Positions 1-64,000 of a stretch of 64,000 nt of DNA are shown here, one piece after another. Each line of letters starts with the position of its first letter. The stretch's first letter is position 1. A program made the position numbers and the translations under genes. The stretch is taken from contig CAVRWQ010000007.1 in the NCBI GenBank assembly GCA_963724955.1, positions 241,505-305,504 of the forward strand, read 5' to 3'. The DNA is from an uncultured Acidobacteriota bacterium. GTDB lineage: Bacteria; Acidobacteriota; Vicinamibacteria; Vicinamibacterales; SCN-69-37. The notes under the pieces were generated by a model. It searched no databases. It saw nothing but the letters and a program-made list of their open reading frames with translations, and was not told where the DNA came from.

Positions 1-2
1 CC

Positions 3-107
3 GCCGGCGTGACGGACGGCTTCGGCGTCGTCCAGACCGGTCCGGCGTCATTCATGCAGGCCGCCGGCCTCGGGCTGCCCGGCAGCTACATCGCTGGAAA
101 ACGTTGA
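3..107 (+). CDS. 3' end of an unidentified protein (partial)
   Basis: Open frame from the window edge reading AGVTDGFGVVQTGPASFMQAAGLGLPGSYIAGKR* with GC-rich third positions. Confidence 0.5.
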   Translation, partial: AGVTDGFGVVQTGPASFMQAAGLGLPGSYIAGKR

Positions 108-173
108 CCGCCCCCAGGCGAGCGTAGCGAGCCGTCGGGGGCGCTGCGCGTGGGGGTGGGGCCCCACGCGCCA
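108..173. repeat. REP-like intergenic double hairpin
   Basis: cgccccc-a-GGC GA GC gta GC GA GCC-gtc-gggggcg followed by gcgtgggg-gtgggg-ccccacgc. Confidence 0.55.
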
Positions 174-187
174 CTAAGGAAGAAGAC

Positions 188-1414
188 ATGCTCTTGATCC
201 GTTGTGCCATCGCGCTGCTGGTTGTGGTTTCTCTTTCGGCGCAGAGTCCTGGCCGCGCGCCGACGATCCCGCTCTGCCCCGGGCTGAAGATCGTCACGGC
301 CGTCAACCAGGCCGACGGCGACTACGAGTCGATCAAGACGATTGAATCCGTGACGGACGAGGCCGTGCGCCTGAAGTACTCGTCCCAGCGCATGGTCGAG
401 GATCTGTTTTCGAACGATCCGCCGAAGCTGGTGACAGGCAGCGTGTCTCGCACGATCCGGCGCGTGGACCTCCTCTCCGCGAAGCTGTATCTGCAGCAGT
501 TCTCGACCGAGCTGCCGGAGATGATTCCTGAGACCACGGCCCTCGGCACGTCCGCGGCGGTCCTGAAGGCGCTCAAGTCGGCGGGCGAAGTCGAGATGGG
601 CATCTTCATCGCGTTCTCACAGATCAAGCCTTCACTCGACCGGAACATGCACCCCAACGTGTACGACAACCAGATGGTTACGAAGGTCGTGAGAGCGACG
701 CCGGCGCCGGTGATGATTCCGGTGATGGTCAACGACGTGCGTGTCGAGCTCCCGACCATCCACGCGAGGGGCGACTTCTTCGGCGACAAGTCCGAGTTCT
801 TCTTCCTGGACGACGAGCAAAATCCGCTGGCACTGAGATTCCGCGTCGGCATCGACGCGTTCAAGGGCGGCGGCGGTGGATTCGGCGCGCTCGTGCCGAA
901 CCAGCGTCCGCCCGATCGTGAAGCGCTGCAGGTGGTGCAGATCTCCTACCGCTGCGCGGCGACCCCCGCCGAAGCGGCCGGAGGCCGCGGAGGCGGCCAG
1001 CCGCCAGCTGGGGGTGGAGGTGCGGCCGGAGCCGGAGGCGGCAGCGGGCTCGAGGCTGCGCTCGAGAAAACGCGACGCGCCGACGTCTACGACATCTTCT
1101 TTACGTTCAACAGCGACCTCATCCGCGAAGAGTCCGAGCCGACGCTGAAAGAGATCGCCGCGCTGTTGCAGAAGCATCCCGACTGGAGGCTCAGCATCGA
1201 GGGCCACACCGACAACATCGCGACCGACAAGTTCAATCTCGATCTCTCGACGCGGCGCGCGGCCGCCGTCAAGGCGGCGCTCGTCAAGCGCTTCGGCATC
1301 GATGCCGGCAGGCTGACGACGTCCGGCGCGGGTGAATCGAGGCCGAAGGACACCAATGACACGCTCGAGGGTCGCGCGCGCAACCGCCGCGTCGAGCTCG
1401 TGCGCATCGGATGA
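188..1414 (+). CDS. Secreted OmpA-family protein with an uncharacterised N-terminal domain
   Basis: Signal peptide, Gly-rich linker and a C-terminal OmpA domain (IEGHTD, NLDLSTRRA, GRARNRRVE). Confidence 0.9.
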   Translation: MLLIRCAIALLVVVSLSAQSPGRAPTIPLCPGLKIVTAVNQADGDYESIKTIESVTDEAVRLKYSSQRMVEDLFSNDPPKLVTGSVSRTIRRVDLLSAKLYLQQFSTELPEMIPETTALGTSAAVLKALKSAGEVEMGIFIAFSQIKPSLDRNMHPNVYDNQMVTKVVRATPAPVMIPVMVNDVRVELPTIHARGDFFGDKSEFFFLDDEQNPLALRFRVGIDAFKGGGGGFGALVPNQRPPDREALQVVQISYRCAATPAEAAGGRGGGQPPAGGGGAAGAGGGSGLEAALEKTRRADVYDIFFTFNSDLIREESEPTLKEIAALLQKHPDWRLSIEGHTDNIATDKFNLDLSTRRAAAVKAALVKRFGIDAGRLTTSGAGESRPKDTNDTLEGRARNRRVELVRIG

Positions 1415-2175
1415 CCTTGAACGTGCGCGTCACCCTCATCGTTCAGTCACTCTCATGCGCGGTCGCCGGAACCGTCGTGCTGTCGGCTGCCGGCTCCGGC
1501 CAGAAGCCCGTCAACGAGGCGATCGAGCGCAGCCGGGCGGTCTTCGCGGCACTCCGCTCGTACTCGGACACGGGCACGATCGTCACTGAAATGCAGGTGT
1601 CCGGCGCCCCGATGATCGTCGAGCGCCATTCGTTCGTGACGTTCTACCGCGCGCCCCGGCACTTCTATCTCGAGTTCAACGAGGACAAGAAGGCCGGCGG
1701 CGATCGCTACGTCCTGTGGGGAAACGACGAGGCCTTCCACACGTGGTGGTCCACGACGGGCGTGCAGGACACGTTTCCGAAGGGAAAAGGCGCGCTCGCG
1801 TTCAACGTCTCCGTGACCCCAACCCAGGGCATGAGCCTGCTGATCGCGCCCTGGCTCTTCGCGCAGGCCGGCCTCGAAGGTCCGCTCGTGAACCTGCAGG
1901 ACGCGAAGACCGGCGAGCTCGAGCCGGTCGGCGAACGGCGCTGCCACAAGGTCACGGGCGGCTCGCGCACTGCCTACTCGAGAAACCTCGATCGACTGCG
2001 CCCGACCACGGTGTGGGTCGATGCGCAGACCTCGCTCGTCTGCAAAGTGTTTCAAGGCAGTGCGCCGGGAACGCCGGCCGGAACCACGCAGCACGTGACG
2101 GTGACATTCGAGCCGCGCGCCAATCCGGCGATCGAGGACGCGCGGTTCCTGTTCACGCCGGCGAAAAAGCCCTAA
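1411..2175 (+). CDS. Exported LolA-like / DUF2092-like protein
   Basis: ATGA overlap with the OmpA gene. Signal peptide plus 'ALRSYSDTG...FYRAPRHFYLEF...TVWVDAQTSLV', a LolA-fold pattern. Confidence 0.6.
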   Translation: MTLNVRVTLIVQSLSCAVAGTVVLSAAGSGQKPVNEAIERSRAVFAALRSYSDTGTIVTEMQVSGAPMIVERHSFVTFYRAPRHFYLEFNEDKKAGGDRYVLWGNDEAFHTWWSTTGVQDTFPKGKGALAFNVSVTPTQGMSLLIAPWLFAQAGLEGPLVNLQDAKTGELEPVGERRCHKVTGGSRTAYSRNLDRLRPTTVWVDAQTSLVCKVFQGSAPGTPAGTTQHVTVTFEPRANPAIEDARFLFTPAKKP

Positions 2176-2182
2176 CCACGAC

Positions 2183-2288
2183 AAACTCACCATGAAGACT
2201 GAAGACGTGAAGCCGGGTTTAGGGAGAGCTCGCTTGCCACAAAGCCCTTCCCTAAAGGCTTCATGACTTCACCCTTCATGGTGAGTTT
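2183..2288. repeat. 106-bp imperfect inverted-repeat element between convergent genes (MITE/REP-like; possible bidirectional terminator)
   Basis: aaactcaccatgaag...cttcatggtgagttt perfect 15-bp termini with nested tgaag/cttca and tttaggga/tccctaaa arms. Confidence 0.75.
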
Positions 2289-2291
2289 CTC

Positions 2292-3605
2292 CTAATCTCC
2301 CGCGCGCGCGTTCGAAACAGCGACCCCGCGCCGCACGATCAGCGCTCCTCCGATCGCGGCGATGAGCGACCCGGCCAGGATGCCGACTTTGGCCGAGCCG
2401 AGCAGGCCAGTCCCCTCGAATGCCAGCGTGGCAATGAAGAGGGACATGGTGAATCCGATCCCGCCGAGGCACGCGCAACCGGTCACCGCGGTCCAGCTCA
2501 CTCCGCGAGGAAGGGCGGCCAGCCCGGAGCGGACGACGGCGAACGACGCGCCGATGATGCCGAGCGGCTTCCCGACGACCAATCCGAGCGTCACCGCCAG
2601 CGCCACCCGATCGACGGACAGATCGTTCAGCGGGACACCCGCATTCGCGAGCGCGAAGAGCGGCATCACGAAGAACGCTGACATCCCGTGCAGCGCCTGT
2701 TCCAGCCTCAGCAGAGGCGCTGTGACCTGCTCACGGGCGCGGTCGAGTCCGGCAATCGCTTCCTGCTGTCCCTTGCTCGTCAGCACCAGCAGGTCGCCAG
2801 TCTCGGTGCGATCGAACTCTTCGAGAAGCCTGCTCGCTCGCCCGGAGAACTCAGGCGCGGTGATGAACGCGCGCGTCGGAATCGCAAAGGCGAGCAGCAC
2901 GCCGGCAATCGTGGCGTGCACCCCGGATTCGTGCACGAAGTACCAGAGCACCAGGCCGAGCAGCAGATACAGTGTCAACGCCCGCACGCGGAAGAGACCC
3001 AGGGCGAAGAGCAGCCCTACGACCAGGCCCGACATCGCAATGGCGCCCCACGCGATGTCTCCGGTGTAGAAAAACGCGATCACCAGGACGGCGCCGATGT
3101 CGTCGACGATCGCGAGCGCCGTCAGAAAGACCTTGAGCCCGACCGGCGCGCGCGGCGCCACCAGCGCCAGCACGCCGAGGGCGAAGGCGATGTCGGTCGC
3201 CATCGGAATCGCCCATCCGCGCGATGGGAGGCCTCCCCCGGTCGCCAGGAGAGACACGGCCGCGGGAATCGCCATGCCCCCGATGGCGGCCGCCACCGGC
3301 AGCGCCGCCTGGCGCAGCGACGCGAGCTCGCCGGCGAGCGCCTCGCGCTTGATCTCCAGGCCGACGAGCAGGAAGAAGATCGCCATCAGCCCGTCGTTGA
3401 TCAACTGGTGCACGGTGAGCGACAACCCGTGCCGGCCGACGGTCACCGCAACGGGCGTTTCCCACAGGGCGTGGTAGGCCTCCGCCAGTTGAGAATTGGC
3501 CACGGCGAGCGCGGCGCCGGCACAGACGACGAGCAATGCGCCGCCTGCCGCCTCGGTTCGAAAGAACTCCTGGAAGGAACTCGGGCTTCCTGGTCCCGTC
3601 ATCAC
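2292..3605 (-). CDS. nhaA: Na+/H+ antiporter NhaA
   Basis: Motifs INDGLMAIFF, GWAIPMATDIAF, LAIVDD, SGVHATIAG and GIGFTMSLFI. Confidence 0.96.
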   Translation of the reverse strand: MMTGPGSPSSFQEFFRTEAAGGALLVVCAGAALAVANSQLAEAYHALWETPVAVTVGRHGLSLTVHQLINDGLMAIFFLLVGLEIKREALAGELASLRQAALPVAAAIGGMAIPAAVSLLATGGGLPSRGWAIPMATDIAFALGVLALVAPRAPVGLKVFLTALAIVDDIGAVLVIAFFYTGDIAWGAIAMSGLVVGLLFALGLFRVRALTLYLLLGLVLWYFVHESGVHATIAGVLLAFAIPTRAFITAPEFSGRASRLLEEFDRTETGDLLVLTSKGQQEAIAGLDRAREQVTAPLLRLEQALHGMSAFFVMPLFALANAGVPLNDLSVDRVALAVTLGLVVGKPLGIIGASFAVVRSGLAALPRGVSWTAVTGCACLGGIGFTMSLFIATLAFEGTGLLGSAKVGILAGSLIAAIGGALIVRRGVAVSNARAGD

Positions 3606-3638
3606 GACGTTCGTATCATGACAGGCAGTGTCACCCCG

Positions 3639-4688
3639 TTACCGACGATACGCGGTGACCGTCTCGATCGAGCCGTCGGCGCGGTGCCGAAGCTCCGTGA
3701 CCTTAATGTTGCGAAGGTGCGTCTGCCCGCCGGACGTCTGGGCATCGTGGTAGAAGAGGTACCACTTTCCCTGGAACTCGACGATGGAATGGTGGTTGGT
3801 CCAGCCGAGCACCGGCTCGAGGATCTTCCCTCTGTAGGTGAACGGGCCGTACGGTGATGTCCCGGTTGCGTAGACAATGAAGTGCGTGTCGCCGGTTGAG
3901 TACGAGAAGTAGTACGTGCCGTTGTACTTGTGCATCCAGGCGGCTTCGAAGAAGCGGCGCGCGTTGTCGCCGGCGGTGAGCGGACGTCCCTGCTCGTCGA
4001 GGATCACGACATCTCTCGGCGTCTCAGCGAAGCTCACCATGTCATCGCCGATCCGCGTGACCTTCGCGCTGAGCGCCGGTTGATCGTTCGCTGGATAGAC
4101 ATCCTTCGGCTGATAGGCTCCCGTCGCCCACCGCTGCAACTGCCCGCCCCAGATGCCGCCGAAATACATGTAGACCCTGCCGTCGGTGTCGGTGAACACG
4201 GCCGGGTCGATGCTGAAGCTTCCCTTGATCGGCTCAGGCTGCGGCTTGAACGGTCCGGCTGGATCGGCGCCGGACGCGACGCCGATGCGGAAGACGCTCT
4301 GCTTGTCCTTCACGGGAAAGTACAGGTAGTACCGGCCGCCCTTCTCTGCAGCGTCGGGCGCCCACATCTGCTGGCCCGCCCACGGCACGTCCTTGATGTC
4401 GAGCGCCACGCCGTGGTCGGTGATCGCGCCGCCCACGGTCGCCATCGAGAACACGTGGTAGTCGCGCATCGCAAAGTGGCTGCCGAGATCGTCGGCCGGT
4501 ACGCCTGCCTCGAAGTCGTGCGAGGGGTAGACGAACAGCCTTCCCTTGAATACGTGCGCGGACGGATCCGCTGTGTAGATGTTCGTGAGCAGCGGCTGCG
4601 TCAGGAACCTCGACGGATCCGCCGCGGGCACGCCCCCTTGCGAGAGCAGCGCGACGATCACGACCCCGGCGAAGCCCGACCTGACCAT
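3639..4688 (-). CDS. GH43 beta-xylosidase/alpha-arabinofuranosidase, secreted
   Basis: Motifs TADPSAH, WAPD, SIDPAVF, FFEAAW and GWTNHHSI. A GGAGG RBS precedes the ATG at 4688. Confidence 0.92.
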   Translation of the reverse strand: MVRSGFAGVVIVALLSQGGVPAADPSRFLTQPLLTNIYTADPSAHVFKGRLFVYPSHDFEAGVPADDLGSHFAMRDYHVFSMATVGGAITDHGVALDIKDVPWAGQQMWAPDAAEKGGRYYLYFPVKDKQSVFRIGVASGADPAGPFKPQPEPIKGSFSIDPAVFTDTDGRVYMYFGGIWGGQLQRWATGAYQPKDVYPANDQPALSAKVTRIGDDMVSFAETPRDVVILDEQGRPLTAGDNARRFFEAAWMHKYNGTYYFSYSTGDTHFIVYATGTSPYGPFTYRGKILEPVLGWTNHHSIVEFQGKWYLFYHDAQTSGGQTHLRNIKVTELRHRADGSIETVTAYRR

Positions 4689-4727
4689 GATGACCTCCTG
4701 AGGCACGTACGTCGTCTTCGCACGTAC

Positions 4728-4754
4728 GTAGCGCGCTCCGGGTTGCGGAGCGCG
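4728..4754 (+). repeat. GTAG-type REP hairpin, copy 1
   Basis: GTAG-cgcgctccg-ggttg-cggagcgcg. A second copy lies at 54926. Confidence 0.7.
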
Positions 4755-4777
4755 TCGTCTTCGCGCGTCGTGAGATT

Positions 4778-6148
4778 CTACGCCCGCCGAAGCGCCTGGC
4801 GGCGCCGCTCGAGGAACTCACGTTCGCGTACGTTGTCGGTGAGCGCGATCGCGTTCTCGAAGGCTTGCGCGGCATCGTCCTGACGGCCGAGCCGCTGCAG
4901 CAGGTCGGCCCGAATGGCGTGAAACAGATGATACCGGCCGAGATCGAGCGTCTGGACCACCGCGAGCGCCGCCTCCGGTCCGTCGACTTCGGCCAGCGCC
5001 ACGGCGCGATTGAGCGCGACGATCGGGTTGGGCGTCATCGACAGGAGCTGATCGTAGAGTTGCAGGATCTGCCGCCAGTCGGTGGCTGACGCGGAGGGCG
5101 CGTCGGTGTGGACGGCGTTGATGGCCGCCTGAATCTGGTACGGGCCGGGACGGTTCCACGCGAGGCAGCGGCGGACGATGGCCTGGCCTTCCGTGATGAG
5201 CCGTCGATCCCACAGGCGCCAGTCCTGATCGGCGAGCCGGACCAGATCGCCGCCGGCCGTGGTGCGCGCCGCGCGGCGCGACTCGATGAGCAGCATCAGC
5301 GCGAGCAGTCCCCACGCTTCCGGCTCGTTCGGTATGAGGTTGGTGAGAAGACGTCCGAGACGGATCGCTTCTGCGCACAGATCGTCGCGAATCAGCCGCT
5401 CGCCCGAGCTCGCCGTGTAGCCCTCGTTGAAGATGAGGTACACCACCGCCAACACGGCGCGCAGGCGGCCCGGAAGCTCGTGTTGGCCCGGCACACGGTA
5501 CGGAATGCGTGCGTCGCGGATCTTCCCTTTTGCGCGCACGAGTCTCTGCGCCATCGTGGTCTCGGGCACGAGGAACGCGCGCGCGATCTCTGCCGTCGTA
5601 AGCCCGCCGAGCAGCCGAAGCGTCAGCGCGACCTGCGTGGCGGGCGCAAGCGCGGGATGGCAGCAGGTGAAGATCAGCCGCAGTCGATCGTCCTGCACGG
5701 CGTCCTCCTCTTCTTCGGCTCCCGGCGCCTGGCCTGCCGCGCCGAAGCCGCTCGCGAAGGCGGGGCGCTCGGCGCTCGGCTCGCTGAGAAAGGCGATCCG
5801 GGCCGCTTCCTGGTGACGCGAATCGCGAGAGGCCTCGCGCCGCAGGCGATCGATCGCCCGGTTGCGAGCCGTCGTGATGATCCAGCCAACCGGGCTCGGC
5901 GGCACGCCGTTCGACGGCCAACGCTGCGCGGCCACGGTAAACGCGTCCTGCACCGCCTCCTCGGCCGCATCGATGTCGCCGAACTGGCGGACCAGGACCG
6001 CCACCGCGCGGCCGTACTCCTCGCGGAACACACGTTCGATCTCCGACGTCGTGAGCGTGGACACTCGCGCGATCAGTTCTGAGTCTCTCACTGCATTGGA
6101 CGGACTTCGATCGGGAGCGTGATCACTTTCGCGTACTTCCCGGCCCAC
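4778..6148 (-). CDS. ECF sigma factor of ECF42 type with C-terminal DUF6596/TPR extension (true start probably ~6060)
   Basis: Motifs [31 protein letters not shown] and GPYQIQAAI. Adjacent to a YciI/DGPF gene. Confidence 0.92.
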
Positions 6149-6426
6149 TCGAGCGCAGCATCCAGATCCGTCGCCCTGATGATCGTGAAGCCGCCGATGT
6201 GCTCTTTCCCCTCGACGTATGGCCCGTCAGTCGTCTCGAGCTGACCATCGCGAAGGTGCACGACGGTGGCCGTGCTCGCGGGATGCAGGCCGGCGTGAAA
6301 CACCCACATCCCGGCCGCCTGAAGCTCCTCGGTCAGCGCGCGGACGCTGCGCATGATGGGCTCCAGGACCTCGGGCGGGGGTATGGGGCCGTCGGGTTGA
6401 TAGACGCTGAGCAGGTACTGCTTCAT
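6088..6426 (-). CDS. YciI/DGPF-family protein
   Basis: [15 protein letters not shown]...IEVRP, the standard ECF42 partner. Confidence 0.92.
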
Positions 6427-6493
6427 CTTTTCTCCTTCGGGGGGACTTCGTCCCCGCCGTGCCCCCTACGCGCTTCTGGGGCTTCACCTTCTA

Positions 6494-6520
6494 TACGAAG
6501 GGCGGGCGGCCGGATCGACA
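6494..6520 (-). promoter_or_regulatory. ECF42-type autoregulatory promoter
   Basis: Minus strand TGTCGA-N17-CGTA upstream of the DGPF-ECF42 operon, close to the known TGTCGA / CG(A/T)C consensus. Confidence 0.7.
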
Positions 6521-6656
6521 GCCACGATGCTACCCCGCGAGATATGGCCGTCTCGGTGTTTCAGTGTGACTAGCGCTGGCCGGGCAGTTCCGCAGGAGAT
6601 GTGCGGCGACTTGGTGTGGCGTCAAGACGGCGGATGGGTCTCGTCCGGAGGAGGCC

Positions 6657-7805
6657 TCACGATGGTCGATCGAAGTTGCCGTGCACGACCGTCCCAGTCC
6701 CGTTGTCGATCAGCGTGCCGCTTCCACCGTCGATCGTCGTGTTCTTGACGCCCGCACCAACTTCCACTGTTGCGACGGTGGGCGCGAACTGCTGAACGTT
6801 GTTTCCTTGAAACTTCGTTGCCGACGGCTTTCCGTCCGTGCCGGCCGGTATATCGAGGTCGAAGTCCGAAAAAATCACTGAAATCGCGACCCGCCCGCGT
6901 CCCTGGATTCGATTCTGAAGGATCTCGTTGTTTTCGGCCGTCCCCTGAACCTGGACGCCGGCGCTCTGCCCGCCGGGAACCTTGCCCTGCGGCACGGACG
7001 CAATCACCTCGTTCTGCCTGATCACGGCCTTCTTCGTGGCGCCGAGCCGCACGACGGCGGCGTTCTCGAAGCCGCAGTCGAACTGATTGCGTTCCACGAC
7101 GTATTCGCCAGATCCGATCAAACGCAGAGCATCGACAAACTGGCCAGGCAGGCCGCTACGGCCAACCGTGCCCGTCTCGACAACGTTCCGTTCGACTCGC
7201 GCGGGGCCTTTGACATCCCTCAGGTCCATCGCGTGCGATGTGGTGCCCGTGATCCGGTTGTCGGCGATCAATAGGCGCACCGCCGGTCCCGTGAGGATGA
7301 TGCCACCGATGCTGTCATTCTCTGTGCCGCCAATCTGAATGCGATTCTCGACAATCGAGACGGCGCCGACCGATCCGCCAGGAAAGTGGAACGCCAACGC
7401 CGCATTCTGAACACCGCCTTTCGTGTCGACCGGCGAAGGAGTCATCCCATCGACCTGGCATTTGGCAATTCTGAGATCACCGGATCGCGTGACTCGGATT
7501 GCCGCGTTGTGAGGGTTCACGAAGCGCAGGCCTTCAATCGTGACATTGACGTCAGACGCATTTATGAAGAAGACGGCCTGCTGCCCGCCGGACGTGGCCG
7601 AACCCCCTCCGAGAATCGTTGCGTCCTGCCCGCGGATGATCACTGCGCCGGTCACGAGAATGACGCGGCTGCCGCCTGGAGCGGGCAGTCTTGCATTCAC
7701 GAAATTGAAGGTGCCGTGTAGAACCACGGTTCCGCCGGCATCAACTGCCTGCTGCACCGCGGGAACGTCGAGACTGGCGTTGTTCTGACCGATCACGTCG
7801 CTCAT
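6657..7805 (-). CDS. Right-handed parallel beta-helix repeat protein
   Basis: 'AVQQAVDAGGTVVLHGTF' pectate-lyase-like start and repeated I-x-x-N-x-I rungs. GGAGG RBS before ATG 7805; no obvious signal peptide. Confidence 0.75.
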   Translation of the reverse strand: MSDVIGQNNASLDVPAVQQAVDAGGTVVLHGTFNFVNARLPAPGGSRVILVTGAVIIRGQDATILGGGSATSGGQQAVFFINASDVNVTIEGLRFVNPHNAAIRVTRSGDLRIAKCQVDGMTPSPVDTKGGVQNAALAFHFPGGSVGAVSIVENRIQIGGTENDSIGGIILTGPAVRLLIADNRITGTTSHAMDLRDVKGPARVERNVVETGTVGRSGLPGQFVDALRLIGSGEYVVERNQFDCGFENAAVVRLGATKKAVIRQNEVIASVPQGKVPGGQSAGVQVQGTAENNEILQNRIQGRGRVAISVIFSDFDLDIPAGTDGKPSATKFQGNNVQQFAPTVATVEVGAGVKNTTIDGGSGTLIDNGTGTVVHGNFDRPS

Positions 7806-8084
7806 GACGCCTCCCTTCGAGCCAAGGGTAAAGAGCGAAGCCGAAGTACTCGAGAAACGGGTCAACGCGCGTGGACGGCACGCGACGCTGACGCGCATGC
7901 AGGTACAGGTACTGGAGACCTTAACAGGTTAACGCTCAATCGACATCGAGGAGAAGCGATTTCACGGCTCAGTGCCGTCGGCGCGATCGGGTCAGTTCTC
8001 GCGGACGCCCTGCTCGATCTGCTGCGCGGCACGTGAGAGGCCCGCGGCGGTCAAGTGAACGCGCGATTGCCGCGCGCCGCTCGC

Positions 8085-8262
8085 ATTGTCACCGAAGGCG
8101 AAATGATCGCGGTGCACTGCCACGTCACGGGCACGCATACGGGCCGCGAGCTCGGAGTGGACGCTACCCGGAAGCGTGTCGAATTCGAAGGTGTGACCAT
8201 CGGACGCGTCGTCGACGGCCAGATCCGCGAAGGCTGGAACTGCTTCGACTTTCTGACGATCA
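8085..8262 (+). pseudogene. Fragment of a SnoaL-like ester cyclase
   Basis: IVTEGEMIAVHCHVTGTHTG...VEFEGVTIGRVVDGQIREGWNCFDFLT with no N-terminal half or normal end. Confidence 0.65.
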
Positions 8263-8403
8263 ACAATTCGATATGTTGCCGGCTCTGCCGACAGCGTAGG
8301 CATAAGGGAAACCCCGCGGGATGTCGCGGTCGCGCTCGTCGGTTTTCGGGTGACGGGCCACGGAACACTCCCGGGCCGCCGGGGGTCCCCGTCGGCAGAG
8401 GAT

Positions 8404-11400
8404 ATGCATCAGGCTCCCGCGCATGCGCCGCGCGGCGACGCCGAGGTCCCCTCCGCGATGGCTGGTCGGCGCGCTGGCGCTCGCTGCCGCCGGCGCGGTC
8501 GTGCGCGCACAGTCAACGCCTGCCCGCACCGGCGAGAGCCCGGCAAGGACTACCGCGATCTCGTCCCGCTCGAAGCCGGGACCTACGGCGTCGAGCTGCG
8601 CGGCACTGATGACCCCGCGCGCGTCGAGGCGCGCGTCGGCCCGAACACCTCGCTCGCCGACAAGTTTCGAGCGGCACGCTTTCTCCCGAAGGCCACTCAG
8701 CCCTTCGTCGTGAAGTGGTCCGCGCGCGAGGTGAGTGTCAACGCGGGCGGGCAATCCGTCAACCATCGCGCCGCGTGGCAGACCGGCGATGCGGTGCGCA
8801 TCTCGGCGCGCGGCGACGCGCGCGTGACGATCGTCAAGGCCGGCGGCAGGCGTGTGGGCCAGACGATCGCCGGCCGTGCCGTCGCCGGGCACGCCGAGCG
8901 ATCTGATCCTCGCCGGCGCGCATCTCACCGGCAACTGGACGCTCGAAGGCACGATCGACTGGCCGGACGAGCCGGGCCCGGACGACGCGGTGTTCGTGAC
9001 CGCCGGCCGCCAGGATCCGGCGGCCCTGCCGCTCGATCGCAAGCGGCCGAACGTGTTCACGGGCGGGATCGCGGATCCGTTCGTGTTTTCCGCCGCCGGG
9101 CGGGATCCCCCGACGAGTCGTCGGCTGCGGTCCCGGCGGTGACGCTGAGCTGGACGGGCAACGCAGCTGGTCAGGATTCGAGGAAGTGGAGCGTCGCGGC
9201 GAACTGGGATCCAGCAGCGCGTGCCGGTAGCAGGCGACGTCGTGGAGTTCCCGACAGTGGCTCCAAGGAAAAGGCGCCAATCAACGATCTCGCGAGCGAT
9301 CCGGCGCTCGGCGGCATCATCGTCTCGGACCGCTCGTACGAGCTCACCGGAAAAGGCTTGAAGCTCGCGCCAAACAGCTCGTCGCGGATCGAGGAAGACT
9401 TCAGGGTCGACAGCCTCGAGGGCGGCGGGACGATCGAGCTCAACGGCGAGACCGTTCTCACCGTCGGACCGAGGGGCGGCGACCCCCTGAAACCCTCCAC
9501 GACGTTCAGCGGCAATTGGATGGCAGCAATGGCGGAACTCGTCAAAGACGGATTGGGCGAACTGATCTTCGCGGGCGACGCCAGCCTCATCGAGCCAGAC
9601 GACCGTTGAAGCCGGGTCCTTCGCACATTGCGAATGGCGGCAAGAGTGAGTGCTCTCACTGTGGAGAATCGCGGTGGCACCTTCGGCGGCCTCCCAGGCA
9701 CGGCCGAGAGCGGCAACTTCGAGATCGACAACGCCATCTACGAGCAGACGATCGGCCCGGGAGGAACCGCGACAACTGCTCAGAGTCACCGGAGACGTCA
9801 GGATCAGCGACAACGGCACCACGACACTGAAACTGGATGTGGCCGCCGGGTACATGCCGCCGCCTGGAACGACGATCATCATGATCCAGAACGACGGCAC
9901 CGACGTGTCGGCGGGCGCACTCCAAATGACTATCTTCCGGGATCGGCGAACAACGCACGGCTGAACGAAGGTGACACCTTCACCGCGGACGGCGTGACGT
10001 TCCGGATCAGCTACAAGTGCAATGCGGAGAAGACGCCGGCCGGCCTGCGACGGCAGCGGCAATGACATCGGGTTGACTGCGATCCCGTCCGGGCCCGTGG
10101 CGCGTCCCGGATCTGACGATCGCGAAGACCCCGGCCACACAAACGATCGTGCAGGGCGGGACCGGCACGTTCACGCTGACCGTCACCAACATCGGCACGG
10201 CCGCGACGTCAGGGGCCGTGACGGTCACCGACACCCTTCCTGCGGGATTCACGGCCACAGCGGCGACGCCGGGCAACTGGAACTGCAATCTGGCGACAAT
10301 CCTGCCGTGCCCGTGTGCACGCGATCCGATGCGCTGCGCCTCCAAGCAGCCCGTATCCGGCGATCGTCCTCACCGTTCAAGCGGCAGCCAACGCCGCGAT
10401 CGGCACCAGGACCAACACGGCGACGGTCGCGAACTCCGGCGATACCAACGCGACGAACAACACGCGCCACCGCTGACGTCACCGTCACGGCGCTCGGCCG
10501 CCGCCCGTCGATCTCAGATCACGAAGACGGCCTCGCCGGCGACGTTCGAGCGCGGCGGCACCGGTCAATACACCATCGTCGTCAGTAATCCCGCAGGCGG
10601 CACGCCGAGCAGCGGCACCGTCACCGTCACGGACACCGATGCCCGCCGGAGCTGACGTTGACGAGCGTCACCGCTCCCGCCGGCTGGACCTGCAACAGCA
10701 CCAGTCCGTGACATGCACGCGACCCGGGCCCGATCGCCGCGGGCGCGTCGTTCACCGCGATCGTCCTCAACGTCACCGTCTCGGCCACGACGACCGCGAC
10801 GAGCGTGACCAACACGGCGAATCTCTCCGGCGGCGGCGATCCCAACGGCGCGAGCGGCATCAGTCACCACGCCGATCAACGGCGCCGATCTGCACGATCG
10901 ACAAAGCGCAGCCGACGGCACTTCGATCGCGGACAGACCGGGGCATGTTCACGCTGACGGTGACCAACATCGGCCCGGGCGCAACGCACGGAACCGTGAC
11001 CGTCACCGACACGCTCCTGCCGGGCCTCACGCCGACCGGTCCGACCGGCACGGAATGGCTGGACGTGCACGCTCGGTGGCCAGACGGTCACGTGCACCCG
11101 CGCCGATTCGATCGCCGCCGGGCTGTCCTATCCGGCGATCACGCTGACCGTCAACGTGGCACAGGACGCGTCGCCCGAACTGACCAACACGGCGACGGTC
11201 TCGGGCGGCGGCGACATCACGCCCGGAAACAACTCGGAGACGATCAACGTCGCGATTCGCACCGGCTCGCAAGCCGGTGCCGACGCTCAACATCACGAAG
11301 AACCACACGGGCACCGTCTCGCAGGGTGGCAGCGTCACGTTCACCATCGACGTCAGCAACATCTCGCTGGCGCCGACGACGCTGCCGCATCGTCGTGACC

Positions 11401-14400
11401 GATCCGCTGCCGTCGATTCTGGCGCCCACGGCCGCGGGAGGCGGCGGCTTTACGTGCACGATCGCGCAGACGGTGCACGTGCACCAGGACCGACAGCCTC
11501 GGCGCCGAACGCCCACGCGGTCATGACCATCACCGCCACGGTGTCGTCGTCAGCCGCCGGCGACTTCACCAACACGGCGACGGCGAGCGGCGGCGGCGAC
11601 CCCGACTCCGCAGAGCGCGTCGGACAGCTTCACGGTGACCGATCAGCGCCGAGCCGAACCTCACGATCGCGAAGACGCACAACGGCGAGTTCACGCCCGG
11701 CCAGACGAACGCCACCTTCAGCATCGTCGTCACGAATCAGGGAACCGTGCCGACATCCGGCACGGTGACGGTCGGCGACACGATCCCCGGCGGTCTCACG
11801 CCGACGTCGGCGTCCGGGCACGGCTGGTCGTGCGCGCATCCAGGGTCAGCGCGTCGAGTGCACGCGCCGGATGCGCTGGCGTCCGGATCGAGTTACAGCC
11901 CGCATCACCATCGTCGCGTCGGTTGCGCTCAACGCTCAATCCGGAGCGAACATCGCGACGGTCTCCGGCGGCGGCGACACCACGCCGACGGATTCGCCGC
12001 CCGACAACTACATCGTCCTGGGGACGCCGAGACTGGCGATCACCAAGTCTCACGAGGGCGATTTCTTCGTCGGCCAGCAGGGCGCGACGTACACCGTGTC
12101 GGTGAGCAACGTCGGCACCGGCGCCCACGTCCGGCGAAGTCATCGTCGAGGATCCCGTGCCGCAGCGGCATGACGCCGGTGTCGGCCAGCGGCTCCGGGT
12201 GGACGTGCGCGATCGAGGCGCAAACGGTCGAATGCCGTCGCAGCGACGCCCTCGCCCCGCAACAGGCGTATCCGGCGCTGACGATCACCGTCAACGTCGG
12301 GCCCGTTCCGCTGACGACGACCAACATCGCGACCGTCAGCGGCGGCGGCGACCCGCAGCCGAGCCCCTCGGCTCCGGACCCGACGACGATCCTGGGCCGG
12401 CCTCAGCTCACGATCATCAAGTCCCATCCCGACCCGGTCATTCAGGGAGAGCGCGGCCTGCCGTTCACTCTGCTCGTGTCGAACAACGGCACGGGACCGA
12501 CCTCGGGCACGGTCACCGTGACAGACACGTTGCCCGCCGGCCTGGCCCTGGTCGACGCCTCCGGCTCGGGCTGGAATTGTGTCATCGCGGCCGCGACGGT
12601 GACCTGTTCGCGAGCCGACGTCCTGGCTCAGGCAGCAGAGCTATCCCGCGATTCAGATTCGGGCGGACGTCGCGGCCGATGCGACCTCCACGGTGAACGA
12701 AGCGACCGTCAGCGGCGGCGGCGACACGACGCCGAATGACAACGTCGCGCGCGACCCTGTGCTCGATTTCGCCGGCGGGCCAGCCCAATCTCGTCCTGAC
12801 GAAGGAGCACGACGGCGACTTCACACAGGGCCAGCAGGGCGCCGCGTACCGCCTGCGCGTCGCCAACTCCGGCCAGGCGCCGAGCGCCGGGCTCGTCACC
12901 GTGACCGACAACCTCCCGGCGGGCCTGACGCCGACGTCCGCGTCCGGATCCGGCTGGGCGTGCGCGATCGCGTCGCAGACCGTCACCTGCACGCGCAGCG
13001 ATGCGCTCGCACCCGGCGGCGCGTTTCCCCTGATTGTGATTCTCGTGAACGTCGCCGCGAATGCGACCGATGTCGTCAACGTCGCGACGCTCGAGCGGAG
13101 GAGGCGACCAGACGACGGGAGACAACACCATCGACCGACGAGACGCACATCGTCGCGCGGGCGCCCGATCTGACCGTCGCCAAGCGGCACGCCGATCCGT
13201 TCATCTCGGGTCAGCAGGGCGCCTCGTATCAGATCACGGTCACGAACATCGGCACGGCGCCGACCGCCGGCGAGGTCGTCATCACCGATGCGGTGCCGGC
13301 CGGGCTGACGCCCGTCTCCGCAAGCGGCCAGGGGTGGTCGTGCGCCATCGCCGCACGAACGGTGACCTGCCGCCGAAGCGACAGCCTGGCGCCCGGCGCC
13401 TCGTTCCCGGACGTCACCCTGCTCGTCAACGTCGAGCCCAACGCGTCGAATCTGGTCAACGTCGTCTCGGTGAGCGGCGGCGGCGACACGACCCCGGGCA
13501 ACAACGTCGACGGCGACGACACCAGCATCAACGTGTCGCCCGATCCGACGATCTCGCTCAGCCGCTCGACGTCGCTCGTCGTCGCTGGACACCGCGGAGT
13601 ACCAGGCCGTCGTGACCAATCTCGGTCCCGGCCTGCTCGGCGGCCAGACCGATGTCGTGGCCGAGTTCCCGGCCGAGCTCGTGCCGCTCTCGGGGCTGGG
13701 CAACGGGTGGCAGTGCGCGACCGCCGGTCAGCGCATCCGCTGCAGCCGGCTCGGACCGCTCTCGCCGGACAGCGCCTTCTCGACGATTCAGTTCCGCGCG
13801 TTCGTGCGCCTGGGTCCCACGTCCGATCACCGTGGCCGCGGCGGTGGCGAACGACGCCGACAGCAATCCCGACAACAACGTCGCGGTGAACACCAGTGAA
13901 AGCGTGCTGCCGGCGGCCAGTCTGACGATTGTCAAGAGAACGACGACGCCACGTGTCGAAATCGGCGGCGTCGCGGCCTACGAGATCGACGTGACGAACA
14001 CGGGCGAGGCGATCCTGCTCAATGCCGTCGTCCACGATCGTCTGCCTCGCGGGTTCGTGCTCGTCAGAGTCATCGACGGCGCTGCGATCGGCGACCGCGC
14101 ACGCGGCAGACGGCGCCGGCCGACGCCGGCGACGGCAACATCGAGTGGCCCATCGAGTCGCTCGCGCCGGGAGAGACGGTGACCCTCCTCTATCTGGCGA
14201 TCGTCGGCGCCGGCGCCCGCACCGGTCCGCAGGACAATCGCGCGACGGTCGACGCGACCGGTCCGTCGAACGCCACAGATCACCGCCGGTCCGGCGATCG
14301 CGACCGTCGAAGTCACGACCGAAGTCTTCACGATGCTGCAGGCGCTCGTCGGCCGCGTGTTCGAGGACGTCGACGGGAACGGCATGTTCGGCGACGGCGA

Positions 14401-17255
14401 TCGTCCGCTCGCCAATGCTCGCGTCATCACGTCCACCGGCCAGGCCGCGCTCACCGATCCGGCCGGGCTGTACAACATCCCGTCGCTCGGCGCCGGGACG
14501 GTCGCCGTCTCGCTCGACCGCGACACGGTGCCGGCCGGACTGACGCTCGTCGATGGCCCCGGCGGCCGATCGTGGACGCGTCTGCTGCGGACGCCGATTG
14601 GCGGCGGCGGGCTGCTGTCGCAGAACTTCCCGCTGCGGCGTCCCGCCGGCGTGGCGCCGGCCGCGGTGCCGGCTGCCCCGCCCGAACGCACCGGCACTGG
14701 CCTGCTTCCCGACGAGCCCGACGCCGGCGTCGTGCCGCCGCGACGGACCTACGAGAGCCGTCAGGGATCGAGCCTCCTGATCGCGCTCGGCGAGGTGTCG
14801 TTCGGCCGCGCGGCTCAGGAGTTCGAGCTCTTCGAGAAAGACGACGACGTGTGGGGGTACGGGAGCATCTTCTATCAGGGCGCGCTCGGCTCGCCGAAGA
14901 ACCGGCTCACGTTTGCCGCCGACAGCCGCCGCCGGCTGAACGGCACGACCGATCGCGATCGGCTCTTCGAGCTCGATCCGAACGACCGGCAGTATCCGCT
15001 GTTCGGCGACGCGTCGCTGCGCGAGGAGTTTGCGACGTCGAACAGCAAGGTCTTCGCGCGACTGGAACGCGGCGCCTCGTACGGGATGTGGGGCGACCTC
15101 ATCGGCGACCTGCCCTCGAGCGACCGCGACGGCGGCCGATGGTCGTCGTATCAGCGGCATCTGACCGGCGCCGAGTTCCGCCTGGCCGGCGCGAGCGGGA
15201 ATCACGTGACGATCCGCGGCGCCCAGCCGGAAACCGCCTACGCGCGCGAAGTCTTTGCCGGCGGTGTCGGTCGGCTGGCTCACGCTCCGCCATCCCGAGC
15301 TGCTGGCCGGCACCGAGACGGTCGCCATCGAAGTGCGGGACCGCCGCATGCCGGAGCGCGTGCTTTCGCGCGACGTCCTGCGTCGCGGCGTCGACTACCA
15401 GGTCGAGCCGGCGACGGGCACGGTGTACCTGCAGCGACACGTGTCCGGCCTCGATCCGCTGCTCAATCTCGTGCAGGTCGTGATCACGTACGAATACGAG
15501 AGCGCGGGCCTCGACCAGCTCGTGTTCGGCGGACGCGCGTCCGCCACGATGTCGGGGCTGCGGATCGGCGGAACGTTCTTCACCGAAGAGGGGCAGGACG
15601 ACAGCCGCTTCACGGTCGGCGGCTTCGATCTCGAGCAGCGGCTGCCGCGCAACGGGCGGCTGCGGTTCGAGGTCCCGTACAGCACCGGCACGCCGGCGGT
15701 CGAGTCCAGCGTCGATTCACGACCGGTGGATTCCGAATGTGCGGGCGGACGGCTTCGCCGTGCAGGCCGAAGTCGAGCAGCCGTTCGCCTTCTGGAACGG
15801 CGTGGCGCGCGGCGCCTATCTCCAGGCCGACAACGACTTCCGCAACCCGTTCAGCGCGACGATCACCCCGGGCGCAACATACGCGGCCGGTTCGGCCGAG
15901 CTGTCTCCGTTCACGAGCTCCCGTCTCCGCTTCGGCGGCACGTACGAGCGCGACGACGCGCCGACGCCTGGACGCGCGCCGCATCGACCGTCTCCGGTGA
16001 ATGGGCGCAATCGGTCGGTCGGGGCGTGACGCTCAAGGGCGGCTACGACGGCGAGGAATCTCGATCGCAACGGCGTCGATCTCGAGTCGGGTCTCTTCAC
16101 CGGACAGGCGATCGTCAAGTTCGGCGACCGCTTCGAAGCGCGCGCCGGCCGCGAGCAGAACGTGCGCGACGACAAGGACCCGACCTATCCGGACCAGACG
16201 ACGCTCGGGGCACGGCTGAAGGTCGCGGAGGACACGTCGATCTTCTACACGCAGCGCATTTCGGACGAGGCGATCGTGCCGATCGGCGAGTTCGCGGCCA
16301 CGGGGTTCTCGCGAGCTCGCGACGAAGGGCGAGCTCAACATCGGCGTCGAGTCACAGGTGAAGGACGCGACGCAGCTGACGAGCGCCTACCGCGTCGAGC
16401 AGGGCGTCAACGGGCCCGACGCGTTCGCGCTCATCGGCGTGTTCACGCACATCAAGCTGGGCCGCACCGTCGGCACGAGCTTCGGCCTCGAGCGCGGTCA
16501 GCTCATCGCCGGCGAGGCCGACAGCTACACGAGCGGATCGTTCGCCGTCGACTGGCTGCCGTCCGATCGTTTCAAGGCGACGACGCGCTACGAGGGAAGG
16601 GACCGCGGCGGCTACAGCAGCCGGCTCAGCGCCGGCGTCGCGGCCCGGCTTCATGCCGGCGTCACGGGTCTCACGCGCGTGCAGTGGGCGCAGTCGGCTG
16701 AGAATACGGCAACCGCCGGCGACGCCGTCGGGCGTGCTGGCCGCGCTGGCCGTGCGCCCGGCGACGAACGACCGGCTCGGGTGGCTGCTGTCCTATCAGT
16801 ACGTCGATCGTGACGTGCCGCTTCAGACCGTCGCGCCCGGGCGCTCGTCGTCCGGCTGGCGTCATCTGTTCTCGACCGACGGCTACGCGCAGCCGCTGCA
16901 GTGGCTCGAGCTTCACGGCAAGTTCGCGTGGCAGCGATCGGAAGTGATCGATCTTCGAACGGACACGTATCTCTGGCAGGCACGCGGGCAGTTCGCGCTG
17001 TCACGATTCGTGGACGCCGCGATCGAGGAGCGGTACCTGTACCAGCCGGCGTCCAGCTCTCATCGGGAGGGCACCGCGATGGAGATCGGGTTCTGGCCTC
17101 TTGCGGATATTCGCATCGCGGTCGGCTACAACTTCCGCGACACGCGCGATCCGTTCGGCCGCGATCTGCAGGGCCGCGACAAGGGCGCGTACCTCACGCT
17201 CTCGACGAAGCTCTCGCGGCTGTTCGATCTGATCGGCAGCCGGCCGCCGAATTAG
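8404..17255 (+). CDS. Giant surface protein of ~2900 aa, frameshifted: signal peptide, autotransporter-like passenger, ~11 DUF11 repeats, SdrD-B-like domain and C-terminal outer-membrane barrel
   Basis: Continuous + strand fragments: WLVGALALAAAGAVVRAQ; WTG...WSVAANW; LVKDGLGELIF; repeats of DLTIxKxH...VTVTDTLPAGLT...GWxC...VTC; GRVFEDVDGNG; DPNDRQYPLFGD; IAVGYNF...YLTLSTKL. Confidence 0.8.
10105..14300 (+). repeat. About 11 tandem DUF11 (conserved repeat domain) units of ~375-400 bp
   Basis: Unit starts at approximately 10110, 10510, 10890, 11280, 11655, 12030, 12400, 12785, 13165, 13540 and 13915. Confidence 0.8.
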
Positions 17256-17282
17256 CAAGGACGAAGCGCGCCGGGTGCTGCG

Positions 17283-19705
17283 TCACTGCTTCGCCATCGC
17301 CACGCGAAGGCGTTCCTCGGGCGAGATCAGATGATTGTTGTCGTCGGCTGCGGTGCCCGGCGTCGAACTCGACCCAGTTCACCCGCCCGGTGAACTCGCT
17401 TCCGGCGCCTTGCGCGTAGTCGGGCGTCACCGGCGACCCGGCCTCGTGGCCCACGTCGCACGACTCTTCGCCGAACGCGAACGGTTCGGTTCGGGCAAGG
17501 CGGCCCTCGCCGGCTTTCTTGCCGTCCACAAAGAGCGAGACTGTGCCGCCCTTGGCAATGCCGCCGCCGTCGTACGCAAACTCCATGCGAACCTGACGTC
17601 GGCCAGGCGTGAGGTCGCTCGAACCCTCGACGTACGTCCGCTCGAGGCCAAAGAAGTTGTAACAGAACTTCGGCTTGCCGTTCTTCGCGTACAGACTCCA
17701 GCCGCCGGTCGTGCCGCCGACGGCGACGATGACGCCTTCCGCACCGGAGTCCGGCACCTCGATCTGGGCGGTGACCGCGTGCGACTTGTTCGCCATGTTC
17801 ACCATCGCCAGCGACGGCACCCGCGTCAGTCCGCCAAACACGAGTTGGCGATTCCCCGAGATCGAGCTCCGGGCGTCCCGCCATCTCCGAATCGCCGCGC
17901 TCGGCGAACCGGTCGTCGAGCGGCAGCACGTTGTATTTCACCGCTTCGATCAGCCAGAGCTGCTGCAGCTTGTGCAGGGTGTCGGGCTGTTCACTCGCCA
18001 GATCGCGCGCCTGGGACCAGTCTTTCGAGGTGTCGTACAGCTCCCAGACGTCGTCCTCGAAGGCGACGGTCTTGACCACGCCGGTGTCCCACGGCGTGCG
18101 GTGCTTGGTCACCGCCGTCCAGCCTTTGTGGTAGATGCCGCGGTTGCCGAACATCTCGAAGTACTGCGTTTCGTGGCGATCAGGAGCGGACGCCTCGTTG
18201 AACGAGTACGCCATGCTGACGCCCTCGATCGGTCGCTGCAGCACCCCGTTGACCATCGTCGGCTGCGGCAGTCCCGCCAGCTCGAGAATCGTCGGCGCCA
18301 CGTCGATCACGTGATGAAACTGGTGGCGGAGCTCATTCCTGCCTTTGATGCCCTTCGGCCAGTGGACGATGGTGCCGTTGCGCGTGCCGCCCCAGTGTGA
18401 CGCCACCTGCTTCGTCCATTGATACGGCGTGTCCATCGCATGCGCCCAGCCCACCGCGTAGTGGTTGTAGGCTTGCGGGCCGCCGAGCTCGTCGATGCGC
18501 GGGATCAGGCTGTCGGCGGTTTCCAGATGTCCGAACCCGCCGAGCGTCACCATCTCGTTGAACGTGCCCTGCAGCGAGCCCTCCGCCGAGGCGCCGTTGT
18601 CCCCGATGATCAGGTAGATCACGGTGTCGTCGAGGATCTCGAGATCGGTCAGCGCGTCGATCACGCGGCCGAGATGATGATCGGTCTGCTCCATGAACCC
18701 GGCGTAGACCTCCATCTGCCGGGTGAGCACGGGCTTCATCTTCGGATCGACGGCCTCCCAGGCCGGGATTTCCGCGTGGCGCTTGGTCAGCGCGCAGTCC
18801 CTGGGAATGACGCCGAGCGCTCTCTGGCGCATGAACGTCTCTTCACGCACGGCGTCCCAGCCCCGATCGAACTTCCCCTTGTACTTGTCAGCCCACTCCT
18901 TCGGCACGTGATGCGGCGCGTGAGTGGCGCCAGGCGCGTAGTAGACGAAGAACGGCTTGTCAGGAGTCAGCGACTTCTGCTGGCGGATCCAGCTGATGGC
19001 GTGGTCTGCGAGATCTTCGTTCAGCGTGTAGCCCTGCTCGGGCGTCCTCTTCGGCTCGACCCGCGTCGTGCCCTCGAACAAATTCGGGTAGTACTGATGC
19101 GTTTCGCCGCCGATGAAACCGTAGAAATACTGGAACCCTCCTCCGCCGGTGGGCCAGTGATCGAACGGTCCGACGGCGCTGCTTTCCCACACGGGCACTT
19201 CGTGACACTTGCCGAACTGCGCGGTGGAATAGCCGTTGAGCTTCAACGTCTCCGCGAGGGCCGCGCAGGTGTTCGGCTTCATGGAGTTCTGTCCCGGAGC
19301 GGACGTCGCGAACTCAGTGATCGCCCCCATCCCGACGGAATGATGGTTCCGCCCGCTCAGCAGCGCTGCGCGGGTCGGCGAGCACAGCGCGGTCGTGTGA
19401 AAGCGCGTGTACTTCAAGCCGCCGGCGGCCAGCTTCTCGAACGTGGGCGTCTGGCACGGTCCGCCGAATGCGGACGATGAGCCGAAGCCCGCATCGTCGA
19501 TCAGCACGACGAGGACGTTTGGCGCTCCTGGCGGCGGGCGCAGTTGGCGGATGGGCGGGTACCTGGTGTCCGGATCTCGCGCGTCGAATGTCGTGAGCGC
19601 GACCGGCGTCACATCCGGAATCGGCAGCATGTGGCGCGGGATCGTGTCGTGGCGGATCGCCTCATGGCTGCCTTTCGCCGGCTTTCCCTGGAATTTCCTC
19701 GTCAT
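17283..19705 (-). CDS. Arylsulfatase (frameshifted near the 3' end)
   Basis: LIDDAG, the CSPTRAALLSGR formylglycine motif, FGKCH and GDNG. The C-terminal LamG-like part is in other frames and ends ...RVAMAKQ*. Confidence 0.92.
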
Positions 19706-19865
19706 GGTGTGCGGCCCCTACCCGTGCCCTCGAGCCGTCATGGACTTTCAACCCACGTACCACGGCAAGAGCGGCACATGACGGTGGTTTCCGACTGATG
19801 GCGGACGGGACGAAGGCTCTCGGTCGTGAAGTCTCGCTGCGGGCCACGACCGGTCGTGGCTGCTC

Positions 19866-22458
19866 CTATTGCGCGTTGAGCGCGGCCGCCGGCGCGCCGG
19901 CCGCTGCTCGCTGTGCCGGCCACCAGGCGGCGATGAGTCCAGTCGCGACGAGCAGGGTGCACGCCGCGGCCCAGGTGAGGACGTCGAAACGCTCGACGCC
20001 GAAGATGTACGTGCGCAACAACTGCGACAGGACCGCGCCGCCGGCCAGGCCAAGCGCCATCCCGGCGCCGAGCAGGACGGCGCCCTCCCGAAGAAACATC
20101 CGCACGATCTTCCGGCCCGTGGCGCCCAACGCCACGCGAATCGCGACTTCGTGGTGACGTTGCTGCACGGTATAGGCAGTGACGCCGTAGATGCCCAGCA
20201 TCGCGAGGAACAGGGCGGCGACGGCAAACCCCGACAGCAGGAGTGTGACGAACTTCGTCCCTGCCAGCCGCTCATCGTCGCCGGCGACCAGACGCGGTTC
20301 GTTGATCACGGCCTCCGGATCGAGACCAGCGGCGACTGACCGGAGGTCCTGGATCAGCAACGGCTGCAGCCGACTCGTCCGAAGGTAGAACGTGCCGAAT
20401 CGCCCATCGGGAATCCTCGGCGTGTAGAAATCGGCGCGCTCCGGGTCGTCGTACGCCTGCCGCACATCGGCGGCGATGCCGACGACGGTGCGCCACGGAC
20501 CAGCGGCCGGTCCTGCCGGTGTCGGTTCGATGCTGCGTACGGACTGGCCGAGCGCCGGACCCTGCGGCCAGAGGCGCGCGGCCAGCGTCTCGCTGATCAC
20601 GGCGACGGGCGCCTGCGCCGACAGATCCTCGCTGGTGAACTCGCGGCCCTGTCGAATCGCGATTCCGAACACGGAGAAATAGTCTGCGCTGACGCTAATA
20701 CCGCCCGCCTTCGCGCTTCGCGCTTCGGCGGGGGCTTCGGCGGGCTGCCGCTGTCTCGACGTCCACAGTCGGCGCCAGAGCGAAGGGCGGCCAACTGCTG
20801 AAAGCGACCTTCGCTCCTGTCGAAGAGGACACGCGCGAGGCGAACTGCTCGTGGAAGCGGCGGAACGCGTTGGCCTCGGGGTAGTTCCTGGTGCGAAGCA
20901 TGATGCGAGACGTTCGCAAGCCGCCTGGATCGAATCCCAGATCGGTGTCGAACATCTGCGCGACGCTGCGGACCATGAGGCCGCAGCCGACGAGCAGCAC
21001 CAGCGAGCCGGCCACCTCGAATGCGATCAACGAGTGACGGACGCGCCGCATCGACAGGCCGTCGCTCGCGCCACGTCCGGACTGGCGCAAGGCTGTCAGC
21101 AGCGTCCGCCCCCACGACATCAGCGGCGCCAGCGACATCGCGAGCGCGATCGCAATGCCGGCGGCGCCGGCCGTCAGGATGACGGTCGTGTCCATCGCGA
21201 TGCCGGCCGCGCCCGGAGCGGGCCGGCCGAGCTGCGTTTCGATTGAAGGCGACAACGCGGCCAGCACGAACCTGGTCAACGCGAGTCCGGCGGCGACCGC
21301 AATCACGGTGACGATCGACGACTCGACCAGCAGCATCCGCGCGAGGTCGCGGCGGCTCGAGCCGAGCGCCAGCCGCACGGCGACCTCCGTCTGCCGCCGC
21401 ATCGCACGAAGCAGCATCAGGACCGCGACGTTTGCGCAGACGATCACCAGCACCAGGACGACCGCGATCGTGACGCCCACGAGCACTGGACGCAGGTGTC
21501 CGACGTAGCGCTCGTGCGCGGACTCCAGGCGGACGCCCGGCCAGTCGCCTGGAATCGGCGACGTCGCCACCTGACGTGCGGCTTCGGTGATGCGCTGCTC
21601 GGCCAACGCCGGTGACACACCCGGCCCGAGCCGCACCATGTACGCGCGAACCGGCGACGGCTCGGGCAGCAGCAGATCGACGGTGGCCCGGCTGTCGCGC
21701 CCGAAGTAGAAACCGGGCGTGAGGACGCCGGCGATGCGAAATGTCTCGGGCGATCCCGGACGCGATTCTGCTTCGCCACTGACCAGACGGCCGACGATGC
21801 CCGGGTCGGACCCGAAGCGGTCGCGCCAGAGCGCGTGTCCGACGAGCGCGACGCGCTCCGCACCAGCGCGGAAGTCGTCCTCCATCAGGCTTCGTCCGCG
21901 CGTGACTCCCACACCGAGTCCGGCGACAAAGCCCGGCCTCGCTCGCAGGACCCGCGCAGACGTCGTGCTGCCGCCTTCCGTCAGCGTCAACGTGTCGCCG
22001 CCGGCTGCGATGGCGTGCTCGACGACGTCGTTGAGCGACGTCCAGTCGAGCGCGGTCATGCCGCGCGGCTCCCACGGGCCAGGCGGCGCGTACATCACGT
22101 GATACAGCCGCCCGGCGTCCGGATACGGCAGCGATCGGATCAGATACGCGTTGACGACGGAGATGGTGGACGAGGCGAGGGCTACGCCCAGTGCGAGCGA
22201 TGCGATCGTCACCAGCGTGAAGGCCGGCGTCCTGAGGAGTCCGCGGATCGCGAAACGCACGTCGCGGACGATCGCATCGAGCCACTGCCATCCCCACACG
22301 TCGCTGGAAGCTTCACGAAGCTGCAGCGTGGGCCCGAACCGCCGAGGCTCGTCCATCATCGCGCGATGCGCCTCCATCTCCTGCTGCAGCGCCGCCTCGT
22401 TCCGCCGGCGGTTGAGCAGGTAGGCGATCCGGCGGATCCATTCGGCCAGCTGTCTCAT
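19866..22458 (-). CDS. Acidobacterial duplicated orphan ABC permease (ADOP, MacB/FtsX-like), one frameshift at ~20745
   Basis: DVRFAIRGLLRTPAF, IVCANVA, EVAVRLALG, DLGFDP, GIYGV...EVAIRVALGA and PAQRAA. Confidence 0.92.
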
Positions 22459-22488
22459 TGGGGTTCGTCAGTGACTCGCGCATCACGG

Positions 22489-22818
22489 TCAGGCGGTGTC
22501 GAGCACCGCGTCGATGGCGGCCGTGACCCGCTGGTAGTTCGCGCGCTCGCGCTCGAGCTGCTGCCGGCCGCTCGGCGTCAGCCGGTACTCGCGCACCGCC
22601 CGGCCGGTCTCGGACACCGCCGGCGCGGCCTTGACCCATCCCTTGAGGAGGAGCTTCTGCAACGCGGGATACAGGGATCCCTCCTCGACGCTCAGTTCTT
22701 CGCGCGAGAGGGCATGGATGCGCTGGGCGATCGCGTAGCCGTGGAGCGGCTGCGCGGCGAGGACGCGGAGGATGAGCATGATCAGCGTGCCCGGCGGCAG
22801 ACCGTCGTCACGAGGCAT
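22489..22818 (-). CDS. PadR-family regulator (acidobacterial type)
   Basis: GTLIMLIL...LHGYAIAQRI...VEEGSLYPAL...YRLT, directly upstream of the ADOP gene. Confidence 0.95.
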   Translation of the reverse strand: MPRDDGLPPGTLIMLILRVLAAQPLHGYAIAQRIHALSREELSVEEGSLYPALQKLLLKGWVKAAPAVSETGRAVREYRLTPSGRQQLERERANYQRVTAAIDAVLDTA

Positions 22819-22833
22819 AGTTTAACTATGCCT
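22813..22833. promoter_or_regulatory. Probable PadR operator
   Basis: Perfect palindrome AGGCATAGTT-T-AACTATGCCT overlapping the padR start codon. Confidence 0.7.
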
Positions 22834-22916
22834 AGTCTCTCCCAGGAGAGCGTCGCGTGTCAATTCGCGTGCGGAGGAGTGCGGCGTGCGAGGGAGTGCG
22901 GGTGCGAAGGGGCGCG

Positions 22917-24210
22917 TCATTTGATCGAGATCAACGCGTCGGCCAGTCGATCGAGATCATCACGCCGTCGAGTAGACGTAGGCCGAGGCCCGGGCCGCCG
23001 CGGCCACACCGAATCGCTTCAGGAGCGGCAGCGCGGCCATGTCGCCCGCCCGGACGGCGATCCCCTGCTGATCGAGGAACTTCGCGATCGCCGCCGGTGA
23101 CTGCCCTTCCATCACGAACGTGAACACGGGGATCCGGTTCTCTACCCTCCTGGGACCAATCAGCCGCAATCGAGGAATCTCGTCGAGGCGCGCGAGACCG
23201 TAACGCACGAGATCCTCGTCGTGCTTCCACAGCGCGTCCCGCCCCAGGGCGTCGATGAACGACACGGCCGCCGCGAGGCCGACGGGCCCGGCGACATCCG
23301 GCGTGCCGGCCTGGAACTTCTGCGCGCCATGCTCGAGCGTCGCCCGCTCGAAGTCCACGTCATGTGCCATGTTGCTGCCCACGTGGTACGGAGGCATCGC
23401 TTCCAGAAGTTCCTGCCGGCCCCAGACGATACCGGTCGCCATCGGTCCGAGCATCTTGTGGCCCGAGAACACGTAGAAATCACATCCGAGGTCCTGAACG
23501 TCGATGGCGACGTGCGGCGCGGCCTGCGCGCCGTCGATCAGCACGCGAGCCCCCGCCTGTCGCGCCATCGCGCACATCTCTTTGGCGGGGTTGATGAATC
23601 CGAGGACGTTGGACACGTGGCTGAAGGCGACGAGTCGCGTCCGCGATGACAGCATCCGCTGGAGCTCGTCCAGTCGCGGTCTTCCGTCATCGTCGACGCT
23701 CAGGATACGGACCGCGGCGCCGGCGGTCCGAGCCGCGCGAGTCCACGGCATCACGTTCGAGTTGTGCTCGGCGACCGTCAGGACGATCTCGTCACCGGCC
23801 CGCACGTTGGCGGCGGCCCAGGTGCTCGCCACGAGGTTGATGCCTTCGGTCGTCCCCCGTACGAACACGACTTCACTCGGCCTGGCTGCGTTGATGAATC
23901 GGGCGATGGTCTGGCGTGCCGCGCTCAGCCGCTGGGCGGCGCGGCTGGCCAGCATGTGCACCGGCGACGGATTCGCGTTGTCCGTCGAGTAGAAATCGAC
24001 GAGCGCGTCGATCACCGACTGGGGACGAAGCGTCGTGGCGGCGCTGTCGAGATAGGTCAGCGGATGGCCGTTGACGCGCTGGCGCAGCGCCGGAAAAGCC
24101 GTCGTCCAGGCTTCAGATGCGGACCGTTCCAGTTTGGACGGATTCTGGCTGACGACGACCGCGCCGCCGGCAGCGCATGTCGAGAGGAACCGCCGTCGAG
24201 TGCAATGCAT
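22917..24210 (-). CDS. SufS-like class V PLP enzyme with Tat signal, lacking the catalytic Cys (frameshift in the last ~15 codons)
   Basis: TRRRFL signal, YLDSAATT, EHNSN, DGAQ and SGHKMLGP (PLP Lys). RAGDMAA replaces RxGHHCA. Confidence 0.88.
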
Positions 24211-24238
24211 GTGATCTCCTCCACCGCGCTCGCGCCCG

Positions 24239-25336
24239 TCACCGATGACGACCCTTCTTCGACGTTCTGCGTGAGGCGAGGACGCGGGGCCCCGCCGGGC
24301 GCGCTGACCGTTCGAACGCGCGATAGAGCGACTCGAACAGCGCCATCCCGTGGGTCAGCAGCGTGTCATCGTCGTCATGCGCGAGCTGGAGGCCGTCGAT
24401 GAGGCTTCCCACGGTCGCGGCCTCGGGCGCGCCGTAGCGCGCATCCTTGAGATCGAGGTCGTGGACGATCGCGGCCAGCCGTGCGACCGGGGTTGAATGA
24501 ATGCCAAACACCGTGCACAAGGTCTCGAACGTGCACCCCTCGCCCTGATGCGTGAGCTCGACGCCGAACATGTCGAAAGGCACCGCGTCCGGCGGTACCT
24601 GTGCGCGATCGCTCGCAAAGCCAAAGCGCGCGTCAGCGTCGATGAACCGCCGAATCAGCCAGGCTGACGCCATGCGATCGACGCCGGGCCGCGGCCGCGT
24701 CACCCACAACCGCGCCTTGAACGATGCCGGGGCGTCCTTCGCGGATGCCGGCCGGGCGCGCTGCCCTGAGCCGCGGCCACGCTCCTCGATCCGCCGCAGC
24801 AGCTCGACGACACGATCGCGGCCGGCGCTGCCGAAAAAGTCGATCTGCTCGGCTGCGCTGAGACGCTCCGTCAGTTGCTGTGCGTCGCGCCGGGACGGCG
24901 TGCGCTTCGTCGAACGGCGGCCGGCGGTCAGGCCCTGCAGGATTCGCTCGGCTTCGCGCGCGAGCTCTGCGTAGGTCTCTTCTCGCGTGCGTCGAAACTC
25001 CTCGACGAGCGCGTCATGGGCCCACGTGTCGACCGTCTCGGCGACGAAGACGCTCGCCTGGCCACCCGCGCCCTCGATTTCCGTCTTGAGCCACTCGAAG
25101 TCCTCGCGCGCGTTCGCAGAATCCGGCAGCGCGTACACGGCCTGCTTCACGGCGAGCGCGCCGATCTGCTGCAGCCGGCGCCAGGTGCGGACGCGGAGGT
25201 TGGACGGGTGGGACGGCAGTTGATGAACGAGGAGCAGCCAGCCCCGCGCTTTCGACCCCGGGCGCGGCCCGGGTTTGGGTTCCGGCAGGGCGACTGCCGG
25301 TGCGCGCCGCGCGGGTTGCCGGGTCATCGTGTTCAT
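24239..25336 (-). CDS. chrB: Chromate-resistance regulator ChrB (ChrB_N plus ChrB_C domains)
   Basis: WLLLVHQLP...RVRTWRRL, IDFF, WVTRPRPGVDRMASAWLIRRFID, PFD and CTFE. Confidence 0.9.
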   Translation of the reverse strand: MNTMTRQPARRAPAVALPEPKPGPRPGSKARGWLLLVHQLPSHPSNLRVRTWRRLQQIGALAVKQAVYALPDSANAREDFEWLKTEIEGAGGQASVFVAETVDTWAHDALVEEFRRTREETYAELAREAERILQGLTAGRRSTKRTPSRRDAQQLTERLSAAEQIDFFGSAGRDRVVELLRRIEERGRGSGQRARPASAKDAPASFKARLWVTRPRPGVDRMASAWLIRRFIDADARFGFASDRAQVPPDAVPFDMFGVELTHQGEGCTFETLCTVFGIHSTPVARLAAIVHDLDLKDARYGAPEAATVGSLIDGLQLAHDDDDTLLTHGMALFESLYRAFERSARPAGPRVLASRRTSKKGRHR

Positions 25337-25358
25337 TGTAACAGATGTTACAGTGAAC
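25331..25358. promoter_or_regulatory. Probable ChrB operator
   Basis: AT-rich inverted repeat GTTCA-T-TGTAACA-GA-TGTTACA-G-TGAAC overlapping the chrB ATG. Confidence 0.75.
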
Positions 25359-25375
25359 TGTCATTCCGTTTCAGG

Positions 25376-25561
25376 CTACCGCCAGATCGGCCCGCCGTAG
25401 ATCGTGCCCGGGCCCCAGGGGCCGTAGCCCTGATAGCCGCCGTAGGGGTACCCGACACTGACACCGACGCCGACGGTCGTGCCCTCACAGCTGCTGGTCA
25501 ACGCCGCGGCGGCAGCAATCAGAATCACCGCCAACAGACGACCGATGAATCGCGATCTCAT
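25376..25561 (-). CDS. Small Gly/Tyr/Pro-rich lipoprotein
   Basis: Lipobox-like LTSSC after a hydrophobic stretch, with a GVGVSVGYPYGG tail. Confidence 0.7.
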   Translation of the reverse strand: MRSRFIGRLLAVILIAAAAALTSSCEGTTVGVGVSVGYPYGGYQGYGPWGPGTIYGGPIWR

Positions 25562-25570
25562 CTCTGGCTC

Positions 25571-26425
25571 CTAGAAAGGAAACTTCTGAAGCGCGATGAT
25601 CGCGCCCGAGGGATCGGTGACGACGGCCACGCTCCCTTTACGAATCTCGGCGCGCGGCTCGAGCAGCACCGTGCCGCCGCGCGATCGCGCTCGCGCGGCC
25701 ATGACCGCCGGGTCGGACACGAGCAGGTACGGCAGCCAGGTCGGCCGCATCTCCGGCTTGGGCGCCGGCAGGATGCCCGCACGCGCACGTCCACGTGACA
25801 GGACGACGTACTCGCCCCCGCCCGATCGCTCCGTCACCTCTCGTTGATAGCCAAACGTACTGGTGTAGAACGTCGACGCGGCCGCCGCGTCGCGCGCGAG
25901 GTATCCATCCAGAAGAATCGGCCTTCGGTCGGCGCCACCTCGTCGGGGGGATCGCCGCCGCTCAGCCGCAGCACACCAAAGGGCGCGCCCTGTGGATCGC
26001 TCACCACCGCGGCGCGGCCTGCCGACTCGACGTCCACAGGAGCGACCAGGGTGCGGCCGCCTGCCTTTTCAACGGCGGCCACTGCCGCGTCGACACTGGC
26101 CACCGACTGATAGCCAATCCACTGCGATACTTCCTGGCCGGCGATCGCATCAACCGCGACCAGACCGGCCACCGGACGGCCCTGATGGCGCGCGATGACG
26201 TACGGCCGTCCCAGGCGCGTGGCGTCGGTAAACGTCCATCCGAACAGCTCCCCGTAGAAGCTCCGGGCCGCCGCGAGATCGTCCGTGACCAGGTCGTGCC
26301 ACACGAACTTGCCGAGCGTGTCAGCCGCGACGGCGCCTGGCGTTGCGACCGGCGCGCGTCGCGCTTGGAGTGCACGCGGCGGCCAGCATCAAGCCGGCTG
26401 CGAGAACAGAGGCGATCGATCGCAC
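25571..26425 (-). CDS. VOC/glyoxalase-family two-domain lipoprotein (frameshifted)
   Basis: GGAGG then GTG at 26425, LAAAC lipobox, GKFVWHDLVTDD...FYGELFGW, DPQGA, WLPY and DPSGA. Confidence 0.85.
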
Positions 26426-26604
26426 GGGTCTACCCTCCAACGTGGGCGCCACGAAATGTCGCGGGTTCGCTGAACCTGACGCCCGGAATCTGCACTTCGC
26501 GCAATGCGATCCACAAACAAAGCAAGTCCAGTACCTGAGTCCGCCGTCGCCGGCGGAAGGGTGTATAACTCCGTCAGTCGCATCACAAACAGGAGACGTC
26601 GCCG

Positions 26605-27009
26605 ATGAATGCCAACCGCTTTCTGGCCGCGGGGTTTGTCAGCCTGGGCCTTCTCGTCGGTTCGATTGCGGGGCTGAGCACGAGCGAGCTGACCACGACG
26701 CTCCTGGCACTCCTCTTCGCCATGGTGGGCGGGTCCGTCATCGCATTCATCAAGGGGCTGGATGACGACTCGAGGCGCGCCGCCGGCCTCGCGTTGGCGG
26801 CGTTCTCCATCGCGGCGACGGTCGGCGTGTATGCAGGCCTGACCGTTCGGCTCAACGACGTGCTGCGGCGTGGACCGGCACGTGCCGAAACCGCGGCGAC
26901 GACGGAGTATCTCCGGGCGAACGAGGCGCCGCTCATCGCGTTTCTTCAGGCGCAGGTGACGCGCGGTGAATTGCCGCTCGTCGACGCCTGTCGTCAGATT
27001 CCGAAATGA
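26605..27009 (+). CDS. Small membrane protein with ~3 TM helices
   Basis: AGGAG RBS, three hydrophobic segments and an ATGA overlap with the protease gene. Confidence 0.7.
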   Translation: MNANRFLAAGFVSLGLLVGSIAGLSTSELTTTLLALLFAMVGGSVIAFIKGLDDDSRRAAGLALAAFSIAATVGVYAGLTVRLNDVLRRGPARAETAATTEYLRANEAPLIAFLQAQVTRGELPLVDACRQIPK

Positions 27010-28891
27010 CACGACGAGTGATCCTGCTTGCCGGCGCAGCGGTGGCGTACGCCACCGCGCCGCTCCCGGCGCAGCCGCAACTGCTGGACGACGCGATCGT
27101 CCGGGTGTCGGCGATGCGGGGGCCGAACGTCGGACAAGGCACCGGCTTTTTCATATCCGCCGACGGTCTCATCGCCACCGCGTACCATGTGATTCACGGC
27201 GCTTCCCGCATCGATGTCACCGTCCGCGGCGAGACACTCGTGCCCGACGTCACAGTTGTTGCGATGCGGCCAGACGCGGACATCGCGCTGCTCAGGATTC
27301 CCGCCGAACGGAGCGCCCGGTTTTACCAGGTGCCGGCGACACCGCCCGGCGGTGTCCCGGGAGAAAAGCTGTACGTTCACGGTCACCCCCTGGGCTTTCC
27401 CAAGCAGGTGCTGACCGGCGCGCGAACACAGAAGGGCTACCTTCCTTCGCAGCAGTGGCTCGACGACGCCTCGACGCGAATCTTCGTGGTCCCGAATCTC
27501 AACCTGCTGCCGCTCGATATCACGGCCGAACCGGGTCTGAGCGGGAGTCCGGTGTTGGACGGCGCCGGGCAGGTGCTTGGCGTGTTTTCCGGCAGCCTTC
27601 AGCGCGGCCGCGGCTACGCGTGGGCGGTGCCGGTCGAGAATCTGCGCCTCGCGACGATGCAGCAGGTGGGACAGCGCGCAGCCGCCGTCCCCTGGCCGAC
27701 ATCGGTCGGATACTTGAGAGCTGGCCTGAGATTGGAGCGCAGCAGAACGGGCGCAGGCGATGAGCTCTGGCAACAATGCCGGCGGCGGGTGGACACGTTC
27801 TCGGAGGCCTCGAACCGGTACTACAGCCGCCAATTCAAGCTGGGCCGCGCCCTGAGTGTGGCCGAGCCCGCAGCCGCGTCAACGCGCAAGCAACTCACGC
27901 GATCCAACGCCACGCAGATGAAGGGCCGTGTGTTGGAAATGTGGGAATCCCTCCTGCCCGACCTGACCTGGTTCCGCACGGAAGGCCAGACCTTTCAGTC
28001 ATCGCAGGGTGACATGGTCGCCACGTGTACGGGAGAGGCGGTGCTGCGGACGCTTCCGACTCCCAGGCCACCAGCCACCTATGAAAACGTGCTGGCGAAC
28101 ACACGGTTCGGGCGGCGGATGAACGAAATCGCGGAGCGCTGGAAGCGGATTGTGGCCGATGACCGGGTTCGTCTGGAGGCGCTCGCCAATCAAGTCGGCC
28201 GGCTGTTCGACGCCAACGTCCAGATCAAGCGGCTCGATGTCGACGACTATCAGCTCACCGTCGCTGTGCTCGACCTCATCGAGGGCTGGGCGAAGATAGT
28301 AGCCGGAGCGGACAACGCGACTGTCGGCGCCAATCTCGTAGGCGCGGGCCTCTCGATGTCCGAGCTCCTCCAACATCTCTCGCTCCATGAATGGGAGACC
28401 GTCCACACGACGCACGCCTACGCGACCGCAGGCGTCAAGGTGGCGCTGACTGAAGGGTGGCTGCCGTACGACGCGAGACTCCGAGCGGCGACCATCGCGC
28501 CAGGCAGGTCCGTGGCCGAGAGTGTCCAGATCATCGCCTACAGGCTCATCGACGAGAATGTCCGGCCTCAGGCGTTCGCCCAACGTCGCGGTTGGGGATG
28601 TGGTGTCTTCTCCGACGACTGCCATCAGTGCTCAGTGAGCGATGGCAGCTGCTCGAGAGTGCCGTCGCCGACACGCTGCGCGCTTTGGGTGTGATGTCAT
28701 CTTCGTTCGATCGATCGCAGGAGACCGTGAACGGCGATCTCGTGCTCAACGGCCACGGCGTATTCCGACGCACCACCGGGAGTGAAGCAGGGATCTACGT
28801 GGCCTTGCGGTTTCGCGGCACACGCGTGGTGAGTTGGAATGTTTTCTGCTCGAGCCGCCCTGGGATCAGTTTCGGGCCTGCACGCGGTTGA
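27006..28891 (+). CDS. Secreted trypsin-like serine protease with a long helical C-terminal region (probable frameshift ~28600; called ORF ends 28694)
   Basis: GTGFFI, TAYHV (His), DIALL (Asp) and GLSGSPV (Ser), with a signal peptide. Confidence 0.8.
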
Positions 28892-28957
28892 TTAGCAGCG
28901 TCAGCTTCGATGCGATCCGATAATCGATCGGCCGCCGTTCGCCTCTTCGAACGCGCG

Positions 28958-29782
28958 TCAGAGCTTTCGATACATCACGTTGCGGAACTCGATCTTGTAC
29001 GGCGGCCCGCTGTGCATCTGGAGACCCAGCACGCCCTCAGGCGGTGCGTTGGCTGAGTCCTCGTCGATCGCCACGCTCATGAGTTGGCTGTTGATGAGCT
29101 GCATGATCACCGGTCCGCGCGCGATGATGTGATAGCGATTCCATCCCCCCACGTTCATGGCACCGCGAAGCAGCGTCGGATCGCCGATCGTCCCGATGGT
29201 CTTGTACGCCGGCCCGGCCGAGATGCGCGTGATCTGGCCGCGCGGCGAGAGGACGACGTGCCCCTCAGCGCCCGTACCACGGCCGCGTTCGTCGTGAATG
29301 TTGCCGAGGAAGCCCTGCCCGAAATCGATGTCGGCCTGGTACCCCTTCAGCACCCACTTGCCCACCGCCGGCATCTCGGCGCTCCGGTACTGAATCCCGC
29401 TGTTCGCGGCGTTCAACCGAAACTCGATCTTGAGCTCGAAGTCGCGCAGCGTGCCGCCGCGCCAGATGAGGAAGTTGTTCGCCTTGACCGGCTTCTCCGG
29501 CGTGCTCTCGCCGATGATGACGCCGTTCTCGGCCCGCCAGAAGGTCAGGTCGCCTTCCCAGCCGTTGAGCGTCTTGCCGTCGAAGATGGGAACGAACCCC
29601 GCCGCGTCGTCTGGCGTCGCCTGAGGATACAGGCCGCCACCACCGCCGCGCCCCTGCCCGGCCGGCGCAGGCGTCTGTGCCGACGGTGCTGCCGCAGTTG
29701 GAAGCGGTCGAGCAACGAAACCGCCGATGACCATCGCACAGGTCAAGGCGAGCAGCCGACGCATGGTTGACGCGGATCTCAT
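28958..29782 (-). CDS. DUF1080 (3-keto-disaccharide hydrolase-like) secreted protein
   Basis: [31 protein letters not shown] and LQMH. Confidence 0.9.
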
Positions 29783-29789
29783 GGTTCCC

Positions 29790-31785
29790 TCACTGGATGA
29801 TGATGACTTCGTACGCCTTGAGGCGCGGCAGCGTAAAGGATCGATAGGGACCGTCGATCGTGATCGGCAGATCGCGATCGAGATCGACGGCCCGCGCGCG
29901 CCGGATGTCGCGGCCGACGTCGATCCGGATGTCGCGCAGCTCAACGGGCGGGAAGTACGCCGTGCCGTGATGGCCCGTGACGTTGACGAGATGAATCAGC
30001 GTCCGCCCCCGCGCCGGTTGATCCATGAGCGTCATCTCGACGAGCGGATGGGCATCGGTCCTGACTTGACGTCCCGCCGGCAGCAACTGGTCGATCACGT
30101 CGACCATGAGCCCGGCATGACCCTCAGAGCTGTGCCGGTAGTAGAGACCGCCGATGTCCCACGGGATGTAGCCCACACGGCCCTTCCCAAGATCGGCGAA
30201 CACGAGCCCCGGCACTGTCGTCTCGACTTTGTCGCCCCAGACTTTTTCCGGCGGACCGAACATCGCCGTCGGAATGAGCGTCAGGAGCGGAGCATCGATC
30301 GGCCGGAGCTCGAGATACTCGCCGTCGATCCAGAGCAACGAGGTCCGCTCGAGAGAGGGCAGGCCGCGGCGATCGTGGATGCGCCAATAGCCCTTGCGTG
30401 CGCCTGGGGCCGACGATCGTCCCGACGGGAATCGACGGTGGTGTCGTGCCGGCCACGAGCAGGCGACCGCCGCTTCGCACGTATCGCTCGAGTCCCTCGG
30501 CAGGACGCCCCGGCGCGATCACGAGATCGAACCGCGGGGACGCCTCGTCGAGCCACCGCAGGTTCTCGGACACGACAAAGGGGATGTGCTTCTCGCTGAG
30601 GAGGCGGAAGAAGCCGCGGTAGGCGTTCGTGTCGCCCGTGGCCATCAGCAGCACGCGCGCGGCGTTCTTCTGCCCGACGAAGAGGTCTTCATGACGCGCG
30701 TGCCAGTCGAAGATCGGTTTCGCGGCGGTGAGGCCCGTTCGATCCTGCTGGTCCATGGTCCCGGACACGACGATGGCCGGCGGCCCGCCGTGCGCCATGT
30801 TCTGATACAGGCGCAACGCGGTTTCGGCCGGCGGCACGTGCGCATAGCGCCAGGGGTAGTCCACGAAGCTCATCGACAGGTTGATCGCGACCTTGTCCGG
30901 CTCCGACCCCACCGAACGGCCCACGTTGTCGCTGGCCGAGTAGGGCCAGAGCGGCAGCGCCCGGCCTACGGCGGTGTTCGACTCGGACATGATCCCGTCG
31001 GTGTGGTCTTTGATGTAGGTCAGGAACGCCGCCTGCGGCCGCTTGCGGTGGATGAGATCGGCGATCGTCGCCGCCACGTCGCGCGCCGAGTCCGCCATGA
31101 ACGTCCGGTAGTCGGCATCGGCGGCCTTCGGCAGGTCGCGGCCGTAACGGGCCCGGAAGCCGGTCCGGCACGCGTCGCACTGACACGGCCCCATGGCGAC
31201 GCCGCTGTAGTCGGTCGCGGGGTTCCCGAACATGTTGAAGAAGAGGCCGTCGACGTCGTAGCGATCGAGCGCCTCTGCGAGAATCGTCAGCGCGTGCTCA
31301 CGGTAGTAGCCTCCGTTGATGCACGTCGAGTACAACCCGCTGTAGATCGCCGGCTCGCCGTTCGCGCGCTTGAAGAACCACTCGGGATGCGCGTCGAACA
31401 CCGGCTTCTGCGTCTTGCTCAAGTCGAACCGTCCGATGACGCGGACCCGGCGCGCGCGCGCTTCGCGCAGCGCCTCGCCGAACAGGTCGCGGCCCGGCGG
31501 CAGAAACGCGCTCGCATAGTGGAACGGGACCTTCGTGGGGTACTGCGCCACGATCCCGCCCATGTTCACGAGGAACGTATTTGCGCCGAAGTCGGAGACG
31601 GCGGTCACGAGCCGCCGGGGATCGACGGTCGAGTCGGTTTCGCTGAGGTTGGTTTGCAGGAATCGGATCGGCTCGGTCATCCACCATCGCGCGTCCGGCG
31701 ACGACGTTGGCGGGCGCTGACCGGCGGGCGCCGCCGCCGCGGACACCGCGGCCACGACGAGCAGCAGGGCAAGCCCGCGCGCCAT
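29790..31785 (-). CDS. Putative glycoside hydrolase (GHL6-like TIM barrel plus beta-galactosidase trimerisation domain), frameshifted
   Basis: QTNLSETD, GGIVAQYPT, IGRFDLSK, YDVDGLFFNM, CQCDAC and a C-terminal IHLVNVTG. Confidence 0.8.
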
Positions 31786-34205
31786 TTACTGCCCGCTGGC
31801 GCGCTTGGCCGGCGTCTCCGCGCGCCGTGACTGGAACGGCAGGCTGCGCACGACTTCGTTCACGAGCGTCTGGAAGCCGTAGCCGGCATCAGCCAGTTTC
31901 TTCGTGATGGTCCGCACCGTCGGGCGGTCGTAGCGCTCGAGACCACGGCCGAGGCTGTAGATCAGCAGCTTCTCGGTCAGCGCGCGCGACAGATCGGGAC
32001 GCATGTCGCCGAGAATCCTGCGCATCTCGGCCGGGCCGGTGAACGCCTTGCCGCTCGGCAGCACGCCGCTGGCATCCACCGGGAAGCTGCCGTCCTGCGT
32101 TCGCCACTTGCCGATCGCGTCGTAGTTCTCGAGGGCGAAGCCGAGCGGGTCCATCCGGTTGTGGCAGGACGCGCAGATCGAGTTCGTCCGGTGCTTCTCC
32201 ATCTGCTGGCGAAGCGACGTCGTCGTGCCCACGGCGTCCTCGTCGAGCGCCGGGACGTCCATCGGCGGCGGCGGGGGCGGCGTCCCCAGGATGTTCTGCA
32301 GGATGTACTTGCCCCGAATGACCACGGAGGTGCGCGTCGGATAGCTCGAGACGGCGAGCACGCTGCCGTGGCCGAGCACGCCGCCGCGCTCGTCGGTCGT
32401 GAGATCCACGCGCCGGAACTCCGGGCCGGCGACGCCGGTGATGCCGTAGAACCTGGCCAGTTGCTCGTTGAGGAACGTGTACCGCGCGGTGACGAACTCG
32501 CTGATCGGGCCGGTTCTCGCGGAGCATCGAGTCGAAGAACATCCGCGTCTCGGTCTTCATCGCGTCGCGCAGCTCGGGCGTCCAGCCGGGGAACTTCTGC
32601 GGATCGGGCTTGATCGAGTCCAGGTTGCGAATCTCGAGCCACTGGCCCGCGAAGTTCTCCGCCAGCGCGAACGACTTCGGGTCGGCCAGCATCCGCTTCA
32701 TCTGGGCGTCGAGCACCGACGGGACGCTCAGCCGCTTCTGTTCGGCCAGCGTCAGCAGCTCGTCGTCCGGCATCGAGTTCCAGAGGAAGTAGCTCAGCCG
32801 CGAGGCCAGCTCGATGTCGGAAATGCGATGCACTCTGGTTGGATCGTTCGGATAGAGATCGCGCTCGATGTGGAACAGGAAGTGCGGCGACACGAGCATC
32901 GCCTGAATCGCGACGCCGATGCCCTGCTCCACCGTCAGCCCGTCGGCCTGCGCCATCGCCACGAACTTCTTCAGCGACGCGACCTCGATCCGGCTCACGG
33001 GCCGGCGATACGCCCTTCGCGCCAGCGTCGAGACGATCCGGTCGACGCACGCCGAGCCGGTGTTCGGATCGCACACCAGGATCAGCTTGCGGCTCGGCTT
33101 CTCCGCCGTCGACGGGTACGGCCCGACGATGGTCATCGAGCCGATCCACTTGTTGACCTTATCGGTGAAGAGTTCCTGTTTGGCGAGCGTCTTGACGAAG
33201 GCGTCGTCGATGAAGCCGAGGCGGAGCTTGTGATCGCCCTCGGGGAGCGACACGCGAATCTTCTCTTCCGAGTACGGATTGAAATACACGAGCCCGGACG
33301 GCTTCGTCTCGACGAGCTTCGTGTGGATCAGCTTGCCGTCCAGCCAGAGGCCGAGCTGGACGGGCTTCGCATCCTCGGGCCGCTGGCCAGGCAGCCCGAT
33401 GCGGAGCTCGTACTCCGCGTCGAAATCGAACCGGTGCGACGCCTCGACGTTGCTCGGATCGAGACGACGGAGGTTCTTGAAGCGCAGGCTGTATTCGACC
33501 TCGATAGGTTTGGGGAGCGGCGTGGCGCCCACCGCGCGCTCGGCGATGCTCGACGCAGCGGACAGATACTTGTCCATCAGCACGGGCGACACCGTGAGCA
33601 CGTCGCCGATGTTGTCGAAGCCCTCGCCGGAATCGTCCGTCGGGAAGTTTCTGTCGGCGCGGAACTCGACCGCCAGCAGGTCGCGAATCGTGTTCGTGTA
33701 CTCGGCGCGGTTCAGACGCCGCGCGGTCACGCGTCCCGGATCCGGCTTCAGGTTCGCGTCGGCGCGCGCGAACTCGGCCTCGAGGAATTTCACCAGCGTC
33801 TCGATGTGCGCGTCGGGGCGCTCGACTTCCGCCGGCGGCATCTCGCGCGCCTTGAGCTTGTAGAGCACCAGCTCCCACTGATCCCGGTCGGCCGCGAGCG
33901 ACTCCACCGACCGGAACTTGTTGAGGTCGAATCCGGCCTCGGGGTCCGGCGAGCTGTGGCATTCGGTGCACGTCTCGTCGAAGAGCTTGTCGGTCGCGGC
34001 CTTGAAGGCGGCGAGCGTCGGCGGACGCGACACGGGCGCCGCGGCGGGTTGGCGGGCCGGCGCGGCCGCGCGGAGTCGTCGCCGGGGCGGGCGTCTGCTT
34101 CGGCGCCGGCGGCGGCGCCTGCGCGGAAGATCTCATCTCAATCGCCAGCAGGAGGGCGACCGCCGAGATGCTGATGAGCGCGGTGCGAAGTCTCACGTCT
34201 CTCAC
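31786..34205 (-). CDS. Planctomycete-type cytochrome c protein with DUF1587/1592/1595/1588/1585 domains (frameshifted)
   Basis: CTECH and CASCH heme motifs, RRLNRAEYTNTIRDL, LASRLSYFLW, FAGQWL and DPLGFALENYD. Confidence 0.9.
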
Positions 34206-35185
34206 TCCAGGTCCGACCCGCCACGTCCGCGGCCCGTGCGCGGCGCCGGTTTCGCCGACACCATCTCACAGTACGTGCTCAGCACGCGGTCCTTCTGCGC
34301 GGGATCGACGATCAGGTATCGATGTTTACCGTCGGCCGACGGCGTGAATCGCGTGCGGCCGTCGTCCTGCACGCTGATCGTCCCCGGCTCCGACAGCTTG
34401 AAGTAGTCCTGGGCCGGATGGACCGCATGCAGCACCGCCGCGAGCGCAGACGCCGGCGCGTCGTACGGCATCGGCTTCGCGGCGCGGTAGGCGTCGGCGA
34501 CCGGATGCGACGGCGACCAGCTGAGGTCCTTCTCGATGCTCGCCCCCGGATACGGCAGGGCCGCGCCGACTTCCGACCCGACCGCCACGATCGGCGTGGG
34601 CCACTCGGCGAACAGCTTTTTCGCGGACGCCACATCCGCCGCGACGGTGGGATCGGCCGGCCCCGACGGGAACGCGCCGGCGGCGACGACGAGCCGCTCC
34701 ACCTTCGACGACACCTGCGGCCGCGCGCCATAGAGCGCGAGCAGGCGCGCCAGTCCGGTCGCGGGCCCCGCGAGCACGACGCGCGCGTTGCCGTCGTGCT
34801 GCGCGAGCAGCATGTTCCGAATCAGCACGGCGTTGTCCGGGGTGTCGAGCAGCCGGCGGATGCTGCTCGTGTAGCGCGGCGCGCCGTCGTCGCCCTTCTG
34901 CGCGAGCGCGCCGGCGACCGCGGGCGCGTCGTCGGCGGGCGCCCCGCCTTCGGGCACGCCGACCAGCGGCGGACGGGCGAAATAGAAGCTGCCGATGACG
35001 TCGGCGAGTTGCGCCGTCTTCAGGCTCGGCCGGGAGATGCAGAGCGCGACGGCGCGCGCTTCGGTTTTCGTCGCGAAGCCGTTCAGCATCGCGATGGCGA
35101 GCACGGCGTCAATCCGCTGCGCGAGGTCGCCCTCGAACGCGATGCCGATCGGTGGCCGAACTGGTCCCTTTGCCGCCTCCTGCAT
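34202..35185 (-). CDS. Nucleoside-hydrolase-fold protein (degenerate active site)
   Basis: IAFEGD...DAVLA, LAGPATGL, WPTPIV and HPVADAY. The canonical DxDxxxDD motif is not intact. Confidence 0.7.
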   Translation of the reverse strand: MQEAAKGPVRPPIGIAFEGDLAQRIDAVLAIAMLNGFATKTEARAVALCISRPSLKTAQLADVIGSFYFARPPLVGVPEGGAPADDAPAVAGALAQKGDDGAPRYTSSIRRLLDTPDNAVLIRNMLLAQHDGNARVVLAGPATGLARLLALYGARPQVSSKVERLVVAAGAFPSGPADPTVAADVASAKKLFAEWPTPIVAVGSEVGAALPYPGASIEKDLSWSPSHPVADAYRAAKPMPYDAPASALAAVLHAVHPAQDYFKLSEPGTISVQDDGRTRFTPSADGKHRYLIVDPAQKDRVLSTYCEMVSAKPAPRTGRGRGGSDLE

Positions 35186-35221
35186 AGTTCAATCGATCGA
35201 TCGATGTGACTTCGATCGATG

Positions 35222-36571
35222 TCAGGTCAGGTTCGCCGGGTCCAATGGGCCCGTCGCGTCGCCGAAGTTCGCCGTCGGCACGCCCATCCGGTCCATCAGC
35301 GTGAGATGGAAGTTCGCCATGGGCGTTTCCTTGCGGAAGATCACCCGCCGGCCCGGCTTGAAGTAGCCGCCGCCGCGCCCGATGAGCAGCGTCGGGAGAT
35401 CCTCGTGCAGGTGACGGTTGCCGTCCGAGAGGCCCGCGCCGTACACGATCATCGAATTGTCGAGCAGCGTCGAGTCGCCTTCCTGCGTCGACTTGAGCTT
35501 GTGCAGGAATCCCGCGATCTGCTTCGTGTGGTACTCGTTGATCTGCGTCACCTTCTCCATCAGGTCGGGCTTGCCCTGATGGTGGGTGCAGGGATGATGG
35601 CCGTCGGCAATTCCGATCTCGCGATACGCCCGGCTCGTCCCTTCGCGCGTCATCATGAACGTCATCACGCGCGTCAGATCCGCCTGGAAGGCGATGACCA
35701 TCATGTCGCTCATGAGCTTGAAGTGCTCGGCGAAGTCGGGCGGCACGCCGTACGGCTTGTCGAGGCCCGGATTGATCGCCACGCTCTCCTTTTCCGCCTT
35801 CTCGAGCTGCCGCTCCACTTCGCGGATCGAGTCGAGATACTCCTCGAGCTTGCGCCGGTCGGTCGGCCCGAGTGACGACTGCAGCTTCTTCGTGTCGCCG
35901 ATGACGAAGTCCAGGATGCTGCGGCGATAGCGCGCGTTGCGTTCGGTCTCTTCGGGACTGAGCACGACGCCCGTGCCGAACAGCCGCTCGAACAGGACGC
36001 GCGGATCGAGGATCGGCGGCAGCGGCTGCGTCTCGCTCCGCCACGCCAGGTTGTTCGTGTAGGCGCACGAGTAGCCGGAGTCGCAGTCGCCCGCCTGGCG
36101 CGCGTCGTCCATGCCGAGCTCGAGCGACGCGAATCGCGTCTCGTGCCCGATCTTGTTCGCGATGATCTGGTCGCAGGAGATGCTCGCCTTGATGTCGACC
36201 GTGGTCTTCTTGACCTGGATGCCGGTCAGGTACGAGCCCGAGCACCGGCCGTGATCGCCTGCGCCGTCGAGCAGCGCGCGGCCGCTGTTGTGGGTCAGGT
36301 TGCCGATCTGGATGAAGTCCTGGCGGAAGTCCTCGAGCGGCTTGAGGATGCGAGGCAGCTCGCCCAGGATCGGGCCCTCCTCGCCGATGTTCCAGTTCCT
36401 CATGTCGATGCCGTTGGGCACGTAGAGGAAGGCCAGCCGCGCCGGTCCTTTCGCCGCCTTTGCGGGCGCCGCCAGCGCCGGGACCATCGAGTCCAGGAAT
36501 GGCAGCGCGACTGCGGCGCCGACGCCCTTCAGGAATGTGCGGCGGGGCAGGGACTTGCCGGTAAGGACCAT
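35222..36571 (-). CDS. DUF1552 (HXXSHH) family Tat-exported protein
   Basis: PRRTFLKG, YVPNG, SLELG, CDSGYSCAY, HHPCTHH and GNRH. Confidence 0.93.
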   Translation of the reverse strand: MVLTGKSLPRRTFLKGVGAAVALPFLDSMVPALAAPAKAAKGPARLAFLYVPNGIDMRNWNIGEEGPILGELPRILKPLEDFRQDFIQIGNLTHNSGRALLDGAGDHGRCSGSYLTGIQVKKTTVDIKASISCDQIIANKIGHETRFASLELGMDDARQAGDCDSGYSCAYTNNLAWRSETQPLPPILDPRVLFERLFGTGVVLSPEETERNARYRRSILDFVIGDTKKLQSSLGPTDRRKLEEYLDSIREVERQLEKAEKESVAINPGLDKPYGVPPDFAEHFKLMSDMMVIAFQADLTRVMTFMMTREGTSRAYREIGIADGHHPCTHHQGKPDLMEKVTQINEYHTKQIAGFLHKLKSTQEGDSTLLDNSMIVYGAGLSDGNRHLHEDLPTLLIGRGGGYFKPGRRVIFRKETPMANFHLTLMDRMGVPTANFGDATGPLDPANLT

Positions 36572-36641
36572 CGGCTCACCTCGAGGTTGGACGTGCTCTA
36601 ATCCTACACCGACAATCGGCCAGGCGATCCAGCCGCATCAA

Positions 36642-36670
36642 TTGACGCTGCCCGTTCTGGCGAACAGAAT
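36642..36670 (+). promoter_or_regulatory. Putative sigma70 promoter of the kinase gene
   Basis: TTGACG-N17-CAGAAT, ending 9 nt before the ATG at 36680. Confidence 0.4.
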
Positions 36671-36679
36671 GGGAAGCTG

Positions 36680-39600
36680 ATGCCTCGAACGCCCCCGCAA
36701 ACAGACTCTCCGACGTTCCTGGCGGGGGGCGGCGAGATGGGCGAACGCATCCGGGCGTTCGACTGGACGAAGACTCCGCTCGGCCCGGTCGAACAGTGGC
36801 CCCAGAGCCTCCGCAGCGCCATCAGCATCCTGCTGCCGTCGAAGGCCCAGATCGTACTGTTCTGGGGCAGCGAGTTCATCACCTTCTATAACGACGCCTA
36901 CCGGCCGGTCTTCGGCGCCAAGCACCCGCACGTGCTCGGCCTGCCGGCCCACCAGGCCTGGAGCGAGGTCTGGCCCGATCAGCTGAAGGACCTGTTCGAG
37001 GGCGTGCTGACGACGGGCGAGGCGTACTGGGCCAGCAACCTGCCCTTCCTCCTCAAACGCCACGGGTTTCTCGAAGAGACTTTCTTCGACGTCTCCTACG
37101 ATCCGGTCCGCGACGAGAGCGGGAAGGTCGGCGGCGTCTTCTGCATCGTCAGCGAGACGACCGGGCGCGTGCTCGGGGAGCGTCGCTTGTGGACGCTGCG
37201 GGAGCTTTCAGAGCGAACGAGCGGAATGCGAACGCGGGAAGCGGCGTGCGACGTCGCGGCCGCCGTGCTGGACCAGAATCCCAACGACGTGCCGTTCGCG
37301 CTCCTTTATCTGCTGGATGACGACATCCGGCGCGCGAAGCTCGCGGGATTGAGTGGGTGGGATCGCAACACGCCAGGCAGCCTGGCATCCGTCGATCTGG
37401 ACGATCACACTGCGGCGTGGCCGTTTCGTCAGGTCGTCGAGACCGGCAACGCGCGAGCTCATCGCCCTCTCAGGCAGATTCGGGACCGCGCCTCAGGCGT
37501 CCTCGCTGGAGCCGACGCCAATGGCCGTGGTCCTGCCGATGAAGAGGCCGGGCCAGACGCGGCCGGCTGGTTTTGTCGTTGCCGGCGTGAGCCCGCGGCT
37601 CATGTTCAACGACGAGTACAAGGGCTTCCTCGATCTGCTCGCCGGGCACATCGCGACCGCGGTCGCCAACGCGCGCGCCTACGAGGAGGAAAAGCAGCGG
37701 GCCGAAGCGCTGGCCGAGCTCGATCGCGCCAAGACCGCGTTCTTCAGCAACGTGAGCCACGAGTTCCGCACGCCGCTGACGCTGATGCTCGGTCCGGTCG
37801 AGGATCTGCTGGCCAAGAGCCACACCGATCTGTCTCCGGCCGCCGCGAGCCAGCTCGAGGTGGTCCACCGCAACGGCTTGCGGCTGCTGCGGCTGGTCAA
37901 CACGCTGCTCGACTTCTCGCGCATCGAGGCGGGCCGGGTCCGCGCCACGTACCAGCCGACGGATCTGGCCGACCTTCACCGCAGAGCTCGCCAGCGTCTT
38001 CCGCGCAGCCATCGAGCGCGCCGGGTCTGACGGCTGACGGTCGATTGCCAACGGCCTGGCGAGCCGGTCTTCGTCGATCGCGACATGTGGGAGAAGATCG
38101 TCCTCAACCTGCTCTCCAACGCCTTCAAGTTCACGTTCGAGGGCGAGATCGCCGTCTCGCTGCGCGCAGGCGGGCACGCAGGTCGAGCTGCAGGTGCGCG
38201 ACACCGGCACGGGGATTCCCGCGGCCGAGATGCCGCGGCTGTTCGAGCGGTTCCACCGCGTGCGAGAACGCACAGGGCCGGACGCACGAAGGCAGCGGGA
38301 TCGGCCTGGCGCTGGTGCAGGAGCTGGTCAAGCTGCACGGCGGGACGATCACCGCCGAGAGCGTCGTCGGTAAAGGCACGACGTTCACGATCGCGCTGCC
38401 GATGGGATCGGCCCATCTGCCCGCCGACCAGATCGCCGAAACCGGCACGCTTGCGTCAACGGTCACGGGCGCCGGTCCGTACGTCGAGGAAGCGCTGCGC
38501 TGGCTTCCGCATGACGATCGGAGCGCGGACTTCGGCGCGGAGCTGCCGACGCATTACGAGGCGCTGCCGGTCCCGGCGCTTCGAGCGGACGACGATGCGG
38601 CCGACAACCGGCCCCTGGTCCTGGTCGCCGACGACAACGCCGACATGCGGCAGTACGTCGTCCGGCTGCTCGCCGAGCGCTATCGGGTCGAGGCCGTGGC
38701 GGACGGCGAGGCGGCGCTGGCCGCGGCGCGGAGCACGCCGCCGGATCTGGTCCTGACCGACGTGATGATGCCGCGTCTCGACGGCTTCGGCCTGCTGCGC
38801 GAGCTGCGCGCGGACTCCGCGCACGCGCGAGTCCCGGTCATCATGCTGTCCGCGCGCGCCGGCGAGGAGAGCCGCGTCGAGGGCATGGAGGCCGGGGCGG
38901 ACGACTACCTGATCAAGCCGTTCAGCGCGCGCGAGCTGCGTCGCGCGTGTCGGCGCGCATCTGCAGATCGCCCGCATGCGACGTGAGGCCGGCGAGGCGC
39001 TGCGGGAGGCCGACCGCCGCAAGGACGAGTTCCTGGCCACGCTGGCCCACGAGCTGCGCGGCCCGCTGGCGCCGCATCGGCAACATGCTCGAGATCATGA
39101 AGCGCGCCGAGGGCAACGCCGGCGTGATCCAGCTCGCCGGGACGATGGAGAGACAGTTGAGCCAGCTCGTGCGGCTCGTCGACGATCTGCTCGACGTGAG
39201 CCGCATCACCCGCAACAAGCTGGAGCTTCGCAAGGAGCGCGTCGAGCTGGCCTCCGTCATCCACCAGGCGGTCGAGACCGGCCGTCCAGCTGGCCGAAGG
39301 CTTCGAGCACGAGGTCACGGTGACCTTGCCGACGGAGCCGATCTACCTTCACGCCGATCCCGTCCGTCTGGCTCAGGTGTTCAGCAACCTGCTGAACAAC
39401 GCCTGCAAGTACACCGAGCCGAACGGCCGCATCTCGCTGACGCGCCGAGCGTCAGGACGGGCACGTCCTGGTGAAGGTCAAGGACACCGGCCTCGGCATT
39501 CCCCGCGACAAGCTCGCCGAGCGTCTTCGACATGTTCACGCAGGTCGATCGAACGCTGGAGCGATCGCAGGGCGGCCTCGGCATCGGGCTGACGCTGGTG

Positions 39601-40133
39601 AAGCGGCTGGTCGAGCTGCACGACGGCACGGTGGAGGCGTTCAGCGAGGGCCCGGGCCGCGGCAGCGAGTTCGTGGTGCGCCTGCCGGTGCTCGCCGGCC
39701 CGCCGCAGGTCACCAGGCCGGCCGAACCGGCGAACAAAGCCCAGACCGGCGCGCCTCGCCGCGTGCTCGTCGTCGACGACAACCCGGACTCGGCCGACAT
39801 CGCTGGCGATGCTCCTGGAGATCGGCGGCAACGAGACGCACACGGCGCACGACGGCCTCGAGGCTGTGAAGACGGCGGAAGCGTTCCGTCCCGAGGTCAT
39901 GCTCCTCGACATCGGCCTGCCGAGGCTTGAACGGCTGCGACACCGCGCGTCGCATCCGCGAGCAGCCGTGGGGCAAGGACATGGTGCTGGTCGCGCTCAC
40001 CGGCTGGGGCCAGGACGAGGACCGGCGCAAGTCGAAGGACGCCGGCTTCGATCATCACCTCGTCAAGCCCGTGGACATCGACGCGCTGATGAAGATGCTC
40101 GCGTCGCTCCCGGGCGCGCCCGGCGTCGGATAG
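36680..40133 (+). CDS. Hybrid sensor kinase PAS/GAF-HisKA-HATPase-REC-HisKA-HATPase-REC (frameshifted)
   Basis: [55 protein letters not shown] and HLVKP. Confidence 0.9.
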
Positions 40134-40145
40134 CCGTCGTGGCTG

Positions 40146-40649
40146 TTACTTCGATCTAGGGGGATATCTCGCGATGAGCTTCTTCGCGTCCTCGGGAAGC
40201 TTCTGCATCAGTTTCGAGCCGGTGCTCTCATCGTCGCGATAGACGCCGCGCCAGACGGGTGCCTGGTCGCCGGGCCTCGTCAGGTCGATGACGAGCGTAC
40301 CTTCCGTAGAGCGAAGAGGCTGAGGACCCTGGCCTCGGAACGCGCCGCGCACGCCGATACTGATGTCCTCGCCGCTGAGCCGGTAATCGACGAACAGGTC
40401 AGGGCGCGCGGCTGTCTCCTTCAGGCCTTTCGCGGTCAGGGCCGCACGGATCGTCGTCACGAGCTTCTTGGCGAACAGAGGATTGTCGAGCTCGGGCCGA
40501 GGGCTGTCGATCTTGCCATCACGCATCGCAAAGGTCGCCAGCACCGAAAAATCCGCCTTGGGATCGACCTGAACGCTGAGATCGTCCGCCGAGACCACGG
40601 CGACGCTCAGGAGGAGCGCGACACACGCGGACGCGGGTCGGGTGGCCAC
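40146..40649 (-). CDS. DUF4136 family exported protein
   Basis: DPKADFS..TF, EGTLVIDL and VWRG. Confidence 0.85.
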   Translation of the reverse strand: MATRPASACVALLLSVAVVSADDLSVQVDPKADFSVLATFAMRDGKIDSPRPELDNPLFAKKLVTTIRAALTAKGLKETAARPDLFVDYRLSGEDISIGVRGAFRGQGPQPLRSTEGTLVIDLTRPGDQAPVWRGVYRDDESTGSKLMQKLPEDAKKLIARYPPRSK

Positions 40650-40651
40650 GT

Positions 40652-41197
40652 CTACTTCTTTTTCGCGGGAGGGAATTTCGACAGCAGCGTCGTCGCGTCC
40701 TTTGGCAGCGCGGCAGCGAGCTTCTGCGCGTCGTGCTCGGTATCGTGGTAGACGCCGCGCCAGACGAGCGCACCCGAACTGGCGAGCTTCAGGTCGATCA
40801 CGAGCGTGGCCTCGGTGAAATCCACGGTGGCCCCGCTCGCCGCCTGACCTCTTCCGCGCGCTCCGCTCCGAATCACGTTGGCGCGGCCGAACGGGCCGAT
40901 GCCGTAGTCCACGCCCGTCACACTCGACTCGACGACGAGGTCGCCCTTGTCGGGGACGTCCTTGAGGCTTCGTGCCAGGAGGGCAGCGCGGATGGCCTCA
41001 CCAAGCGTCTTCGTCACCGCCGGAAACTTGAGCTCGGGCCGGTCGCTCTCGACGCGAACGTCGCGCATCGTGAAGGTCTTGAAGGTCGAGAAATCCACGT
41101 CCTCGTCGAAGATGACGCTGTGGTCATCGGCCACGAGGACGGTCGCCGAAAGGAGGAGGGCGACGCAGAAGGACGCGAAGGCGCGCACGTGGGACAT
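40652..41197 (-). CDS. DUF4136 family exported protein (tandem paralog)
   Basis: DFSTFKTF, EATLVIDL, LVWRG and FPP. Confidence 0.85.
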   Translation of the reverse strand: MSHVRAFASFCVALLLSATVLVADDHSVIFDEDVDFSTFKTFTMRDVRVESDRPELKFPAVTKTLGEAIRAALLARSLKDVPDKGDLVVESSVTGVDYGIGPFGRANVIRSGARGRGQAASGATVDFTEATLVIDLKLASSGALVWRGVYHDTEHDAQKLAAALPKDATTLLSKFPPAKKK

Positions 41198-41234
41198 GCT
41201 ATATCAGCGCGGCCAGGGGATGGATAATCCTGCC

Positions 41235-41527
41235 ATGTTCGTCATCGAGCTGATCTACAAGGCCGACCTGGCCCGCATTGACGGGCAGATGAGCGCGCAT
41301 ATGAGGTTCCTGCGGAAGTACTACGCCTCCGGTCATTTTCTGGTCTCGGGGCGCAAGATCCCGCGCGACGGCGGCGTCATCCTGGCCGTCGGCGACAACC
41401 GGCAGCAGATTGAGGCCATCGCAGCGGAGGATCCGTTTGTCCGGCACGGACTGGCGGATTTCGCGTGATCGAGTTCCGGGCCAGCCAGCGCGCGGACGAC
41501 ATCCAGGCCCGCATCGGCGATGGGTGA
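41235..41527 (+). CDS. YciI-family protein (frameshift ~41462)
   Basis: MFVIELIY...H..FL.KYY..G.FLVSGRKIPRDGGVI...DPF, continuing in another frame as IEFRASQRA. Confidence 0.85.
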
Positions 41528-41536
41528 AGCACTGAC

Positions 41537-41610
41537 GGGGTCAGACCGTGGGGTCAGACCCCGCAACCCAGGGGTCTGACCCCACGGTCTGACCCCCCGG
41601 TCTGACCCCT
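41537..41610. repeat. Cluster of GGGGTCAGACC / GGTCTGACCCC REP-like units
   Basis: Two forward and three reverse units forming nested inverted repeats. Confidence 0.85.
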
Positions 41611-41672
41611 GCTAGACTGAAGGCTGCCCCCCTAACCGTTTGGCTGCCCCGGCTCTGGAAGCACGCTGACCA

Positions 41673-42878
41673 TTGCAGCAAGTCCTGTACTGCCCCGTCG
41701 GGAGCCGCCGTTTGATCGCCGTACTTGCGGCCTCGCTGCTTGCCGGATTCTCCGCTCCGGCGGCGGCGCAGCCGTCAATGAGCGACGTCCTCAGTTTTCT
41801 GCTGACGAACCGATCGATTGCCACGGACGACTTCGTGCGCGACGAACAGGCCGCGGCGACCACACGCGACACGGTGACCCGGCTGCTCCTCGCGGAGCTG
41901 TCCATGCTGCCGACGGCATCGCCGGCGAGCGGGTTCACCTACCGGCTCGAACCGGCGCTGGGATCCGACGTCCGATCCAGTGCCAGCTTCGGCCCGTTTT
42001 TCCTGCAGCGCTCGCTGACCGTCGGGCAGGGACAGACGTCGTTCACGGTCGTGCTGCAGCGCTCCGCGTTCTCGCGAATCGATGGCCGCCCGCTGCGGGA
42101 CGGCACGCTCACCGCGACGGCCAGCCGGCTGCAGGGCGAGACCGACCCGTTCGACACGGAGACGCTTTCGCTCCAGCTCGACGCCACCACGATGACCGCC
42201 TCGGGAACGCACGGCCTGACGGATCGGATCGACATCACGGTCGCCGTGCCGTTTGTGTCGCTGCGCCTCAAGGGCGAGCGCGTCGATGACTATCGGGGCG
42301 CCCGGTCCGTCCAGGCGACTGCCGACGCCAACGCGTCAGGACTGGGCGATGTGCTCGTCGGCGGCAAGTACAACGTCTGGCGCGTGGGCGGCAGCGGCAT
42401 CGCGATCGGGGGCGACGTGCGCGTCCCGACCGGCGACGAACGCAACCTGCTCGGATCCGGCAAGCTGAGCGTCGCGCCTCGGCTCATCGGATCGTTCGAC
42501 TACGACCGCGTCGCGCTCCATGGTGATCTCGGCTACGTCGTCGGCGGGCTATCCGATGTCTTCGAGTACGGCGCGGCCGTGTCGGTCGTCACCGCGCCGA
42601 GCGTGACCGTCGGGGCCGAGGTGCTCGGGCGCCGCCTGGCATCCGGCGGCCGTCTCGTCGAGTCCGTTCAGACTCACCCGCATTTTGCCGACGTCGAGAC
42701 AATCCGGCTCGTCGGGATCGAAGGTGCCACGGAGCGCTGGATCATCGCCGGCGGCGTCCGATGGAACGTCGCCGCCCGCTGGATCCTGACCGGGAGCGTG
42801 CTGCGCTCGGTCACGTCGACCGGGCTGCAGGCGTTCTGGGTGCCGACGATCTCGCTCGACTACTCGTTTGGAAGGTAA
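41673..42878 (+). CDS. Outer-membrane beta-barrel (MetA-pathway/transporter-like)
   Basis: Signal peptide, SFGPFF, GLGDV, PTGDERNLLGSG and a C-terminal LDYSF. Confidence 0.7.
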   Translation: MQQVLYCPVGSRRLIAVLAASLLAGFSAPAAAQPSMSDVLSFLLTNRSIATDDFVRDEQAAATTRDTVTRLLLAELSMLPTASPASGFTYRLEPALGSDVRSSASFGPFFLQRSLTVGQGQTSFTVVLQRSAFSRIDGRPLRDGTLTATASRLQGETDPFDTETLSLQLDATTMTASGTHGLTDRIDITVAVPFVSLRLKGERVDDYRGARSVQATADANASGLGDVLVGGKYNVWRVGGSGIAIGGDVRVPTGDERNLLGSGKLSVAPRLIGSFDYDRVALHGDLGYVVGGLSDVFEYGAAVSVVTAPSVTVGAEVLGRRLASGGRLVESVQTHPHFADVETIRLVGIEGATERWIIAGGVRWNVAARWILTGSVLRSVTSTGLQAFWVPTISLDYSFGR

Positions 42879-42883
42879 GCGTC

Positions 42884-43861
42884 ATGGCTGAGGAACAGAA
42901 CGGGCTCGACCAGTTTCCGCGAGAGTCCTGGACCGAGCCGTTGTCTCGAGAGTTGTCTCGAGACACGTCGCTCTTCAACCGCGTCGAGCATCGGCCGGCC
43001 ACATCGAAGCCGGGGCGACTCGGCAGCCGGTCGATGACGATGTCGCGCGGGTTGGTGTTGCTGCGATCGATCAGCTCGCCGCGGTCGGCGACCGTCCTGC
43101 GGCTGAAGCGACTGCACCACTTCGCGACCCGATCGCGCAACGGGCTCCTGCTCTCCGGCGCGGCGCTCAGCCTGGTGCTCTCCTCCGGCCTGTACGCCGT
43201 CGTGATGCGGAATTCGCCCGCGCCCGTGAAACCGCCCAGGGATTTGGTGCTGACCAACATGGCGCCGTTCCGGTATCCCGCGACGACGGACGTGTCGCCG
43301 AGCGCGGCGCCGGCGGCCATCCGCGAGGATGTCGCGATCGCGGAGGCGACCAGCCCAGCTCGTCGCCGGACGTCGTCGCTCAGTGCATTGCAGGAAACCC
43401 CGTTCGCGGGCGTCGCAACTCCGGCGACGCGCGAACCGTGGCCGGCGCCGCCACCAGCGTCGGCGCCGACGCCGGTCTCAACGTCAGTGGCCCCCTCACC
43501 GGAATCGTCCACGCGCGCCGCCGACATCAACGCCGTCGAGTCGCTCCTCGGCCGCTACCGCTGGGCGTTCAACAATCGGGATGCCTCCGCGGTCGAGAGT
43601 GTCTGGCCGTCGGCCAACGTGAAGGCGCTCAGGCGCGCGTTCGGTCAGATGGAGTCCCAGGAGTTCGCATTCGATCGCTGCGTCACGCAGTTCAGAATCG
43701 CGTTGGCGATCGCCACCTGCAGCGGCCGCGCGACGTACGTGCCGCGGATCGGCACAGGAACGCCGCGCGTCGAGTCGAGACGCTGGACGTTCACGCTCGA
43801 GAAGTTGAGCCGCGGCTGGGTGGTTCGCCAGGTGCAATCCGGCCGCGCCGGCCTGGACTGA
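42884..43861 (+). CDS. Membrane-anchored protein with Pro-rich linker and C-terminal SnoaL/NTF2-like domain
   Basis: Single TM segment and Pro/Ala linker, then LGRYRWAFNNRDASAV..VWPS and WTFTLEK..GWVV. Confidence 0.6.
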   Translation: MAEEQNGLDQFPRESWTEPLSRELSRDTSLFNRVEHRPATSKPGRLGSRSMTMSRGLVLLRSISSPRSATVLRLKRLHHFATRSRNGLLLSGAALSLVLSSGLYAVVMRNSPAPVKPPRDLVLTNMAPFRYPATTDVSPSAAPAAIREDVAIAEATSPARRRTSSLSALQETPFAGVATPATREPWPAPPPASAPTPVSTSVAPSPESSTRAADINAVESLLGRYRWAFNNRDASAVESVWPSANVKALRRAFGQMESQEFAFDRCVTQFRIALAIATCSGRATYVPRIGTGTPRVESRRWTFTLEKLSRGWVVRQVQSGRAGLD

Positions 43862-43865
43862 CCCG

Positions 43866-43902
43866 CGGCCGTGAACTGTTTCGATCCGGTTTCCCGCCTG
43901 TA
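43866..43902 (+). promoter_or_regulatory. Putative ECF promoter, copy 1
   Basis: CGGCCGTGAaCTGTTT-N13-CGCCTGTA, with identical spacing to the copy at 51097. Confidence 0.75.
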
Positions 43903-43933
43903 AGGGCGTGTCGGAACCGGAAAGGAACAGGTC

Positions 43934-44869
43934 ATGAAGAACTATGCACCCAGGGACCCTGTTGTTCTGCAGGGTCAGGATGAAGTCCGCGCGACATTCG
44001 CCGGGGCGGTCAAGAAGGCGTTCAGCTCACAGACGACGCTGATCGGGCGAGGTGAACACTGCTCGCTCGATCCCGAACGACTCGCGTCAATCGGACTCCC
44101 GCCCGGAAGCCAGATTCGAGTCAGACGAGAGCCAGAACACCTGGCGCTGTACACCGTCTCAGAAACGCGGCAGGAGTCGATCGACACCACCGTCCGTATG
44201 GCCCTCGCGGCCCGGCAGCGACTCGGAACCTCCGACGAGTTCAACGCCACCATCGAAACCCGGGTTCCGCATCCCACGTTCTCGGATGAGGAGGCTCGAA
44301 AACACTCGGAGTTCGTCGAGCGACTGAATGACGACGGGCGGCAGCAGCGGCTGGTGGCCATCGCTCCGCATGGAGGAACGATCGAACGTCACACCGACGA
44401 GCAGGCGGAACGCGTTGCGACAGTGCTCGGTCGCGACTGCGTGACGGCCTGGCGATGCAAAGGATTCAAGACCGGAGGTGGTGCCTTCGACAGGTGGCAC
44501 ATCACGTCGACAGACATTCACGAGGCGAGCTTCCCGCTTCTCAAGACCATCGTCCGTCGTGGCTTCGCTCATGCGGTCGCCTTTCACGGCTTCTCCGAGG
44601 CCGACGTGCTCGTCGGCGGCGCGGCGCCGCTCGCGTTGAAGCAGGAAATCGCTGCGGAGCTGGAGAAGGCGCTGGCTGGCTCGGGCATCGGCGTCCGAAT
44701 CGCTGACGCCTCGGAACACTACGACGGCGACAACAGGAAGAACATCGTCAATCGCCTCACAGCGGGCGGCGCGAACGGTGTGCAGATTGAGCAATCGCTC
44801 GAGGCGCGCGAGGGATTCTGGAAAGCGATCGCGGATGCCGTGGCGTCCGTCTACCGCAGAAGGTGGTGA
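43934..44869 (+). CDS. Poly-gamma-glutamate hydrolase family protein (PghP/YjqB/DUF867-like) with an extra N-terminal domain
   Basis: Zn-peptidase motifs APHGGTIE, WHITS, AFHG, NIVNRL and GVQIEQ. Confidence 0.88.
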   Translation: MKNYAPRDPVVLQGQDEVRATFAGAVKKAFSSQTTLIGRGEHCSLDPERLASIGLPPGSQIRVRREPEHLALYTVSETRQESIDTTVRMALAARQRLGTSDEFNATIETRVPHPTFSDEEARKHSEFVERLNDDGRQQRLVAIAPHGGTIERHTDEQAERVATVLGRDCVTAWRCKGFKTGGGAFDRWHITSTDIHEASFPLLKTIVRRGFAHAVAFHGFSEADVLVGGAAPLALKQEIAAELEKALAGSGIGVRIADASEHYDGDNRKNIVNRLTAGGANGVQIEQSLEAREGFWKAIADAVASVYRRRW

Positions 44870-44880
44870 GGGCCACGGCC

Positions 44881-46701
44881 ATGAAGAGCCTACAGATCGC
44901 GGTCGTGACTGCTCTCGCCTGGACTGGCGGTGCCACCGCCAGTTCTTCCGGACAGAACTGTCAGGACCTCATCAGTGGTCGCCTGACGGCGACGCCGTCG
45001 GTGATCGACAGAGATACGAGCGCGGACTTGCGCACCACGCTTGCGTGGTCAGTGACGGTGCCGCCGAACTGTCCAGTCTCGCTGCGTCTTTCCCTGGCGG
45101 GCCGGACCGTCGGCCGCACGGGAAAGCTCGTGCTCGAGGTGACGAGCACGACGACGTACAAACTGCTGATCCTCCTGCTGCCGGGAGCGCGGACGCTGGC
45201 AAGCGCCACGGTCACCGTCCGCGCGGATCCCGGCTTCATCACCGTGTCCGCGGGTAAACAGATCACGCCCGAGGATCTTGCCAAGTTCAACGGGCGCTGG
45301 ATGCAACCCAATCAGCGCCTGGCCGCGTTGAGTTACGCCGAGGGGGCGCTGAAGTGGCGTTTCGACGCGGGCGCCTGGGGGACGGGCGAACACATGGTGG
45401 CCATGTCGAGAATGTACGAGCTCACACGCGACAGGCGTTACCTCGACCACCTGTGCGAACTCATCAAGTTGGCGCTGCGGTTTCGTGACGACCAGCACCC
45501 AGGCTTTCAGGACCCGGTCACGCAGGAAGTCTTCCCTGCGAATCCGCTGGATGAGATCCGCGGCAGGAACGGGTTGCCTGCGTGGGGCGGGAGGTCGGGC
45601 AACTCCGGCGGATTGCACCGCGTCGATGAGGTGACGTCGAGCAACTACGCGTACCCCATCGCCGCGTTCGCCCGCATCGTGGCCGAGGACGAGACACTGC
45701 ACACCCGCTACGGGCTCGATGCCATGCTGTCCGCCAATGCCGTGCTCCAGACGGTCTGGCTGTTCATGCCGCAGATTCGCTACGGCAAGGCCCGCAGCTT
45801 TCTCGAGGCCTGGCTGACGCTTCCTGAAAACTACCAGCACACTCCGACGGAGGCCAATTGCAAGAACGAGTACGACAGGCTTGTCGCAGCTGACCCGTCA
45901 AACGAACCCCGCTGGAAAGGCATGCTGACCAGCTGCAGGAGCCTGCACAAGATGGCCGGCCGGCCCGTGGCACACAACGAGAACCTGGCGTTCGCGATGG
46001 TCCTGATCGAGTTGTCGCGCGTGCTCGAGAGCCGCTACTATCGACTGTCCCCGCTGGCCTCTGCCGATGCGGAGCCCGCACGGGCGCTGATTCCGTTGCT
46101 CGTGTCACGCCAGCAGCGCTATTTCGTGAACCGCCTGCACCCGCTCACTCCCCGGCCGACCATTTGCGGAGCGCTCGTCGCGTCCTTCTGCTGGCATTAT
46201 TCCGATGAGCTGCCTCCTGGTATCGACTACCGCGCGGAGGACACATCCCATGGCTCGTTGGACATGCGCTACCTGGAGCTGTTGCGTCGTGACTTTGACC
46301 GCCTCAATGTCCGGCCAGCGTCCGTCGGTGAACCGATCGCCATGACCGATCAGTTTCTGCGCGGCTTCGCGAACACCTTTCTGCACGTGATCGCCGCGGG
46401 GACTCATTTCAAGAAGGGTGTGGCCGGCGGGACGCCGAGTCAGGAGGATTCGCTCAACGGCCTGTGTGATGGCTGGGTCAGCCTCGCGGCCGCGGACCTG
46501 AACGTCTATCATCGCTGCCACGACGTCACGTTGCGCATCGTCAACGGCAAGCAACCGTATCTGGGCATTGGCAACCACTCTGCGCTGCTCATGAACAAGC
46601 GCTTCCTCCCGGAACCGCCGGGTATACTGACTGGCACCGGCTTGAAACGGCAGGGCCATGTCCAGGGGAGGTCCCGCTCACATCACGGCGCTTCTCGGTG
46701 A
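44881..46701 (+). CDS. Secreted protein of unknown function (Ig-like N-terminus, probable alpha/alpha-toroid C-terminus)
   Basis: Signal peptide MKSLQIAVVTALAW, MYELTRDRRYLD and EDTSHG in an uninterrupted ORF. Confidence 0.7.
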   Translation: MKSLQIAVVTALAWTGGATASSSGQNCQDLISGRLTATPSVIDRDTSADLRTTLAWSVTVPPNCPVSLRLSLAGRTVGRTGKLVLEVTSTTTYKLLILLLPGARTLASATVTVRADPGFITVSAGKQITPEDLAKFNGRWMQPNQRLAALSYAEGALKWRFDAGAWGTGEHMVAMSRMYELTRDRRYLDHLCELIKLALRFRDDQHPGFQDPVTQEVFPANPLDEIRGRNGLPAWGGRSGNSGGLHRVDEVTSSNYAYPIAAFARIVAEDETLHTRYGLDAMLSANAVLQTVWLFMPQIRYGKARSFLEAWLTLPENYQHTPTEANCKNEYDRLVAADPSNEPRWKGMLTSCRSLHKMAGRPVAHNENLAFAMVLIELSRVLESRYYRLSPLASADAEPARALIPLLVSRQQRYFVNRLHPLTPRPTICGALVASFCWHYSDELPPGIDYRAEDTSHGSLDMRYLELLRRDFDRLNVRPASVGEPIAMTDQFLRGFANTFLHVIAAGTHFKKGVAGGTPSQEDSLNGLCDGWVSLAAADLNVYHRCHDVTLRIVNGKQPYLGIGNHSALLMNKRFLPEPPGILTGTGLKRQGHVQGRSRSHHGASR

Positions 46702-47221
46702 GCTTCGCCAGGGGAACAAGGCCGCGCGCGACCAGTTGGTCACGCTCGTCTATCCGGAGCTGCGTCGTATCGCGGCGCACTACCTGAAGCAGGAGCGTCC
46801 GGACCACACGCTGCGTGCCACGGCGCTCGTGCACGAGGTGTACGTGCGCCTGTTCGGGTCGGAGCATGTGGACTGGCAGAGCCGCGCGCACCTCTTTGCC
46901 GCCGTGGCCCGCGACATGCGCCACATTCTCGTGGACTACGCGCGCGCGCGGAACGCGAAAAAACGCCCCGATGGGCACGTTCTGATCTCGCTCAGCGACA
47001 TCGAACCCGCGGCCAGCGAGCGCAACGAAGATCTTGTGGCGCTGGACGAGGCGCTCTCGCGGCTCGAGCAGATCGACCCGCGAGCCAGTCAAGTGGTGGA
47101 GCTGCGGTACTTCACCGGCTTGAGCGAGCGCGAAACGGCGGAGGCGCTCCACATTTCGATCTCGACCCTGAAGCGCGACTGGAACTTCGCGAAGACCTGG
47201 TTGTTCGATCAGCTCAGCTAG
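46658..47221 (+). CDS. ECF sigma factor of TIGR02999 (kinase-associated) type
   Basis: ITALL...LVYPELRRIA...HTLRATALVHEVY...VELRYF.GL...LKRDW.FAK.WL. Confidence 0.95.
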   Translation: MSRGGPAHITALLGELRQGNKAARDQLVTLVYPELRRIAAHYLKQERPDHTLRATALVHEVYVRLFGSEHVDWQSRAHLFAAVARDMRHILVDYARARNAKKRPDGHVLISLSDIEPAASERNEDLVALDEALSRLEQIDPRASQVVELRYFTGLSERETAEALHISISTLKRDWNFAKTWLFDQLS

Positions 47222-47222
47222 G

Positions 47223-50200
47223 CTAGGGCACGTCGGGAAAGCCCGGGGAGAGCATCCGGGTCATCGCCAGCGGGTTCCTGATGCTCTGGGCCGCCATCCA
47301 CTCATCCGCCTGTCTCCGCAGCGCGCGCCCCGCGGCGTCGTCCTGCAGCGCGCCGATTCGACGGCGCGTGACCGCAGCGTACAGGTTCATGTCAGCACGC
47401 TCGAATCCGGCGAGGGCGCTGTGCAGTGACGTCAGCGCCCGCGGCGTGTTGCCCTCGAGATACGCAATCGCGGCGCCGAGCAGGAGGGCGATGGGATCGG
47501 ACCACGGCTGGCGCTGCCGGGTGATGCGTCGAGCGGCGGCGCGAGCCACGGACAGGAACCGGCGGCCTGATCCGTCGCGTGCGGCCATGGCCAGCGCGCA
47601 GCGCGCGCGAAGGTAGAGCGATTCGATCCGAATGAGCCGAACGCGCGTCAGCATCGACCGCCGCAGCGTCGTCTCCTTTTCGGCGAGCAGTCGCCAGGCC
47701 GCGTCCGCATCGCCGCGATAGAGCGCGGTCTGCACACGGGCCAGCATCGCGCTGTAGTGCTGGCGGTGAAAGCCTTCGTGCGACCATCGCTCGATACTGT
47801 CGATCGTCTCGCGCTCCCCTCCGACAGGATCGTCAGCCGCCAGCCACACGAAGTTGCTTCGCGTGCACAGTTCGGTGGCGATGTACAGGTTCCCGCTGCT
47901 CCGCGCGTTGGCCAGCAGCGCAGGAATCTGCCGGGACAGCTCCCCAAGCTCTCCCTGGTACATGAGGACCAGATCACGAGGTTCTGTGCGACGTTCAGTT
48001 CCCAGGTGACGCCCACGCACTGGTCGCGCAGGATCGCCAGCGCCTCCTGGGATAACGTCGACGCCTTTTTCCACTCGCCCGATGTCGTCGCGATGATGGC
48101 GTCAGCCAGGATGCACAACGCGATCGCCTGGGGGTTTCCGACGCTCCTGGCCAGGGGCTTCGAGAGCCGGCCCAGTCTTTCGCTCGTCTTCCTGCCTGTC
48201 GAGTAGAAGCTTCTGGTCGCCGATTCCATGGCCAGCCCCCGCGCAATCCGATAGGGCTCCCCGGCATCGAGTGCCATGAGCAGGTGACGCACGCTGAAAT
48301 CCGAAGCGCCGATCATGTCGACAGCCAGCAATCCCGTCGTCGCCGACCAGCAGGTATCGATGCGAAAGAGTGTTTCGGTTCCGATGTCTTCGACGGGCCG
48401 TGGAACGAAGCGCAGCCCCCGCCACCGAAGCCGTGCGCGTCGGTATAACAACCACAGCAGCGCCGCGACCGGGCTCCGGGGCATCCTCATCCCTGTGCCC
48501 GCAAGTCCCGCGCGAATGAGGTCCAGTCCGCGATCGATGTGCCCTCCAATCAGCCACTGCTCGGCCCCGCGGCGCTGGAGCTCGATGCGCTCGCGACGAT
48601 CCGCTCCCTCGGCGGCCCGCAAGTACGCTTCCGCGGCCTCGGTCGGCCGGCCGGCGTTGGCCAGCGCGCTGGCGAGTCCTTCCCTCCAGGCGCGGACGGC
48701 GGCGGACGCCGGCGCCAGTCCGAGCGCGTGCCGGTAGAAGAGCACCGCGCGGTCGAACGCGAGCGCAGCGCCAGCCTTCTCCGCAGCAAGACCAGCCTGA
48801 ATCGCGGCGTTCTCCAGGTCTCCGGCGCCGCGATAGTGCTCGAACAACGCCTCACAGTCGTCTCCCTGCCTCTCGACGAGCGTGTGCACCATGAGGCCGT
48901 GGATTCGGCGGACCGCTTCGGGAAGCAGTCGCGCGGCCAGGGCCTCGCGAATCCGATCGTGATAGGTCTCGATCCGTTCTGACGAGCCGCTGCTGCGAAT
49001 GAAGCGCGAGGAACGGAGCATCGCGACGAGAGACTGTCTCTCGCGCGCGATTCCGCACGCCGCGCAGATGAGCTCCGGCGCCATCGGGCGGCCGCAGATG
49101 GCCAGCGTCTCGAGGAACCGGAGCGCATCCGGAGAAAGGGCTCCGAGTCGCGTCTCGAACATCTCTGACACCGTGGGCGCGTGGCCGGAATTGAACGTCT
49201 TGACGCCCGCATAGCGGGCCAGTTGCTCGAGAACAAATGGGCTGCCACCCCCTTCGCGCGTCATGCGACGCCGGTCGTGATCCGTGAGCGCCGAGCTGGC
49301 CGGAAGCAGGACGTCGATCAGCCGCTCAGCTTCGTCTTCCGTCAACGAGTCGAGCGAAATCGACGACCAGTTGTCGCGGCCTGCCCGTTCCAGCAGCGCC
49401 TGGAGAAAGGGCTTCGCGGCGATTTCCTCGCTGCGGAAGCACAACAGCGTGAGCATGGCAGGTGCGCCCGGAGGCCGAAGCAGCTCCTCGAGCAGCACGG
49501 CGCTGTCCGCGTCGGCCCACTGGAGGTCGTCGATGCAGATCACCAGCGAGTGCCTGCTCGCGAGCCGGCCGAGCAGTTCGCGCAATGCCTGGAACGCCCG
49601 CCGCCGCAGCACCAGGGGATCGGCACTCCTCAGCTCCACGGTCCGGCCTGCGTCCGCGATGGCGCGCACCTGCAGCAACACGGGAAACACTCGCGTCAGG
49701 GCGGGCACATCGTGCGGCAGGAGGTTTTCTGTGTGCTCAGGTGGGAGCGATCCGAGGTAGCGACTGAGGTCGTCGATCACGCCATCGAGCGCCTTGTAGG
49801 GCACCGACTCGTTTTCGTAGCAGCGGCCGGACAGCACGACGACGTCGTCGCGCGCGGCGGCCTGGCTGAGAAAACGCCGGACCAACGCGCTCTTGCCGAT
49901 CCCGGACGGGCCGTAGACGGATACGGCCGCCGCGCCTTTGCTCGTGACAGCCTGGAAAGCGTCGTGCAACACCTGGAGCTGACGATCGCGGCCGACAAAT
50001 GGCGTGTCACGGATCGGGGTCGTCGTGGTGTCCAGCGGTGGCGGCGCGGGATCTCGAGTCAGTTCGCGAAGCGCCGCGAGGCCCGACAGGCGCTGCTCGG
50101 GATGGCGAGCGAGCAATCCCATGCAGATGGCGTTGAGATCCGGGGGAACGTCCCGCGCCACCTCCAGAGGCGCCGGAGGATCGCCGGTGCATTTGCGGCG

Positions 50201-51061
50201 CAACACGTCATGGACCGGGCCGGCGAAAGGGAGCGTCCCCGTCAAGGCTTCATACAGGGTCACGCCGATGCCGTACCAGTCGCTGGCTTCGGATGGCGTC
50301 GCGCCAGAGGCTTCTTCCGGGGACATGTACGCGGGCGTGCCGCCGCTCACGTAACTCGCGTCGCCGGCGTGGTGCGCGGACAGCTCGGCGATGAGGCCAA
50401 AGTCGAGGATCACGACGCGGCCTTCGGCGGTCACCAGCACATTCGACGGCTTGATGTCGCGGTGAAGCTTGCCTCTCCGATGCAGCGCTGTGACACCGTC
50501 GATGAGCTGCCGAAGCGCGCCAATGAGTCGATCATTGAACAAGCGCAGGCGATCCGGACCTCGCGCATATTCGACGAAGCTCACCCCCTTGACGCGCTCC
50601 ATCGTGAAGAAACAGCGGTGGTCTTCGACGAACAGTTCATAGAGGCACGCCAGATTTGCATGCGTCACATCGGCGAGGCTTCTGAATTCGCGTTTGAGAC
50701 GATAGACGTCGGCCGCGCCGGTTCGAAGCATCGTTTTCAGAGCGACGACTTCGTCGCGCACGTTGTCGTGCACTTCATAGACCACGCCCATCCCGCCAGC
50801 CCCCAACCGCTGTCGCACGTGAAAGCGCGAGGTCCCGGCAAAGGGCGCTTCGGACCAGATCGCCGACAGCAGCTCCGGGGGATGTTCGAGAAACGTCTCC
50901 ACCTGCCGGTGAGCCGCCAGCAGCCGCATCACGTCAGGCTTGAGCTCGGGGTTGGTGGCGCAGGCGTGATCGACGTACGCCTCGCGCGCGGAGGGTTCCT
51001 GCAGCAGCGCGTCCTCGAAGACCGCCCGCAGGCGCCGATGCCGTTCTGGCGCCTGACTCAT
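47223..51061 (-). CDS. Cytoplasmic Ser/Thr kinase - AAA (STAND-like) ATPase - TPR protein (frameshift ~47975)
   Basis: GAGGMGVVY, VALK, HRDIKPSN, DFG, GTPAYMSPE, Walker A GPSGIGKS, Walker B IDDLQWAD and a helical C-terminus. Confidence 0.93.
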
Positions 51062-51096
51062 TCGAGGATCTTCCCCAAGGTCTCGGCAGGCGTCAA

Positions 51097-51133
51097 CGGC
51101 CGTGAGCTGTTTTCCGGCAGAACCTCGCCTGTA
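51097..51133 (+). promoter_or_regulatory. Putative ECF promoter, copy 2
   Basis: CGGCCGTGAgCTGTTT-N13-CGCCTGTA upstream of the ATG at 51174. Confidence 0.75.
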
Positions 51134-51173
51134 GGTGTGAGAGGAAAACGCGCTTGCTCCGCGGGGACACCAT

Positions 51174-52592
51174 ATGACGACTGACCTTCTGTTTTATGAG
51201 GCGCCGACCGCGATCGGCGAATTCTACTCCGCGCATCGGGGAGGAATGGAGCTACTCGGTCAGTGCCCCAACTGGGGCACCAGTTTGCGGCAGATCGTCC
51301 CGGGCAGCTTCGGCGGGAACGGTCTGACCGACCTGCTCTTCTACGACGCGGCGACCGGAACGGGTGAGTTCTACGAGAGTGACGGGCATGGCGGCATCCG
51401 GCTGCTTCGCCAGTACACGGGGTGGCGAACGTCGTGGACGACCATTGTGCCGGGCAATTTCAGCGGAAACGGCCTGACGGATCTGCTCTTCTACGACGCG
51501 GCGGCCGGGACAGGTGAGTTCTACACCACGCGGGGCCCCGGGGACCTTGTCCGCTTGAGTACCTTCACCAACTGGAGACAGTCGTGGACTCAGATCGTTC
51601 CGGGAAACTTTGGAGGCAACGGGTACACCGACCTCCTCTTTTACGATCCCTCGTCATTCACCGGCGAGTTCTATGCGACCACTGGCGCCGGCGGCATCCA
51701 GCAACTGCGCCTGTTCACGAACTGGCGGAGCACCTGGAGCCGAATCGTCCCGGGCAACTTCGGCGGCAACGGCGCGACCGACCTGCTCTTCTACGATCCC
51801 TCGTCGTTCACCGGCGAGTTCTATGCGACGACGGGGAGCGGCGGCATCGAACAGATCCGGCAGCACACGAACTGGCGCGGCTCGTGGACCGAGATCCTGC
51901 CCGGAGAGTTTGGGGGCAGCGGCCACACGGACCTCGTCTTCTACGATCGCGCGAATGGGACGGGTCAGTTCTACTCGACCGACGGCGGCGGCGGGATCTC
52001 AGAGATTCGCACCCACACCGACTGGCGCCGCAGCTGGAACATGATCGTTCCGGGCGTCTTCGCGCCGCTTCAGGCGGTCCGCCTGCACCTGAAGTTCGTG
52101 AAGATGCCGACGTCGCCTTCCATCGCGAACCTGCTGGCGTCGATGCGCGAGGTCTATGCCAGCGTGGGCGTCAGGGTGCTGGTCGGCTCGACCGAAGTGC
52201 TCAACCTGCCGCATCTGCTCGACGTGGAGGTCGGCGAGTGTGAGGACCCGATCTTCGGCGACGACATCACCGGCGATATCGCGGAGCTCTTCCAGCATCG
52301 GAACTTCGCAGGAAACGGCGAGTTGGTCATCTACTTCGTTCGGCAGTCCCTGAAGGCCTACGCCGGATGCGCGCATCATCCGCCCAATCGTCCGGGCGCG
52401 ATTGTGACCGACGACGCGACAAAGTGGACCCTGGCCCATGAAGTCGGCCACCTCCTTGGCCTCAATCACGTCAGCGACGACACGCGGCTGATGTACGAAA
52501 AAGGAACCGGCAGGATCAAGAACCCGCCGCCGGATCTGAACGTGCCCGAGCGGCAGCGGATCCACGCGAGCCCCTTGACGTTCGGCTTATAG
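51174..52592 (+). CDS. FG-GAP/VCBS-like 6-repeat beta-propeller fused to a metzincin metalloprotease
   Basis: Six ~50-aa repeats TDLLFYD..G.GEFY...W..SW..IVPG.FGG, then HEVGHLLGLNH and Met-turn RLMY. No signal peptide. Confidence 0.88.
   Translation: MTTDLLFYEAPTAIGEFYSAHRGGMELLGQCPNWGTSLRQIVPGSFGGNGLTDLLFYDAATGTGEFYESDGHGGIRLLRQYTGWRTSWTTIVPGNFSGNGLTDLLFYDAAAGTGEFYTTRGPGDLVRLSTFTNWRQSWTQIVPGNFGGNGYTDLLFYDPSSFTGEFYATTGAGGIQQLRLFTNWRSTWSRIVPGNFGGNGATDLLFYDPSSFTGEFYATTGSGGIEQIRQHTNWRGSWTEILPGEFGGSGHTDLVFYDRANGTGQFYSTDGGGGISEIRTHTDWRRSWNMIVPGVFAPLQAVRLHLKFVKMPTSPSIANLLASMREVYASVGVRVLVGSTEVLNLPHLLDVEVGECEDPIFGDDITGDIAELFQHRNFAGNGELVIYFVRQSLKAYAGCAHHPPNRPGAIVTDDATKWTLAHEVGHLLGLNHVSDDTRLMYEKGTGRIKNPPPDLNVPERQRIHASPLTFGL
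51180..52060 (+). repeat. Six intragenic 150-bp tandem repeats
   Basis: Unit anchors acctgctcttctacga-like at 51331, 51481, 51631, 51781 and 51931, plus a first unit near 51184. Confidence 0.9.
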
Positions 52593-52601
52593 GAGGCAGC
52601 G

Positions 52602-63290: not shown

Positions 63291-64000
63291 TCATTGCGCC
63301 GCGAGCGTGCTGCGCGGGATGACGCGGCCCCTTACGAGCAGCGTGTCGATGGTGTCGAAGGCCGAAGTCGAGACGAGTGGATTCTCGCGAAGCAGCAGCA
63401 GGCTCGCGATCTTGCCGCGTTCGATCGTGCCGTAGTCGGCGGCGAGGCCGAAGAGGCGCGCGTTTTCGGACGTAGCGGCCGCCAGCAGTTGCTGAGGTGA
63501 CAGCCCAGCCGCCTCGAGCGTCCGGAGCTCGAGATAGCCGTTGTAGCCAGGCGGGTTGGCGTAGGTCGGCGCGGACGGCGTGTCGCTGCCGAAGAGGATC
63601 CGGCCGCCTTGACGCGCGAAGTGCACCGCCGCTCGCTGTCCTCGAGCCTGTACGTCCTGAAAGATCGCGCGGACGCGCTCTGGCGGGGCTCCGGGGAAGT
63701 CCCGCGCCATCTCGCGCGCGAACCATCGGCCGGGTTCGCTCTGGTACCACGACAGCAGCGCCGCAGGCAGCACGAGACGCAATTGCCGATCCTCGAGGAA
63801 CCGAGGGTCGAAGAGATCGCCCAACCCTCCGATGACGCGCAATGTCGGCATCATGCCGACCCCGCGTGCCCGCTCAGCGTCCACGACAGTCCGCACGTCC
63901 TCCGGCAACGTCGAGTCAGCGACGGATCCTTGCCAATTCCAGAGCCCATGAACGACGGCGTCGGCTTCGACTGACGTCGCAAACTTGTGAGCGCTTAGGG
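63291..64000 (-). CDS. Amidohydrolase-family protein, 3' part (partial, frameshift ~63910)
   Basis: VHGLW, MPTL, LFGSDTP, GTIERGKIASLLLL.ENPL and VRGR. Confidence 0.85.
   Translation of the reverse strand, partial: LSAHKFATSVEADAVVHGLWNWQGSVADSTLPEDVRTVVDAERARGVGMMPTLRVIGGLGDLFDPRFLEDRQLRLVLPAALLSWYQSEPGRWFAREMARDFPGAPPERVRAIFQDVQARGQRAAVHFARQGGRILFGSDTPSAPTYANPPGYNGYLELRTLEAAGLSPQQLLAAATSENARLFGLAADYGTIERGKIASLLLLRENPLVSTSAFDTIDTLLVRGRVIPRSTLAAQ

Follow-up and report, generated by a model that had tools for sequence, protein, structure and literature searches.

SufS is the textbook cytoplasmic sulfur donor for Fe-S clusters. In a 64,000-nucleotide stretch of DNA from an uncultured Acidobacteriota bacterium (the window), a SufS-like gene with a twin-arginine leader follows a chrB-like gene, which raises the question of what a regulator of the chromate-sensor type would control there and what such an enzyme would do. 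An earlier note on this sequence had described the pair as a ChrB regulator without chrA, coupled to a Tat-exported SufS homologue lacking the catalytic cysteine, and had proposed an oxyanion-inducible periplasmic C-S or C-Se lyase. The features of the locus are listed below.

25335..25364 (-): sigma-70-like promoter, ATGACA-18-TACAAT with a TG extension
25331..25358 (no strand): imperfect 28-bp palindrome, presumed operator of the ChrB-like regulator, core at 25337-25352
24239..25336 (-): chrB-like regulator gene, 365 aa from the first ATG, with Pfam ChrB_N and ChrB_C
24211..24238 (-): intergenic spacer of 28 nt with a GGAGGAG ribosome-binding site
22960..24210 (-): gene of the SufS-clade PLP enzyme as assembled, 416 aa
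24106..24210 (-): twin-arginine N-terminal extension, about 35 residues beyond SufS, starting TRRRFLSTCAAGG and matched by TIGR01409
23455-23457 (-): PLP lysine K252 in SGHK, read from the sequence
23032..23052 (-): RAGDMAA codons, the former cysteine loop, from the sequence and the homologue alignment
22917..22965 (-): one-base frameshift (22965) and out-of-frame conserved C-terminal tail RDDLDRLADALISIK
22917-22919 (-): stop codon of this tail, at the end of the next frame

Gene arrangement and control region

The chrB-like open reading frame (ORF) matched both Pfam domains of the family, ChrB_C (1.8e-42) and ChrB_N (3.8e-12), which together extend over its full length, and its product shares 39 to 43% identity, over 85 to 92% of the length, with plasmid ChrB proteins whose genes adjoin chrA. 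As the earlier note had stated, the SufS-like gene begins 28 nt further on; the measured spacer contains GGAGGAG, and nothing resembling a terminator was found there. The reported lack of chrA, ChrC-type, and suf genes in the window was also borne out. A search for ChrA (PF02417) gave no match in the whole 6.5-Mb assembly (6,502,557 bases in 13 contigs, with 55% marker completeness), and profile searches placed the true sufS (599.6 bits), sufB, and sufD on contig C5, outside the window. The sole Fe/Mn-SOD (ChrC-type) of the genome also lies on contig C5, and the SufS-like gene has no sufBCD context.

The 28-bp palindrome that had been described over the chrB start is indeed present at 25331-25358 (GTTCACTGTAACATCTGTTACAATGAAC), with arms matching at 12 of 13 positions and a perfect core, TGTAACA-TC-TGTTACA. 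It spans the first ATG (25336) of the chrB-like gene, whose true start is likely the ATG at 25327, giving a protein of 362 aa. The only promoter-like site between 22700 and 25600 (10 of 12 positions; shuffle mean, 0.3) is the one listed above, and this inverted repeat, whose binding by the regulator is predicted from its position, overlaps the promoter of its own operon. Because the palindrome covers the spacer and the -10 hexamer, the regulator would be expected to repress the operon transcript. The ATG at 25327 sits 7 nt past the -10 hexamer, which suggests that the mRNA is probably leaderless. Upstream of the SufS-like gene itself, TTGACA-18-TACAnT with an ATG 6 to 7 nt further on is found in four related loci (L004, L008, L017, and L028).

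The SufS-like enzyme: cysteine loop and N-terminal signal

The SufS-like ORF belongs to the class V aminotransferase fold, as judged by its match to Aminotran_5 (9.5e-121) and its PLP lysine in SGHK. The three motifs singled out in the earlier note, TRRRFL, SGHK, and RAGDMAA, are all present, with the lysine at K252 and RAGDMAA at R387-A393. On the SufS model TIGR01979, the protein scored 444.7 bits, below the cut-off of 475.1, a shortfall of which 15 missing C-terminal residues may explain part. When its profile was compared with solved SufS structures (E 4e-129, positions 36-429), HHC aligned to DMA. The catalytic-cysteine loop RxGHHCA (a consensus for the loop of type II cysteine desulfurases is given in the available portion of PMC8300815) is lost in every one of the 120 close homologues (71 to 83% identity), which carry R[AI]GD[ML]AA, and in all 28 related loci, which carry GD[ML]AA and come from related, non-independent genomes. 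One further locus, L029 (nanohaloarchaeal, 41% identity, no DMA motif), was dropped from every count. Since the motif recurs in 120/120 homologues, RAGDMAA is not an artefact of compensating indels, a possibility that the earlier note had raised against itself; judging from this conservation, the Cys-less motif is genuine and under selection.

In a phylogenetic tree, the enzymes with DMA form one clade (SH-aLRT 93) nested within the Cys-bearing type II SufS proteins. The window enzyme shares the fold and clade of E. coli SufS and B. subtilis SufS/CsdB and keeps the SGHK lysine, EH..N, DGAQ, and the C-terminal RAS arginine; the PLP and substrate residues are likewise kept in its homologues, as is RASAY, the context of the SufS substrate-carboxylate arginine. 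It differs from type II SufS in having RAGDMAA for RxGHHCA, with the persulfide cysteine and both histidines gone, in the replacement of SufS EHHAN by EH[NSAY]SN in its clade, and in a 35-residue Tat-type N-terminal extension in a setting without suf neighbours. The best NCBIfam match by E-value (1.2e-144) was the family 2A encapsulin cargo cysteine desulfurase (NF041166), and beyond the DMA clade the closest 50%-identity representatives are proteins of this long N-terminus type. However, this match is limited to profile positions 229-609 of 623, its score of 483.8 falls short of the cut-off of 800, the window enzyme has no cargo domain, and the cargo enzymes retain HHC. An AF2 model of the enzyme, for which 21 close homologues were supplied, was set aside because of its low quality (pLDDT 65.7, and below 50 around the cysteine loop). 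The enzyme was absent from all 40 relatives sampled within the family or order and is thus encoded by a patchy accessory gene.

As assembled, the SufS-like ORF stops 15 codons early, and the next frame, RDDLDRLADALISIK, which ends at 22917, matches the C-terminus of the homologues; without the extra base at 22965, the enzyme would have 430 aa, the usual length of the family. It is highly improbable that this premature stop and the cysteine loss together mark a pseudogene, whether a decaying gene or a product of the assembly. Both the invariance of the DMA motif among the close homologues and the retention of their PLP and substrate residues argue against decay, and the assembly is indel-prone, with tatC lying over three frames and breaks in the genes of an ADOP permease and a sulfatase-like protein, besides its limited completeness. 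Moreover, a 151-base short-read contig from a close relative (run X1, six other differences) has one base fewer at 22965. Five soil-metagenome contigs are identical to parts of the two genes, and none of these five spans 22965. The frameshift is probably an assembly error.

The N-terminus of the enzyme scored 22.7 bits on the Tat-signal model TIGR01409 (cut-off, 16.7). RRxF is found at the N-terminus in 115/120 homologues, and the next 20 residues vary freely, in the fashion of signal peptides. A TatC match, split across three frames, is present on contig C8, and PLP enzymes are known Tat cargo according to the available text of PMC13673990. The twin-arginine leader described in the earlier note thus stands as a predicted signal, and the cytoplasmic location that would have spoken against its proposal is not what the Tat-signal model predicts; from its sequence, the enzyme is probably exported by Tat. 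A cytoplasmic enzyme with a non-functional RRxFL, for example a selenocysteine lyase or a cysteine sulfinate desulfinase acting inside the cell, is distinctly unlikely, although several features would suit it. The signal has a short hydrophobic part, and a conserved AxA cleavage site is not apparent by eye in the homologue alignment; of the five homologues that lack the RR motif, four are only 400 to 403 aa long and have no N-terminal extension. In addition, SufS(C364A) has been used as a selenocysteine lyase, a Cys-less SufS keeping this activity in the cytoplasm, according to the part of PMC10778597 available. Such a location would leave unexplained the score above the cut-off, the persistence of RRxF ahead of a freely varying stretch, and an extension that is absent from SufS. 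It would also fit poorly with the position of the SufS-like gene in L011, L012, and L015, where it follows, on the same strand, the gene of c5, a protein with a Sec-type signal by eye.

Under the lipobox rule on the residues preceding a lipidated cysteine, the conserved Cys12 was rejected as a lipid-attachment site, being only 6 residues downstream of RR and preceded by Thr at position -1.

The ChrB-like regulator and its wider regulon

In a tree of 27 acidobacterial ChrB-like sequences, the window protein groups with that of locus L042 (support 92/90), where chrA follows the chrB-like gene. With its clade chrA-linked in L042, the window protein is therefore an ordinary ChrB and not a divergent one, and the description of the regulator as a ChrB without chrA holds for this genome but not for the relative at L042. 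SufS-linked chrB-like genes are present in both deep clades of the tree. Across 30 ChrB-like sequences, residues R45, R50, R211, R218, H260, and H289 do not vary, and their spacings of 5, 7, 42, and 29 equal those of R18, R23, R180, R187, H229, and H258 in the ChrB of Ochrobactrum tritici, a mapping made through spacing and a Pannonibacter ChrB and not by direct alignment. As described in the available extracts of the O. tritici study, chromate induction is abolished by R180A, R187A, and H229A, and H258A leads to constitutive expression (PMC3817168). The ChrB of O. tritici TnOtChr resembles the window regulator in its two Pfam domains and in the spacing of the tested Arg and His residues, and its repeat, as given in the published portion available, shares the 9-mer GTAACATCT with the window operator. 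In contrast, it controls chrBACF, whereas here the partner is a SufS-like gene in a genome without chrA.

The AF2 model of the ChrB-like protein had a pLDDT of 85.4, and no solved structure related to ChrB was found by sequence. Foldseek matches for residues ~30-96 were limited to PaaX (E 2.6e-3) and Cas2-like folds, and a VIA-wide fold search with residues 201-345 returned 6mtz_B (Z 11.9, rmsd 3.5, 138 aligned). No rhodanese fold was among the best 50 fold matches listed for the model; the 2013 O. tritici paper, in the part available, labels the protein "rhodanese-like" (PMC3817168).

Allowing at most one mismatch, TGTAAC-N4-GTTACA occurs as a single site in the 6,502,557-base genome, so that the SufS-like operon stands alone and holds the sole operator. 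The 28 related loci (324,702 bases) contain 13 exact sites and 25 with ≤1 mismatch, compared with means of 0 and 0.03, respectively, in thirty dinucleotide shuffles. In 21 of these loci, the operator stands where it could control transcription of the SufS-like unit; the other seven (L003, L007, L016, L018, L019, L021, and L027) have none at ≤1 mismatch. A chrB-like gene lies within 6 kb of the SufS-like gene in 18/28 loci and is missing from that range in 10, so that the homologues are linked to chrB-like genes, by counts drawn from related and therefore non-independent genomes. Since the motif, the predicted signal, and this linkage hold, none of the three objections that the earlier note had put to its own proposal (a sequence artefact, a cytoplasmic protein, or homologues unlinked to chrB) refutes it.

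Across the relatives, the operator is conserved upstream of SufS-like, chrB-like, c5, and MFS transporter genes, and from its position it is also predicted to control chrA, together with a regulator of the same ChrB clade, in L042. In five genomes, the SufS-like gene has the operator although no chrB-like gene lies within 6 kb. Four of them encode a ChrB_C protein elsewhere, in each case with an operator-like site upstream (one mismatch in three, two in L055); the distant gene is divergent from c5 in L053 and L054, an MFS gene then following in L054. In genome G042 (locus L023), no ChrB_C was found, although the operator is present.

The regulon of these relatives thus also covers c5 and the transporter. 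The c5 protein (245 aa) starts with an N-terminal hydrophobic stretch and has no family in Pfam or NCBIfam, and its matches in Atlas are only unnamed Acidobacteriota clusters. Its family is linked to chrA in L043, and it is fused or merged with arsenate-reductase domains in 5/120 listed homologues. In the window genome, c5 is encoded on another contig, with no operator (≤1 mismatch) nearby. The MFS transporter matched MFS_3 (2.5e-13) and, well under the cut-off, a CntE-type opine exporter (~1e-14 to 1e-16).

Predicted chemistry and role

We favor, with a probability of roughly 0.55 for the explanation as a whole, a two-gene operon of a ChrB regulon that is repressed by its own ChrB-like product, is probably transcribed as a leaderless mRNA, and encodes a Tat-exported enzyme with Cys-independent PLP chemistry, most likely a lyase. 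The regulator would bind TGTAAC-N4-GTTACA, probably as a dimer, and from this palindrome over the spacer and -10 hexamer of its own promoter would keep the chrB-like/SufS-like transcript repressed. The inducer would be an oxyanion of the chromate type, whose binding to the C-terminal domain would end repression. The enzyme is a type II SufS derivative that has kept its PLP and alpha-amino-acid binding residues while exchanging HHC for DMA and gaining a twin-arginine signal; after folding with PLP in the cytoplasm, it would cross the membrane through Tat and have its site of action in the periplasm. Its reaction would most likely be a Cys-independent beta-elimination or chalcogen elimination, for which the candidate substrates are cystine, selenocysteine, and other S/Se amino acids related to them. 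Within this model, we infer the repression, the leaderless start, the effector, the actual export, the substrate and products, and the detoxifying role; the release of persulfide or sulfide may, as the earlier note had proposed, serve detoxification.

With its persulfide loop changed from HHC to DMA, the enzyme is predicted to be unable to act as a cysteine desulfurase, and the analogy with Cys-less relatives makes a C-S/C-Se lyase its most likely chemistry; the Asp in DMA points to no particular substrate. A functional model is C-DES of Synechocystis, a NifS/SufS-like PLP enzyme without an active cysteine that, according to the available portion of PMC8300815, makes pyruvate, ammonia, and sulfide or persulfide. 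C-DES differs in being cytoplasmic, and it is not a close relative, as judged without direct comparison from its position outside the best 60 PDB matches listed. The PDB matches include Cys-less class V enzymes of quite different chemistry, such as UstD and FGM3. Literature searches for chrB together with cysteine desulfurase found nothing related; those for a periplasmic or secreted cysteine desulfurase, desulfhydrase, or lyase found nothing, and those for twin-arginine with periplasmic cysteine desulfurase nothing relevant by title.

The Tat-exported PLP enzymes known so far, as presented in the available text of PMC13673990, are tailoring enzymes; PvdN and PtaA are exported with their cofactor bound and act on pyoverdine during its maturation. 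By this precedent, the window enzyme could modify a secreted metallophore or metabolite in the periplasm after MFS export, with no sulfur chemistry involved. PvdN is a weak NCBIfam match of the window enzyme (6.4e-20), the MFS transporter of the regulon resembles efflux and metallophore exporters, and UstD carries out C-C chemistry. We nevertheless regard a tailoring role as unlikely, as the enzyme scores only 71 bits on the PvdN model (cut-off, 650) and is far closer to SufS, whose RASAY context it keeps. NRPS or other biosynthetic genes were not seen in the loci examined, and the isolation of the window operon, away from c5, also argues against it. PvdN and PtaA further differ in having siderophore side chains as substrates and in lacking ChrB control.

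Chromate is a sulfate analogue, and extracellular cysteine is expected to occur as cystine. Both points would suit nutritional scavenging, in which the regulator would sense a lack of sulfate, or a sulfate analogue, and the enzyme would break down organosulfur amino acids outside the cell to free sulfur, pyruvate, and ammonia; its role would then lie in sulfur starvation and not in detoxification. A sulfatase-like gene (17327-19705), with a CSPTR motif read in its sequence, lies 3 kb downstream of the operon, but a PadR-ADOP unit with its own palindrome separates the two. Scavenging is also improbable in view of the predicted control of chrA by the same ChrB clade and operator in L042, and the chrA linkage of c5 (L043) and its arsenate-reductase fusions both point to oxyanion stress.

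The preferred reading of a ChrB-repressed operon for an exported lyase could be taken one step further, tentatively and with considerable doubt: the ChrB regulons of soil Acidobacteriota may include a second, efflux-independent defence against chromate and other oxyanions that acts through periplasmic persulfide, sulfide, or selenide. These would be made from extracytoplasmic cystine-type amino acids and would reduce or precipitate Cr(VI), or else selenite, tellurite, or arsenic species, in the periplasm, ahead of their entry into the cell. The exported cysteine/histidine-rich c5 and the MFS transporter would work alongside the enzyme. If the enzyme makes a reductant outside the cytoplasm, a dominant, poorly cultured soil group would possess a new mechanism of oxyanion resistance, one with a bearing on chromium, selenium, and arsenic cycling. 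The loss of the persulfide cysteine in this SufS clade, together with the acquired export signal and control by a regulator of the chromate-sensor type, would represent a change of both function and compartment. The ChrB-linked, probably exported Cys-less enzyme is a hint that the defence against oxyanion stress may have an extracytoplasmic arm, as yet unstudied. For this branch of ChrB regulators, the loci provide a testable operator consensus and suggest control of more than chrA, namely, of an exported enzyme, c5, and an MFS transporter.

No RNA sequencing run was listed as containing the stretch. In soil-metagenome runs, the stretch was found in a small share of contigs (0.15 or less). As a separate observation, the family of the exported c5 protein is abundant in soil metagenomes.

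Gene pair and the cysteine-less SufS-like enzyme

The locus consists of two ORFs separated by a 28-nt gap with a GGAGGAG ribosome site:

24239-25336, minus strand, chrB-like ORF (Pfam ChrB_N 3.8e-12, ChrB_C 1.8e-42)
22960-24210, minus strand, SufS-like ORF (Aminotran_5 9.5e-121)

The second ORF encodes a class V PLP enzyme with SufS as its nearest family, scoring 444.7 bits against TIGR01979 (SufS), below the cut-off of 475.1. Its N-terminus reads MHCTRRRFLSTCAAGG, and the PLP lysine lies within SGHK. Whereas type II desulfurases carry RxGHHCA (consensus tabulated in PMC8300815), this enzyme has RAGDMAA at the same place. As the earlier note had stated, suf genes are absent from the window: sufB and sufD sit on another contig alongside a bona fide sufS (599.6 bits) and the sole Fe/Mn-SOD of the assembly. 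Its description of a chrB without chrA also extends to the whole assembly, in which, at 55% marker completeness, no ChrA match was found.

The RAGDMAA loop proved genuine, since R[AI]GD[ML]AA was present in 120/120 homologues among the matches listed (71-100% identity, mostly 427-432 aa) and in 28/28 acidobacterial loci from the species collection. D[ML]A forms are scarce among one-per-50%-identity representatives (P0124, P0126, and P0131). Next come matches of 45-49% identity, which either belong to Cys-bearing SufS or are long desulfurases of the encapsulin-cargo type. A quick tree built from 46 catalytic domains gathers the DMA forms in a single clade (SH-aLRT 93) surrounded by Cys-bearing SufS, and the PLP, pyridine-nitrogen, and carboxylate-binding positions are retained in the SufS-like enzyme. 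The conserved motif and the single nested clade thus mark the loss of the cysteine as one old event kept by selection. Species-level genomes with the enzyme number 28, almost all of them bearing the label Acidobacteriota, Vicinamibacterales, or Vicinamibacteria. Forty relatives sampled from the family and order to which the window belongs did not yield it. The gene is accessory and patchily distributed.

Predicted export signal and the reading-frame break

A twin-arginine leader, proposed earlier, is backed by the first 44 residues of the protein, which pass the TIGR01409 model (22.7 bits; cut-off, 16.7), and by the occurrence of RRxF[LMFV] no later than residue 45 in 115/120 homologues among the matches listed. 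Compared with solved SufS structures, which align from profile position 36 onward, this stretch is an N-terminal addition; RRxFLSTCAA is conserved and the residues beyond vary freely. TatC is encoded by the same genome, and PLP is one of the cofactors carried along with Tat substrates (PMC13673990). The case for export is weakened by a short hydrophobic core, by the lack of a conserved AxA site in the aligned N-termini, and by 5 of those 120 homologues in which the motif is missing.

The SufS-like ORF stops 15 codons too soon. The next frame reads RDDLDRLADALISIK, with a stop at 22917, and this out-of-frame tail agrees with the YSTRxDIDRLADAL end of the homologues (107/120 among the matches listed). 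Without one base at 22965 the protein would be 430 aa long, matching the family median, and that very base is absent from a 151-base short-read soil contig that shows 6 differences besides. Other genes look broken by frameshifts as well: tatC across three frames (G000:C8:331643-332266, on contig C8 of the genome) and, within window positions 17327-22458, an ADOP permease split into 20695-22458 and 19866-20672 and a sulfatase-like ORF (CSPTR motif) that turns to nonsense past about 560 aa. The assembly appears prone to indels, in line with a marker completeness of 55% for 13 contigs totalling 6.5 Mb. The frameshift is probably an assembly error, although it may be a real lesion of this strain.

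Predicted operator and the ChrB-like regulator

The palindrome reported at the chrB start is real and overlaps the only promoter-like site in 22700-25600:

25331-25358, 28-bp palindrome, arms matching 12/13, core 7+7 perfect
25364-25335, promoter-like site ATGACA-18-TACAAT

A single copy of its core, TGTAAC-N4-GTTACA, is present in the 6.5-Mb genome when at most one mismatch is allowed. The 28 related loci carrying the SufS-like gene (324.7 kb) hold 13 exact sites and 25 with at most one mismatch, compared with means of 0 and 0.03 in shuffled controls. In 21/28 loci, a site is positioned to control the SufS-like transcription unit. In 14 of them it immediately precedes the SufS-like gene, and in 4 it separates a divergent chrB-like gene from a pair made up of c5, which encodes a putatively exported protein, and the SufS-like gene. 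Two loci share the window's layout, with the site ahead of the chrB-like gene and the SufS-like gene behind it, and in one the site precedes an ADOP-permease/SufS-like pair. The expected linkage of homologues to chrB-like genes was recovered: in 18/28 loci one is no more than 6 kb away. The linkage counts were taken from genomes that are related, not independent. No such site (≤1 mismatch) was found in 7/28 loci, four of which have a chrB-like gene from the other deep clade; each of these four regions holds a short inverted repeat other than this core. Five genomes have a site at the SufS-like gene and no chrB-like gene nearby. Four of these encode ChrB_C elsewhere, always with an upstream operator-like site, with one mismatch in three genomes and two in L055, that is divergent from c5 in two genomes, followed by an MFS gene in one; no ChrB_C was found in the fifth genome. 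We consider this predicted operator link the strongest new result of the analysis.

The spacer and -10 lie under the predicted operator, the geometry expected of a repressor. The first chrB-like ATG overlaps the -10, and because the second (25327) lies only 7 nt past it, a leaderless message from Met4 is suggested. Ahead of the SufS-like gene in L004, L008, L017, and L028, TTGACA-18-TACAnT is likewise followed by ATG after 6-7 nt. The 9-mer GTAACATCT (25341-25349) is common to the operator and the O. tritici chr promoter inverted repeat published in PMC3817168, which may reflect chance or a conserved half-site.

The regulator is 39-43% identical to plasmid ChrBs abutting chrA over 85-92% of length. 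Among the 40 sampled relatives, ChrA was found in 16, ChrB_C in 9, and canonical chrB-chrA pairs in six. A tree of 27 ChrB-like proteins from acidobacteria groups the window's regulator (92/90) with the protein of L042, whose gene has chrA after it and a one-mismatch operator before it; SufS-linked regulators fall in both deep clades, mixed among chrA-linked ones. R45, R50, R211, R218, H260, and H289, invariant in 30 ChrB-like sequences, have the spacings of R18, R23, R180, R187, H229, and H258 of O. tritici ChrB, and would correspond to them if spacing is a guide. In that protein, R180A, R187A, and H229A abolished chromate induction and H258A was constitutive (PMC3817168).

An AF2 model (24242-25327, m760963fac73d; pLDDT 85.4) predicts a Cas2-like beta-alpha-beta-beta-alpha-beta domain (residues 30-96; best whole match PaaX, E 2.6e-3), a helical linker, and an alpha/beta C-terminal domain (best match an uncharacterised H. 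pylori protein, Z 11.9). The modelled N-terminal domain would be a ferredoxin-like unit resembling the PaaX middle, with no obvious winged helix. The C-terminal domain is labelled rhodanese-like in the 2013 paper (PMC3817168); no rhodanese fold was among its best 50 VIA rows.

Possible role and regulon neighbours

Judging from its loop, the enzyme cannot form an enzyme persulfide. Cysteine-free chemistry has precedents in this fold, namely C-DES (PMC8300815) and SufS(C364A) used as a selenocysteine lyase (PMC10778597). Because the periplasm is oxidising, plausible candidates for its substrate are amino acids of the cystine type or containing selenium. Three observations would place the enzyme in an oxyanion-stress response: its regulator is a ChrB, a member of the same ChrB clade is linked to chrA, and the c5 family, which has ties of its own to chrA and arsenate-reductase domains, is co-regulated with it. 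The boldest reading, that it makes a reductant detoxifying chromate outside the cytoplasm, is improbable. The earlier note had proposed an oxyanion-inducible periplasmic lyase; its coupling, cysteine loss, and export signal stood, and substrate, inducer, and detoxifying role are inferred. The kinds involved are known (SufS, Tat-exported PLP enzymes, ChrB regulons), and literature searches on chrB and periplasmic cysteine desulfurases found nothing in print on a ChrB-coupled exported cysteine-less SufS-like enzyme.

The c5 family (~245 aa) has no match in Pfam or NCBIfam:

L012:5188-5925, c5 in a related genome
L043:5377-6126, c5 in a related genome
G000:C5:1287-2006, c5 in the window's own genome

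Its conserved stretches are FNPCQNGG and HEHGTDSGCGDNNWPK, and it is abundant in soil metagenomes (1399 matches). In some loci the SufS-like gene comes straight after c5 (on the same strand in L011, L012, and L015); in L043 c5 follows chrA immediately, and in L053 and L054 it diverges from the chrB-like gene. By eye, the initial hydrophobic stretch of the c5 protein resembles a Sec-type signal. Among the matches listed, 5/120 homologues are longer, fused or merged with an LMWPc/arsenate-reductase domain.

An ornithine cyclodeaminase/mu-crystallin gene sits between chrB and chrA at L043:3197-4228 (Pfam 2.4e-58) and L044:3291-4310 (3.5e-60). Just upstream of the chrB-like promoter, a 61-aa ORF (25376-25561) with no family match begins in the manner of a lipoprotein (ALTSSC) and has a tail rich in Gly, Tyr, and Pro. 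ADOP duplicated permeases are also tied to the ChrB system (L005:3569-6004; L047:685-4168): in L005 an exact operator precedes an ADOP gene abutting the SufS-like gene, in L047 the ADOP gene is divergent from the chrB-like gene, and in the window it lies downstream of the operon, behind a PadR gene (22489-22818). A perfect 10-1-10 palindrome, AGGCATAGTTAAACTATGCCT (22813-22833), covers the PadR ATG at 22818, and since a palindrome also covers the chrB start, it suggests that the PadR unit is autoregulated and possibly leaderless.
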